Shown: in pieces, positions 1-64,000 of the stretch | How positions within the stretch are numbered: position 1 is the stretch's first letter | Layout of the letters: each line of letters starts with the position of its first letter | Source of the DNA: an uncultured Hormoscilla sp. | GTDB lineage: Bacteria > Cyanobacteriota > Cyanobacteriia > Cyanobacteriales > Desertifilaceae | DNA length: 64,000 bases | Assembly (NCBI GenBank): GCA_963921275.4 | Contig: OZ001293.3 | Location: 6,496,001-6,560,000, forward strand | Direction of reading: 5' to 3' | The notes under the pieces: generated by a model | Told to the model about the DNA's origin: nothing | Database searches by the model: none | The model's input: the letters and a program-made list of their open reading frames with translations, nothing else | Program-made: the position numbers and the translations under genes

Positions 1-301
1 TTCTGGGCATGTACATAATCGATCAGAATGGAAAATTTATGTACAGTAACCCCAAGCAGAGATTTTTGGCTATCCCTTTAGTTCACTTGCCCTCAAGTCA
101 ATTTTAGATTTTAACACAGCCGATCGCCGGGGAGAACTTGCCGATCAGATCGGTCTCTGTCTTGGGAGTCACGACCAAAATCTTTCGGGCCGCTTCCCAG
201 GAGAACGTAAAGACCGCAGTATAATTAATGTAGAAATTTATGGCACGACCACAAAATTTTACGGCAGACCTGCTACAATCGGCGTTCTCAAAGCGGTGTA
301 A
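1..301 (+). pseudogene. 3' part of a PAS-domain gene, frameshifted, cut by the window edge
   Basis: Manual translation gives LGMYIIDQNGKFMYSNPK and, in another frame, RKDRSIINVEIYGTTTKFYGRPATIGVL; both are PAS-like. Confidence 0.45.
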
Positions 302-944
302 CTTCGGCACGATACAGCAGTTTATCACCATGACGGTAGCCTGGAACAACTACCTTTACCAGATCCCCTGTTTCTGCCGTCCCCTCTGCTAGCTGGTGCC
401 ACTGGGGGTCGTAAGGCACTTCTGAACCAATAGGGGCGATCGACTCTACTCCCCATTGTTCCACCAACTGTTGGACAGGTCGTACTAGAGGCAGCAAATT
501 AACCGCTGGCAACTGGGGATTTTCCCTGGCTTTATCTTCCACGATCGGCCATTGTCGCAACCAAGATTCCAAAACAGCCAAACTCGACTGCTGAAATTCC
601 AGCATTAATTCTTGCCGTTGGGAAGTTAGCTGTGAAGCCAAGCGCTGATACTCTTGGCTGATTTCACTATTGGCATCGCCGACACCCGCAAAAGTTGCCA
701 GTAACTCAGTCACTGGCACTTCCAAGGTCTCAGACAGTTGGCAGAAAATTTCCCACCGTAGCCTGGATATTTCGCCTTTCCGCAGGCGTCGCAGCTGCTT
801 CTCAGGTACACCAGACTTGCGACTGAGGGCCTTAAAGCTAGATACTCCCACCCGCTGCATTAACTGCAAGAGCACTTGGTTATAGGTTGGTTCATTGTCC
901 TGGGGTGATGGTTCATTGTTGATTGTTGATTCTTCATTGTTCAT
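288..944 (-). CDS. XRE-type HTH fused to a GrpE-like C-terminal domain
   Basis: N-terminal HTH (SFKALSRKSGV...LRRLRKG); C-terminal YDPQWHQL...VVPGYRHGDKLLYRAEV resembles GrpE. Confidence 0.75.
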   Translation of the reverse strand: MNNEESTINNEPSPQDNEPTYNQVLLQLMQRVGVSSFKALSRKSGVPEKQLRRLRKGEISRLRWEIFCQLSETLEVPVTELLATFAGVGDANSEISQEYQRLASQLTSQRQELMLEFQQSSLAVLESWLRQWPIVEDKARENPQLPAVNLLPLVRPVQQLVEQWGVESIAPIGSEVPYDPQWHQLAEGTAETGDLVKVVVPGYRHGDKLLYRAEVTPL

Positions 945-1022
945 TGTTCATCGGATGATGTATGGCTCATGGAATGCCTTTCACCATGCATCATTAACTA
1001 TTAACAACTGAGGTAGGTTTAA

Positions 1023-1565
1023 TCAGACCTTGACTTTTTCGGGAGTAGCTGCTACGGACGCTCCTTGCAGATGGGCTTCTAAGAACCACAACCGCTTGTC
1101 AATGGTACGAGATATCTCAGTATAAAGGTCAGCAGTGTCCGCGTCACCGAAATCATCCGTAAGGCCGATCGCCTCCCGCAGGTGCTTAGCGTAGGGAGCA
1201 AAACGATCTGCTAAAGCTATCACATGGTCTTTCCCATCCAAGATATCCAAGGGATATTCCGGCAGTATCGACGAGCACGCCACTATCCGAGCCGTTCCCA
1301 TCGCCAGTCCGCCCAGAGCTGCGATCCGCTCGGCTACCATATCTATATACTCTTCCAGTTCACCAGCCATTTCATCAAACATTTCGTGTAGGTGATAGAA
1401 GTCCATTCCTTTGACATTCCAATGGGCTTGCTTGATCTGTGTCTTTAAGTCTAAAGTAGCTGCCAGGGTTTGATTGAGTATGGCGATCGTCCCCGATCTA
1501 GATTCTGCGGGGATATCAAGCCGCGTTGGATACAGACCTTGTTTGTTGTTGTTGTCACTCATCAT
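1023..1565 (-). CDS. dps: Dps DNA protection during starvation protein
   Basis: KQAHWNVKG, LHEMFDE and DMVAERI ferroxidase motifs; start placed at MMSD because the upstream extension abuts srxA. Confidence 0.93.
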   Translation of the reverse strand: MMSDNNNKQGLYPTRLDIPAESRSGTIAILNQTLAATLDLKTQIKQAHWNVKGMDFYHLHEMFDEMAGELEEYIDMVAERIAALGGLAMGTARIVACSSILPEYPLDILDGKDHVIALADRFAPYAKHLREAIGLTDDFGDADTADLYTEISRTIDKRLWFLEAHLQGASVAATPEKVKV

Positions 1566-1603
1566 CTCACTCGAGTTTCCAATTGTAACTTGATCTAGTA
1601 TTA

Positions 1604-1864
1604 TCACGCCAGATGCATCCGCCGTACCGAACGGGAGGCGCGGTGGACGCGACAGCGGATGGTTTCTTTGCCCAGACGCTAGTGGTCCTCATAGCGGTGA
1701 CAACCAGAAAAATTATAATACTCACCATCCACTTCTAACACATCAATTGGTTCTCGTAATCCTTCCGCTTGAATAGATGCCATCAAAGCTGCCACTTTCG
1801 CCTGATCCGTTTGTCTGGGCAGGGGGCGGCGTATCTGATTTGTGGGTATTTCTGCTATTCTCAT
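1604..1864 (-). pseudogene. srxA: Sulfiredoxin with one in-frame TAG (1679-1681)
   Basis: FSGCHRY motif; the frame continues past TAG as RLGKETIRCRVHRASRSVRRMHLA to TGA at 1604. Confidence 0.85.
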
Positions 1865-2063
1865 CCTTTGCTTCCTCCCTTCCTTTCTTAATCATAGTCG
1901 TTATGACTTCGATTTTGTGAGAATTTGTCAACAGACCATGACTTATGGGGTAAGGCCCAGAACCAACTTACGGAAAACCTGTCATAACGGAAATAAATCT
2001 CCTCATAGAGCCTTCCGGTTAATCAATGGGGAATAAAGTTATCTTGACTAGCAGTGCTCTTGG

Positions 2064-3770
2064 ATGAAAGAACAGATGCACAAACATAAAAGTGGTCGCT
2101 TCAGTGATATTTGTCTATCAAGGAAAAAATTTGTCTTGAAATTAGCAGGTACGATGCTGATATCATTTGGCTGGGTGTCAATGGCAGGGTCTCCCTCCTG
2201 GGGACAAAGTGCTCTTGTGGATATCGAACTTCAGATCGGAGTGGTGCAGCGGTTTGGGAGTAAAGCAAATGACAGCTTAACGGTAAAAGCGACTTCAGGG
2301 GAGAAGCTAGCGTTACGCTATCAGACAATAGAAGGAGAAGCGATCGTCCATACCGAAAGCGTCAAGCTACAGGTAGGGATGCGTCCCTTACCAGAACCAA
2401 TACTACAGGAACGGGTGGTGTTAAGCAGCCATCGCAGCTTCGAGAGCGCCGAACAAAGTGCTCGTCAGTGGCGTGCCAGGGGAATTGAGACGGAGATTGC
2501 TCATCCTGATAGGTGGCAGGTGTGGGCAAAACGCTCGGTTTATCACACTCCCTTACTACGACGCCTGCTGCTGAAAAGTCTGAAAGCGAATGGCGACGAC
2601 ACCTCTTACCTGGAAACGAAAGTCCTGCGCCAGTTTCCCCAAGCATTTTGGATCCTGGATGGCTACCACTACAACCGGCACCAGCTGGATATTATCAGTG
2701 GCAAAGATTTAATTCAGGTAAGTAGAGAACTCGACGGACAGTCCACCAAGCACCTTTACGGGGGCAGTCTGCGACTCCAGCTGAACGCTTACGGGTCCTA
2801 TACTTTAGTCAATAAAGTGCCTCTAGAGACCTATCTACGAGGCGTTGTTCCTCACGAAATTGGAGCCGAAGCACCAGAGGCAGCCCTGAAAGCCCAGGCA
2901 ATTTTGGCCAGAACTTATGTCCTGCGGAATTTACGGAGATTTGCCATCGATGACTATCAACTTTGTGCCACTCCTGAATGCCAGGTGTATAAGGGATTGG
3001 CCCAAACATATCGGGCTGTAGACAAGGCGATCGCCGCCACCAAGGGTCTGGTGCTAACCTACAACAACGAGCTAGTTGACGCTCTGTATTCTTCTACCAC
3101 CGGCGGCATTACAGCCCCTTACAGCGACCTGTGGGATGGACTGGAGCGACCTTATCTAACAGCGGTGGTGGATTCTGTGGGCAATGTGTGGGATTTGGAC
3201 AACAAAAGCTTGGCATCGGAAAGCAACTTCCGCAGCTTCATCAACCTGAAGAAGGGATTTAACGAAGAGGACTGGGATTGGTTTCGCTGGCGGTACGAAA
3301 CTAGCTTGTCAGATATGACCGAGTTTCTCCAGAAATATCTCAAGGGGCGCAAGCATCCCCAGGCTGGCTTTCAGAAGATTCACTGGGTAAAGGTAGTAGA
3401 GCGATCGCCCGCTGGCAGAGTGCTGAAAATGGAGGTGCAAACGGATAAGGGCAGAATAGAAATTGAAAAGGATCAGATTCGCAATGCCTTTTGGGCTCCC
3501 ATCAGCACCCTATTTTACATCGAGCCTCTTTACAGAGACGATCGCACCCTGAGGGGTTATGCCTTTGTCGGCGGTGGCTTTGGACATGGAGTGGGCATGT
3601 CTCAAGCTGGATCCCATAGATTGGGTAAGCTGGGTTGGTCAAGTGAGCGTATTCTCGGCTTCTACTTTCCCGGTACCCATATCCAGCAGATCCACGAAGA
3701 GATTATCTTTTGGCAGCATCCCCCATCAACCAATGCTTCAGCATCCTCTGAACTGGCATGGCTTGTCTAA
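2064..3770 (+). CDS. SpoIID/LytB-domain protein (amidase enhancer family)
   Basis: VNKVPLETYLRGVVPHE, ALKAQAILARTY, CQVY and GGGFGHGVGMSQ motifs. Confidence 0.9.
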   Translation: MKEQMHKHKSGRFSDICLSRKKFVLKLAGTMLISFGWVSMAGSPSWGQSALVDIELQIGVVQRFGSKANDSLTVKATSGEKLALRYQTIEGEAIVHTESVKLQVGMRPLPEPILQERVVLSSHRSFESAEQSARQWRARGIETEIAHPDRWQVWAKRSVYHTPLLRRLLLKSLKANGDDTSYLETKVLRQFPQAFWILDGYHYNRHQLDIISGKDLIQVSRELDGQSTKHLYGGSLRLQLNAYGSYTLVNKVPLETYLRGVVPHEIGAEAPEAALKAQAILARTYVLRNLRRFAIDDYQLCATPECQVYKGLAQTYRAVDKAIAATKGLVLTYNNELVDALYSSTTGGITAPYSDLWDGLERPYLTAVVDSVGNVWDLDNKSLASESNFRSFINLKKGFNEEDWDWFRWRYETSLSDMTEFLQKYLKGRKHPQAGFQKIHWVKVVERSPAGRVLKMEVQTDKGRIEIEKDQIRNAFWAPISTLFYIEPLYRDDRTLRGYAFVGGGFGHGVGMSQAGSHRLGKLGWSSERILGFYFPGTHIQQIHEEIIFWQHPPSTNASASSELAWLV

Positions 3771-3787
3771 CTTGTATCAGAGGAATC

Positions 3788-3823
3788 TTGTTAGTGGTTA
3801 TCTTTGTAAACAACCACTAACAA
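3788..3823. terminator. 12-bp inverted repeat between convergent genes
   Basis: TTGTTAGTGGTT-12 nt-AACCACTAACAA. Confidence 0.55.
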
Positions 3824-3830
3824 CTGCTCC

Positions 3831-3867
3831 CTCCCACTCCCTCCCACTCCCTCCCACTCCCTCCCAC
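3831..3867. repeat. 10-bp tandem repeat CTCCCACTCC, about 3.7 copies
   Basis: Directly visible. Confidence 0.9.
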
Positions 3868-3884
3868 CAGCGCTATCGCTAGTT

Positions 3885-4184
3885 TTAGTACAGCTCTTCT
3901 TCTTTATGGGTTTCGATCGTGCAGTCTGAAGTCGCGTAAGCCACGCAAGTCAGGACATACCCGTTGGCTGTCTGATCGTCATCCAGGAAGAACTGATCGG
4001 ACTGATCGATTGAGCCCTCTATAAGTTTGCCAGCACAGGTCGAGCAAGCACCGGCGCGGCAGGGGTAGGGGAGTTCAAGTCCCTGATCCTCAGCCTTATC
4101 CAGAATGTACTTATCATCGGGAACCTCAATCGTCTGGTCTAGACCTTCATCCTTGTCGATCAGTCTTACCTTGTAAGTTGCCAT
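3885..4184 (-). CDS. petF: Plant-type [2Fe-2S] ferredoxin
   Basis: CRAGACSTC...C motif; MATYKV start and ETHKEEELY end. Confidence 0.92.
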
Positions 4185-4234
4185 ATCGCATTCCTCTCAA
4201 ACATTCTTTCACTAGGTTCATAATATTTACTTAT

Positions 4235-5167
4235 GGTCGGGGTCGAGCTGGGAATCACTTCCCAACCCTCCAAGAGCGAAACCGGACTTGCGACTTTCAC
4301 CGCTGGGGCTTGTCCTTAGGCATATCATCATCAATAATTAGGTCACCCCGTTTCCCCTTACCCTCTGTAATTTTACCCCTTATGGTCAATCCTATTGGAC
4401 CGTTAATGATTTCAGCTCCGGAAGGTTCGCGGAGGGTAGTTCAGCAAACCGGTCTAACCGCTCTTTACTAACATTTCCCCATTCCTGATTTATCGGGGCT
4501 CTGAACTTTACCCGGCTGAGACTCTAGTCCATATTCATACTTTTGGATTTCTCCTAAGTTTTGCGACATATTAGGGCTACTTTCACCAAAGGCTTCTTAC
4601 CATATCCGTCCGACGTCAGCTTATCCACGGGCATTACCCCGGGCATTTGCTTCTTAGGACATCCTTCCCCTCGTGGCTTGCGCTATGCGCTCCGCGCACG
4701 CTACGCGCACGTACATCTAACTGGTTCGGCCCCGTTGAGCCAAACAGCACACGAGAGGTTACTTCGTTCCCTGGTATCATTTCCCGATGCTTTTAGGCCC
4801 CTGCTATACCCCGGGAGCTATTCGAGTGCGATGCTAGTAAGCAAATACTACCAACACTAACTACCATTTCCCTTTTGGGCCAGCGTATAAGCCTTATTCC
4901 GCTGGTTCTTATTAACGAGGCTTTCACAGGTTCGCTTGTTCTAACCATGAGCATCTTTCCTAGCGGTGTCACTGGCTTAGGCTGCCAGCTACCCTACATT
5001 TAAGTCCTAGCGGAGCACCACGACGATGTCACTCCGCAGCACTAAGGACCGGCGTTACCCCCACACCTGGGGAGAGAGAATTTAACCCCCATGATATCCA
5101 GAGTTATCTGGCAGATGGAACCAGTCAGACTTTCACCGTTACCGGTTTACGCCTGAACGAATCGCAC
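4235..5167 (-). mobile_element. ORF-less group II intron A (about 933 nt) upstream of petF; domain V degenerate
   Basis: Minus strand starts GTGCGATTCGTT and ends with DV-like AGCCCCAGCGGTGAAAGTCGCAAGTCCGGTT and DVI ...CTCGACCCCGACC; no RT ORF; colinear with introns B and C. Confidence 0.88.
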
Positions 5168-5392
5168 ATGAACTATTAAGTCTTATCAGCTTAACAGTTT
5201 GTAACTCGGTTAGCTCCATCTCTGATATTACGGGAAAATTTCGGGCTTGTTACAGTTTTTTACAGAGCTATTGAATATAATTTATTATAAGTTCTGCTTA
5301 TTATATCCTGATTGCTTATATCTGTTTGCGATGAGCAGGACATGATAAGAGTAAAGGTTGTGGTTGAGGTTGTGTTACCGCCGGTGAATAAC

Positions 5393-6418
5393 ATGCATGG
5401 GACCGTGACTCTCAGAGTTGGGATAGTTGGGACTGGTTATGCTGCCAAGATGCGGGCGCAAACCTTGCAAGCCGATCCACGCTCAGATTTGGTTACTGTT
5501 GCCGGTCACTCTCTGGAGAAAACCCAGGAATTCGCTCTTAACTATGGGGCTGAGGCGTTAAGCAACTGGCAGGATCTGGTAAATCGTTCCGATTTGGATC
5601 TAGCGTGCGTCTGTACAGTGAATCGAGATCATGGTGTCATAACTCGTGCGGCACTCAACAGCGGTAAGCATGTGGTGGTAGAATATCCCCTTTGCTTAGA
5701 TGCAACCGAAGCTGAAGAACTGATCGCTTTGGCTGCTGCTGGTGGTAAGCTGCTGCATGTGGAGCATATTGAACTTCTCGGTGGCTTGCATCAGGCTTTT
5801 AAGCAGTCATTACCGGCAATTGGTGACCCCTTTTATCTTCGCTACGCCACGATCGTCCCTAAAAGACCGGTGTCCCCTGGGATCGCTACTCGCACTACCC
5901 AGAGGACACCGCCAGCTCATTCGGGCTGGAAATATAACCGAAAGCTGTTCGGTTTTCCCCTGACTGCTGCTCTCTCCCGTCTGCACCGACTTACGGATGC
6001 CTTGGGTACAGTCGCTACCGTCAGCTGTCAAGTCCGATATTGGCCAGTAAAAGAAGATGACTATAGCGCTTGTCTATGTACTGCGCAGTTGCGGTTTGCT
6101 AATGGGGCGATCGCCGACGTGCTCTATGGTAAAGGAGAAACCTTCTGGCAGGCTGAACGGAAACTAGAAGTTCATGGAGACCAAGGAACGCTGATCTTCG
6201 ATGGCGGCGATCGGGGTTTTCTGGTGCGAGGAGAGGAAACGACACCCATAGAAGTTGCCAGTCGCCAGGGTCTATTTGCTAAAGATACTGGCATGGTGTT
6301 AGATCATTTAATCGCAGGAACGCCATTATACTTGTTTCCGGAGGCTAGTTTATACAGTCTGAAAATTGCCAATGCCGCTCAGCTCTCAGCCGCTACAGGA
6401 CAGATTGTCAATTGTTAA
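5393..6418 (+). CDS. bvdR: Biliverdin reductase (Gfo/Idh/MocA family)
   Basis: RVGIVGTGYAA, GKHVVVEYP, LLHVEHIELLGG and FGFPL.AALSR match cyanobacterial BvdR as recalled; start uncertain (5312-5393). Confidence 0.85.
   Translation: MHGTVTLRVGIVGTGYAAKMRAQTLQADPRSDLVTVAGHSLEKTQEFALNYGAEALSNWQDLVNRSDLDLACVCTVNRDHGVITRAALNSGKHVVVEYPLCLDATEAEELIALAAAGGKLLHVEHIELLGGLHQAFKQSLPAIGDPFYLRYATIVPKRPVSPGIATRTTQRTPPAHSGWKYNRKLFGFPLTAALSRLHRLTDALGTVATVSCQVRYWPVKEDDYSACLCTAQLRFANGAIADVLYGKGETFWQAERKLEVHGDQGTLIFDGGDRGFLVRGEETTPIEVASRQGLFAKDTGMVLDHLIAGTPLYLFPEASLYSLKIANAAQLSAATGQIVNC
5868..5911 (+). repeat. 44-bp hairpin element inside bvdR (copy 1)
   Basis: CGGTGTCCCCTGGG-ATCGCTACTCGCACTA-CCCAGAGGACACCG; related copy at 36869-36912. 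Confidence 0.8.
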
Positions 6419-6473
6419 TTGTTAATTGAGCAATTGCCCCAATAAAACTTTACCTATTACTAATAACTGATAT

Positions 6474-6494
6474 GGTGGGCAATGCCCACCCTAC
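6474..6494. repeat. REP-like palindrome GGTGGGCAATGCCCACCCTAC
   Basis: Related copies near 9192-9242 (three in tandem), 36574, 36624, 38399 and 59898. Confidence 0.75.
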
Positions 6495-6504
6495 TAACTG
6501 ACAA

Positions 6505-7767
6505 TTATCGTCCTAATTTATTAGGAATTCCTTGACAGCCTCCAGGAATAGTAGCGAGCGATCGCTCGCCGCACCAGGCACAACAATAGTAACGCTGTTC
6601 TTCAGATAACCCTTTGACACCAGTGAAGTCAGCTTTTTCCACTACAGCGCCAGTATATTCGCCAGTGGAGTAGTTAGGAGGGTGATTTTGATCCCGGGGG
6701 GTGGCTGTTTCCGGCGAGCCGTAGAATAAACGGGTTCCCCTGAGGTCAGCACCTATGAGATCCGCCTCGTACAATACAGTGCGAGAGAGATTAGCCTTGA
6801 CCAAATCGCAGTGTTCCAGATTGGTTCTGACTAGATAAGCTTCGCTCAAATCTGTCCAGCGCAAGTCGGTTCCCGCTAGGTTTGTCCCCGCCAGAATCAC
6901 CCCTAAATCTATCACCCGGACGCCGTTGGTCCGATCTTCCTGATAACCGCCCTTACCATCAAAGATAGGGCGTCCCAAATGGTAATCTCGTCTCAGGGGA
7001 GTGAGGAGATTGGACTGGGACAAAAACCGCAAGACTTTGGCTTTGCCCTGGGCGTCTACGCTGCTGAGAATGGCAGCGGTGCGGCCTTCTGCGAAGGCTC
7101 TTTCTTGAGGCCAATCTTCTAGCATCCCTTCATCATCTAATGCTAGATCCGAGACACCTTGGAAATAAGCGTCAATTGTTTGCTGCTGAGTGATGATGTT
7201 TTGCTGAATTGTTAAGTCTCTGGAAATGACGTATTGACGCCAAGAGATATAAACTGCTAGGATGGCGATCATGATTTGCCCCAAGGCCCCTACCCAATCT
7301 GCCCATGAGCCAAATTCATCCCATTTAGTCTGGTTGAGCCAATGGCCAATGCGTTGGTAAACACCGATAAATTTGAATAACCCTCCTAGGGCTGCTGAAA
7401 AGCCAATTAATCCTAACAGTTGGGTACCCTGTTGTGGCGATAAATCTCCTAGCAAGTATTGTATAAAAGGCCAAATCAGCCGCAATGACACTAGCAGGGC
7501 AACAAGGGTTCCCGATATGCCAATCCAAAAGCTATTGGTGATTATTCCTACGAACATAACGGCGATCGCCACCACTGTCACCCAGCTAGCTGATGGGTTG
7601 GCTTCTGTCTGGCTAGCGATAGTCCCTCTAGTGGTTTGATGTTCCGAAGGCAGTGTAGACAGGTGCTGTTCTGCGTGGCTTGGCCGTGGTCGCCTCAGGG
7701 CCCTAATGTTATATTTTTCTTCCTCTATGGGAGAGATGGGGGACATTTTATTTGACTCTAGGTTCAT
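6505..7767 (-). CDS. Membrane protein with pentapeptide repeats
   Basis: Several hydrophobic segments, then A(D/N)LxxTDL-type pentapeptide repeats. Confidence 0.88.
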   Translation of the reverse strand: MNLESNKMSPISPIEEEKYNIRALRRPRPSHAEQHLSTLPSEHQTTRGTIASQTEANPSASWVTVVAIAVMFVGIITNSFWIGISGTLVALLVSLRLIWPFIQYLLGDLSPQQGTQLLGLIGFSAALGGLFKFIGVYQRIGHWLNQTKWDEFGSWADWVGALGQIMIAILAVYISWRQYVISRDLTIQQNIITQQQTIDAYFQGVSDLALDDEGMLEDWPQERAFAEGRTAAILSSVDAQGKAKVLRFLSQSNLLTPLRRDYHLGRPIFDGKGGYQEDRTNGVRVIDLGVILAGTNLAGTDLRWTDLSEAYLVRTNLEHCDLVKANLSRTVLYEADLIGADLRGTRLFYGSPETATPRDQNHPPNYSTGEYTGAVVEKADFTGVKGLSEEQRYYCCAWCGERSLATIPGGCQGIPNKLGR

Positions 7768-8023
7768 TCTGTGTTATAATGATTATATCTCAATGCAATC
7801 AAATTGTAGCTAAACCTGTATAGTGACAGCAATTTACTAGCTCAGGACAATTATAGTCAGCGAGCAGTGGGTATTAGGCCCAAGTTGTCAGTGATTTAAA
7901 CCAGGTGTAGAGGCGACTATAGTCACCAGCGTTTACAGTCACCAGAGTTTAAGGATATAATAGTCATTGCTGCTACAAGATAAATGATAAAATTTGGGAT
8001 AAAAGACTCTGAGAGTAGGAAAG

Positions 8024-9099
8024 ATGGAGACAGCTAAACAAGACACAATCAAGATTGTTGATGATAATCAGACTAATATCAAAATACTGTTCAGTATTTT
8101 GAAGGAGTTCGGGTTTAAGGTATTAGTGGCTAAAGATGGCGAAAGTGCGCTGTCTAAGCTGGAAGAAGTATTGCCATATCTCATCTTGTTGGATGTGCAG
8201 ACGCCGGGTATAGATGGGTTTGAAACCTGCCGCCGCTTGAAAAATTATGCCAGAACAAAAGATATCCCTGTGATTTTTATGACGGCTCTTTCTGACACGC
8301 AGGATAAAGTCAAAGGGTTGACCCTAGGGGTAGTTGATTATATCACCAAACCCTTTCAACATCAAGAAGTTTTAGCGGGGATCAATATCCACCTGCGGAT
8401 GCGGAATTTGACTAAGCAACTCCAGGAACAAAATGTACTTCTGCAAAATTAACGTCGGAGTTAGAAGAACGGGTATCTTCAAGAACGGCTGAACTTAGGG
8501 AATCTTTGGAAAAACTCCAGCAGGCTCAAATCCAACTGGTTCAAAGTGAAAAAATGTCGTCTCTTGGTGAATTGGTGGCAGGTGTGGCTCATGAAATTAA
8601 TAATCCGGTTAGCTTCATTGCTGGTAATGTGAGCTTGGCGTCGGAATATACTGAGCAGATTTTCGAGCACTTGCAACTATATCAGGAGAAATTTTCCGAT
8701 CCGGGAGCATAAATTGAACAGCATGCGGAAGATATTGATATATCTTACTTGCTGGAAGATTTGCCGAAAATGCTGACTTCAATGAACGTAGGAGTCGATC
8801 GCATCCGCCAGATCAGCGTGTCTTTGCGGAGTTTTTCTCGCATGGATAACACCTCCAAGACACAGGTTAATATTCATGAAGGGTTAGATAGTACGCTGAT
8901 GATTTTACAGCATCGCATCAAGGCTAACGATCATCGTCCCGATATTGAGGTGATTAAAGAATATGGCGATTTGCCTCTGGTGAATTGCTATCCCAGTCCT
9001 TTGAATCAGGTGTTTATGAATTTGCTAGCTAATGCTATTGATGCTTTGGATGAAGATAATCTGAACGGGGACTGGCTTGGGTTTGTCTATTTGTCATGA
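8024..9099 (+). pseudogene. Hybrid response regulator / histidine kinase, broken
   Basis: Receiver domain (IVDD, DVQTPGIDGFE, DYITKPF); frameshift near 8450; H-box AHEINNP; in-frame TAA at 8710; N-box QVFMNLLANAIDA, then truncated. Confidence 0.9.
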
Positions 9100-9314
9100 T
9101 ATAATAAAGAAAAAGCATGGGGGATCGCTGCTATGTAATTCAAAAATTGGTGAAGGGACTGAGTTTGTCATCAGGATTCCTCAATAGCAAGTGGTGGGCG
9201 GTGCCCGTAGTGGGCGATGCCCGTGGTGGGCGATGCCCTACGGACATATATGTGTCCTAAAGGTGCGATCGCCCGAATCATTCATGCTAAAATAGCTTAT
9301 ATAAGAGGAGAGCA

Positions 9315-9533
9315 ATGGACATCGAATACACAATACAAATCTGGAAAGAAGACTCGCAATTTGTGGCCCACGCTATGCCAATAGATTTGATGAGTTCAGG
9401 TGAAACACCTGCAGCGGCAAGAATAGCCTTAAATGAGGCGGCTAATCTCTTTATAGCTGTTGCTACAGATATGGGCGGGAATAAATTCTCCCAGAAACTG
9501 GCTATTTGTTGGCTAATAAGTAATAAAATTTAA
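9315..9533 (+). pseudogene. HicB-like antitoxin fragment
   Basis: YTIQIWKED.QFVAH...SSGETP.AAR.AL.EA is a HicB-like fold start; no hicA partner; C-terminus looks frameshifted. Confidence 0.6.
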
Positions 9534-9632
9534 CAATTAACATAGTTAAGGCGATCGCCCTATCCCACCAGCTGCACCGATGGTGATATGAGAGCGATCG
9601 CTCTATTGTCGTTTCTTAAGCGCAACTGTCAA

Positions 9633-9752
9633 CTAGAAAATACCAAGAAGGATGAAGAAGCTCAGCCCACACAAACCTAGGAAGGCGACAATCAGAATGT
9701 CGGCGATGCTGTGATCTTCTCGTGTTGTTGCTTTGGGTGTATTTTGAGCCAT
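9633..9752 (-). CDS. 39-aa single-transmembrane small protein (below the ORF-track cut-off)
   Basis: AGGAGA Shine-Dalgarno 6 nt upstream of ATG; MAQNTPKATTREDHSIADILIVAFLGLCGLSFFILLGIF. Confidence 0.55.
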   Translation of the reverse strand: MAQNTPKATTREDHSIADILIVAFLGLCGLSFFILLGIF

Positions 9753-9971
9753 AGTTGTTCTCCTGCTTTAACTATGCTTCGATTCTAGAATGTCCTTGGT
9801 GTTGATTGGTCAGCTTTATTAGAGTTCTTGATAAATCTTCATCTGGCTTAAAACAACTTAGTTTTTATTCATCATTTACATATATTAAATATCTCGGCTC
9901 TGGGGGTATATTTAAGAATATTTTAACATTAGTTCGTTGTTGCGCCTGCACGCAACAACGAACCGGATTTC

Positions 9972-12842
9972 CTACGAGGTATAAGCGGACATGGGTAAGC
10001 AAGCACAGACAAAGTTGCGATCGCCAAAGGCATTATCGATCTGTCCGACAGCAGGCCAGAACTTATGTTCGCGCGTCCAAGGGGCGGGATAGGCCGCCCG
10101 ATCGCGAGGGTAGGGATGAGTCCATTCGGCAGCTATCAAAGCTTCTGCGGTATGGGGCGCATTCTTTAACAGATTATCCTCGGCATCCATCTTACCCAAC
10201 TCAATTTCTTCAATCTCGCCGCGAATGGCAATCATGGCATCGCAAAAGCGATCGAGTTCTGCTAAGGATTCGCTTTCGGTGGGTTCTACCATCATCGTTC
10301 CGGCCACTGGCCAGGAAACTGTCGGGGCGTGAAAACCATAGTCCATTAAGCGCTTGGCAATGTCGGACACTTCTATGCCGGCAGTCTTTTTGAGCGATCG
10401 CAAATCCAAAATGCACTCGTGGGCGACTTTCCCCGACTTCCCTTTGTACAAAATGGGATAGTAAGCATCCAAGCGACTGGCAATATAGTTAGCATTGAGA
10501 ATTGCTATCTTGGTGGCCTCAGTCAAACCGGCACTTCCCATCATGGCAATGTACATCCAAGAAATCGTGAGGATGCTGGCGCTACCCCAAGGTGCAGCGG
10601 AAACTGCCCCAATGCGTTGTTCGCCTTCCATCTGGACCACAGCATGTCCGGGGAGGAACGGCACTAAATGGGACTGCACTCCAATTGGTCCCATGCCAGG
10701 GCCGCCGCCTCCGTGGGGGATGCAGAAGGTCTTGTGCAAATTCAGGTGACAGACATCGGCCCCGATCTCTGCTGGACGACATAACCCTACTTGGGCATTT
10801 ATGTTAGCCCCGTCCATGTATACCTGCCCGCCGTGGCTGTGGACTACCTGGCAGATATCCTTAATCTGTTCCTCAAACACCCCGTGGGTGGAGGGATAAG
10901 TCACCATTAAGGCCGCAAGTTCATTGCTGTGCTTGGCAGCTTTTGCCTTCAGATCTTCTAGGTCGATGTTGCCATTCCCGTCGCAGGCGACTGGCACTAC
11001 CCTCATGGCGCACATCACTGCCGAGGCGGGGTTCGTCCCGTGGGCCGAGGTGGGAATTAGACAGATATGGCGATGGGCTTCACCCCGCTGTTGGTGGTAT
11101 TGGCGAATCACTAGCAAGCCTGCATATTCCCCCTGGGCACCGGCATTTGGCTGAAGGGAAATGCTAGCAAAACCCGTGATTTCAGCTAACCAGGCTTCCA
11201 GTTGCTGGCAGAGAATTTGGTAGCCTTGGGTTTGGGACTGGGGCGCGAAGGGATGAATCTTGCCAAATTCGGGCCAAGTTACTGGCATCATCTCTGCTGT
11301 TGCATTTAGCTTCATCGTGCAGGATCCCAGGGGAATCATTGATGTTGTCAGAGACAAATCTTTACTTTGTAGTCGATGCAGATAGCGCAACAACTCTGTT
11401 TCCGATCGATAGCGGTGAAAGACAGGATGAGTCAGATAGCTGCTAGTCCGGGCAAACTTTCCGTTCTGACTGTCGAGTTCTAACTCTTCTACAGTAAAGG
11501 GCAACTTTTCAGCACCTGCGAAAATCTGCCAGAGATCTAGCAAGTCTTGTTCCGTGGTAGTTTCATCCAGACTGATGCCTACAGTACGATCGTCTATTGT
11601 CCGCAGGTTAATCTGACGACTTGCGGCTGCTGCCAGAATTTCTGCGCTTAGTTTTGACCCCAACTCTACTCTCAGGGTATCGAAGAAAGGTTCTGAACCG
11701 ATCGCATATCCCAGTCGCTGTAGTCCTGCTGCTAGCTTGACTGTTAAACTATGTACTTTTTCGGCAATTTGCTTGAGTCCTTCGGGACCGTGATAGACAG
11801 CATACATGCTGGCGATCACCGCTAGCAATACCTGAGCAGTACAGATATTGCTAGTAGCTTTTTCTCGGCGGATATGTTGTTCGCGAGTTTGCAGGGCCAG
11901 ACGCAATGCGGGCTTGCCCTGGGCATCCTTAGATACCCCCACAATACGTCCTGGAACTTGCCGTTTATAAGCTGCACGGGTGGCAAAGTAAGCTGCATGG
12001 GGTCCCCCATATCCTAGGGGAACTCCGAAGCGCTGTGTGGTGCCGACCGCGATGTCAGCCCCAAATTCTCCTGGTGGCGTCAGTAGGGTGAGACTCAAGA
12101 TATCTGCTGCTGCTGTGACTAAAGCACCTGCGCTATGAACTTGTTCTACAAACTCTCGATAATCGTAAATTGCTCCATCGGTAGCAGGATATTGCAGCAA
12201 GGCCCCAAAAATGTCTGGTCGATCGCCTGTATTGAAGAAAGTCCGGCGATCGCCTATAATTATTTCTATTCCCAAAGGTCGAGATCGGGTTTGCACTACG
12301 TCGATCGTCTGGGGGTGGCAGTCAGCAGAGACAAAGAAAGCTTTTGCTTTAGTTTTACACAGGCCATAGCTCATGCTCATGGCTTCTGCGGCTGCCGTTC
12401 CCTCATCCAGTAAGGAAGCATTGGCAATTTCCATGCCAGTCAGATCCATTACCATTGTCTGGAAGTTGAGCAGGGCTTCCAGTCGCCCTTGAGCAATTTC
12501 TGGCTGATAGGGGGTGTAGGCTGTGTACCAGCCCGGGTTCTCTAAGATGTTCCGTTGGATTACAGGTGGGGTGATACAGTCGTGATAGCCCATGCCGATG
12601 TAGGAGCGAAATATCTGATTTTTAGAGGCGATCGCCTGCAACTGAGCCAGGGCCGCGTACTCACTCTGGGCTGGGGGTAACTGGAGGGGTTGCCGATACC
12701 GGATCGCCTGGGGTATAGTTTTATCAATCAGAGCATCGAGGCTTTCGGTTCCCAACAGTTCCAGCATTTGGGGGATATCATCTGCTGTGGGACCATTGTG
12801 CCGATGTACAAAAGAAACTTCATTAGGCATAGTCAGGCGCAC
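9972..12842 (-). CDS. gcvP: Glycine dehydrogenase (decarboxylating), P protein
   Basis: [35 protein letters not shown] and [10 protein letters not shown] motifs. Confidence 0.98.
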
Positions 12843-12929
12843 TCAAAGAACAGCTTTAGTGTCTCGCCGGTTACATAACTGGCGCAAGCACTTATTCTTT
12901 TGTAACAAAACTTGAGCAGTCCTGGTGAT

Positions 12930-13100
12930 GCGTCCGGCGTAGTCTCGCCTGTCCGGGGGCGTCCGGCGTAGTCTCGCCTGCCCGGAGGTTGCCATTCGCC
13001 CCCTCGAACCACCGGTTGGGAGGCAATGCCGCTCGTGTAGGGTGTAGCCATGCGATATTATCTTGCCACAGGCAACCACCGGTATTATACAAAGCTCGAT
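12930..13100. repeat. Intergenic repeat cluster (GCGTCCGGCGTAGTCTCGCCTG twice); related piece at about 20450-20485
   Basis: Direct duplication 12930-12952 / 12959-12981; shared CCGGAGGTTG tail. Confidence 0.55.
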
Positions 13101-13475
13101 TACCGCTAGTGGGCGATCGGCTAATCTTGGGATATGGGGTCAGAATAAATTTTCTTCTCAAGTGACTATAGATCACAGCAAAACATTTTTAATGGAGTTA
13201 TAAAGATGAAAGACAAAAAAACATAGCTGAGTAATGCAAATGGAGAGTGCCTCCGCACTATAATGCTCCAGAAAAAAGACATAGGCAAGGCTATTTGGAT
13301 ATAAGCTATTGATAAGCTGTGATGTATTTAAATTGCATAGTAAAAAATGGCCATTATGGCGCTCAACGCTTATGGGTCGAGGGTTGCCACGATTTTATCG
13401 GAAGCCCGAAGATGCGATGCGCGACAGCTTATTAACACGAGGAGCAAATATTCTCTAATCTGACAATTATTTATC

Positions 13476-16400
13476 ATGACCAATCAGCAGGAACTTATAT
13501 CGCTTTTTGAATCTCTTATTCAGCGTAATGAGAGTGAGACTATTGACTTTAAAGTTGAGGCTTACAATCTCTCTATCAAAGAAAAACAAGTAGACTTAGT
13601 GAAAGATATAATCTGCATGTACAATACTCCTCGTAAAGAAGATGCACATATTATTCTTGGAGTAAAGGAATATACAGATCGCCCAAAAGATATTCGCGGG
13701 ATAGATTTAAGCACTACTAATCGCAAGGACTTAGATCAATCGTCAATGCAAAGTGCATTTCAAAGGGAAGATTTAGAAATTGAACCTTTTCTAAGATTCA
13801 GAGTCTCGACTCTCCAGTATAAAAGCAAAACCTTTGCAATTATAACAATCCCTGTAAATAGAAAAGTTGGTCCTTGTAAAGTTCTGAAGAGTAATTATCC
13901 TAAGCTAAAAACATATCGGGATAAATTATATTTTCGTCGAGTGACTGATAATGATTTAACAAGAAGTGTAGAGGAAGTTTGTGATATTATGTACTGGTTT
14001 CAAGATGGGTCCACTCAACCACCAGTCTCTTTACAAGAGGAATCACAATGGGATAGTTTTTTGGAAGCATCGTTTATCAGCGATGTGTCAGGTTTTGAAT
14101 TGTCTAGGAAGTACATCTTAGTAACAAGTCCATTGAGGAATGACAACATTAAAAATTTATCTGTTTTGGGCGAAATACCTGCGATATTAGTATTAGATTT
14201 TGACCCTGAAAGTGATGTAAGTGGTTTACTTTATGAAGTCAAAGGAAGGCTCAAAAGAAGTCTACATATCGTAGCTAAAAAAGATCGTCCAACTATTAAT
14301 CCAGAAAACGCAACTTATTGGTTCTTCGTGCGTGGTTTAGAGGGGAGAAAAGGAACTGTAGAGATTGGGAATTATAAAAAATGGAAGAAAAGCTATGGGG
14401 GAGAAATAAGCGAACAATTGAGAAATTTTGCAGAGGCAATAAGTCCTACGCCTATTACTTGTATTGTTCTTTGGTATCATGATGATTCACAACTAAATTT
14501 CCATTTAAAGCAAGTACTTAATTCAATTGAACAAGCCTTTGAAGATGCTGTTAACTTTGTTATAGCTACTAAGTATCCTGGAGAAATTCAGGAAATCAAG
14601 AACGAAGTTGATGTAGAGATAATAAATATTGCTATTCATCAATTATGTTCAGGGCTAGATGTCATAAGTTCCAGCAAAAGGATCGTAGAATCTAATGAGT
14701 ATTTTCTACCTTCAAGTTCTCATGCCCCCATTAGAATAACTTCTGAAGACAGAAAATGGTTGGAAGAAGAACTTGAAATTGTTCATCTTAACGTAGGTAC
14801 AACAGCTCCAGATTTGAACGAGGATCCAGATTTGAACGAGAGAATTGGTCGTCGTTTCTTGCGTGGAGCGGAAATAACCTGGCATGAATTGAGCTTGCAC
14901 GTTGATGTTAATCGAGAAAAGACAGACAAAATTAAACGTCAAGTAGAAACTGAATTAACACGCCGACGTGCATAGAGAATAAATCTTTACCATGAAGCAG
15001 GAGCAGGTGGAACTACTGTAGGTAGACGTATTCTTTGGGAGCTTCATGAAAGATTTCCGTGTGCCATTCTTAAACGAAGTAAACCCCTTGAAACTCTGAA
15101 CGGCTTTCTAGGTTGGCATCCTTAACTGGACAGCCAATACTGCTTTTGATAGATAGTTCCCAAATTCCTGAGAGACAAGTAGATGAACTCTATAATTACG
15201 TTCGTAGTAACCAGCTGTCAGTAGTTTTTCTGCATGTTCAACGTCGTTCAGCTCTAAGAATCAAGAAAGATAGAACTGGTTTAGAGGCGACACTATCCAA
15301 TAAGGAATATTGGCAGTTTGTGGAAAAGTTTTCGCAATTTAAACCTGAAAAGAGGCCGAAGTTAGAGAAGTTAGAGGTCAAAACTGCGTTCTATTTTGGA
15401 TTGCAAACTTTTGAACGTGAATTCCTTGGCTTAGAAAGATATGTAGGTAGTAGGCTTGAAAAATTGAATTCAGATCAAAAACGGATCTTACTTTTTCTGG
15501 CTATCTCTCATCACTATGCCCAACAGTCGATAAAAGCTCAAGCGTTTGCAGAGTTTCTAGGTATTCCGAAAAACAGAATTGTAAATCTTAAAGAAGCTTT
15601 TTATTCATGCGAGGACGTGCTCGATATTTTGATTGAAGAGAAGGGAAAGTATTGGCGAACAACCCACGATCTAGTAGCTCAAGAAGTATTAACGCAGGGA
15701 TTAATAACTCCCGGAGCGGATCGGCGTACATGGAAGCAAAATTTGTCACTTCTTGCAAAAAGTTTTGCAGAATTATGTCGTGGCAATAGTTTGAACCCCA
15801 GCGAGGAAATGCTGGAGTTAGTGAGGCGCACATTTATTTACCGCGATAATAGCGATGTGCTTGGCACTGAAAAAGTCGCAACAAATCAGAGCTTCTCGCT
15901 GTTGTTACAAGATATACCTTCACTAGAGGGGAGACTTGAGCTTTTAAGGAAATTGACAGAGCTATATCCAGAAGAAGCTCATTTCTGGGCACATTTGGGT
16001 CGTTTCCATGCCTCTAAGTTGAAAAACTATATCAAAGCTTATGAATACATCGATCGAGCTATATTATTAAATAGAAAAGACCACGTTCTTTATCATATGA
16101 AAGGCATGGCAATACGTTATGAAATCGACAACCTAATTGCAGAGAAAAATGAGGTACAAGCTATCGTAGATCGTGCCAAAGTTGCGAGTAATGCATTTGA
16201 AGAGGCAAGGGAGCAAAGTCCAGACAATGAACACGGTTACATCAGCGAGGTGCAGTTACTCGCACGGATATTAGATTACGCGGGTAGACAACACCAGAAT
16301 AGAGTTCTTGGTTACCTTTCAACTCCTGGGATAGATCCTTTCCTACTAAATAGTCTTGAACGTGCTGAAGATCTTTTGGAACAGGTCAGGCGTAATCGCG

Positions 16401-17215
16401 AAGGGCAAGGTGAACCAAGTGCGCTAGAAGTAGATTGTCAAGCTAGACTTGACGCTTTGTACGGAAGACATGACCGAGCTTTACAAATTTGGGATAGTTT
16501 GCTGAATCGAAGGAATAGCTATCACCCTCCACTCCGTCGTCAAATTGTCTGGACTTATCTGGCACGATACGAACGTTCTTGGAATGATATACCTAAAAAT
16601 AATTTACGACGAATTCAATCTCTTCTTGAAGAAAATATTGACGAAGAACCCAGCAATGATAAAGATCTTCGTTTATGGATACAAGCGGTGCGTTGGTCAC
16701 AATATCCACCAAGTCTTGAATCTGTCATTGAACGGGTGAGCTATTGGAAAGCTAACTCGGGAACGCTTGATTCAGTTTATTATCTATATTTACTTTACGT
16801 ACTTTCAGCACTGGAAGGCTCAGCACAAACTAAAGATAATGCAGAACGCTATATGGAAGAGTGTCGTCAAATGGCGCGATATCGCAAAAATCGCACTAAT
16901 AGCTTCGAGTGGCTTGGGTCGGGATCTGGAATAAACAGTCTTATTCACCATTCGGAATTAGGTCAATGGAAGACAGATATTGAGTTTTGGGAAAGAACCG
17001 ATCAATTAGTACGAGTTCAAGGTCGTGTTAATAGAGTTGGCGCACCACAGAAAGGTTACATTAAGATTAAAGGCGGTTTGTTAGCTTTCTATGTTCCGGC
17101 ACGTAGTAATCACAGTCGAGGTCGTTCAGAAAATCAACCTGTTGATTTCTACTTGGGGTTTAGTTATGACGGTTTGAGGGCATGGAAAGTGAAAGATATT
17201 GGGAAAGATAGATAA
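13476..17215 (+). pseudogene. SAMD9-like multidomain protein (AlbA_2 nuclease, SIR2-like, STAND NTPase, TPR, OB fold), about 1246 aa, with TAG at 14973 and a frameshift near 15095
   Basis: ESETIDFK/IILGV (AlbA_2); YILVT, VLDFDPES, WFFVRG, FLRGAEITW; read-through of the TAG gives LYHEAGAGGTTVGRRILWELH; TPR-like helices; C-terminal FYLGFSYDGLRAW; AT-rich and lacking HIP1. Confidence 0.85.
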
Positions 17216-17394
17216 ATTAATTACTGCCGGAGGTATAACAATTGCGTTACAGCGGAAGGTCTAATCTTCATCAAGTAGTTCTCTCATCTTAGGCCCGATC
17301 GCTCCTGCTGACACTTGACAAATTAACAATTATTAGCATCGACTATAATCGATCTGAGATACTCTGGCCTATCTCTAGGCGCTTTCGCGCCTGG

Positions 17395-17457
17395 GAAGCA
17401 CGCTCTTCGTGCTTACTACGAACGACCGGAAGCACGAAGCGTGCTTGCCACGAAGGG
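17395..17457 (+). repeat. Hairpin + TTACTACGAAC REP-like repeat, two units
   Basis: GGAAGCACGCTCTTCGTGCTTACTACGAAC; same tail as the array at 49146. Confidence 0.65.
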
Positions 17458-17503
17458 CGTGAGGTCATCAGCGACCTGACTAATGACCAATAAGGACAAG
17501 ACC

Positions 17504-17899
17504 CTACTCTCCAAAAATCTTCTGACGATAGTCAGCTACGGCCATGAGGTCGTCATCTTCCAATTCATCGGGGTTTTTAAGCCGCACCTTCATCAACCAG
17601 CCTTCGCCGTAGGGGTCTTCGTTCAGTTTTTCTGGAGCCTCTTCAATCTCTGTATTGCATTCTATAACTGTACCAGTAACTGGCGAGTAGAGGTCTTCTG
17701 CTGCCTTCACTGATTCCACATTTCCGAAGGTTTCGCCTTTCTCTACGGCATCCCCTACTTCTGGTAACTCCACAAATACAATCTCGCCTAGCTGGTCAAC
17801 GGCAAAAGCGCTGATGCCGATCGTCGCTGTATCGCCTTCGAGTCGGACATACTCGTGGCTTTCCAGGTATTTCAGGTCATCGGGATATTCTAAGTCCAT
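17504..17899 (-). CDS. gcvH: Glycine cleavage system H protein
   Basis: VESVKAAED lipoyl motif; NEDPYGEGW. Confidence 0.97.
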
Positions 17900-17981
17900 T
17901 TCCAGTTCTCCAATTTGCAGCAAAACTTATAGACAGCCATTAAGTTTACAACTTACCGGGTGCTGCGTTGCTATTTTTAGA

Positions 17982-18015
17982 CTCTCGTTGGCAAGTTATA
18001 CCTACCAACGAGAGA
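17982..18015. terminator. 10-bp stem hairpin between gcvT and gcvH
   Basis: CTCTCGTTGG-N-CCAACGAGAG; could be a processing or stability stem rather than a terminator. Confidence 0.4.
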
Positions 18016-18060
18016 AGACCCAGTGTCCCATGAGAGTTGACGTTAGTACTGCTGATAAGC

Positions 18061-19194
18061 TCAACGGCTTTTTGCCTTGTAAAAAGGTTTTTTGACCACT
18101 ATAGCTGGATATGCTTTGCCGCGAATTTCTATGAACAGTTCCCGACCGACCTTTGCTAGCTGGCTGGGAACGTATGCTAAGGCGATCGGATGACCCAAGG
18201 TAGGCGAGAGGGTGCCGCTAGTAACTTCTCCTACTGGTTGACTGGCAGATAGCACCGGGTAGCCATGACGGGCAATGTGACGCCCTTGCATTTGCAGTCC
18301 TACTAGGCGTCGGGGCGTGCCGTTTGCCTTTTGTTGCTCTAAGACCTGACGTCCGATAAAGTCACCCTTGGTATCTAGGTGGACTAACCAGCTTAAACCA
18401 GCTTCCAGGGGGGTGGTAGTCTCGTCAATATCTTGACCGTAGAGGGCCATCGCTGCTTCTAGGCGCAGGGTATCTCTGGCCCCCAGACCGCAAGGAGTGA
18501 CGCCAGCATCTAAAAGAGCACGCCACAGTTGCTCCCCAACAGCTGGATCTACCATTACCTCAAAGCCATCTTCCCCAGTGTATCCGGTACGAGCCAGGAA
18601 AGCTGGTTGGCCCAAGACTAATGCTTCTAGATGGCCGAAACGCCCCACTTTCGATAGTTCAGCTTCTACCAATGGCTGTAGATAGTCTACTGCTGCTGGA
18701 CCTTGCACTGCGATCAGGGCTTTGAGTGCCGAGAGGTTTTGTAATTCTACCCGATCGCAGTCAAGATGTGCTTGCAACCAGTCAAAATCCTTGACTTTGG
18801 TAGCAGCATTGACAATTATCATGGCCCGTTGCTCGTCCGTAGCCTCCCGATCTTGATAATAAAAAATGATGTCGTCCAAAATACCTGCTTCGGGCTTGAG
18901 CAGTACCGTATACTGAGCTTCACCTGGTTGCAGTCGTCCCAAGTCAGAAGGTACCAGCGCTTGCAGTTGCTCAACCGCCTGTTTACCTAGCAGGGCAAAT
19001 TTGCCCATGTGGGAGATATCAAACATGCCGCAGTTGCTGCGCACTGCTTCGTGTTCCGCACGAATGCCTGTAAACTGCACTGGCATTTCCCAGCCTGCAA
19101 ATTCTGTCATCCGGGCTTTGAGTTCTTGACAAACTGCATATAGGGGCGATCGGGCTAGTTCTGTTTGGGACTGATGAGCCATATTTCTTTTCAA
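18061..19194 (-). CDS. gcvT: Glycine cleavage system aminomethyltransferase T
   Basis: FAGWEMPVQF, FDISHMG, ARTGYTGEDGFE and GARDTLRLEA motifs. Confidence 0.97.
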   Translation of the reverse strand: MKRNMAHQSQTELARSPLYAVCQELKARMTEFAGWEMPVQFTGIRAEHEAVRSNCGMFDISHMGKFALLGKQAVEQLQALVPSDLGRLQPGEAQYTVLLKPEAGILDDIIFYYQDREATDEQRAMIIVNAATKVKDFDWLQAHLDCDRVELQNLSALKALIAVQGPAAVDYLQPLVEAELSKVGRFGHLEALVLGQPAFLARTGYTGEDGFEVMVDPAVGEQLWRALLDAGVTPCGLGARDTLRLEAAMALYGQDIDETTTPLEAGLSWLVHLDTKGDFIGRQVLEQQKANGTPRRLVGLQMQGRHIARHGYPVLSASQPVGEVTSGTLSPTLGHPIALAYVPSQLAKVGRELFIEIRGKAYPAIVVKKPFYKAKSR

Positions 19195-19265
19195 TGTCTA
19201 ATCTATATTATCTTATACCATTGTCAAACTTTTTGCTACACTTCTTATCCTGTAATTCCCTCTCT

Positions 19266-19345
19266 TCGCTGTCAGCCCGCCTTCGGTGTATCGTGGGTTC
19301 AAACCCTAAGGTTTTTAGCTCAAGTCGGTTTTAAACCGACTAATA
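19266..19345 (+). repeat. Double-hairpin dispersed repeat (GTCGGTT(T)AAACCGAC family)
   Basis: Related copies at about 45111-45160, 48813-48870, 54331-54398 (reverse) and 62293-62356 (reverse). Confidence 0.75.
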
Positions 19346-19489
19346 TCATTTTCACAAATATAATTTACCGTAGCTATTTTTTATAGTATGAGCTGTTGTG
19401 GATTAGTTTGGGCTAACTCGTTTTTCCTCTCCTCAACTATTCTCTTACTCCAATTCACGTAAAATACGAACAGGAGAAGTAAGATACTT

Positions 19490-20426
19490 AATCAAGTCAT
19501 CCCCACCAGTTGCAGGTAAAACTCCCGGCGATAATTTGCGATCGTCGCATCTTGCTCGTGGGAGATGATATAGGCGACCAAATCTCCTTCCACATTGTCT
19601 ACGGAAACCGCGAATGCTTTCCCCTGATTTAACCGGTCAGTAATTTGGGGTTGCAGTTGCTGATTTATTTGCCCAGTATCTCGGGGGCGATGGTTTGTTT
19701 TTTCGACTCTAAACTGCTTTTTTCATAGAGATAATCGTCGCTAATATCGCTTTGGACGTAATTGCTTTGCTCGTCAGCAAATACTTTCGCCGAGACTACT
19801 TCCTTTTTGAGCATAAAGGTATGTACTCCGGAAAACAAGTTATCCATTGCCTGGCGAATGGCCTGAAAGGATACGCTGGTTTCCACGCTGCCTATGTGGC
19901 TTTTATTCCGAGCAAACAGGGTAAATACATATCTAAACCCGTTGTATATTCTCCCTTCCTCGAAGCCTTTGACAAAGATTTTTTCCTGATTAGTTAAATT
20001 CACGGAATATCTGACCTTCGATAGGTTGTCCCCAAATTTTTGCGGGCGATGAAACCGTAAAAAACTGGTGCTATCGGGCAGGTGAAAGTGCAGTTACTTG
20101 AGATTTTTCTTCCTCAGATTTTGATAGGTGGGGGTCGCAAACAGGCGATCGCGCTTCTGCTTTTGTGCTGCTGCATCTGCTTGATATGCCCCCGTAAATA
20201 TATCGATAATTTCTGGTTGATTCACCACCTCGTCGTAGATGGTTTGGGAGACCAATTGGTAGGTATCGACGGTGACGCGATAAGCGGTTTGCAGTTCGGC
20301 AACATGCTTGGATAATAATATCTCTTCTTTTGCCGCTTGGTTCTTGGACAAACCCAGTACCGTTACGGTCTCTAGCACGATAAAGGCCAGCAGGTAATAT
20401 TTGATTTTACTTAACAGTTGTTTCAT
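19490..20426 (-). pseudogene. N-terminal periplasmic sensor (Cache-like) of a kinase or cyclase, frameshifted and truncated
   Basis: TM segment, then GFEEGRIYNGFRYVF.L...HIGSVE.S.SF split over ORFs 20094-20426 and 19665-20003. Confidence 0.7.
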
Positions 20427-21040
20427 TTATCTTGTCCGTAGCGTAGCTTGTAGGACAGGCGTCCCGCCTGTCCGGAGGTTGTCAGGATCGTCCCCGTGAG
20501 AGGTAATTTTGTCAACCCCTAATATTAATTTTGTCGATTTGCTCCCGTTTTGTCATCTCTCTCGGGTTTACCGGCGATCGCCATTCAAATCATCTTCTTT
20601 TTGACAGTAGCAAAACTTTAGGCTTGTGGCTAGGCGATTTCTGAGATAATGTCAAGGTTGGGGACATGAAAAATAAAGAAGTCGGGGATTCATTTCAGGC
20701 TATTTGCTTGACGTCAGTTGCTAACAGATATTACAATGAACTTAAATATTATTGAGCAGCAGAAGAACATGCTAGAGAAGCGAGTTAATGCTAGTATCGA
20801 AAAATCGGCACGATTCGAGATAATTTAGTTTTGGCTGGACTTGACAGGAAGGGCAAACGATGCTGAAGTTGGGCGATCGCAGCATTGTCTTGATGCTTGG
20901 CACTGGATGGCAACATCAGGATTTTTGGCAGCAGTCACTATCTTTAATAAAAGTTGTAATAAGGGGATTAATTTTTCGTTATTTAACTATCAACCCAAAA
21001 ATGAGTTATAATAATAGAAATCTGGTTCAATATCTTAAAC

Positions 21041-22874
21041 ATGACAGAGTTTCCAGCAGAATATGATAGTCCTTGGAAGGCGGGACTAGAACAATATTTC
21101 CCGCAGTTTGTCGAATATTGCTTTCCAGAAATCTACGCAGATATAGATTGGAGTCGCGGTTACGAGTCCATGGACAAAGAGTTTGAAGAAGTGGTGCGAG
21201 ACGCGGAATTGGGCAAACGGCTGGCTGATGGATGGGGTCGAGCCGGGAATCGCTTCCCGACCCTCCCTTTCGGAACCGGACTTGCGATTTTCACCGCATC
21301 CGGCTACTGGGTACTAGGCCCTTTTCATAGGTAGACTTAATAGGAATTACTTCCGTTAGCCCTTGCCGCCTGTCTTTTCTTCCCTTTCCTGGTTTAGCGA
21401 GTGGTTGTTCTGATAACCGTTAGTATCACCATTTTCAAGTCAGTTTTACCAGTTATCCATACCTTATCCTCCACTTGCGTTTCGGATTAGTTCCGTGGCT
21501 TTTTAGGATTACTCATTCCAGCAGCTTCCTAGTATCACCGACCCACGTCAGCGCTGGCTACCCAGCATCATCTACATTACTGTAGATGTTATCCCAGGAA
21601 TTACCCCGGGCATTCGCTTCTTGGGCCATCCCTCCCCCCGTGGCTTGCGCTTAACATCTAACTTGTCCTGATGGACAGCACACGAGAGGTTACTTCGTTC
21701 CCTAACAACATTTCGCGATACCTTTAGGTCCACACTATACCCCGAGAGCTATTTGAGTACTATATTAGCCAGAGTCTAAAACTAATACTAGCTACCATTT
21801 CCTTTTTAGGCCAGCGCATATAGCCTTATTTCGCTGGTTCCTTATAACGAGGCTTGCACATGTTTGCCTGCTCTAACCTTGGATATCTTTCCTAGCGGCG
21901 TCACCGGCTTAGGCTGCCAGTTATCCTACATTTGAGTCCTCGCTTAGCACCACGATGATGTCGCTTCGTAGCACCGAGGACCGGTGTCACCCCCGTACCT
22001 GGGAGGAGGGGAATTTAACCCCCATGCGGTCAGAGTTCCCGGCTAATGAAACCGGGCTAGCGTTCCGTGTTTGACCACGTTAGGCTAGAACGAATCGCAC
22101 AAAATCTTTAAAGTTTGGCTGCTGGATGGAACCGAGACTTGGATCCTCATCCACGTTGAAGTTCAGAGCCAGTATGAGTCAAATTTTGAAAGGCGGATAT
22201 ACGTTTATAACTATCGGTCTTTCGATCGCTTCCGCAAACCGGTGATTAGTTTGGTAGTATTGGCAGATGAGCGGCAAAATTGGCGACCATCATCTTACGG
22301 ATACAAATTTGACGGTTTTCGACTCCATTTAAGATTTCCGATCGTCAAGCTGTTGGACTACGAGCGGAATTGGGAGGCTTTAGAGCAAAGTCAAAGTGAA
22401 AATCCCTTCGCCGTAATGATCATGGCCCATCTCAAAACCAAAGCTACCAAAGACGATATGGAACAGCGGCGGCAGTGGAAATGGACTCTCGTTCGCGGAC
22501 TGTACTCCCGAGGCTATAATAGGAATGACATCTTGGAGCTTTTCCGGTTAATCGATTGGATGATGACTCTACCAGAAGAGTTGCAAACTGCCTTTGAACA
22601 ACAAGTCGAACGTTATCAGGAGGAGAACAAAATGCCTTTACTGAGTCAGATTGAAACACGGGCCATGCGAAGAGGAACGGAACTGGGGATCCAACAGGGG
22701 GTCCAACAGGGGGTATTACGGAGTGGCCGCAAATCAGTGCTGCGGGTCTTGGAAGTGCGGTTCCAGGAAGTGCCAGAGGCGATCGCAGATACTATTAATA
22801 GCATTGGCGACGTGGACTTTTTGGATCGGCTTCACATTCAAGCTGTTGTGATTGTCACCGTCGCCTGTGACTAA
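21041..22874 (+). pseudogene. Rpn/PD-(D/E)xK-like cyanobacterial protein interrupted by antisense intron B; 3' end replaced by a deletion junction
   Basis: YDSPWK...GKRLAD | KIFKVWLLDG...IHVEVQSQ is in frame after removing 21230-22100; NPFAVMIMAHLKT motif. Confidence 0.88.
21230..22100 (-). mobile_element. ORF-less group II intron B (871 nt)
   Basis: GTGCGATTCGTT start; canonical DV AGCCGGATGCGGTGAAAATCGCAAGTCCGGTT; DVI with bulged A; precise removal restores the host frame. Confidence 0.93.
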
Positions 22875-23299
22875 CTGGTAGGTAAAGGTATCGGAAGAGT
22901 CAGGATCGATAGTTGAGAAAGTCCCTACGACTGCATTATCAGGGGAATTTTCATCAATGCTACTGCTGCTGAGTTCTAGATCGGTAGGAGGGGAGTTCTT
23001 TATAACAATATCAAAGGTATCTGTCACTTCAGATTTCGCTCTGTCGATGGCGGTTACCGTCACGGTAAAGGTGTCTGCGGTAGTAGGGATACCGCTGATA
23101 ACTCCCTGAGAGTTGATCGTTACGCCCCCTGGTAAACCGGTAGCTGTGTAATTGTCGATGTTGTTATTGATGTCACCGAAATTTGCGCTAATGTCTATGT
23201 CGAGGTTATTACCTAGCAAGAGTTGGACGTCGGGAATCTCGGTTAAAACATAAGGGGGGTTTTCCAATTGCTTCTCAGCCCTCAAATCTAGAACCTCTT

Positions 23300-23756
23300 C
23301 GGGGATGGTGCCAGTCAGGAGGTTGTTGTTCAGGTAGAGATCTACCAAATTGGAAAGATTCCCTAACTCCGTCGGGATGCTGCCAGTCAGTTGGTTGTCG
23401 TCCAGCCTGAGATCTACCAAATTGGAAAGATTCCCTAACTCCGTCGGGATGCTGCCAGTCAGTTGGTTGTCGTCCAGCCAGAGATATACCAAATTGGAAA
23501 GATTCCCTAACTCCATCGGGATGCTGCCAGTCAGTTGGTTGTCGTCCAGCCTGAGATCCTCCAAATTGGAAAGATTCCCTAACTCCGTCGGGATGCTGCC
23601 AGTCAGTTGGTTGGAGTTCAGCCAGAGATCCTCCAAATTGGAAAGATTCCCTAACTCCGTCGGGATGCTGCCAGTCAGTTGGTTGTCGTCCAGCCTGAGA
23701 TCCTCCAAATTGGAAAGATTCCCTAACTCCGTCGGAATGCTGCCAGTCAGTTGGTT
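23300..23756 (-). repeat. 72-bp LRR tandem array, unit 2 (6 constant blocks)
   Basis: Repeating AAATTGGAAAGATTCCCTAACTCCGTCGGGATGCTGCCAGTCAGTTGGTT. Confidence 0.95.
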
Positions 23757-25380
23757 ACCGAACAGGTCTTCACTGTCCAGCATAACGCCCGACATGATGT
23801 CCGCTGGAGTGGAGCCTCCCCTATTATCAGCGGCGGTATTGCCCGAGAAGGTTACATCTGTGAGGGTCACGGTCGGCAGGCTGCTGGGCATGCCCTGGTT
23901 GTTCCCGTTGATATTGTCAGTAATGTGCAGGGCGAAAATGGCGCCCCCTAGACCTTGGCCGGGGTTCGCGATAACGCCACCGTCGCCACCTTGAGCGTTA
24001 TTGCTGTTAAAGCTGCTGTCCGAAACTCTGAGATCGCCCGAGCGGATGAATATGGCTCCGCCCATGCCCGCGCCGCCGCCGAAGCCGCCTCGGCCGCCGA
24101 CGATGTTGCCGTTGCTGCCGCCGCCGCCGCCGAAGCCGCCGCCGCCGCCGTTGCCGCCGCCGCCGCCGTTGCCGCCGCCGCCGCCGAAGCCGCCGTCGCC
24201 GCCCGTGCCGATGAAGCGGCCGCCGCCGCCGAAACCGCCGTCGCCGCCCGTGCCGATGAAGCGGCCGCTGCCGCCGTCGCCGCCGAAACCGCCGTCGCCG
24301 CCGACGCCGCCGTTGTCCACGCTGCCGGGGTTGCCGTGAGCACGAGGCCGAGGAGTAAAATTAGCATTACCACCCGTATTATTATTAACGTCGGCATTGC
24401 CATCAACGGCGCTATTTTCCTAGAAAGTGCTATCGGTCACCGTGACGGTCCCGTCATGGATAAACAGGGCACCGCTTATGCCTGCTGCCCCGCCGGCGCC
24501 ATTGCCTCCCTGGGCCCGGCCGTTCATAAAGGTCAGCTCGTTGAAATTGACTGTACCGTCTAAGACAAAGAACAGCCGGAATTGGTTGTCGCCATTAATG
24601 GTGTTGTCGTTCCCATTTATGGTAAGCTCTACGTCTTCGTCAATAAGGGGTAGCAACGAGGTCAGGGTAATATCTGTCCTGATGTTAATAATATCTGCCT
24701 CACCGTTATTACTGGAACTGGTAATGGCATTGAATAGTTCTACTGGTGTGCTAACATTAAATTCGGTAGGAGACTCGTTGACATTGTTGACATTAATAGT
24801 AAAAGCCTCCGAGTAACTGTTTCCGGTCGAGTCAGTAGTCTGGACGCGAATGCTGTAACTCGGTTTTGTCTCAAAGTTCGGAGAACTATTAATTCGCAGT
24901 AAGTTCCATTCTATGGTGAAGGCGGCGTTATCATCGACACCAGCGCCGGAGACTAACCGGTAGGTAAAGGTATCTCCAATGTCAGGATCGGTAGTTGAGA
25001 AAGTCCCTATGACTGCATTATCAGGGGAATTTTTATCAATGCTACTGCTGCTGAGTTCTAGATCGGTAGGAGGGGAGTTCTTTATAACAATATCAAAGGT
25101 ATCTGTCACTTCAGATTTCGCTCTGTCGATGGCGGTTACCGTCACGGTAAAGGTGTCTGCGGTAGTAGGGATACCGCTGATAACTCCCTGAGAGTTGATG
25201 GTTACGCCCCCTGGTAAACCGGTAGCTGTGTAATTGTCGATGTTGTTATTGATGTCACCGAAATTTGCGCTAATGTCTATGTCGAGGTTATTACCTAGCA
25301 AGAGTTGGACGTCGGGAATCTCGGTTAAAACATAAGGGGGATTTTCCAATTGCTTCTCAACCCTCAAATCTAGAACCTCT

Positions 25381-25860
25381 TGGGGGATGGTGCCAGTCAG
25401 GAGGTTGTTGTTCAGGTAGAGCTGAAACAAATTGGAAAGATTCCCTAACTCCGTCGGGATGCTGCCAGTCAGTTGGTTGGAGTCCAGCCAGAGAGATCTC
25501 AAATTGGAAAGATTCCCTAACTCCGTCGGGATGCTGCCAGTCAGTTGGTTGGAGCTCAGCAAGAGAGATCTCAAATTGGAAAGATTCCCTAACTCCGTCG
25601 GGATGCTGCCAGTCAGTTGGTTGGAGCTCAGCAAGAGAAATCCCAAATTGGAAAGATTCCCTAACTCCGTCGGGATGCTGCCAGTCAGTTGGTTGGAGTT
25701 CAGCTCGAGCTCCTCCAAATTGGAAAGATTCCCTAACTCCGTCGGGATGCTGCCAGTCAGTTGGTTGGAGTTCAGCTCGAGCTCCTCCAAATTGGAAAGA
25801 TTCCCTAACTCCGTCGGGATGCTGCCAGTCAGTTGGTTGGAGTTCAGCAGGAGTTCCGTC
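25381..25860 (-). repeat. 72-bp LRR tandem array, unit 1 (6 constant blocks)
   Basis: Same 50-nt constant block as unit 2. Confidence 0.95.
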
Positions 25861-27170
25861 ACCCTGTTGTTAGTTACCGTCACCCCATACCAACCATTAA
25901 CAATAGAAGCATCGGGGGGAGTTGAGCTGCTGAAATTCCAGCTAACCCAGCCTGTATTGCTCCTCCAAGAAGCCCCATTGGTGCTTTGATAGAGAGCCCT
26001 TAAGGCCTGATACTCCTGCTGGATGATGATCAAGTTGCGGCGGGTGAATTGGTTACCGAACAGGTCTTCACTGTCCAGTATAACGCCCGACATGATGTCC
26101 GCTGGAGTGGAGCCTCCCCTATTATCAGCGGCGGTATTGCCCGAGAAGGTTACATCTGTGAGGGTCACGGTCGGCAGGCTGCTGGGCATGCCCTGGTTGT
26201 TCCCGTTGATATTGTCAGTAATGTGCAGGGCGAAAATGGCGCCCCCTAGACCTTGGCCGGGGCTCGCCATAAAGCCACCGCCGCCACCTTGAGCGTTATT
26301 GCTGTTAAAGCTGCTGTCCGAAACGCTGAGTTCGCCCGAGCGGATGAATATGGCGGAGCCCATGCCCGCGCCGCCGCCGCCGAAGCCGGCGCGGACGCCG
26401 TTGCCGCCGCCGAAGCCGCCGACGCCGCCGCCGAAGCCGCCGAAGCCGCCGTTGCCGCCGCCGAAGCCGCCGTCGCCGAAACCGCCGTCGCCGCCCGTGC
26501 CGATGAAGCGGCCGCTGCCGCCGTTGCCGCCGAAACCGCCGTCGCCGCCGACGCCGCCGTTGTCCACGCTGCCGGGGTTGCCGTGAGCACGAGGCCGAGG
26601 AGTAAAATTAGCATTACCACCCGTATTATTATTAACGTCGGCATTGCCACCAACGGCCCTATTTCCCTGGAAAGTGCTATCGGTCACCGTGACGATCCCG
26701 TCATGGATAAACAGGGCACCGCCCATGCCTGCTGCCCCGCCGGCGCCATTGCCTCCCTGGGCCCGGCCGTTCATAAAGGTCAGCTCGTTGAAATTGACTG
26801 TACCGTCTAAGACAAAGAACAGCCGGAATTGGTTATTACCATTAATAGTGTTGTCATTCCCATTTATCGTCAGCCCCATGTCTTCGTCAATAAGGGGCAA
26901 CAACCCAGTCAGGGTAATATCTGTCGTGATGTTAATAATATCTGCCTCACCGTTATTACTGGAACTGGTAATGGCATTGGATAGTTCTACTGGTGTGCTG
27001 ACATTAAATGTGGCCATAATTTTTCCTGATGTAAAGGATGATGAACTTTCTTAGGAGTTAGTCTTCTCTACCCAAAATACAGGAGCCGGTGGAAAGCTAG
27101 GGATTGGGGTGAAGACCTTGAATAATTCGATTCTAATCCAGAATAGCACTATTCTAACCATAATAAGTCT

Positions 27171-28041
27171 GTGCGATTCGTTCTAGCCTAACGTGGTCAA
27201 ACACGGAACGCTAGCCCGGTTTCATTAGCCGGGAACTCTGACCGCATGGGGGTTAAATTCCCCTCCCCCCAGGTACGGGGGTGACACCGGTCCTCGGTGC
27301 TACGAAGCGACATCATCGTGGTGCTAAGCGAGGACTCAAATGTAGGATAACTGGCAGCCTAAGCCGGTGACGCCGCTAGGAAAGATATCCAAGGTTAGAG
27401 CAGGCAAACATGTGCAAGCCTCGTTATAAGGAACCAGCGAAATAAGGCTATATGCGCTGGCCTAAAAAGGAAATGGTAGCTAGTATTAGTTTTAGACTCT
27501 GGCTAATATAGTACTCAAATAGCTCCCGGGGTATAGTGTGGACCTAAAGGTATCGCGAAATGTTGTTAGGGAACGAAGTAACCTCTCGTGTGCTGTCCAT
27601 CAGGATAAGTTAGATGTTAAGCGCAAGCCACGGGGGGAGGGATGGCCCAAGAAGCGAATGCCCGGGGTAATTCCTGGGATAACATCTACAGTAATGTAGA
27701 TGATGCTGGGTAGCCAGCGCTGACGTGGGTCGGTGATACTAGGAAGCTGCTGGAATGAGTAATCCTAAAAAGCCACGGAACTAATCCGAAACGCAAGTGG
27801 AGGATAAGGTATGGATAACTGGTAAAACTGACTTGAAAATGGTGATACTAACGGTTATCAGAACAACCACTCGCTAAACCAGGAAAGGGAAGAAAAGACA
27901 GGCGGCAAGGGCTAACGGAAGTAATTCCTATTAAGTCTACCTATGAAAAAGGCCTAGTACCCAGTAGCCGGATGCGGTGAAAATCGCAAGTCCGGTTCCT
28001 CAAGGGAGGGTCGGGAAGCGATTCCCGGCTCGACCCCATCC
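27171..28041 (+). mobile_element. ORF-less group II intron C (871 nt), near-identical inverted copy of B
   Basis: GTGCGATTCGTT...canonical DV...CGACCCCATCC; only about 6 differences from B found by eye. Confidence 0.93.
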
Positions 28042-28155
28042 ATTCCGACCTATTGTAGCGCTATTCTGACCGCAATAAGTATATTCTGACCGAGAATATA
28101 CCTCTTTTGACCTATAATAGCGCTATTCTGACCTATTATAACGCTATTATAGCCA
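28042..28155 (+). repeat. Degenerate short repeats (CTATTCTGACC) into which intron C inserted
   Basis: Motif recurs about 5 times, and once left of the intron (about 27149). Confidence 0.6.
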
Positions 28156-28491
28156 AAAATCAGCTGATTCTTGGCGCGAATAAGTCAATTACCTCTCATA
28201 TTAAGATTACTTTTGCCAAGAATCAATCAATTTCACATATTTGAGCAAGATTACTCAATACTTTTAACCTCTTTTACTGTAAACCACCGGCGATAAGTCG
28301 GCGAGGGACCACTAGCTAGTAGGGTACTATTAGCCTTGATAACTTTTAGATGATGGTGGAACAGTTGCATGGTAGGATGATACCACGGACTGTTAGAACG
28401 CCTATCCGTCAATTATCAATTGGAAATCTTAAACTAGGCAACGCCATTTTGCTAAGCTATAGATATGCTAACCTATTCTGCGGCGAGAAAG

Positions 28492-28630
28492 ATGACAGGA
28501 GTTTGCAAACTAGAGATTACCGAGACGACTGAAGAGCTGAAAAGCCTGTTACAAAAGCAAAAATACGTTAGTAACTTTCAAAAACTGCAGGCGCTGTATT
28601 TGTTCAAAATCGGTCAGGTGAAGACACTCG
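28492..28630 (+). mobile_element. IS630-like transposase N-terminal remnant
   Basis: MTGVCKLEITETTEELKSLL...LQALYLFKIGQVKT; related to 61801-61998. Confidence 0.65.
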
Positions 28631-28631
28631 C

Positions 28632-31220
28632 GAAGCTTTTATTCAATACTGGATACGAACTCATATCAACTTAGCCGATGCTTACATAAAGAGGATAGAA
28701 GGAGGCAATTGATGCTTTGAAAAAGTCTTGATAGTTGTTAACAGTCCATCCCCTGTTTGGGCTATGAGTCAAACTAACCTAGCTAGTGCCTATTACTATA
28801 GGATAGAAGGAGACAAAGAAGACAATCTAGAGAAGGCAATCGCTGCGTTAAAAAAGCATTACAAGTTTATACCTATGAAACTATTTTCCAGAAATGGGCA
28901 ATGATTCAAAACAATCTTGGTTTGGTTTACACAGATAAGATTAAACTAAACAAAGCAGATAATCTGGAGAAAGCAATTGAATATTTTCAACAGGCTTTGT
29001 GCGAACCTATACCCGTGAAGACTTTCCCTTAGAGTGGGCAAGGACTAACCACAATCTTGGCATAGCCTACTCGAAAGGAGACCTAGCAAGTAACATAGAA
29101 CAAGGTATTGCTGCCTTCAAACGGTCTTTGCAAGTCCGTATCCGTGAAGCTTTTCCTGAAAATTGGGCAAGGACTCAATTGAATCTTGGCAAGGCCTACT
29201 CAAAAAGGAGCGAAGGCGACAAAGCTGAAAATTTAGAGGAAGCAATTTATGCTTTCCAACAAGGATTACAAATATTCACTCATGAAGCATTTCCTCAAGA
29301 TTGGGCACTTGCCCAAAACAGCCTCGGTCTTGCCTACCAATACAGAATTAAAGGCGATCGAGCTAAAAATATTGAACAGGGTATCTCTGCTTATCAGCAG
29401 ACATTGTCCGTTTACACTCCCGAAGCCGATCCGATCAACTGTCTTCAAACATCTCGCAACTTAGGCAATTTCCACTTCACTGAAGGCAACTGGCAACCCG
29501 CTATCGATGCCTACGAAAAAGCCATAACCGCAGTCGAACTCAGTCACAGTTGGGCAATCAACTATGAACGTCGCGAAGAGATTATAGCAGAAGCAATAAA
29601 AGTTTATCAAAAACTCGTACAAGCCTATATCAATACAGAACAGTGGGATAAAGCGATCAAAACCGTCGAACGCAGCAAAGCCCGCAACCTAGTAGAACTC
29701 CTTGCCAACCGCGACCTCTATCCTAAAGGCGACGTTCCCCAGGAGACGATCGCCGAGTTAGATCGACTGCGACGAAACATTCCATCATTGGAAAGACAGT
29801 TGCAAGTAGCTACAGACCAACTATCGGGAAATAGGGATGACAAACAACGACTTTCATTAGAGGAGTCCCAGAAACGGCTACAGCAAGAATTGTAGTCCTC
29901 ACGGCAGCAGTTAGATGAGGTACTTAATCAAATCAAACCCAGAGACCCCAATTTCATTGTGACTCAGAGGGTGGAACCGATTCCATTTCAGGATATCCAA
30001 CGTCTGACTGACGATCGCACTGCCATAATTGAGTGGTATATTACGTCGGATAATATTCTCACCTTCATTCTTACTGCCAACAGTCGGCATCCTCTAGTTG
30101 AACAAGCCTCTGTTCGAGAACTAGAGGCTTTAGTAAATTTTGTAAAAGCTTATTTTACTGCATACTATCAAAAGGAAAACTAGCAATGGAAAGCTGATTT
30201 AGAATCTCACCTCAAACACTTGGCTGAGATTCTAAATACAGATCGCATCCTAGCCCGGATTGATGAAATTTTTGACAAGCAAGGAGGGAAATGCGATCGC
30301 CTCATACTCATTCCCCATCGCTTTTCACACCTGTTTCCTCTCCATGCTATGCCCCTGGAGAATGGCGATTTACTGTGCGATCGCTTTGAAAGAGGTGTTA
30401 ATTATGCCTCCAGCAGCCAACTGCTACAACTAACTCAAACCCAACAACGCCCTGATTTTCAACGCTTGTTTGCTATTCAAGACCCTGAAGAGAACCTAGC
30501 TTACAGCATCCTGGAAGTTGAAACCATCCGTTCGTTCTTCTCACCCGCAACAGTTTTGGCAATCAAATCTGCCCGGGAAGCAGATGTCAAAACCCATCCA
30601 GAATTATCCCTTGCCCACTGCAATCACTTCTCCTGTCATGGGGAGTTCAACCTAGAATCTCCCCTAAAATCGGCATTGCGTTTAGCAGAAATCAAGCAGT
30701 CAGACTCGGGATCCTCAGAAGATGGATACCTCACCTTAGCAGAAATCTTTGCCCTCAACCTGAAGAAATCTCGTCTTGTTACCCTCTCCGCCTGCGAAAC
30801 AGGCATGGCAGACCCCAACAGCATTAGTGATGAATACATCAGTCTGTCCAGTGGCTTCTTGTTTGCCGGGAGTCCCAGCGTAGTCAACGGTCTGTGGATA
30901 GCAGATGATTTTTCCACATCTTTGCTAATGATGAAATTCTACGAAAACCTGCAACAGTTTCCCCAACGAGAAGCTGGAACAGTCGCCCTCGCCCTCAACC
31001 AAGCCCAAAAATGGTTGCGAAATTTAACCAGCGAAGATTGCGAAACATATCTCAACTCCCTAGAACCGCAATGGGATTCTATTATTGCCAACCTACAAAA
31101 AAAAGAAGGAAAGCGAGTCAAAGCCGCAATAAAAGGGGCACGCAAGCAAATACTCGAACGTCGCCCCCATCCTTTTGCTAATCCCTACTATTGGCGGCTT
31201 TCACCGCTACTGGATTTTAG
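28632..31220 (+). pseudogene. TPR-CHAT domain protein with multiple stops and frameshifts
   Basis: FPxxWAxTQxNLG TPR repeats; ERSKARNL; HFSCHGEF; VTLSACETG; FANPYYW; in-frame TAG at 29893 and 30181. Confidence 0.9.
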
Positions 31221-31597
31221 GATTCATCATCCGTGGCATTGCAGAAACTTTTGACTCCAATCTTGACTATATAAATAGCTACCGGAGTCGCCAATGCTGC
31301 GGGCAAATTACCAGAGGCAGCTAGAGATGCAACCAAAGCGGTAACTACTCCCGCAAGTAGATCGTCTCTAAATTCATCTTGACAAACTATATTGCGGCAC
31401 CGCTGGGATAAATCTTCCAACCAACCCTCTGCTCGACTTTTTTCGATTCCCGCTTCCAAAGCTATAATTTCAGTTGCATACTCCAAATCTCCTTCATCAT
31501 CTGCTATCTCATCAAGGGCAGCCAAAGGCTCTAGATAATCTGCCAATTGAGAACGAAAATTCTCAATTTCTTCTGGCGTAACTACGATCTTGTTCAT
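31217..31597 (-). CDS. Hypothetical protein
   Basis: Clean 126-aa ORF with an acidic N-terminus and hydrophobic C-terminus. Confidence 0.7.
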   Translation of the reverse strand: MNKIVVTPEEIENFRSQLADYLEPLAALDEIADDEGDLEYATEIIALEAGIEKSRAEGWLEDLSQRCRNIVCQDEFRDDLLAGVVTALVASLAASGNLPAALATPVAIYIVKIGVKSFCNATDDES

Positions 31598-32081
31598 CGA
31601 TCAACTTTTGAGAATTCAAGTGGTCTGTTGAGATTATAGCATCCAACTGTATAATCTTAGCATAAAAGTAAGCGGCTGTAACCGCCTTCGAGTTCGAGAG
31701 GAATTACCAGTAGCCCTCTGCTCTTTTTCTGCCTGTCAGCCAATAGGTAGTCATGTAGCCCTGACTCGAAAGATCCCAGAAACTCGGTAAGTTAAGAGTT
31801 ACCGGGTTTCTCATATCCCACAAATTATTTTTTGCGATCGGGGGGCGATCGGGGTTCGGTGGGTGCTATACTTGGGAAGACACGCGCAGTCGGTGAATAG
31901 ATAATTGCGGAAATATACTCCGAACAGTCACCGAACTGCGCCAAAGGATAACTCCCATGCGATCGCCCCCCGGTCGCGTTCAGACCAGAAAAAAAGCGCA
32001 AGTCGATCTTCGGGTATATGCTAGTCTTACTAAGACCAGTAGTAAAACATGAAAAATACAGTACCAGAACTAGAAGCATAG

Positions 32082-32366
32082 TTGTTATCAGCGTCAGTTA
32101 TGAGTTTACAAGCAGAAGCGTTGCGGGCCTCGCCTTGGGCTGATTTGTTTAAGCAAGAAGGTAAGCAAGAAGGCAAGCAAGAAGAAGCGTTGCGGATGCT
32201 AACGATCCTACTTCAGTGCCGTTTTGGCAATGTCTCAGAATCCCTACAGGCCGCCCTGGGTTTTTTGAGTGCCGACCAATTAGAGGAATTAGCGAAACGG
32301 CTTTTACAGTCCAATTCTCTGGATGAGTTTATAGCTTATCTTACTCGGGTGAGAGATAACAATTAG
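32082..32366 (+). pseudogene. DUF4351/Rpn C-terminal fragment
   Basis: QEGKQEGKQEE...LQCRFG...LSADQLEELA. Confidence 0.7.
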
Positions 32367-32592
32367 TGATTTAGTTTGGGAGAATTTAACTTGATTACGG
32401 GTTGCGAGTCTCCAGACTCGCAACCCCAAAATGCGGCTCTGACGCTGCAATGCCTGCGATCGCCCTTTGATTAAACCCTGTCAAGGATTAGCGATGGTTT
32501 GTCCAGGCGGGGACTGGAGCGATCGGCAGCAAGGCACGTATTACAGCGACGAACTAATTGAAACCTTAGCAGAAAATCACGGCAGGTAAAAC

Positions 32593-32886
32593 ATGAAAAA
32601 GACAGTACCTGAACCAGAAGCAGAGTTGTTGTCAGCGTCAGAAATTCATGATGACGTAATTTCGTTACAGTCAGCTTTAGAGCAGCGAAAAGCAGAACGA
32701 CAAGCTTATAATATTAGCACGTCCCCAAATACGAGAAATGCTTTCCCAAGTAATAGCCAGCGGGATATGTGCCGACGAAGAAAAAGCGATCTTGCGAGCA
32801 TTGAAGACCCTAGTAACAGCAGTAACCCGGTAGCAAGTTATGAACAATGGGTGCATCTCATATTTGCAAAAATATCAATGTCGTAG
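32593..32886 (+). pseudogene. Hypothetical gene, probably chimeric; its 5' end is duplicated at about 32042-32098
   Basis: GTAAAACATGAAAAA.ACAGTACC.GAAC.AGAAGCA.AGTTGTT.TCAGCGTCAG occurs twice. Confidence 0.45.
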
Positions 32887-32977
32887 GTTGGGTTGAGGCA
32901 CGAAACCCAACAAATATATGCTGTTAGCGAAGCGTGTGTTGCGCTTGTTGGGTTTCCTAACGTCAACCCAACCTACG
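32883..32977. repeat. Paired REP-like palindromes GTAGGTTGGGTTGAGG.ACGAAACCCAAC
   Basis: Related copies at about 45187-45216 and 62122-62162. Confidence 0.75.
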
Positions 32978-33399
32978 AATTTCATGCATTGAGATGCGCC
33001 CTGAACAATGCTTGTATTATAAGAATAATTTACTCCGATTTGAAAAATAAATGCGACCAAATTTACAAATTATTAGTCGGTTTTCAACTGACTTGGCGCC
33101 TCGAAACCTGGCTCCCGCCTGGTAACGCGGGGGTTTGAACAAGAGGCGGTCTGACTACTACAAGGGTTTTCTGCCTGTCAGCCAATAGGTGGTCATTTCA
33201 CCCTTGCCCTTGACCGCGATCGCCCTGGTGAATGGTTCGGTGGGTGCTATACTATGGTTACAGGCGGGGACCGGAGTCGGAGACCATTATCTGGGCCCAA
33301 AACTTGCTTACCCGACTATACTAGAGATAGGGGGTATGGGGCTATGTCCACCTCCCGAACCGATAATCTGCACATGTACTACAAATTACGGCAGGTCTT

Positions 33400-33669
33400 A
33401 TGACTACAGGAATAGATAGCATCGAGTCAAAGTCAAATCAGTCCATTAGTAATCTGACAGTAGCTGAGTTAGAAACAATAATTGTCGAAATCGTCAGGAA
33501 AACTATCCGAGAGGAAAGAAGCAACAGGGAAAGCGGAAGCGCGACAGAAGAGCCACCATCAGCATTGTTATCAACTTTTGGAAGTTGGGAAGACACGCGC
33601 ACTCCCGAAGAGATAATTGCGGAAATATATGCCAGTCGTACTATTAGCAGTGGTGAAAACAACCCGTGA
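33400..33669 (+). CDS. Probable VapB-type antitoxin
   Basis: FGSWEDTRTPEEIIAEIY motif; overlaps a GTG start reading MKYLLDT (PIN toxin start, truncated at about 33687). Confidence 0.65.
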   Translation: MTTGIDSIESKSNQSISNLTVAELETIIVEIVRKTIREERSNRESGSATEEPPSALLSTFGSWEDTRTPEEIIAEIYASRTISSGENNP

Positions 33670-33684
33670 AATATTTACTCGATA

Positions 33685-34460
33685 CCGCCGGGCCAGTGTT
33701 GATGCCAATTCTAATTTGGAACCTATCTCCCCTATCTGTTTGGAAGCTATTAATACAGTCTTGCATATCCAGAGCCATTTGGGCGATCGCCTCAGCATGG
33801 TCTGTTCTGGGGACAGGCAGTCCTGCTGCTACCATATAAGTATCGCCAAATAGTTTTAATCTTCTCCAAAACGTGCTTTTCAGTCAACTGGTCAAACTGA
33901 GAAAAAATTTGATTTAGTAAACTCACCAACTCCAAGGGAGAAACTCTAGCACTCAGTAAGGCCAACAAACAAACATAACCGTAGCTCCTTCAAAACCTTC
34001 GGCCAGACAACCTTCCGTGACCTTCAGGCGATCGGCGATCGGGGCTAGTAAAATATTCAGTAACAGGCGATCGGACTGTTCGTACTCGGCATCTTCCTTA
34101 GCTGTTTGCAGAGCTTTTGTCCGTTGTGCGACGCGCAGTTCTAACTCAGCGTTGGTCTTTTCCAGTGCTTCAAATGACTCTTGCAACTGCTGTGGATAGG
34201 ATTGGGGTTAAAAGAGGAAGCCAAAACCCCCAGTTCATCTACTGACCTCGACTTTTTCAAATAAATCCCCGCGAGCAAACTCCGGAATGCCGTGCTAAGG
34301 CTTTACTAGCAGTAGAAAGGCGCATAATCGGTTTAGTAATCCAGCGAGAGGTGACAAGACCCAACAAAGTAGCCACCACGAGACAAAGTAAAATAGTAGT
34401 GCGGGTATTGGCGTTTATCCGTTCCATAAAGTCCGCTTCAGTAACCACCACTACAATCTT
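33685..34460 (-). pseudogene. HAMP-adenylate/guanylate cyclase fragments
   Basis: SDRLLLNIL.APIADRLK; MVAAGLPVPRTDHAEAIAQMALDM; IRIGINTGP; several frameshifts. Confidence 0.85.
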
Positions 34461-34475
34461 CCCGAACGGCGGGTA

Positions 34476-34600
34476 TTGTTTCATAACATTAGCTGGCAAG
34501 TATCTGAGAAAATATTATCTGGTCTGGGAGATGATCCTTCTGCCAGATTAACATACGATCGAGGGACTTTGGAGATTGCTAGGCCGTCAGAAGCACGTGA
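34476..34600 (+). pseudogene. Uma2-family endonuclease N-terminal fragment
   Basis: HNISWQ...ARLTYDRGTLEI. Confidence 0.65.
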
Positions 34601-34858
34601 AAGTGTAGTGTCAGTCTACAGTTACCAGTTACCAGTGCTTTTCCTCTCGTTCCCAGGTTCTACCTGGGAATGATTATCTGGAGGCAGAGCCTCTTATCTT
34701 GGCATTCGACCGATTTTTCCGGTGTGCTGAGTCAAGTCGGGAATATCTTTAATAAAATGGGATTATGATAGACCCTCGCCCGTTCCAGTGCAGCAGTTTT
34801 CTGTTAATATTTTCAAGATATACTCGAATTGGTAAAAAATCAAAGGAAAGGAATAGAA

Positions 34859-36523
34859 ATGACAAATGCTGGCGTGATTGGCACGGTAAAAGGACCTGGG
34901 GAGAATGGCAATCAATATGTTTTCATCACTACGAATAATCGTCAAGTTAAAATTGGCGAGTTCGTGTATTACTCGGTGTTGATATTACAGCAGGAACGGC
35001 AAATTCTGGGTAAAATATCGGCATTGCGTCTGATAGACCACCTGCCAGACCGGATTTTTGCCGACCCACAAATTAGTCCAGAGGCGATCGCGGCTCTAGT
35101 TGGTTTCACCCACGAGAACCCGGAACTTTATGAAGTTACGGTTGATGTCATTGGCTATTTTGACGAAGCTTTGGGCTTTGTCAACCCGCGACAAACGCCG
35201 GATCCGGGTGCTAAGGTAACCCTTGCTAGTGATGAAAATCTGCGGCAAGTTCTCAACCGCAAAAGCTTGGGCGAGATTGGTAGCGCTCATATTGGTTCGG
35301 TATTGCTACGGGAAGGAGATGCGGTGCCCGTGGTGCTGGATGTGAAGGAATTGGTCAGTACCCATCTGGCAATTCTAGCAGGTACGGGTTCTGGGAAATC
35401 TTACACGGCGGGGGTATTGATGGAGGAATTAATGTCCCCGCGCAACCGGGCGGCGGTGCTGATTTTTGACCCTCACGGGGAGTACGGTACTCTCGAAGAA
35501 ATGCGCGGTCATCCAGGGTTTGTGGGGTCCGATGGTTATGCACCGAGGGTGAAAGTTCTGATGCCGGATGACGTGCGCATCCGCATGTCTTCCCTGGATT
35601 ATTATGATATTTTGACTCTGTTGCCCACTATGAGCGATCGGCAGCAATCGATCCTGCATAAAGCCTATGGTATCCTGAATCTACACAAGAAATCCGAATA
35701 CCGCTGGGACATCCAAGATTTGATTGCTGCTGTCCATGAGGCCGATCGGCAATTTGATGACGAAGGTAATGAAAAAATGGGCTCTTCCGCACCGGCATTG
35801 GAGTGGAAGTTGGAAAAGTTGGAACGATCGTCCCATTTCCATGCCTACGAACACCTGGCACCCAAAGACTTGTTTCAACCAGGACAAATCACGGTCTTGC
35901 AAATGAATGAAATCTCTCAGGAAGAACAGCAGGTAATTTGTGCGGCGATTTTGCGTCAGGGGTATCAAGCGCGGATGAATACTCAGAAAGAAAAAATTAC
36001 CCCCGAATCAGAGAATTATCTGCCCTTTCCTGTCTTTATTCTCCTGGAAGAAGCACATAGATTTGCCCCCGCCCACGACCCTTCCCGTTGTAAAGCTGTC
36101 CTGCGGACTATTCTCAGCGAAGGTCGCAAATTTGGCTTGGGGGTTGGTCTGATTACTCAACGTCCTGGTAAATTAGATTCTGATGTACTTTCTCAATGCA
36201 TGAGTCAGTTCCTGATGCGCATAGTTAACCCTGTCGATCAGGAAAGTCTCAAGCATGGAGTGGAAGCAGCGGGACGGGACTTGCTGAAAGAATTACCTTC
36301 CCTGACTAAGGGTCAAGTTATTATTTCTGGTGCTTGCGTTAATACTCCTGTTTTATGTCGGGTCCGCCAACGTCTCACTCGTCATGGTGGCGAGACTTTG
36401 GATGCCCCGGGTATGTGGCAGACTTATTTTCAAGAGCATCTTGTTCGCGATCGGGCGGCAGCAGAAGCACCTTTAGCCAGTCGGCAGCGTCCTCAGAAGT
36501 TTCGTGGCGTTAGCATTGAGTAA
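34859..36523 (+). CDS. HerA-like ATPase (HAS barrel + HerA/FtsK P-loop domain)
   Basis: HLAILAGTGSGKS, IFDPHGEY, LEEAHRFAP and EGRKFGLG..LITQRP motifs. Confidence 0.9.
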   Translation: MTNAGVIGTVKGPGENGNQYVFITTNNRQVKIGEFVYYSVLILQQERQILGKISALRLIDHLPDRIFADPQISPEAIAALVGFTHENPELYEVTVDVIGYFDEALGFVNPRQTPDPGAKVTLASDENLRQVLNRKSLGEIGSAHIGSVLLREGDAVPVVLDVKELVSTHLAILAGTGSGKSYTAGVLMEELMSPRNRAAVLIFDPHGEYGTLEEMRGHPGFVGSDGYAPRVKVLMPDDVRIRMSSLDYYDILTLLPTMSDRQQSILHKAYGILNLHKKSEYRWDIQDLIAAVHEADRQFDDEGNEKMGSSAPALEWKLEKLERSSHFHAYEHLAPKDLFQPGQITVLQMNEISQEEQQVICAAILRQGYQARMNTQKEKITPESENYLPFPVFILLEEAHRFAPAHDPSRCKAVLRTILSEGRKFGLGVGLITQRPGKLDSDVLSQCMSQFLMRIVNPVDQESLKHGVEAAGRDLLKELPSLTKGQVIISGACVNTPVLCRVRQRLTRHGGETLDAPGMWQTYFQEHLVRDRAAAEAPLASRQRPQKFRGVSIE

Positions 36524-36598
36524 AGTAGTCATGCTATACTTTTGATATCAGAATCGGACTACCGGTAGCGGATGGTGGGCACCGCCCACCCTACGGCT
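36447..36598 (+). repeat. About 150-bp direct repeat, copy 1 (herA 3' end plus downstream); copy 2 at 38271-38424
   Basis: Both start GCGATCGGGC.GCAGCAGAAGCACCTTTAGC and end in a REP. Confidence 0.85.
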
Positions 36599-36711
36599 TT
36601 GCGATCGCATGGTGATACCGGATGGTGGGCGATGCCCACTATTGCCGATCGACAGAATCTATGATATATTGAGAGAACAGGCATCGTACAACTTAACACT
36701 TTTTGGTATAG

Positions 36712-36990
36712 TTGATTATGAACATCACCCTCCAACCAGAACAGGAAAAGTTTGTCCAGTCACAGCTCACAACAGGTAAGTATAAGACGGTAGATGACAT
36801 CATAGCTGAAGCCCTGAGATTGCTGGAAGCAAGAAATCATCAAACACAACTGCTGACAGAAATACATCCCGTGTCTCCTGGGAGCGCTAATCGCACTACC
36901 CAGGAGACACGGCAGCGGCATTGGAAGCCGCCCCATACAGTGCCTGATAGCGTCACATTGCTAAGGAAAATGAGAGGGTACGATGATTAA
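36712..36990 (+). CDS. ParD/CopG-like antitoxin carrying the in-frame 44-bp hairpin insertion
   Basis: MNITLQPEQEKFVQSQLTTGKY...EALRLL. Confidence 0.75.
   Translation: MIMNITLQPEQEKFVQSQLTTGKYKTVDDIIAEALRLLEARNHQTQLLTEIHPVSPGSANRTTQETRQRHWKPPHTVPDSVTLLRKMRGYDD
36869..36912 (+). repeat. 44-bp hairpin element (copy 2)
   Basis: CCGTGTCTCCTGGG-AGCGCTAATCGCACTA-CCCAGGAGACACGG, perfect 14-bp stem. Confidence 0.85.
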
Positions 36991-37441
36991 TATTCCTGTT
37001 TTTGAGTGCGTTTTGGATGCTAATGTTGCTATCAAGCTCTATATAAATTAGCCTTTGTCAGATAAGGCGATCGCATTAATATACCTGCTGCAAGCAGACA
37101 AACCTGCCAAATTTTACGTCCCATTATTATTCTATGCCGAATGCGCAAACGTTCTGTGGCAGTATGTTCGCCTGGCGTCATATACTGCTTCTGAAGCTAG
37201 ACAGAGCTTAGAAAACCTCAAGCAACTGGAATTGGAGGTTGTCGATACTTTCATTTTGACAACAGAGGCTTTGGAAATTGCCATGACACATGGAATAACG
37301 GTTTATGATGCTTGCTACGTGGAGCTAGCTAACCGTTTAAGCATACCTTTAGTCACTGCGGATAAAAAACTTGTGAATGCTCTAGCATCTACCTCCTATC
37401 CTATTCAGTCCCTAGAAACCCTCGTTATTCCAGCAAGTTAG
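36983..37441 (+). pseudogene. vapC: VapC/PIN toxin with in-frame TAG at 37049
   Basis: MINIPVFECVLDANVAIK...*PLSDKA...YDACYVELA...LVTAD. Confidence 0.85.
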
Positions 37442-37613
37442 TAGGCGATCGCTTGACTTCGTTTATCGTCCATCGTCTGCAGCACTAGCTACCAGAGTCA
37501 GGGAACAAGGTAAATTTCCCGAAACCGGTTTCTTGTTTGTGAGGAAAAATGGGGCGATCGCGCGTATCTGAAAAGGGGCGAGCGCATTTTTACCGATGCG
37601 CTCGCAGCATCTT

Positions 37614-37808
37614 TTAGGATACCTGTCTTAAACGTCGCAAACGTTGCAAACGCTGTTCGCGAATATTTCGTTCCAACTGGTCGATAACCTCTTGCAACTC
37701 CAAACCTGCCAACTCCATTTCCAGACAAGCGCGATGGGCCTTAGCGATCGTCTGTTTCACCTTTTCGGGGTCAGGCATTTGTTGTATTTCGCTCATAGTA
37801 AATTCCAA
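37614..37808 (-). CDS. Small hypothetical coiled-coil protein
   Basis: Overlaps the stop of the upstream ORF; helical composition. Confidence 0.55.
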   Translation of the reverse strand: MEFTMSEIQQMPDPEKVKQTIAKAHRACLEMELAGLELQEVIDQLERNIREQRLQRLRRLRQVS

Positions 37809-38137
37809 TCAATTTTAATTTCTTCGATACTCCGTGCCAAGGCCGGTATCCGGTTAGCAATAGTATCAATCCTCTCATCCAACAATCTTAGCAGATCCCG
37901 ATTAGCAACCGGCTGAGATTCTGCAACCCTAATCAGCAGAGTAGATAGTTGGGAAAAACGCGCTGTCGCTTGCGCTGTAATCTCGGTGAGTTGATCCAAA
38001 GCTACGATCGTCCTATCCGTTTCTCCAAAACGCTCCAATAAATTGTACTCTGCTGCCTTGGCTTCGTCTACAATCTCTAACAATCTTTGTGTTAATTCCC
38101 AAATTATCGCCTGAATCTCAGGGGCTATTTTAGCCAT
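37793..38137 (-). CDS. Hypothetical helical protein
   Basis: Clean 114-aa ORF paired with the downstream small ORF. Confidence 0.7.
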   Translation of the reverse strand: MAKIAPEIQAIIWELTQRLLEIVDEAKAAEYNLLERFGETDRTIVALDQLTEITAQATARFSQLSTLLIRVAESQPVANRDLLRLLDERIDTIANRIPALARSIEEIKIDWNLL

Positions 38138-38440
38138 GCTTTTTTATTTGAGATGTTACTTTACTCATTATATATCAATTTTCACAGTCCGTCAAATACT
38201 AGTGTAGATAGCAGCCAATAGAGAAATTTGCATTTAAATGGTAGTATAGTACGAGCGTGGGTATCCGAGGGCGATCGGGCCGCAGCAGAAGCACCTTTAG
38301 CTAGTCGGCAGCGTAGTTCGGAAGTTTCGTGGTGTTAGCATTGAGTAAAGCAGTCATGCTATACTTTTTATATCAGAATACTACTACCGGTAGTGGATGG
38401 TGGGCGCGGCCCACCCTAGGGCCTTCTGACTGGTATAATA

Positions 38441-39859
38441 TTGATAGATGACCAATGGAAGTTGAAGCCAATGTCCCAAGCAAAAGTACCACCACTACCA
38501 TCTCATTACGTCTCACGCCCTTCTGTCATTAGCTCCCTCAAGGAAAGTCTATTTTCACCAAGCCAAACAGGTGTTTTGGTCGTCAGTACCATTTACGGTT
38601 TGGGGGGGATAGGTAAATCGACAGTTGCGGCGGCCCTAGCTCATGACCCGGAGGTTTTGTCCCATTTCCCCGATGGAGTTTTATGGGCAACTTTAGGTCA
38701 GCAGCCGGACTTGCTCTCGTTTCTGAGTAGTTGGATCCAGGCTTTGGGAGATTATGATTACAAGCCAACTACCCCATCTGCGGCTTCCATGCATTTGCGG
38801 ACTTTGCTTGCTGACAAGGCGGCTTTGCTGGTGGTAGATGATGTTTGGGATGCTTCTCATTTTGAGTTCTTTAGAGTCGGAAGTGCTGGGTGTAGAGTAT
38901 TAGTTACCACGAGATCCGCACCTATTCAGGCGGCGAGTCCCATAGACTTGGATGTGATGGAACCTCACCGTGTGAGTTGTTGAGGCGATCGCTTGGCGGG
39001 GTGTTGAAGGAGGCGGACGAACAGCTAGCCTTGACTTTGGCCGAAAAAGTTGGCTATTTACCTTTGGCCTTGTCCTTAGCAGCAGCGCATGTGGGCATCA
39101 GGAGTCTCTTGGAATCAGTTACTAGCCGATCTAACTCGGGAAGTTGCGGCTTTGGAGACATTAGATTTATCAACCGATACAAGGGAACGTGAAGAGGTTC
39201 GTAAAGGCTATAGTTTGCTAGCATCATTGAACCTCAGCTTGCGCCAACTTTTATCTGGCAGGACTTTAGCAGACGGGACGCCTACCTACCGCTTTCACGA
39301 TCTGCTACATGATATGGCGCGTCGCTTGTTGACTTCGACAGCGCCAGAGAGCAAAGATATGTTACCAGGTTTGGGTTTGACCCTGCCAGTCGCTCACGCT
39401 CAGTTGCTCGATCGCTATTGGGTCAAAACTGAAAATGGTTTGTGACATACGCTCCCCGATGATGGCTATATTCACGCTCATCTAAGTTGGCATTTAGTGC
39501 AGGTCGATCGGGTTGAAAAACTGCATCAACTTTTGCAAGAGGAAACGGAGACCGGACGAAATGCTTGGTATGAAGCGTGCGATCGCCTGGGGCAGTTAAC
39601 AGTTTTCGTATCGGACGTGGCGAGGGCTTGGCAGCAAGCAGATGCAGCTTTTGAGTCGAGTCCCAGTCGGGCGCTCGCTCTGCAATGTCGCTACGCACTG
39701 ATAATGAGTTCTCTCAATAGTTTGGCAGGCAATATTCCTGGCGAACTAATGGCGGCCTTGGTGGATAAAGGGGTGTGGACTCCAGCTCAGAGACTGGCTT
39801 ACGCGCGGCAAATTCAAGATCCCGAAGTCTCTTCCAGAAATAGCTCGTGCCATTATTGA
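38441..39859 (+). pseudogene. NB-ARC (APAF-1-like STAND) protein, frameshifted and truncated
   Basis: GLGGIGKS, LLVVDDVW, VLVTTR, GYLPLAL and FHDLLHD motifs across several frames. Confidence 0.9.
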
Positions 39860-40079
39860 TGTGGGGCGGCAGTGGCCCTGAAGGAAATGCCCCCTTGACA
39901 GTCGGCGCGATCGCGCCTGTGGGGATAGGTGCGATATCGGGGGGCTGACTCCTTGGGGCGGTGAAACCGGGTTTCAATGCTCTTATTCGGCGATCCTGCC
40001 AATATTGTCGTAGAAACCCGGTTTCTTTGTTGGGGAGCGAGGAGAAATGGGGCTCACGGGGAATGGGTGCGATCGCCTT

Positions 40080-40928
40080 TTAGAGGGACTGTGATGATTT
40101 TTCTAGTTCAGTTACCTGCCGAACCTGGTTCAACTCTAATTTCAAGAGTTCAGCTACCTCCTCGAAAGTAAAACCTCGGTCTAGCATCACTGGCACCACT
40201 TCTAACTTACCTTTTAAGCGGCCAAGTTGTTCCCCTTCTTGCCGGCCTTCTTGGCGACCTTCTTGGCGACCTTCTGCCAATAATTCTTTTCCCAACTTTG
40301 TCTCTTTGATGTCTTCTAATCCTAACATGGCTTGCAACTCCTCTCGACTTCGATCTGCAAACTTGTACACAACGATCGTTTCAATCAATTCTAGCATCTT
40401 TTCGATCTGTTCGTCATCCGTCGATTCTGATCGTGCTTGAGCAATTAGCTGTTTGGCAAGGGATACGGCATTTTTTTCCTTTTCGACGATGAGCTTGACT
40501 AGGCCAATACCCAGAGTCTGTGAAGCTGCTGGGTCGATTTCATCTAGGTAGATCCGCAGGACTTTACCGGAATTTAACAACCATTCATATGATTCCGCGT
40601 TCTCCGGTTCTAAACTGCGCCGTTCATATATTACTACTCCAAGCCAATTCTGTCCCGCATCATTTTGCTCTAGGTACGTGCTTACCTTCCTCAAAAGATT
40701 CGGGTAGATGTTGGTATTTTTGTAGCTTTGCACCTCAATGAAATAAATTGGTTCTTTGATATCTTTCGCTACCCGCAGCATGACTCCATCCAACCTCAAT
40801 GCCGTCTCTTTTAGCTCGATCGCCTTAAACTCATAGGCCCGAACATCTACCTGGCTTTTTCCGATCAGTCGAAAAAAGATGTCCGGAAACTCCTGAAATA
40901 CTTCATAATATAATTTATCCGTTTTCAT
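40080..40928 (-). CDS. Rpn-family (DUF2887-like) protein
   Basis: MKTDKLYY; ELKETALRLDGV; YFIEVQ; ELIETIVVYKF; QEGR repeats. Confidence 0.9.
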   Translation of the reverse strand: MKTDKLYYEVFQEFPDIFFRLIGKSQVDVRAYEFKAIELKETALRLDGVMLRVAKDIKEPIYFIEVQSYKNTNIYPNLLRKVSTYLEQNDAGQNWLGVVIYERRSLEPENAESYEWLLNSGKVLRIYLDEIDPAASQTLGIGLVKLIVEKEKNAVSLAKQLIAQARSESTDDEQIEKMLELIETIVVYKFADRSREELQAMLGLEDIKETKLGKELLAEGRQEGRQEGRQEGEQLGRLKGKLEVVPVMLDRGFTFEEVAELLKLELNQVRQVTELEKSSQSL

Positions 40929-41197
40929 ATCCCGACGGCAATCACAACTATTTTATTATAACAGATAATTCTCTAATCTGACAACCTTTTTAGTTTAATT
41001 TCTACCGGTTGATAGCAGACAATGGGTGCATCTCACTTGACAGTCGGCGCGATCGGGGGGCTGAGGAGTTGGGGCGGTGAAACCGGGCTTCCTCTGCAAT
41101 ATATCGGTTAGGATGCCAATATTGTCGCCCCAAACCCGGTTTCTTGTTGGCGGGGATAAATGGGGCGATCGGGCTTTTCGACCAAGGTGCGATCGCC

Positions 41198-41594
41198 TTA
41201 GAGGGACTGTGATGGTTTTTCTGGTTCAGTTACCTGCCGAACCTGGTCCAACTCTAATTTCAAGAGTTCAGCTACCTCCTCGAAAGTAAAACCTCGGCCT
41301 AGCATCACTGGCACCACTTCTAACTTACCTTTTAAGCGGCCAAGTTCTTCCCCTTCTTGCCGACCTTTTTGCCAACTTTCTGCCAACAATTCTCTTCCCA
41401 ACTTTGTCTCTTTTATGTCTTCTAGTCCTAACATGGCTTGCAACTCCTCTCGACTTTTATCTGCAAACTTGTACACAACGATCATTTCAATCAATTCTAG
41501 CATTTTTGATGTCTGTTTGTCATCCGTCGATTTTGACCGCGCTTGAGCGATTAGCTGTTTGGCAAGGGATACAGCATTTTTTCCTTTTCGACGA
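41198..41594 (-). pseudogene. Partial duplicate (3' half) of the Rpn gene at 40080
   Basis: Near-identical C-terminus and downstream flank; 5' half missing. Confidence 0.88.
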
Positions 41595-41599
41595 TTCCT

Positions 41600-41913
41600 A
41601 ATATTGGGGGCATAACTTTTCCTAATCAGGGTATCAAGCAGTCAGCAATTATATCTGGAGTAGTGGCGCCAACTGTGGGGTTGCTAGCTGGGGGAGTTGC
41701 GGGACTGTCGCGGGGATATTTTAGCAGTGGGAGTCATGGTTGGTTGGCGGGGTTAGTGGCGGGACTGGTAAGTTGGTTGGCGATCGCCTTTTATCCAGGT
41801 TTAGCTTGTATACAACATTTGATGCTGCGGTTATTGCTATATCGGAGTGGAGCAATACCCTGGAATTATGGGCGCTTTCTCAATTATGCTACAAGCAGAT
41901 TGCTGTTGCAACG
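41600..41913 (+). pseudogene. C-terminal membrane fragment of a NACHT-type protein
   Basis: ACIQHLMLRLLLYRSGAIPWNYGRFLNYATSRLLLQR. Confidence 0.7.
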
Positions 41914-42329
41914 ATGGTATCTCCAGCATTACCACCCGTTCCACTGCTGCCGCCATCGCCACCAATGCCGCTATTATCCTGGAAAGTGCTATCGGTCACA
42001 GTGACCGTCCCGTCAAAGACAAACAGGGCACCACCCATGCCTGCTGCCCCGCCGCCGCCATCGCCTCCCTGGGCCCGGCCGTTGAGAAAGGTCAGTTCAT
42101 CGAAATTGACTGTACCGCTGAGGACAAAGAACAGCCAGTGTCGGTCGTTTCCACTAATGGTGTTGTTGTTCCCTGAAATCGTGAGTTAAACGTCTTCTTC
42201 AATAAGGGGTAGCAGCCCGGTCAGGGTAATATCTCCCGTGATGTTAATGGTGTCTGCCTGACCGTTACTCGCGGAAGTGGTAATGGCGTTGGATAGTTCT
42301 GCTGGTGTGTCCACGTCAAATGTCGCCAT
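41914..42329 (-). pseudogene. Truncated paralogue of the 27017 surface-protein gene
   Basis: MATFDVDTPAELSNAITTS...GRAQGGDGGGGAAGMGGALF; in-frame TAA near 42187; similar 5' leader. Confidence 0.88.
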
Positions 42330-42527
42330 AATTTTTCCTGATGTAAGGGATGAACTTTTTTAGGGGTTGGTCACCGGCGATCTTGAGGGTGGTAGCCCTC
42401 TTCTGTACAAGAATAGCATTTTCTGCTTCGACTACAATCATTAAAACATATTTTACGGAAATTATCATAAATAATTTTTTTGCTACTATCTCATACCCCA
42501 GCAGGTTTTTGGAGATGCTGGAACTCT

Positions 42528-42744
42528 CAACCGAGAGGTTTCAAACCTCAACCGAGAGGTTTCAGACCCCAACCGAGAGGTTTCAGACCCCAACCGAGAG
42601 GTTTCAAACCTCAACCGAGAGGTTTCAAACCCCAACCGAGAGGTTTCAAACCCCAACCGAGAGGTTTTAAACCCCAACCGAGAGGTTTCAAACCCCAACC
42701 GAGAGGTTTCAAACCCCAACCGAGAGGTTTCAAACCCCAACCGA
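42528..42744. repeat. 21-bp tandem repeat CAACCGAGAGGTTTCAAACCC, 10.3 copies
   Basis: Directly visible; no spacers. Confidence 0.95.
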
Positions 42745-42815
42745 TTGGCACCGGTTAGCAGCTAGTATGGTGCCGGTTGAGGTAAAAGTACCCTGCCTTT
42801 TGTACGTGGGATGGT

Positions 42816-43112
42816 TCAGACTGGTATTGCAAGCACAGCAAGATCGGCATCAATACTTTCATTATCAGCCCCGGTGGGATAACCAAGATCGATCGCACCA
42901 AAGTGACTTTCAAAGCGTTCTCTGGCTGCCTGTTTCTCGGCTTCAGTTCGCCCCAAATTTAAATTGAGGCGGTGTTGTTCGACTTGCCTCACAGCAAGTT
43001 GTGACACCCAAGTCACTGCTAGTTGTGAGGGGGAAAGGTTAGCTGCTTCTGCTTGCTGTTGAACGAGGGTATAGGCTTCATCGCTTAGATGAAGTACAAG
43101 GGTTTGGCTCAT
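42816..43112 (-). CDS. Probable antitoxin-like small protein
   Basis: GAGG SD; MSQTLVLHLSDEAY...FGAIDLGYPTGADNESIDADLA. Confidence 0.6.
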   Translation of the reverse strand: MSQTLVLHLSDEAYTLVQQQAEAANLSPSQLAVTWVSQLAVRQVEQHRLNLNLGRTEAEKQAARERFESHFGAIDLGYPTGADNESIDADLAVLAIPV

Positions 43113-43289
43113 TATCTCACCTCTGAGGGGGGCACTGTCGCAACAATCATTAAGATAGCATATGAGGGGCAGATATAGCAAGCTGTCCTCGGATGGGTGA
43201 AAAGCTTGACAGAAGCGATAAGTTTGACATATGATAGAGTGGTATAGTACAAGGACAAAAAGAAAGACAACAACTGCTGTGCGGGTAGA

Positions 43290-44255
43290 ATGATAGAAGT
43301 CGAGCATCTCAGTAAAGTCTATGGCTCAACCCCAGCCATTCAGGATGTAACCTTTTCGGTGAAACCGGGAGAAATTATGGGTTTCTTGGGTCCGAATGGG
43401 GCGGGGAAAACGACGACGATGCGGATCTTAGCCGGTTATCTGCCCGCATCGGGGGGGACGGCCCGGGTGGCGGGCTACGATGTCCATGAAAAATCTATGG
43501 AAGTGCGCCGCTGGATTGGTTATTTGCCGGAGGTGCCGCCTCTCTATCCAGAAATGACTGTGGAGGGTTTTCTGCATTTTGTGGCCCGGATAAAAGGAGT
43601 TCCCAGAAAGGACCGCCGCGTCAGGGTAAATCATTCCCTAGAACGCTGTCAGATCGCAGATAAGCGGAAACTGCTGATTCACAAGCTGTCTAAAGGATAT
43701 CGGCAGCGGGTGGGAATTGCTCAGGCGATCGTCCACGACCCGCCCGTGATTATTCTGGACGAACCGACGGTGGGTCTGGATCCTCGGCAAATCATTGAGG
43801 TGCGGAATTTAATTAAAAGTCTGGCGGGAGATCATACCATTATCCTCTCTACCCATATCTTGCCCGAAGTGAGCATGACTTGCAGCCGGGTGACCATTAT
43901 CAATGGCGGGCGGGTGGTGGCCACTGACTCGCCGGAAAATTTGATGGCGCAGTTAGCCTGTGGGTCGGGGTACGAACTGGAACTGGATAAAGATGTGACT
44001 GTGGTTCAGCAGTTGCTAGCAGTTGTCCCCGGAGTAGGTCGGGTATTATCCGTGCCTGCCGAAAATGTCGGGGCAAATCGTTACTTAATTCAGGTAATAT
44101 CGGAATCGGGAGCTGAACCGGGTCGGGATATAGCTGCTGCTTTGGTGCAAGCTGGAGTCGGTATCTACGAGATGCGGCGCAACCGGGTGAATTTGGAACG
44201 GGTATTCTTAGAATTGACTACAGTAGAGGATGCCGATCTAGGAGTTGCAGTTTGA
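43290..44255 (+). CDS. ABC transporter ATP-binding protein (GldA-like)
   Basis: GPNGAGKTT, LSKGYRQRV and ILDEPT motifs. Confidence 0.95.
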   Translation: MIEVEHLSKVYGSTPAIQDVTFSVKPGEIMGFLGPNGAGKTTTMRILAGYLPASGGTARVAGYDVHEKSMEVRRWIGYLPEVPPLYPEMTVEGFLHFVARIKGVPRKDRRVRVNHSLERCQIADKRKLLIHKLSKGYRQRVGIAQAIVHDPPVIILDEPTVGLDPRQIIEVRNLIKSLAGDHTIILSTHILPEVSMTCSRVTIINGGRVVATDSPENLMAQLACGSGYELELDKDVTVVQQLLAVVPGVGRVLSVPAENVGANRYLIQVISESGAEPGRDIAAALVQAGVGIYEMRRNRVNLERVFLELTTVEDADLGVAV

Positions 44256-45052
44256 TGTTTGCGATCTTCAGTAACGTTGTGGCAATCTATCGTAAGGAGT
44301 TACAGGGCTATTTTGCTTCCCCCTTGGCCTACGCGATCGCAGGTGTATTCTGGTTATTAGCAGGTTTCTTCTTTGCGGCAGTTTTGCTGGGACCGACGGG
44401 AATTATTGCCCAAGCTGCTTTTAACGACCAGATGGGAAATGCGATCGGGATCGATGTGCCGTACCAGTTCCAGCAATTTTTCTTAGGGGTGATGGGAAAT
44501 CTGGTATTATTCATCATGCCGATGCTGTCCATGGGACTGTACGCGGAGGAACGCAAGCGGGGTACTTTAGAACTGTTAGCGACTTCGCCCATTACTAACT
44601 GGGCGGTAGCAACGGGAAAATTATTAGGTTCCCTCACGTTTTTTATCACGATGGTGGTGCCTCTGCTATTATATGAAATCTATGCCATGAGTGCAGCGGA
44701 TACCCCAGTCCAACTAGGAGTGCCCTTGGTAGGACATCTGGGAGTAATCTTGCTAGCTGGCAGCGTGTTGTCTCTGGGAATGTTCATTTCTTCTCTGACG
44801 GATAGTACCTTGCTGGCAGCAGTATTCACCTTCGGGCTAATTTTGTTCCTCTGGGTGATAGACTCGATCGCGGAGGGGGTAGGCGGTAACGTAGGAGAGG
44901 CTTTGGGACATTTATCCTTGCTGAAAAATTATTCTAATCTGGTCAAAGGAGTGCTAGATAGCGGCAGTATCATTGCGTTTGCTAGTTACATCTTTGTCGG
45001 CATCTTCCTCACCGCCCAATCAATTGAAACTTTGCGCTTCCAACGTTCATAG
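44252..45052 (+). CDS. ABC-2 permease (GldF-like)
   Basis: AEERKRGTLELLATSP; six hydrophobic segments. Confidence 0.93.
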   Translation: MMFAIFSNVVAIYRKELQGYFASPLAYAIAGVFWLLAGFFFAAVLLGPTGIIAQAAFNDQMGNAIGIDVPYQFQQFFLGVMGNLVLFIMPMLSMGLYAEERKRGTLELLATSPITNWAVATGKLLGSLTFFITMVVPLLLYEIYAMSAADTPVQLGVPLVGHLGVILLAGSVLSLGMFISSLTDSTLLAAVFTFGLILFLWVIDSIAEGVGGNVGEALGHLSLLKNYSNLVKGVLDSGSIIAFASYIFVGIFLTAQSIETLRFQRS

Positions 45053-45457
45053 TTACCATAGTTACCATGCCATCATTTACGATATTGCACCATTCTCGAT
45101 GAGTCTCATGACCCGCCGGGTAGCCGGCTAATAGCTAAAGTCGGTTAAAACCGACTGAAAACCTTGTAAAGAAAGTAAGAAAGCCTGTAGGTTGGGTTTC
45201 GTGCCTCAACCTAACACCCACTCTTTGTAACGCGAGACTATGAGGCGATCGTCGGGAAAAATGCAAAATGTAATTGCCGCCGGGCTCCGGCATCAGCAGT
45301 CAAAGATGCGATCGCCTGGGGTCGGTGATGGTGATGGCGATCGCCCAATGCCTTGCTTGCATATCGGTATCGATAAACAAAACTTAACTTGCACAACTCA
45401 CAGTTTCCGTGTTACTATGCGATCGTAAGCCCTGGATAATTGCCATTCGCAATTCCG

Positions 45458-45667
45458 ATGAAAAATAAATTAATCGAAAGTTCTCCTGATATCATGTCGG
45501 GGACACCGGTATTTGCAGGCACCCGCGTACCAGCACAGACGCTGATCGACTATCTGGCAGCGGGAGAAAGTCTGGATGAATTTCTATATGACTTTCCTAC
45601 TGTCAGTCGCGATCGGGCGATAGCTGTGCTTAATGAGCGCGATGAAATCTATTCTCCAAAACTATGA
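45458..45667 (+). CDS. DUF433 antitoxin; the DUF5615 PIN toxin that follows is truncated (MKLLLDECLPKR*)
   Basis: PDIMSGTPVFAGTRVP...LDEFLYDFPTV. Confidence 0.85.
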   Translation: MKNKLIESSPDIMSGTPVFAGTRVPAQTLIDYLAAGESLDEFLYDFPTVSRDRAIAVLNERDEIYSPKL

Positions 45668-47477
45668 AGCTGCTGCTTGACGAGTGCCTACCTAAAAGAT
45701 GAAAACAAGAGTTAGTGGAGTGCGATCGGGATATGGCCCGGGGCACGGCAATAGAAGATTTCGGTTAATACTTGATATTATTGATGCCGTGCCCCTACCA
45801 TTGTTGTTCTATATTGGCTGAAATTGGCGCGATCGCAGGGACGGATGGGCGATCGCCCGCCGGGGAAAATGCGATCGCAGTAGGTGTACGGCATCAGCAA
45901 ATGATCGGAAAAAATGCAAAATGGAACTACCGCCGTGCCCCGGCTGCCAGTGCCCAGACGCGATCTCCTGGGGTAGGTGATGGTGAGGGCGATCGCCCTC
46001 AGCCTTGCTTGCAGATCGGTATCGATACACAAAACTTAACTTGCATAACTGAGAGAGACTGCGTTATTATGTTCTCGTAAAGCCTTGATGGTGGGGCGAT
46101 CGGATCAATCAGGAGATTGCTTTGATGGATTTTTTACTTGTCACTAGCCAGTTCAGCGACGAAGTGCTGCGCTACGACGCAACAACAGGAGTTTTTATTG
46201 ATGAATTTATCCCTGCTGGCAGTGGAGGACTGGATGGTCCCCAGAGTTTAACCTTCGGACCGGATGGCAACCTCTATGTCAGCGGTGCGGAAACTAGGCA
46301 GGTATTGCGCTACGACGGGATAACGGGAGTCTTTCTCGACGTTTTCGCATCCGTTGTGAATAAACCGATAGGTCTAACCTTCGGACCGGATGGCAACCTC
46401 TACGTCAGCAGCCTTGACAGTGACCAGGTGCTACGCTACGACGGGACAACGGGAGTCTTTCTCGACGTTTTCGCATCCGGTGGAGGACTAAATGCTCCTA
46501 GAGAATTAATCTTCGGACCCGATGGCAACCTCTATGTTGGCGGCGCATTAAGCGACGACGTGCTGCGCTACGACGGGACAACGGGAGTCTTTCTCGACGT
46601 TTTTGCCACTGGTGGAGGACTAGATTTTCCCGCAGGCATAACCTTCGGACCCGATGGCAACCTCTATGTCAGCAGCTCTTTAACTGGCCAAATACTGCGC
46701 TACGACGGGACAACGGGAGTCTTTCTCGATGAATTTGTTTCGGCTGGGAGTGGAGGGCTGGGTGGGCCTACTGGATTAACCTTCGAACCCGATGGCAACC
46801 TCTATGTCAACAGCTTTTCCAGTGACCAAGTGCTGCGCTACGACGGCACAACAGGAGCCTTTCTCGACGTCTTCGCTTCTGGTGAAGGACTAGAGGGTCC
46901 GATCGGCTTAGTCTTTGTTGATGATTCACCATCTACTACCCTTGAGCAGATAGTCACTCCTTCATCTCTCACAGTCCCAGCAATACCAGGCACGAGCGTC
47001 AGTTTCGATCTCAGCTACTCCACAAACCCTGCCAACACACCCACCACAGGATTAGGGTTGCGGATGCACTGGGACTCCAGCGAGATATCTTTCACAAGCC
47101 TCACCAATATATTAAGCGCGGGGGTACAACCCACGGGAGTGCCACAGCCAGATATTGAAGATTTCGATAACGATCCCGATACCGACTTTTTCATACTCAC
47201 AGCATGGAGTGACTTGGCAGGAAACTGGCCTTCCGCAAATCCAACTCTCCCAGAAAGCCTGTTCACCGCCAACTTTGTCGCCCAACCAGATTTTTCCGAG
47301 ACCACAGTCAACTTCACTCCCACATCTGTAGCTAATGAAGCTAGCTTTGACTCCAGCTCAGTGGAAATAGTCCGGTCTGAGGTTAATCTAGACATAGACA
47401 GCAATGGGATCGCAGATGCCTTAACTGACGGTTTGATAGCTCTGCGTTATCTATTGAACTTTACAGATAATGATCTA

Positions 47478-48489
47478 ACCTAAGTTGCGACCTATTAAAA
47501 AAAATATGAATTACCCACTTAGACTTTACAGATATTTGGGATATTTCGTAGCTTTTGATACAAAATTATATTTTTTTTGTGCTAGACGGCGGGTTGGCTG
47601 TTTATAGGTTATAATGTACTAAAATAATAGTTAATTGCTGGGGGATGTAGATGATGGAAGATATGATTACAACAATTTTTGTTCTTTGTGACGAGCTACT
47701 AAAAGCGTTAAATATAAAAGAAGATCCACAAGTAAAAATGAACAATGCCGAAGTGATGACAGTCGGATTAGTTGCTGCATATTTTTTCGGAGGACACCAC
47801 GATCGCTCTTGTCAATTTATGGTCGAACACAAGTATATAAAAAATCTGTTAAGTAAAAGTAGGTTCAATCGTCGATTACACAATATTGAGGAACCAATTT
47901 GGATGTTTTTCTTCCAAGTTATAGCTCAAACATTTAAAGAGCTCAATCCGGGTCAAGAATATATTCTTGATAGTTTCCCGGTGCCAGTATGTGATAATAT
48001 TAGGATTGATAGATGCCAAATTTATAACAAGGAAGAATATCGAGGGTATATTGCCAGTAAAAAACGTTATTTTTATGGATTAAGAGTTCATATGTTGGTA
48101 AACAAAAATGGAAAGCCAATAGAATTTTATCTAGATCCTGGTAGTTATAATGATGTTAAAGTTTTGCAATCTTTTGGCTTTGACTTACCATCAAATTCAA
48201 TAGTTTATGGAGATAAAGCTTATAATGATTATCAATTAGAGGATTTACTAAAAGAGTCGTCAAGTATAATGTTAAAACCTTTGCGAAAAAAGAACTCAAA
48301 AAGAAAAGAATATTCTTGTTTTGAATATATACAAAAAGTAACAAGAAAACAAGTTGAAACCTGTTTTAGTCGAATCACAAATTTGTTTCCCAAGTCAATT
48401 CATGCTGTTACATCTAAGGGATTAGAGTTGAAAATAATTCTCTTTATCATAGCTTTTTGTATCCAATTTTTATAGGTCGCAACTTGAGT
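47478..48489 (+). mobile_element. IS982-family insertion sequence (1012 bp)
   Basis: 18-bp imperfect terminal inverted repeats AC(CT/TC)AAGTTGCGACCTAT; 10-bp target duplication TAATGATCTA. Confidence 0.93.
47651..48475 (+). CDS. IS982-family DDE transposase
   Basis: ILDSFPVPVC, YFYGLRVH, YGDKAY and RKQVET.FS motifs. Confidence 0.93.
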   Translation: MMEDMITTIFVLCDELLKALNIKEDPQVKMNNAEVMTVGLVAAYFFGGHHDRSCQFMVEHKYIKNLLSKSRFNRRLHNIEEPIWMFFFQVIAQTFKELNPGQEYILDSFPVPVCDNIRIDRCQIYNKEEYRGYIASKKRYFYGLRVHMLVNKNGKPIEFYLDPGSYNDVKVLQSFGFDLPSNSIVYGDKAYNDYQLEDLLKESSSIMLKPLRKKNSKRKEYSCFEYIQKVTRKQVETCFSRITNLFPKSIHAVTSKGLELKIILFIIAFCIQFL

Positions 48490-49145
48490 TAATGATCTAA
48501 TTGACGGAGTTATCGGTGCAGGATCCACCCGGGATACAGCCGATGAAATTACTTCTTATCTGGACGGGGCCCGCGATACCATGCTGGACGTAGATGGCAA
48601 TGGCACAGCAGACGCCATGACAGATGGGATATTGATCGTCCGTTATCTATTCGGGTTTAGAGGCGATATTCTGATTGACGGCGCAGTAGCCCCCGATGCT
48701 ATTCGTGACACGGCCCCTGAAATTGAAGCCTTCCTGGGTTCCTTCGACCTGCCTGGTGCCAGTGGAGCACAAGGATTTGAAGTGCAGGGAATGTTTGGTT
48801 TCTAATAGTCATGGCCCGCCGTGGGTTAAAACCCACGGCTAATAACTCAAGTCGGTTGAAACAGACTAAAAACATTGTAATTTGAGTGACATAAATGTAG
48901 GGAAGGTGCGATCGCCCGCTGGGGAAAATGCGATCGGCGCCGGGGCACGGCAATAGATAGATTTCGGTTGATACCCTGATGTTATAGATGCCGTGCCCCT
49001 ACCATTGTTATTCTATATTGGCTGGAACTGGCGCGATCGCCCGCCGGGGAAAATGCGATCGCAGTAAGTGTACGGCATCAGCAAATGATCGGAAAAAATG
49101 AAAAATGTAACTACCGCCGTGCCCCGGGATCAGCAGACGAACCCT

Positions 49146-49319
49146 GGGAAACACTAAAGTGTTTACTACGAACGGTTTCTTAATTGAGGGAAACACTAAA
49201 GTGTTTACTACGAACCCTGGGAAACACTAAAGTGTTTACTACGAACGGTTTCTTAATTGAGGGAAACACTAAAGTGTTTACTACGAACCCTGGGAAACAC
49301 TAAAGTGTTTACTACGAAC
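49146..49319 (+). repeat. Five 28-bp palindromic units GGGAAACACTAAAGTGTTTACTACGAAC with alternating 14-nt and 3-nt linkers
   Basis: Directly visible; 73-bp higher-order period. Confidence 0.95.
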
Positions 49320-49347
49320 GGAAAACAGAACCTAGATTATTTATAAG

Positions 49348-50976
49348 ATGAAGAATATTTGGAACTATCTGAAATATATATTTGGGTTGGCCCCAGTTCT
49401 GATTGTGGCCGGGATCGCCGCTGGCGTTCTCGAAACAGGCGGTTTATCTCCCGCTACCTGGGGCCCTCTTCCCCTAGGTTTACTCATAGCTGGTATGGCA
49501 GTCCTCGGGTTCTGGCTATTATTGAAAATTGCCTCGGCAGAAAGTTTTTGGAACAGTCGATCGACCTCTGCAGGCGCGAATGCTATAATCTCTACTATAG
49601 CTGTCCTGCTGATTGTGGCCATGATTAATTTATTGGCTGTCCGCTATCGGGTAGAAATAGATTTAACAGAAGACCAGCGGTTTACAGTGGCCCTTGAGAC
49701 TAAACAGCTATTGCAAAATTTGTCCCAACCTGTTAAACTGTGGATATTCAGCCCCCAAGCAAATCCTCAAGATGAAGAATTACTCAAAAATTACCAGGAC
49801 ATGGGAGGCGATCGCTTTTTATTTGAGTATGTTGACCCCTATTCTAGACCGGGACTGGCCTCGGAGTTTGGGGTAACAGAGGTTGGAGATGTTTACCTGG
49901 AATTATTGTCGCCAAACTCTCAACGGCGGGAGTTCGTCGGCAATGTGACCCGCAAACCTCTTTCTGAAAGCCAGTTGACTAATAGTATTGTACTGATTAA
50001 ACGCGATCGCACGACTTTGGTCTACTTCCTGCAAGGTCACGGGGAACGGCCTTTGGAGGGGCGGGGCGGCCTATCGGAAGCGGTTAGAAGCTTGAAACAG
50101 AAAAATTTTATCTCTCAACCTCTCAACTTAGCACAGCGCCAAGCAGTTCCCGAAGATGCCGATGTAGTCGCGATCGCGGGACCGGAACGAGAACTTTTAC
50201 CCGAGGAAGTGGCAGCGTTAGAGGATTATCTGGATGGCGGCGGGAGTCTGCTGCTGGCGATCGACCCCTTTAACAATCCCGGACTAGACTCTCTGTTGAG
50301 AAAGTGGGGGGTGAAGTTCGACGAGCGGGTGGCGGTTGACATCAACCGACGGTTGCCAACTGTACTCGCCATCGCTGACTATGGCGACCATCCCATTACT
50401 CAAAACTTTGGAAATGGTTTCTCTTTCTATCCCTTGGCGAGATCCATAGAAATAACTAAGGTGCCCGGCGTGCAGGAAGCGCCTTTACTGATAACCTCAG
50501 CAGAGGGAATATGGGCCGAAAGTGACACTAAGTCTCAGCAGTTGGAGTTCGACCCCAAAAGCGATCGCCAAGGTCCGCTAATATTAGGAGTCGCCCTAAC
50601 TCGCAGTCTCAATAACCCAGAGGTAACAGCACCAGAAACTGATGCTTCCGAGGATGTTACACCCAGTCCAGAAGCTGATGCTTCCGCAGAACAGGAACCG
50701 CCAATTTCCATTGCGCGGATGATTGCCATCGGAGATTCGGAATTTGCGATCGATGGTAATTTCGGGCAGCAGTTAAACGGATATCTGTTCCTGAATGCGA
50801 TCGGTTGGTTAGCAGATAGGGATGAAGAAACTTTTTCTATTCGCCCCAAGGAATTTACTAACCGACGCATCATCCTGACCGAAAATCAAGCTATAATCTT
50901 ATTCTTGACATCCGTAGCGATCGTGCCCTTGTTGGGCTTCTTGACCGCAGGTACTCTCTGGTTACTCCGTCGATAA
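49348..50976 (+). CDS. GldG-like ABC transporter auxiliary protein
   Basis: IDLTEDQRFT, YFLQGHGE, YLDGGGSLL and IGDSEFA motifs. Confidence 0.92.
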   Translation: MKNIWNYLKYIFGLAPVLIVAGIAAGVLETGGLSPATWGPLPLGLLIAGMAVLGFWLLLKIASAESFWNSRSTSAGANAIISTIAVLLIVAMINLLAVRYRVEIDLTEDQRFTVALETKQLLQNLSQPVKLWIFSPQANPQDEELLKNYQDMGGDRFLFEYVDPYSRPGLASEFGVTEVGDVYLELLSPNSQRREFVGNVTRKPLSESQLTNSIVLIKRDRTTLVYFLQGHGERPLEGRGGLSEAVRSLKQKNFISQPLNLAQRQAVPEDADVVAIAGPERELLPEEVAALEDYLDGGGSLLLAIDPFNNPGLDSLLRKWGVKFDERVAVDINRRLPTVLAIADYGDHPITQNFGNGFSFYPLARSIEITKVPGVQEAPLLITSAEGIWAESDTKSQQLEFDPKSDRQGPLILGVALTRSLNNPEVTAPETDASEDVTPSPEADASAEQEPPISIARMIAIGDSEFAIDGNFGQQLNGYLFLNAIGWLADRDEETFSIRPKEFTNRRIILTENQAIILFLTSVAIVPLLGFLTAGTLWLLRR

Positions 50977-50998
50977 TGGGGGATAATTAGCAATTCGC

Positions 50999-51655
50999 AT
51001 GAAAATACAGAGAACAACGATAATTTGGGTATTGCTGGCCTTGGGGTTAGGGGGATTTGTTTATTACTTTGAGTTTAACAGACCCGAACGAGAAGAAGTT
51101 GTCCGGCAAAAGCAACAGCAACTGTTTGATTTTGAAGAGAATCAGGTGCAGTCCGTGCAGGTGCAGATTAAAGATCGGACATTGCTATTTGAACGTCAAG
51201 CAGAAACGGGTTCGTCTAAGTGGATGATGCGATCGCCCGAGTCCGCCCCCGCCAGCGAGGCCGCTGTGGTATTCTTGTTAAGTAAGCTGGTCAATGCTAA
51301 AAGCGATCGGGCCTTTACGGTATCAGCGGCGCAGCTGTCAGAATACGGACTGGACGAACCGATGGCAACAGTAGAAATTACTATTGACAATGGGAAAACC
51401 CATCAGCTAAGATTGGGGAATAAGGACTTTACTAATAGTCAGTTGTATGGTTTAGTTGACGTAAAAATCAATATAGATAATTCAGGCCCAGAGGAAGTAG
51501 GATCCGATGAGTTAAATGTTGAAGAAAAACTAAAGGTGGTGTTGGTGCCAGCAGATTTTGAATATGCGGTCGATCGACCGCTGTCAGAATGGAAACCAGA
51601 GGAAAATGATGAAGCATCCCCTGAAGAAGAGGAGAGTAGTGAAGTCAGAAACTGA
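50999..51655 (+). CDS. DUF4340-like protein
   Basis: N-terminal TM; LSEYGLDEP; follows the gldG-like gene. Confidence 0.85.
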   Translation: MKIQRTTIIWVLLALGLGGFVYYFEFNRPEREEVVRQKQQQLFDFEENQVQSVQVQIKDRTLLFERQAETGSSKWMMRSPESAPASEAAVVFLLSKLVNAKSDRAFTVSAAQLSEYGLDEPMATVEITIDNGKTHQLRLGNKDFTNSQLYGLVDVKINIDNSGPEEVGSDELNVEEKLKVVLVPADFEYAVDRPLSEWKPEENDEASPEEEESSEVRN

Positions 51656-51725
51656 TGAACCTGATGATTAGTGAACGGGGGGCGATCGCATTTGTCGGGA
51701 CGCCCACCCGATCGCGTAACAATTG

Positions 51726-52115
51726 TCAATTCACAATTGACAATACTGGACAAAACTCTTCTAACTTCACCTGAAGGTCTGACACTAGCATCAGGGGATA
51801 CTTCTGAGAAGCTTTCAGCTTTTGGAAGACAAGACGCGCAAATTCATCACGCCAATGTTGTCGATTTGTTTCCGTCTCGATCTTAACTGCTCTCACTGAT
51901 ATATGATATCGGTGTGCTGCAAAATACATGTCTCTGTCATTTTCAAATTCATGTTCTCCCAGAGTCATAATAATGCGATAATTGCGATACTCATACCAGG
52001 TTTCATCCAAGTCAATGATGAGTTGCAACTTGATAGATAATAGGGATTCTATTTCCTCTACCAAGGTTTTAATCCCCACTTGTGAGTCTACAAAAATATC
52101 TACTGTCCTAGACAT
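51726..52115 (-). CDS. Putative immunity protein
   Basis: Small ORF with GGAGG SD directly downstream of a toxin-like ORF. Confidence 0.6.
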   Translation of the reverse strand: MSRTVDIFVDSQVGIKTLVEEIESLLSIKLQLIIDLDETWYEYRNYRIIMTLGEHEFENDRDMYFAAHRYHISVRAVKIETETNRQHWRDEFARLVFQKLKASQKYPLMLVSDLQVKLEEFCPVLSIVN

Positions 52116-52127
52116 GAAAACAACCTC

Positions 52128-52553
52128 CTAGAGAAAGTCAGTAGCGGTGATGTCATAGCGATCGCCGATAATGCGGATGCTATCGATTTTTCCCCGCGTG
52201 ATGTTTTTTGCGCGTTGTAAGCCAGTCCTTGCCTCTGTCTCTGTTAACCCAGAACCCCTGGAATCTATAATTATATCTCTGGCTTGTCCTCCTCGTCTAA
52301 TCGAGTTATTGATCGCATTTTTGACAGTGGGGTTTGTAGCGCCTAGAACAAGACTCTTGAATTCAGTGCTCACTCCATCTACCTCAGCATCGGCATTTCT
52401 GCCTTCATCTGGTTTTTCTGACAAAGCCTTGACTGTCTTGCCCTCTATTGCAAGCAATTGGGCGATCGCTTTTTCTGGTTGCGAAAATTCCCTTTCTGAT
52501 TCATCAATACTGCCACTAGCAGGCGGCGTTGGCTGGTTAGTATGGTCAGTCAC
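52128..52553 (-). CDS. Stand-alone CdiA C-terminal tRNase-like toxin domain
   Basis: ADAEVDG...EFKSL...TVKNAI...GQARDIIIDSRGSGLT..EA..GL.R resembles CdiA_C PD-(D/E)xK nucleases. Confidence 0.7.
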   Translation of the reverse strand: MTDHTNQPTPPASGSIDESEREFSQPEKAIAQLLAIEGKTVKALSEKPDEGRNADAEVDGVSTEFKSLVLGATNPTVKNAINNSIRRGGQARDIIIDSRGSGLTETEARTGLQRAKNITRGKIDSIRIIGDRYDITATDFL

Positions 52554-52830
52554 GGATTTCTGTTCCTTCTTTGTCAGAATGGCAATAAGCTCAAGAGAAG
52601 ACTTCTAAGCCTAGTGCTAGATCGCAGAACACTCCAGAAGCAGGTGCCAGTCCACAACCTCCTCGTGATCCTATACTGATTATAGCAACAAGGATAGTTT
52701 TGAGTCAAGGGCACCTACTGCTGGTATTGCTGAAAATATTCACGATTTTTTACTAATTGCATAACTTTAGCAAATGTTGGTATAGTTAAACATGTATATT
52801 GATGTAAGATCGGGATAAAAGGAGGTTATC

Positions 52831-52968
52831 ATGCCTAACTCATCACCTGGGCCTATTGCCAAGGGGACAATTAGAGAAAACCGTTATCAAGTTGTGCGTA
52901 AGTTGGGACGCGGTGGTTTTGGACGCACCTACCTAGTTGAAGAGCTGTCAGAATATGGACTGGACTGA
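52831..52968 (+). pseudogene. Duplicate 5' end of the kinase at 54409 fused to a DUF4340 piece
   Basis: MPNSSPGPIAKGTIRENRYQVVRKLGRGGFGRTYLVE + LSEYGLD*. Confidence 0.85.
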
Positions 52969-53139
52969 TGAACCTGATGATTCACGATCGCAAAGAAGAG
53001 CCCCCTGGTTGCTAGTTTCTAGCTAGCAACGATTCCCATCTGCCTCGGGTCCTGACAAATGCGCAATCAATGGAGCGTCAAAAAACTGTATCAGGAACTA
53101 CGGAAACCTGAGGAAGATAAAATTGTTTTTGAATAACAC

Positions 53140-53169
53140 TTGACAAGAAGCACAAAAATGCTTTAGGAT
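53140..53169 (+). promoter_or_regulatory. Candidate sigma70-type promoter
   Basis: TTGACA-18 nt-TAGGAT about 100 nt upstream of 53271. Confidence 0.5.
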
Positions 53170-53270
53170 AACAAAAGACTGGGTAATTGACACCGAAACC
53201 AGGCGTAAAAGCGTAAGGGAGACACGTCAGCTTCCCCGTTGGCAGTTACGATCGCAAGAGATAAAAATCA

Positions 53271-53990
53271 ATGAAGACTCTGTTTTTAGACATGGAATGG
53301 GGGCAGATATATGGTTCTTACAGGAGAGATTTTATACTAACAGAGATTGATGCGATCGTATATAATTCAGAAAACGATGTGCCTATTCTGGAGAGCAAGA
53401 AGCTTTCTTATGACATTGATATTGTGATAATAAAAAACATCATTAATCAAGTGGGCAAAACAGTTGGGGTATCAGTTGCAAACACTGGACGCGGAGAATA
53501 CCAAAAACGCTTCGATGATAGTTACAGACTTACAAAAAATGATCGGGTAGCAGCAAGAAAAATATCTGATATATCTCTGCATGAACTACGTAAATATCTT
53601 CAGACTTTATTTAAAAAGCATCAGGTAGATCGAATTATATTGTTTGGAGGTAATGAAGATATTAATATAATGAGAAAAGCGAGGGTAAATCTATCAAAGC
53701 TAAAAATAATAGATTTACAGCAGATCGTAAAAAAAGAAACTCGCCACAGGTTTTCTCTTGATAAATTGTCAATAATTATTAAGTTTTATGTCAACAAGAA
53801 TTTATTTGGCTCCAAAAACTTCCGATATCCACTGCCAGAACGTTATAAATATCTGATCAAACCGCATAAAGCAATTGGAAATGCCTGTAGAATATTCATC
53901 GTGTATAAAGAGTTTTATGGGGTCAAGCATGAGTTCGTGCAACAGTGCAGAAACTATATTCATGCCAACAATGTTGTTGATGAGTCTTGA
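53271..53990 (+). CDS. DEDDh-like 3'-5' exonuclease-fold protein
   Basis: LFLDMEW (ExoI), FGGNED (ExoII), IIDLQ, HKAIGNA (ExoIII with D to N); AT-rich. Confidence 0.6.
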   Translation: MKTLFLDMEWGQIYGSYRRDFILTEIDAIVYNSENDVPILESKKLSYDIDIVIIKNIINQVGKTVGVSVANTGRGEYQKRFDDSYRLTKNDRVAARKISDISLHELRKYLQTLFKKHQVDRIILFGGNEDINIMRKARVNLSKLKIIDLQQIVKKETRHRFSLDKLSIIIKFYVNKNLFGSKNFRYPLPERYKYLIKPHKAIGNACRIFIVYKEFYGVKHEFVQQCRNYIHANNVVDES

Positions 53991-54408
53991 TGAGCGCCGT
54001 GCCTAACACCTCAAGGGAGCGGACGCGCAAGGGATTATATTTACTCTACGAAAGTTTTAATCCCCACTTGTGAATCTACAAAAATATCTGCTGTCCTAGA
54101 CATGAAAATAACCTCTTAGTAAATTGGTCAAGTCTGAGGTATAAACAGAGTTTATAGTGCAGTTAAGCATGAAATATAGATACTAGGATAACAGAAACAT
54201 AGTTTCTTGACAGACTAGGCGATCGCCGATAATAATGGACACGCTAGAGCAGAGCCTCAAATCAGCGTTCCCAGGCGGAGCCAGGGAACGAGATAACGAG
54301 ATAAAACAATGCTATAATTAGTTTAACTCGTATTAGTCGGTTTTAACCGACTTTAGCTATTAGCCTCTGGTTTGAACCAGAGGCGGTCTAACAGCGAAGG
54401 AGACGATC

Positions 54409-55779
54409 ATGCCTAATTCATCACCTGGGCCTATTGCCAAGGGGACAATTATAGAAAACCGTTATAAAGTTTTGCGTAAATTGGGACGCGGTGGATTTGG
54501 ACGCACCTACCTAGTTGAAGATATGAATCGTTACAAAGAGCGTTGCGTCATCAAGGAATTGGCTCCTCAACTGAAAAGCAGCACGGAGCTGCAAAAAGCC
54601 GAGAGTTTATTTAAGCGGGAAGCAAGTATGCTCTACAAACTGGAACATCCCCAGATTCCCCGCTTTCGAGAACTGTTTCAAACTAAAATTGATGACCAAA
54701 ACTTTCTCTTCTTGGTGCAGGACTACGTCAAAGGAAAAACCTACGCGCAACTCTTAAAGGGAAGTAAAGCTAAACCTTTGAGCGAAGAGGAAGTCACGCA
54801 ATTGCTGCTGGATATATTACCTGTCCTGTCCTACATTCACTCTCAAAAAGTGCTGCATAGAGATATCTCCCCAGATAACCTGATCCTGCGGACTGCAGAT
54901 CGACTGCCAGTTCTAATTGACTTTGGTTGCGTCAAGCATGTAGCAGCAAAAGCCGTATCCCAGTCAAATGGACTTGCTGGTACTCTGGTGGGTAAACCGG
55001 GTTATTGCCCAGAGGAACAATTGAGGGATGGAATGGTGTTTCCTAGTAGTGACCTCTATGCTTTGGCGGTGACAGTGTTGGTGCTGCTCACGGGCAAGCA
55101 ACCCCAAGAGTTGTACGATAGTACGAATGCGACTTGGAACTGGGAGCAAATGGTGACTGTTGGCCCGACTCTCAAAAAGCTGCTCAATAAAATGCTGGCT
55201 CATCGACCGCGCGATCGCTACCAGTCAGCGAAAACAGTGCATCGGATTCTGGAAAACGCCAACCCCTCGGGAGTGGGGAACATGATTTCCAGGATGAATA
55301 CCATAGTTGTCGGTCACCTAAGAGCGGTAAATCATCAAATATCGGGTTTGAAAAAGAGCAGCATGCAGCTAGCTATGTGGCAGATACTAGCCATTAGTGT
55401 TAGTATATCATTAGTGGGAGGAATAGGAGCGACTTTGGCCTTCTCGGCTTTCTGGAAACCCCAAAAGTATCCAGCATCGGCGATGCATTCAGCATCTCCA
55501 GCATCTTTTTCTGCCCCAGCATCTTTTGCATCTTCGGGCTTTTTGAGTAAAACGGAGAAAAAAGAGCAGTTGTCAATTCATCAGCGCTGCCAAAATCTGA
55601 AAATTGATCCAAGTCTATTTTATCAGCAAGTGGATAACTTATTCTATGGCCAATACCCCGAAGTTAAAGGCCGTCAACTGACAGAAAAGCCAGCAGATGC
55701 CCAGTTGCGATCGCAATGGTATCAGTTAGCGGACGAATTGCTCGATCGCCTGGAGAAGGGCGAGAGTCTCTGGGAATGA
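54409..55779 (+). CDS. Hanks-type Ser/Thr protein kinase with TM segment
   Basis: LGRGGFG, VIKE, HRDISPDN, LIDFG and SDLYAL motifs. Confidence 0.95.
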   Translation: MPNSSPGPIAKGTIIENRYKVLRKLGRGGFGRTYLVEDMNRYKERCVIKELAPQLKSSTELQKAESLFKREASMLYKLEHPQIPRFRELFQTKIDDQNFLFLVQDYVKGKTYAQLLKGSKAKPLSEEEVTQLLLDILPVLSYIHSQKVLHRDISPDNLILRTADRLPVLIDFGCVKHVAAKAVSQSNGLAGTLVGKPGYCPEEQLRDGMVFPSSDLYALAVTVLVLLTGKQPQELYDSTNATWNWEQMVTVGPTLKKLLNKMLAHRPRDRYQSAKTVHRILENANPSGVGNMISRMNTIVVGHLRAVNHQISGLKKSSMQLAMWQILAISVSISLVGGIGATLAFSAFWKPQKYPASAMHSASPASFSAPASFASSGFLSKTEKKEQLSIHQRCQNLKIDPSLFYQQVDNLFYGQYPEVKGRQLTEKPADAQLRSQWYQLADELLDRLEKGESLWE

Positions 55780-55904
55780 CTCCGGACCGGCGGATCGCCA
55801 GTCCGATCGCCTGTGGCAGAACGGGCCGATCGGCCTGGGCGAGGTTAGTTAGAATATAATTAAACAGAAGGTTACCAAATTGTATTAGATCAAATCGGGA
55901 GGTT

Positions 55905-57208
55905 ATGATGCACACTTCACCGATTCCCAGTGGGACAATTGTAGAAAAACAATATCGAATTAGGAAGGAATTGGGGCGCGGTGGTTTTGGGCGCACTTAC
56001 CTAGCGGAAGATACCAATCGATATAATGAGCTGTGCGTACTCAAGGAATTTGCACCCCCCAAGCGGAAAATCTTTATCAATTGCGAAAAGCGGAAGAATT
56101 GTTTCAGCGGGAAGCAGGTATGCTATACAAGCTGGAACACCCTCAGATACCGCGCTTTCGAGAACTACTGCGGGCAAATATTGGGGGTAGAGAATTACTA
56201 TTCTTGGTGCAAGACTATGTGGAAGGTCCGACCTATTGGCAACTGTTCGAGCAGGGTAGGCGGTTGAGCGAGGCCCAAGCAACTCAACTGCTAGAACAAC
56301 TGCTACCCGTGTTGGAGTACGTCCATTCAAAAAACGTGATTCATCGAGATATCTCCCTAGATAATTTGATTCAGCGGAGAGGAGACGGACTGCCAGTTTT
56401 AATCGATTTTGGAAGCGTCAAGCAGATAGCAGCAACCGCCCTATACGAGTCCGGCGGACAACCCGGGACTAGGGTAGGGAAACCGGGTTTCGGCCCCTCC
56501 GAACAGATGCAAGAGGGGAAGGTTTCTCCTAGCAGCGACTTGTATGCTTTGGGGATGACGGTTTTGGTGCTGCTAACGGGGAACGAACCCCAGCATTTGC
56601 AAGACTGGGAACAACAGGTAAATGTTAGCCCCAACCTGAAAAAAATGTTAAAGAAAATGCTGGCTCAACGAGCGCGCGATCGCTACCCATCAGCGGCAGC
56701 AGTGAGTCGGGCGATGGAAAACTCCAACACCTCCAACCGCTCTAACTCCTCTAACTCCCCTAGGGGTAATAACATCATCTCCCAGATGAGTACGAGAGTT
56801 GTTGGTCACCTCAGGACTCGCCTCACTAACCTCCATACTCAAATGTCTGGCAGTAACAACCGCAGAGGAATGAATCTTTCCAAGGTGGTGGCGATCGCCC
56901 TGGGCATATCTTTACTAAGTGGAGTGGGTGCTTTTGCTTTGGTACAATCAGGCATATGGAAGCCTCCCACCTTGCTGGGGCGATCGGAGATCGATGGGCA
57001 GAAGCAAATTTATCAGCGCATCCAAGAACTGGAAATTGACGAAGCAGCTTTTTATCAGAAAGTCGATCAGTTATTCTATGCCCAATACCCAGTAGCAAAG
57101 GATCGTCCCCTGACAGAAAAGCATGAAGATGCTGTGCTGCGATCGCAATGGTATCGCATTGCCGAGGAGTTGCTAAATAAGATCGAGCAGGGTTCCGTGA
57201 CTTTATAG
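55905..57208 (+). pseudogene. Paralogous Ser/Thr kinase frameshifted at a C6 run (56055-56060)
   Basis: N-lobe in ORF 55905, remainder in ORF 56033; HRDISLDN, IDFG. Confidence 0.9.
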
Positions 57209-57260
57209 TAGAGTGGGTTGCACATCTGGCATGAGGGACGATCTATTAGGATTTAATAGC

Positions 57261-57300
57261 GATCGCCCTCTGATTTGGGTAAGGGCGATCGCCATGCATC
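57261..57300. repeat. 40-bp HIP1-stem hairpin, repeated directly at 57951-57990
   Basis: GATCGCCCTCTGATTTGG(G/A)TAAGGGCGATC; 37/40 identical. Confidence 0.85.
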
Positions 57301-57355
57301 AGAGGAAATTGATTGGAATTGGGATGCTAAGTTTGGTGGTGATCGCCTCTATAAT

Positions 57356-57583
57356 TTATGTGTCTATCTCGAAGAGAAAACGAGGTAATCCTGACTGGCG
57401 AATAATAGACTGCAAGGTGCCAATCCTTAATTCCTTATAGTTAGGAACCGGAACGGTAACAGTAGATTCTTCGGTTCGTAACTGCATGATAATATGGCTA
57501 CCATGCATCCTTACTTCTACAAAGCCATATTCCGACAAAATTAGACAAACTTCCTTTGCCGATAACACCCTTAACTTACCCAA
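57356..57583 (-). CDS. hicA: HicA toxin
   Basis: GFVEVRMHGSHIIM...GTLQSIIRQSG. Confidence 0.9.
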   Translation of the reverse strand: MGKLRVLSAKEVCLILSEYGFVEVRMHGSHIIMQLRTEESTVTVPVPNYKELRIGTLQSIIRQSGLPRFLFEIDT

Positions 57584-57803
57584 CTTTTACCTCTACTTGC
57601 CCTACAAAAACTTCATTATTTAATCGACGCTGAATTTCGGAAGCATCGGCAGTCTCAAAAAAAAGTTCTAAGGCTTCAATCAAATTAGACCTGGCTTCGT
57701 CAGCCGTATCTCCTTGACTGGCGATGTCTAATTCTGGGCATAAGGATACATATCCAGAACCCTCTCGTTCAATAATTGCTGTTAGCTGTTTTGTTGGTTT
57801 CAT
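57576..57803 (-). CDS. hicB: HicB antitoxin
   Basis: YVSLCPELDIASQGDTADEARSNLIEALEL. Confidence 0.9.
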   Translation of the reverse strand: MKPTKQLTAIIEREGSGYVSLCPELDIASQGDTADEARSNLIEALELFFETADASEIQRRLNNEVFVGQVEVKVG

Positions 57804-58003
57804 TGTAGCATCGCTCGATTAATCTTTATTACTCTAGTATAGCAGGTAGCATATAAATTGGGAATTAAGAATCCATTTTTTTCCCAAAAACCTGGTTGAT
57901 GGGCTACGTTATCCTCCCAAAGTTATGGCTACCAAGTTCGAGTGGAGAGAGATCGCCCTCTGATTTGGATAAGGGCGATCGGCATTCATCTTCCGAAGAA
58001 CGG

Positions 58004-58891
58004 TTAGTTGTACTGCTGGCCACTACTATCTTCTGCCGGAGTCAGTTGCTCGAGAACGGCAGAGAAGTCTGATAGGGATGCGATCGTCACCGAACGCTGG
58101 TGAAGCTCCCGCAGCAGAGAAGCATCCTCCAGTTTATTGATGCGATCAGATATTTGCTCGGGCACCGAGTCAAACTTCATAACGAGCATATCGATTAGAT
58201 ACTCTCGACCGGTTTGTAGGGCTCCCCTGTTCACTCCCTCCAACAGCCCTTTGGTTACCCGAGTTTTCCATTCCAAGCGTTTCCGGGCATCCTGGCGTGT
58301 CGCCATTGTCTTCAGATGGGCCATCACCATCACCGCAAATGGATTGGTGCTACGCTCCAACTCTGACCATTTGTTTTGATAGTCCAGCCGTTTTACTGCT
58401 CGATAGGACCTGTATGTTCGACTTTCCCAGATTTGAGACTCAAACTCTTGCGGTCGCCAGGAAGGTCTGTCATCTCCTAATATTACCAAACTGGCCACTG
58501 GCGCATCGTAGCGCAACTCGATCGCGCTATTGTAAACATGTATCCGTTTGGGAAATTGTACTTCGTACTCACTTTGAATTTCTACATGCACCAGCACATT
58601 GATCGGAGAACCTTCCTTTCGCCAGACTTTGACCAAGATATCTACTACACGCTTGCCTACTTTCGCCTCGGGAAATGTTTTTTGTAGTTCCGTATTCAGG
58701 ATTTTATAACCGCGCTCCCAGTCTATGTCTCCATGGGCTGCTGGATAGAAAAATTCCATACAAGCCGGAAAATAGTCAATTACTGCCTGTTTCCATGACC
58801 CGTCATAATCTGCTGGTATATTCTCCATTTTTTCTTCTGCACTCTGATTATCAAACTCCTCTACCTTAGGATTCGCTGCTACAACTAGCAT
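58004..58891 (-). CDS. Rpn/PD-(D/E)xK-like protein, paralogue of 21041, with an apparent internal in-frame deletion
   Basis: YDGSWK, VHVEIQS, NPFAVMVMAHLKT; lacks the ELFRLIDW segment seen in the paralogue. Confidence 0.8.
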   Translation of the reverse strand: MLVVAANPKVEEFDNQSAEEKMENIPADYDGSWKQAVIDYFPACMEFFYPAAHGDIDWERGYKILNTELQKTFPEAKVGKRVVDILVKVWRKEGSPINVLVHVEIQSEYEVQFPKRIHVYNSAIELRYDAPVASLVILGDDRPSWRPQEFESQIWESRTYRSYRAVKRLDYQNKWSELERSTNPFAVMVMAHLKTMATRQDARKRLEWKTRVTKGLLEGVNRGALQTGREYLIDMLVMKFDSVPEQISDRINKLEDASLLRELHQRSVTIASLSDFSAVLEQLTPAEDSSGQQYN

Positions 58892-59282
58892 GAATTATTG
58901 CCACTATAGTCAAACCCTATAACCATTATTGTAACTGTTACGATCTTCCTTTGTCAATAATTTATGATAAATTTAATATTGACTTCGTATAAACAGTTTA
59001 CAAACCTGGTTTATGGGCAGCTTTTATTTGAACTAATGCGGACAGCAATATTTGCCATATTCTGTCATGCAGGTAGGGCAAGTTTCGTTTTTATCCTCGG
59101 ATTTTATTTCTATTACTGTTACATACATCGTGCTATATTCTTTAGGTCTGGCGATCGCCCTCCACGAACGCAGACTGCCGCTAAACTGATTGTTAAGGCT
59201 GGAAAAAGTGCGACCCATGGCGTTGTCGTACAGTAGAATGCATTACCATTACCTCCTGAATCTGGGATTATGCAAACAGCAG

Positions 59283-59621
59283 CTATTGGCTGAGTAGCAC
59301 AACACTGACGATCGCTAAACCCAGGCCCAGGTAACCGGAAGGGGACAAAGTTTTCTGGTGCAGGAGAAAAGTCCCCAGCAGATTACTCAGAGTAATACCC
59401 AGACAGCTCATGAGAGCAGAAACGCGACCGAGTTCAGTAGCAGACCACAAGTAAAATTGCCCGGAGATGCCGATCAAGCGGGTGATCGTGAAAAGCCAAA
59501 ACCAAGAGTGATAGACGCTATCCGCAGTAAATCCCACAGTTTTGAGATAGCCAGCAGCAGGGAGTTCGCCAATTAAGAACGTGGCTTGAGTTAAGATCGT
59601 CACCAGTAAAACTTTAGACAT
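59283..59621 (-). CDS. Small multi-TM membrane protein (SMR/EamA-like)
   Basis: MSKVLLVTILTQ...; about four hydrophobic segments. Confidence 0.55.
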   Translation of the reverse strand: MSKVLLVTILTQATFLIGELPAAGYLKTVGFTADSVYHSWFWLFTITRLIGISGQFYLWSATELGRVSALMSCLGITLSNLLGTFLLHQKTLSPSGYLGLGLAIVSVVLLSQ

Positions 59622-59929
59622 GATATATTGTTTAACTTGATAATATTGAGGATATTCATGAGTAACCCTGAAACCGGGTTTCTTAATAGAGTTGATACGC
59701 GAGACGCACCGATAACCACAAAAGAGATGTCGCATGTAATGATACCTTGCGAGCAAGATGCAATGAACAGGGATATCCTGTCTCCTAGAGTTCCTCAATA
59801 AACCTGTTTTCTTTTGGGGAAAATGTCGAGATTCAGTCGATCGATCGCCTGATAAGAAACCCGGTTTCTGATAAGACTTGACGGATGTCATTACATCGGT
59901 GCCCACCCTACTACTTTTTTAGACGCTTA

Positions 59930-60533
59930 AGTAGGCTTCGCTATCGTAGTAACACCACAAGCGACTATCAAAGCAAAAGCTGCCCTTTAACTGCATCTGC
60001 AATTTATCTCGCGCTAACCGGACTGAGGCGTAGTTGTCAATCTGAATGAGAGCACATTAATTTCAGCCATGACCGAGAAAACCAAATTCCAAAACTGCAC
60101 GAGCAGCGGCGGAGGCAATTCCTTTCTTTCTGAATTTGGGATGGACGACGTAACCCAATTGTACTTTTTCGTTCAGATAAAATTTGTACGGTGTCCGATC
60201 CTTATGAAGCGGGAATAATTCAATCTCTTGCGGACTTTTGGAGATTCTTAAACCAGTACTATGACATTTCCTGTTATTGCATCTCGAATTGCCATCGGAC
60301 CGAATGAACGCATTCTCCAATGTTCTCGATAATTATTAAGAATATTTTCTGTTTAGGATAATGTCAATATTACTCCCAGATATCGCAGTTTCTGGGTCGC
60401 TATAAAGGGAATACAAACTCTCTTTATCTTCTGATGTAAAGGGAGTCACGAGCATTGGCAACCTGTTATTGATCCGAATTACTGGTAAATTATGTTCTCG
60501 TGGATTCTCGCCTTTATATAGATAATTTTTCAT
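59930..60533 (-). pseudogene. GNAT (RimJ/RimL-like) acetyltransferase fragments
   Basis: VQLGYVVHPKFRKKGIASAAARAVLEFGF; stops and frameshifts. Confidence 0.7.
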
Positions 60534-60559
60534 GCCTTTGCCGATGTTTTTTTGAGCAA

Positions 60560-60938
60560 CCATCTCAATCACGACTTTCGCGAGTAAGTCTACCGGTCCG
60601 GGACCTGTAACTAAAGATTGAGCCAAATAGATCGTGTCTTGTTCGCTATCATAAGCGCCCTGAGCTCCCTTCATCGCCTCATCAGATAAAATTTTAATTC
60701 GAGAAAACAAGCTAGAAACTCCCTGGGACATGTCAGACAAGAGGTTTTGGATAACCACAGGATTGCGAACCCCATAAATCTGCTCCAGGTCAGATTGAGC
60801 GGAGCCAGAACCTGCAAATTTGTTGAGCTGATTTTGGACTTCTCCTAACACAGAATGCAAAACGACATCATCGACTAAGGAATCACTGGCAGAATCCAAG
60901 GAACTGTTGGATGCGATCGAACTATTGTCGTCAAACAT
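60560..60938 (-). pseudogene. N-terminal fragment of a large secreted-type protein fused to the GNAT remnant
   Basis: GAQGAYDSEQDTIYL...LAKVVIE, cut just before the usual EE.GH motif. Confidence 0.55.
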
Positions 60939-61263
60939 GAGGTCACCTCATTGAAGCTAGATGTCTTTGAGTGCAAATCTCGGATGTGATTTGCGCTCAG
61001 ATCTCAATACTGACAAATGCTTCCTGATTTCGGCGGTGCATTTTCAATGAAAAAATAGCTATTTTTGGTTATTTTCGGTTCATAATTAAAATAGCTCATA
61101 AATCAGCGCTTTCGTAGTTCTTTTTAGTTCAATATTTTAAAATAGCTCATAAATCAGCGCTTTCGTGGTTCTTTTTCGCAGAAAAGGTCTGTAACAGGTT
61201 GAAGTTAGTGCTACAGTAGAATCATGAACGATTTAAGCCAGGGTTTAGCAAGGGAGAAGAACG

Positions 61264-61809
61264 ATGTCAGTCCAAATTACTCAAGAATTTCGCTGTCAGC
61301 TCAAGAAGGCTGCTAAACTTTAAGGGTTGAGCCAACAACAATGGGCGGACGAAGCCCATTATGACCTTGGGACTCTTAAACGTATTTTCGGTACTGGTGG
61401 GCCAGGCTCTTACAGTCAAGAAGCCTTAGAAGCGGTGTGTCGGGTTGTCAAGATGAACTGGCAAGACGGGATAGTTGATTGCGCCGACCTGCTGGCAGAG
61501 GTACAGGAGAAGCACCGGCCATACTTGACGGAGAAGCACGGCAAGATACGAGTTTTGGACATGGAACAGCCCATCGGCCTAGATGATGTCTTTATTGAAG
61601 TCAAGGTGCTCGAAAAGCTGACCGCAGGCTTGCCTCTCAGCCGGAAACAACTGATCGACCAAGCTAACCATCCTGACCATGACTTTGAACGTTGGGGTTT
61701 CGGTCGCGTTCTGGAAGAAGGCTTGTCAGGTCGGGATGCTTTGGAAAAATTTCAGAAAATGGAGGTATTGGGTAAGCCGGGTTCGGGGAAAACCACGTTT
61801 TTACGGTAA
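61264..61809 (+). pseudogene. HTH-NACHT protein N-terminus, truncated just after Walker A
   Basis: GKIRVLDMEQPIGLDDVFIEV...VLGKPGSGKTTFL. Confidence 0.85.
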
Positions 61810-61998
61810 ATTGTTAACCGATACAGTTGTCCGATGGTAAGCTAGAAGAACAGCTATATGTTGAGTTGTTTCTACGACCCCAATTTTTAGCCAATATAAA
61901 GCTTGCACTCGGCATTTTTTATCACCGGTGGTTCGCGCTATCAATTTCTTAAGGTATTCTTCAGATTCGGCAATTTCTATTTTAACTACGCCAGCCAT
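61801..61998 (-). mobile_element. IS630-like transposase N-terminal remnant
   Basis: MAGVVKIEIAESEEYLK...VQALYWLK...HRTTV. Confidence 0.75.
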
Positions 61999-62429
61999 AT
62001 TTCCTTTTATCTAGGTCTTTTACTAATTGTAGCATTGTTTTTTCAAAATGGTATTACATATCTGCCTTTATGGCGCGATCGCGATCCGAAGAGAGTAGTA
62101 CCGTCCTGCATTGCAGTTCGCAGGTTGGGTTGTTGGGTTTCGTTCCTCAACCCAACCTACGACATTACTTGCGCGATCGCCCTAAAAAACTTTGTCACTT
62201 TATCAATCTTTCAAGTCTGCAATTGGAGAATTGGTTAGCTTCCGATAATACAATTTTGTCAAACTAATGCTAAAATTAGTTTAATATTATATTATTAGTC
62301 TGTTTTAACCGACTTTAGCTTTTATGGGTTTTAACCCCCGGCGGGCTGACAGCGAAGTGAGAGGACTTTCGTGCATAAGTGCTATCATAGAGATAAGGCG
62401 AGATAAAATAAGTGAAACTGGGAGGAGAG

Positions 62430-62690
62430 ATGATGAGAATCAAAGGCATAAAGCGCGGGCAAACCATTGAACTCAAGGAGGAACTGAAGATTCCTGATGG
62501 TCAAGAAATAATAATATAAGTTAAGGAAGTAAAGCAAATGAGTGACGAAGAAATGCTGCAAAAGATGAAGAATTTTTTGGAAAATCCTCGCAAAGGGAGA
62601 AAAGAGCTTGTTGCCACATTGAATCAGCTAGACAGAGAGCGCCATGCTCATTGGGACAAACAGATGGAAAATCATGAAGATTAAGGTGAG
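62430..62690 (+). pseudogene. Antitoxin upstream of vapC, frameshifted near 62520
   Basis: MMRIKGIKRGQTIELKEELKIPDGQEI, then stop; second part MSDEEMLQKMKEFL. Confidence 0.6.
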
Positions 62691-62696
62691 AGGCTT

Positions 62697-63092
62697 GTGT
62701 ATTTGTTAGATACCAACATTTGTAGTGCAATCATCGACCAAAACAGACTAGCAATGGTTGAATTTTACCGCAAATACAGCCAGTGTTACCTGGTGATGGT
62801 TGTGATAGCAGAACTATATAAAGGGGCTTACTGTTCTAGACAACTTGAAGAAAACCTTGAGGATATCAATGACTTCATTAGCATGATCCCAACTATTGTC
62901 GATTTGGACCAGGATGCAGCTGAAGAGTTTGACAAGATTCAAGGTGAGTTAAAACTCATGGGCAGACCGACTGGGGATTTAGACGCGCTTATTGCCGCTG
63001 TGGCCCGATCGCGTGGTGACATATTGGTAACTAACAACACTCGCCACTTTATCAATATTCTCAATCTGCAATTGGATAATTGGTTAAGATAA
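62697..63092 (+). CDS. vapC: VapC/PIN toxin
   Basis: YLLDTNI, AELYKGA, DALIAA and LVTNN motifs. Confidence 0.9.
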   Translation: MYLLDTNICSAIIDQNRLAMVEFYRKYSQCYLVMVVIAELYKGAYCSRQLEENLEDINDFISMIPTIVDLDQDAAEEFDKIQGELKLMGRPTGDLDALIAAVARSRGDILVTNNTRHFINILNLQLDNWLR

Positions 63093-63199
63093 ACTGAAAA
63101 TTAAAGCAGTTTATAAGGCCCATGTTTTAACTTGAAAATGCCCAGATAGCCAATCAAATTATGCTTTACACCTCACAAATATACCATCAGCAATCGCCA

Positions 63200-63670
63200 T
63201 TAAGATATCACTTGAGCGACGATCTTGCCCCGGACGTGACGTTGAGACAGGCGTACCAGTGCATCAGGAATTTCTTCCATACTTATGAGTTCTTGCAGCA
63301 TCGGGTTAATTTTATTGTCACTGACTAGACTGCCAAGATCTCTGCCCATACAAGTCAGCAATAGCAATTTGGTCTCCAGACAAATAAGCACCTCCCAAAG
63401 CTACTTCATGAATGGAAATACCTTTGCTAAAAGGTTTAATCTTGCTAAAATTAGGTAATCCAGCAACGCAGGCAATTGCCCCGTTAAAAGCTACCATCTC
63501 TAACCCCGCCGTCGCACTATCAGAACTAACTGTATCGACGATCGCGTCCACCCCTCGCCCATCAGTAATCTGGAGCACTCTTGACAAATCTCTTCGGTGC
63601 GATAATCTACAACATGTGCTGCGCCTAACTGACGCACGTAATCAAAATTAGCCGCAGAACAGGTATAAAT
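63200..63670 (-). pseudogene. Zinc-binding dehydrogenase / quinone oxidoreductase 3' part, frameshifted and interrupted by intron D
   Basis: NFDYVRQLGAAHVVDY, TDGRGVDAIVD and RHVRGKIV in three frames. Confidence 0.85.
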
Positions 63671-64000
63671 GGTCGGGGTCGAGCTGGGAATCACTCCCCA
63701 ACCCTCCAAGAGCGAAACCTGAAGAGCGACTGGAACCGCACACGGCTACTGGTTGGTAAGCTGTTGTCATCAGTAGGATTACTGGGGGTTACCCCCGTTG
63801 TCCCTTACCCTTTGAAATTTTACCCCTTATGGTCAATCCTATTGGACCGTTTAAGTACTGAGCTGCGGAAGGTTCGCGGAGGATAGTTCAGCAAACCATA
63901 CTCGCCGCTCTTTACTAACATCTTCCCCATTCTGCTTTCCGCTTTTCGTAAGGGCTCTGAACTTTACCTGGCTAAGATTTGAATCCAAAATTCGTACTTT
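63671..64000 (-). mobile_element. 3' part of ORF-less group II intron D (closest to intron A); runs off the window
   Basis: DVI identical to A (GGTCGGGGTCGAGCTGGGAATCAC); degenerate DV; no RT ORF upstream of DV in the visible part. Confidence 0.85.

Follow-up and report, generated by a model that had tools for sequence, protein, structure and literature searches.

Two 44-nt hairpins, one within bvdR and one within a gene for a ParD-like antitoxin, were found to belong to a family of hundreds of copies in the genome of a Hormoscilla species. In agreement with the original prediction of a structured micro-mobile family that adds peptide loops to proteins, the stems of these hairpins covary and orthologous sites without the hairpin are found in relatives. 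The family is very probably a mobile, motif-directed element that is filtered by selection, and its copy number, covarying stem, empty sites, net insertion lengths, overwritten junction bases, one-sided target motif and reading-frame skew could each be read directly from the genomes. In its fuller form, the proposal is that of a non-coding, non-autonomous hairpin (44–47 nt) that may be moved in trans as single-stranded DNA by an HUH nuclease, a composite reading in which our confidence falls slightly short of even. The choice of HUH as the enzyme is itself tentative and seems to us somewhat likelier to be wrong than right.

Two hairpin insertions in the window and their family

The window is a stretch of 64,000 nt, and the features of its two insertion sites are collected in Table 1. 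BvdR was identified by its match to PDB 5b3t (E = 2e-92), and the smaller host gene by a match to the Pfam family ParD_antitoxin (3.8e-6), with a PIN gene next downstream. Hairpins with a 14-bp stem and a 16-nt loop had been predicted at 5868–5911 and 36869–36912, and both the coordinates and this architecture were borne out. The stem itself is complete (14 of 14 pairs) in the antitoxin copy only; the bvdR copy forms 13 of the 14 pairs and has a C·A mismatch at pair 9–36. The covarying stem differences between the two copies proved real, with G–C replaced by C–G at pair 2–43 and C–G by T–A at pair 8–37, and translation of the two sites confirmed the common peptide PVSPG.A.RTTQ.T in one and the same frame. 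When folded as DNA, the bvdR and antitoxin copies have z-scores of −3.9 and −6.1 on the + strand and of −5.3 and −6.3 on the − strand, respectively, and none of 200 shuffles was as stable as either hairpin.

Table 1. Coordinates, within the window, of the two hairpins, their host genes and the associated target positions
Feature	Position	Strand	Remarks
bvdR ORF (host gene 1)	5312..6418	+	True start probably some 25–30 codons in
Net 45-nt insertion in bvdR	5868..5912 (equally 5867–5911)	+	+15 aa in a loop
Hairpin copy 1	5868..5911		44 nt; 14-bp stem with one mismatch; 16-nt loop; − strand folds better
GTAG at base of inner 4-bp mini-stem	5895..5898	−	Conserved G·T wobble; 5-nt loop
Target-motif position CATT at bvdR	5918..5921	+	7–10 nt past hairpin end
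ParD-like antitoxin ORF (host gene 2)	36712..36990	+	Upstream of PIN-domain gene 37055–37441
Net 45-nt insertion in antitoxin gene	36868..36912 (equally 36869–36913)	+	+15 aa
Hairpin copy 2	36869..36912		44 nt; 14/14 stem pairs
Target motif CATT at antitoxin	36919..36922	+	Pre-existing in empty allele

At both sites, the net insertion corresponds to the hairpin plus one base, with a placement that is ambiguous by 1 nt. The approximately 15 additional residues predicted in BvdR are exactly 15 (45 nt). They are missing from 29 of 29 orthologues, distant families included, and four of these orthologues come from the same genus and share 92–93% identity; no hairpin-less orthologue retains the peptide, as the site is empty in every one of the 29. 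The antitoxin site is likewise empty in four of four congeners. An independent contig from another study (run X6) spans the filled bvdR allele with the hairpin in place, which shows that it is no assembly artefact, and run X11 has the empty allele. At the antitoxin site, a contig from run X8 skips exactly 45 nt, and runs X5 and X6 have no coverage of this locus.

These observations bear on the alternative that the repeats are not mobile, and are instead either an ancient feature that was lost at some sites or the product of local duplication or misassembly. Ten filled sites are common to different species, which speaks for this alternative and also indicates that copies can be old. However, the empty sites of the BvdR outgroups refute it, different sites are filled in different congeners, and independent assemblies agree; we regard it as scarcely credible.

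In an AlphaFold2 model of BvdR (25-sequence alignment, mean pLDDT of 91), only residues 159–174, in the loop that follows strand 144–154, have a pLDDT below 50. The 15-residue insert is predicted to be a disordered loop in a fold that is otherwise predicted to be intact. Among the orthologues of window positions 36712–37441 (L298, L300), genome G003 has an early stop in the antitoxin gene, and in genome G001 the sequence diverges right after the antitoxin gene and the PIN partner was not found there. Based on these two cases, the antitoxin/PIN pair may be weakly constrained. Near the host genes, GTAG-type REP-like palindromes are present at 6474–6494, downstream of bvdR, and at 36574–36594, upstream of the antitoxin gene; the same palindrome repeat flanks a RAYT gene in G001 (L319/L330).

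As the original prediction implied, the hairpin recurs in the genome. A search that required the loop core and at least 11 of the 14 stem pairs recovered 257 copies, with 131 different left arms and 117 perfectly paired stems. The loop core itself has 371 matches genome-wide at no more than one mismatch, compared with 6 and 6 for two scrambled controls, and all 371 lie on the main contig. The six small contigs (C2–C7) hold none of these 371 matches, where about eight would be expected by length; one of them, C3, has a G+C content of 17.6% and may not belong to the same organism. In a covariation test of 63 distinct copies from relatives and the window, which are related to one another and in which the search pattern fixes four stem columns, 89% of the stem cells are paired, compared with 73% after shuffling and 34–49% with slid partners, and two-sided stem changes number 155, compared with 46 in shuffles. 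Such changes fall at 11 of the 14 stem pairs, a number that does not beat shuffles (59/500). The loop contains a 4-bp mini-stem, and in 140 of 166 copies the − strand reads GTAG before it (CTAC on the + strand). A mismatch in this mini-stem, C17·A27, is present in 164 of 166 copies and corresponds to a G·T wobble on the − strand, a conserved feature that points to the − strand. In addition, 14 copies show a compensatory change of G18–C26 to A–T.

The loop core is matched 40–159 times in each of four congeners, nowhere in one sister-genus genome, and once, in a single genome, among 400 other genomes of the phylum. A loop-free pattern gave one match outside the genus in 150 genomes of the order, viral contigs gave 0 matches to the hairpin, and a species-wide scan recovered at least 72 loci, all of them from Hormoscilla among the matches listed. 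Within the genomes examined, the family appears to reach high copy only in Hormoscilla, whose members are described as sponge symbionts (PMC6520454, in part).

Insertion products and a distal target motif

The products of insertion were compared with their empty counterparts for simple copies whose two flanks matched at 85% identity or more and whose gap fell between −20 and +12, drawn from the 257 copies of this genome and 195 distinct copies in relatives; nested, re-invaded and shared sites were left out. This comparison yielded 44 unique empty/filled pairs, with a net length of +45 in 29, +44 in 7 and other values in 8. The original prediction had proposed to look for a target duplication, and none that is real or fixed is present in the 44 pairs: the junction ambiguity in the 36 pairs of the +44 and +45 classes is 0–1 nt in 27, 2 nt in 7 and 4 nt in 2. 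Each of the two bases 5' of the hairpin is altered relative to the empty allele in 20 of the 29 +45 pairs, usually to TT or TG, compared with just 1–3 of 29 at positions −3 to −11. Base 45, at the other side, is altered in 13 of 40 pairs, compared with 0–5 further out. Up to 2–3 junction bases are overwritten on insertion, and many +45 events look like the replacement of 2 nt by 47. In the +44 class, 44 nt are joined through a shared C, the target base being C in seven of seven pairs, and both window copies are clean 45-nt insertions in which one C is ambiguous. Which dinucleotide lies on the left depends on the stem type (TT in the CGA type), and for this reason it is probably carried by the donor. 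Long-range co-conversion of the flanks from a parent copy was also considered but not supported; past the 2–3 junction bases, mismatches are in only slight excess, mostly in coding pairs.

Filled sites share a one-sided motif, [CGA]-A-T-[TCA], at positions 51–54, which is 7–10 nt past one hairpin end. The dinucleotide AT is present at 52–53 in 116 of 255 dereplicated sites against a background of 7% (p = 9e-64), both in this genome (69 of 158 sites) and at sites found only in relatives (47 of 97), and it already exists in 14 of 40 empty alleles (the pairs with a net length of +43 to +46). Neighbouring offsets and the mirror side are flat. Intergenic (39/95) and genic (34/71) copies both show the AT, and nested copies often lie six bases before the parent's own CATC. 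At bvdR, the CATT is missing at that position from the empty alleles of four congeners. The motif is a preference and not a requirement, as the exact AT is absent from over half of the sites. Guiding of the insertion by base pairing with the element's own arm was rejected, since neither arm position 3 and flank position 53 nor the other mirror pairs covary.

The same motif accompanies sibling hairpins of 41, 42, 53, 54, 56 and 57 nt, which share the 7-bp stem foot of the 44-mer, enclose unrelated interiors and mostly lack GTAG. In these siblings, without dereplication, AT occurs at the same offset on one side in 67 of 119, where 16 are expected, and on both sides in 4 of 119; counts by position are 71 at the offset and 5–18 at neighbouring offsets. 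The 44-mer is a member of a wider hairpin set that is defined by the stem foot and the distal motif. In siblings of 56/57 nt (C1:682784, 910859 and 5170387), each arm contains TTGACA and the centre is AT-rich and TATAAT-like; by sequence these siblings resemble a two-way portable sigma70 promoter. A 25-nt member at C1:841329 has no interior. A separate family of 15-nt mini-hairpins (180 copies, 151 after dereplication) comes right after an adjacent (Y)CCGA almost without exception. Shared machinery with this family was rejected because its 151 sites combine a strong adjacent CCGA with no distal motif, and the 15-nt hairpins probably use a different enzyme.

The junctions invite comparison with a different type of event, in which another host nuclease or recombinase, for example one with a 2-nt stagger, cuts by the motif and strand exchange or repair then takes up the hairpin, while template-switch correction, and not selection for recognition, keeps the stems perfect. 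The frequent replacement of 2 nt by 47 in the +45 class is what exchange of a 2-nt core gives, and the left dinucleotide is either that of the target or that of the element. The genome also holds an active IS607-type serine recombinase in five near-identical copies and many nuclease families, which we take to be Uma2-like. However, a 2-nt stagger does not yield the +44 class, and the conservation of the foot across unrelated interiors argues for recognition and not for mere correction. The ends of IS607 are unlike the hairpin, the motif is at the offset in only one of five IS607 insertion sites, and a serine synaptic complex needs a larger double-stranded donor than 45 bp. Taken as a whole, such an event strikes us as rather improbable. 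The five IS607-type elements (C1:50147, 195671, 1400128, 4428982 and 6146638) consist of a serine recombinase and a long TnpB-like ORF and were recently active; with ends unrelated to the hairpin, they were rejected as its source.

Reading frame of intragenic copies

Genes were called with a simple ORF model of our own (6,495 calls, 65% coding). Both window copies are intragenic, as had been predicted, but this location is not the rule for the family, in which called genes hold just 73 of the 182 simple copies. Some of these copies are in large conserved genes that presumably encode topoisomerase I and the glycyl-tRNA synthetase beta subunit, which they resemble. A test for frame bias, which the original prediction had suggested, gave a clear result: 28 of 49 copies in confident genes are in the frame of the window copies, and the frames are used in a ratio of 28:10:8:2:1 (p = 3e-10). 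Of the frames, five are largely open, and an expectation weighted by the target motif gives 5–14 copies in each. The motif was rejected as the cause of the skew, because the motif-weighted expectation stays about equal across frames. The hydrophobic fraction is lowest in the commonest frame (0.13) and highest in the two rarest (0.39 and 0.45). The net length is divisible by three in 17 of 18 coding pairs, compared with 14 of 26 non-coding pairs (Fisher p = 0.006), and intergenic copies lean to the opposite orientation (52 versus 30).

Selection on the peptide, and not insertion chemistry, is the best explanation of the shared frame. The chemistry has a +45 mode even outside genes, which selection likely sharpens and from which it likely picks the frame. 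That both window copies give the same peptide would follow from the retention by selection of in-frame copies in the least hydrophobic reading.

Candidate enzymes, related repeats and implications

In the proposed mechanism, an HUH strand-transfer nuclease (Y1, RAYT/TIRYT-like) would act in trans on the folded, single-stranded hairpin and recognise the conserved stem foot, with an interior that is interchangeable. The target would be cut 5–7 nt from the motif, and that end would be joined in a fixed register and a fixed orientation, six bases from the motif. Host repair would finish the other end and give +44, +45, or 47 nt in place of 2. Selection would afterwards retain intragenic copies that are in frame, and mostly those in the least hydrophobic frame. 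An HUH/Y1 enzyme is favoured because such enzymes work strand-specifically on folded single strands (PMC8266576, in part) and because REPs occur in frame within genes (PMC6006769 and PMC3733652, both in part). The hairpin substrate, the strand specificity, the GTAG with a mini-hairpin at the tip and the nesting in clusters all fit this assignment.

Other features fit it less well. To our knowledge, no HUH transposase chooses its site by a motif 5–10 nt away, and the known enzymes join precisely. Known HUH transposases choose the site directly at the cut, by base pairing (PMC8266576, in part). Among 43 Y1 loci in five genomes, no Y1 gene is flanked by these hairpins, and one locus has a stray copy more than 1 kb away; the intact Y1 genes of this genome carry other REP families. 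A subclass-2.1-like Y1 candidate is present here only as a fragment (C1:5108062–5108342) and occurs widely among cyanobacteria in which the search for the element found none (13 of 61 genomes). Its Pfam search returned no helix-turn-helix in the tail. In four congeners (L311:2372, L312:2372, L313:920, L321:2193 and L325:2223), a hairpin comes directly after the subclass-2.1-like Y1 gene; its 11-bp arms are fixed and its interior varies, and this hairpin was not seen beside the gene at 20 loci from other genera. The GGGGWSAS arm motif of TIRYT-associated repeats is matched by only 15 of 166 hairpin arms.

A wider search was made among the neighbours of the hairpins. None of 25 genes flanked on both sides resembles a cognate transposase when judged by eye, one being an IS630-like fragment; no enzyme family is enriched among 184 neighbours; and no transposase enclosed in a long element with these arms was found in this genome. 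A tyrosine recombinase was rejected, as this genome (96.7% complete) has no PF00589 match and all 14 control genomes have one, and IS110 was rejected on the basis of its one broken copy. The chromosome has no clear GC skew.

An RNA-based route is nearly as likely as HUH/Y1, although it too remains unlikely in our estimate. After transcription and trimming of the hairpin, the reverse transcriptase of a group II intron would copy it in trans into a nick that another nuclease makes at a constant distance from the motif. Among the mobile enzymes of this genome, only reverse transcriptases are greatly expanded (93 RVT_1 matches), along with 445 matches to group II intron domain V/VI and a 74-member family in protein clustering. 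Consistent with such a route, only one of the two junctions is variable (by 1–2 nt), wobble pairs favour the − strand (50 versus 29, p = 0.024), and between co-oriented genes the − strand is on the transcript side (52 versus 30 intergenic copies, p = 0.02). In contrast, the target profiles of the introns (strong at −1 to −6 and −9 to −13, with A at −15) are unlike that of the hairpin in either orientation, and only 1 of 257 copies lies inside the 389 delimited introns, where 13.8 are expected. The element contains no intron domain, Rfam returns no match at the bvdR or the antitoxin hairpin site, and the source of the nick is left unexplained. Direct derivation from a group II intron was rejected, given this lack of intron domains and of an IBS1/IBS2-type target consensus. 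The delimited introns make up 5.4% of the chromosome, and two of the domain V/VI matches are in the window, at 21232–21308 (−) and 27963–28039 (+).

SDR1–8 of the Nostocaceae are, like the hairpin, very small, dispersed, ORF-less and precisely inserted cyanobacterial repeats with empty orthologous sites, and the set described by Elhai et al. in 2008 reportedly measures 21–27 nt. No cognate enzyme was found for the hairpin, and SDRs, as cited in PMC4390886, PMC13756078 and PMC5861425, likewise have no known enzyme. The comparison, which is by description only, sets hairpins of 44–47 nt against the 21 nt of SDR5 (PMC13756078, in part), and a family outside the Nostocaceae, with a one-sided distal target motif, against repeats that an excerpt of PMC5861425 reports as not found outside that group. 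The insertion point of SDR5 is between bases 3 and 4 of HIP1, whereas only 1 of 29 empty sites of the +45 class is an exact HIP1. GTAG REPs and REPINs, with their RAYT (TnpAREP) enzymes, are similar in their hairpin structure, hundreds of copies, clusters, GTAG adjoining a mini-stem and occasional in-frame copies in genes (PMC3733652, PMC6006769, PMC8266576 and PMC3116915, each in part). They differ in that the GTAG of the hairpin is inside a long stem and not at its foot and is missing from most siblings, in that no flanked transposase gene was found, in the approximately 40% of simple copies that are intragenic, and in the distal motif.

Two further groups were compared. The Rickettsia RPEs, of which RPE-1 measures approximately 150 nt, are unrelated to the hairpin in sequence and phylum; the hairpin has about a third of the length of RPE-1, lacks a CGTC tag and uses several reading frames, with a skew. 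Both repeats are palindromic, enter unrelated genes in frame, add a peptide and occur in a host-associated bacterium (RPEs as cited in PMC3733652 and PMC3184786, in part). Bacterial MITEs, such as Nezha in Nostoc (PMC3184786, in part), share conserved ends, variable interiors, terminal inverted repeats and a lack of coding capacity, but span 70–300 nt compared with 25–57 nt for the hairpins, which have no fixed target duplication and for whose ends no autonomous element was found in this genome. A literature search found no description of this hairpin family, and the main text of the Hormoscilla genome papers does not mention it. The family is SDR-like and REP-like yet meets the definition of neither, with SDRs judged by their description.

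A bolder version of the proposal, which we consider doubtful, is that a single enzyme recognises a motif of four bases, cleaves at a set distance from it and inserts any hairpin with the 7-bp foot, from 25 to about 57 nt. The cargoes of that system, an equally doubtful extension, would be peptide-adding 42-/45-mers and two-way, sigma70 promoter-like 56/57-mers, inserted nearly without a scar. If true, this would be a distance-targeted class of micro-transposon distinct from REP/RAYT, MITE and SDR. It would also be a first handle on the movement of repeats of less than 50 nt, a question that has been open since the Nostoc SDRs were described; an excerpt of a 2026 paper still calls the function of SDR5 unknown (PMC13756078). 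The substrate (stem foot and folded strand), the target rule and the products at the junctions are known in enough detail for a direct assay of a short list of candidate enzymes; should the enzyme be identified, a small nuclease able to insert short hairpins almost scarlessly could be a tool. Finally, the family is a natural linker-scanning experiment, in which one 15-residue insert has been placed in many proteins and the filter on its frame and hydrophobicity can be measured.
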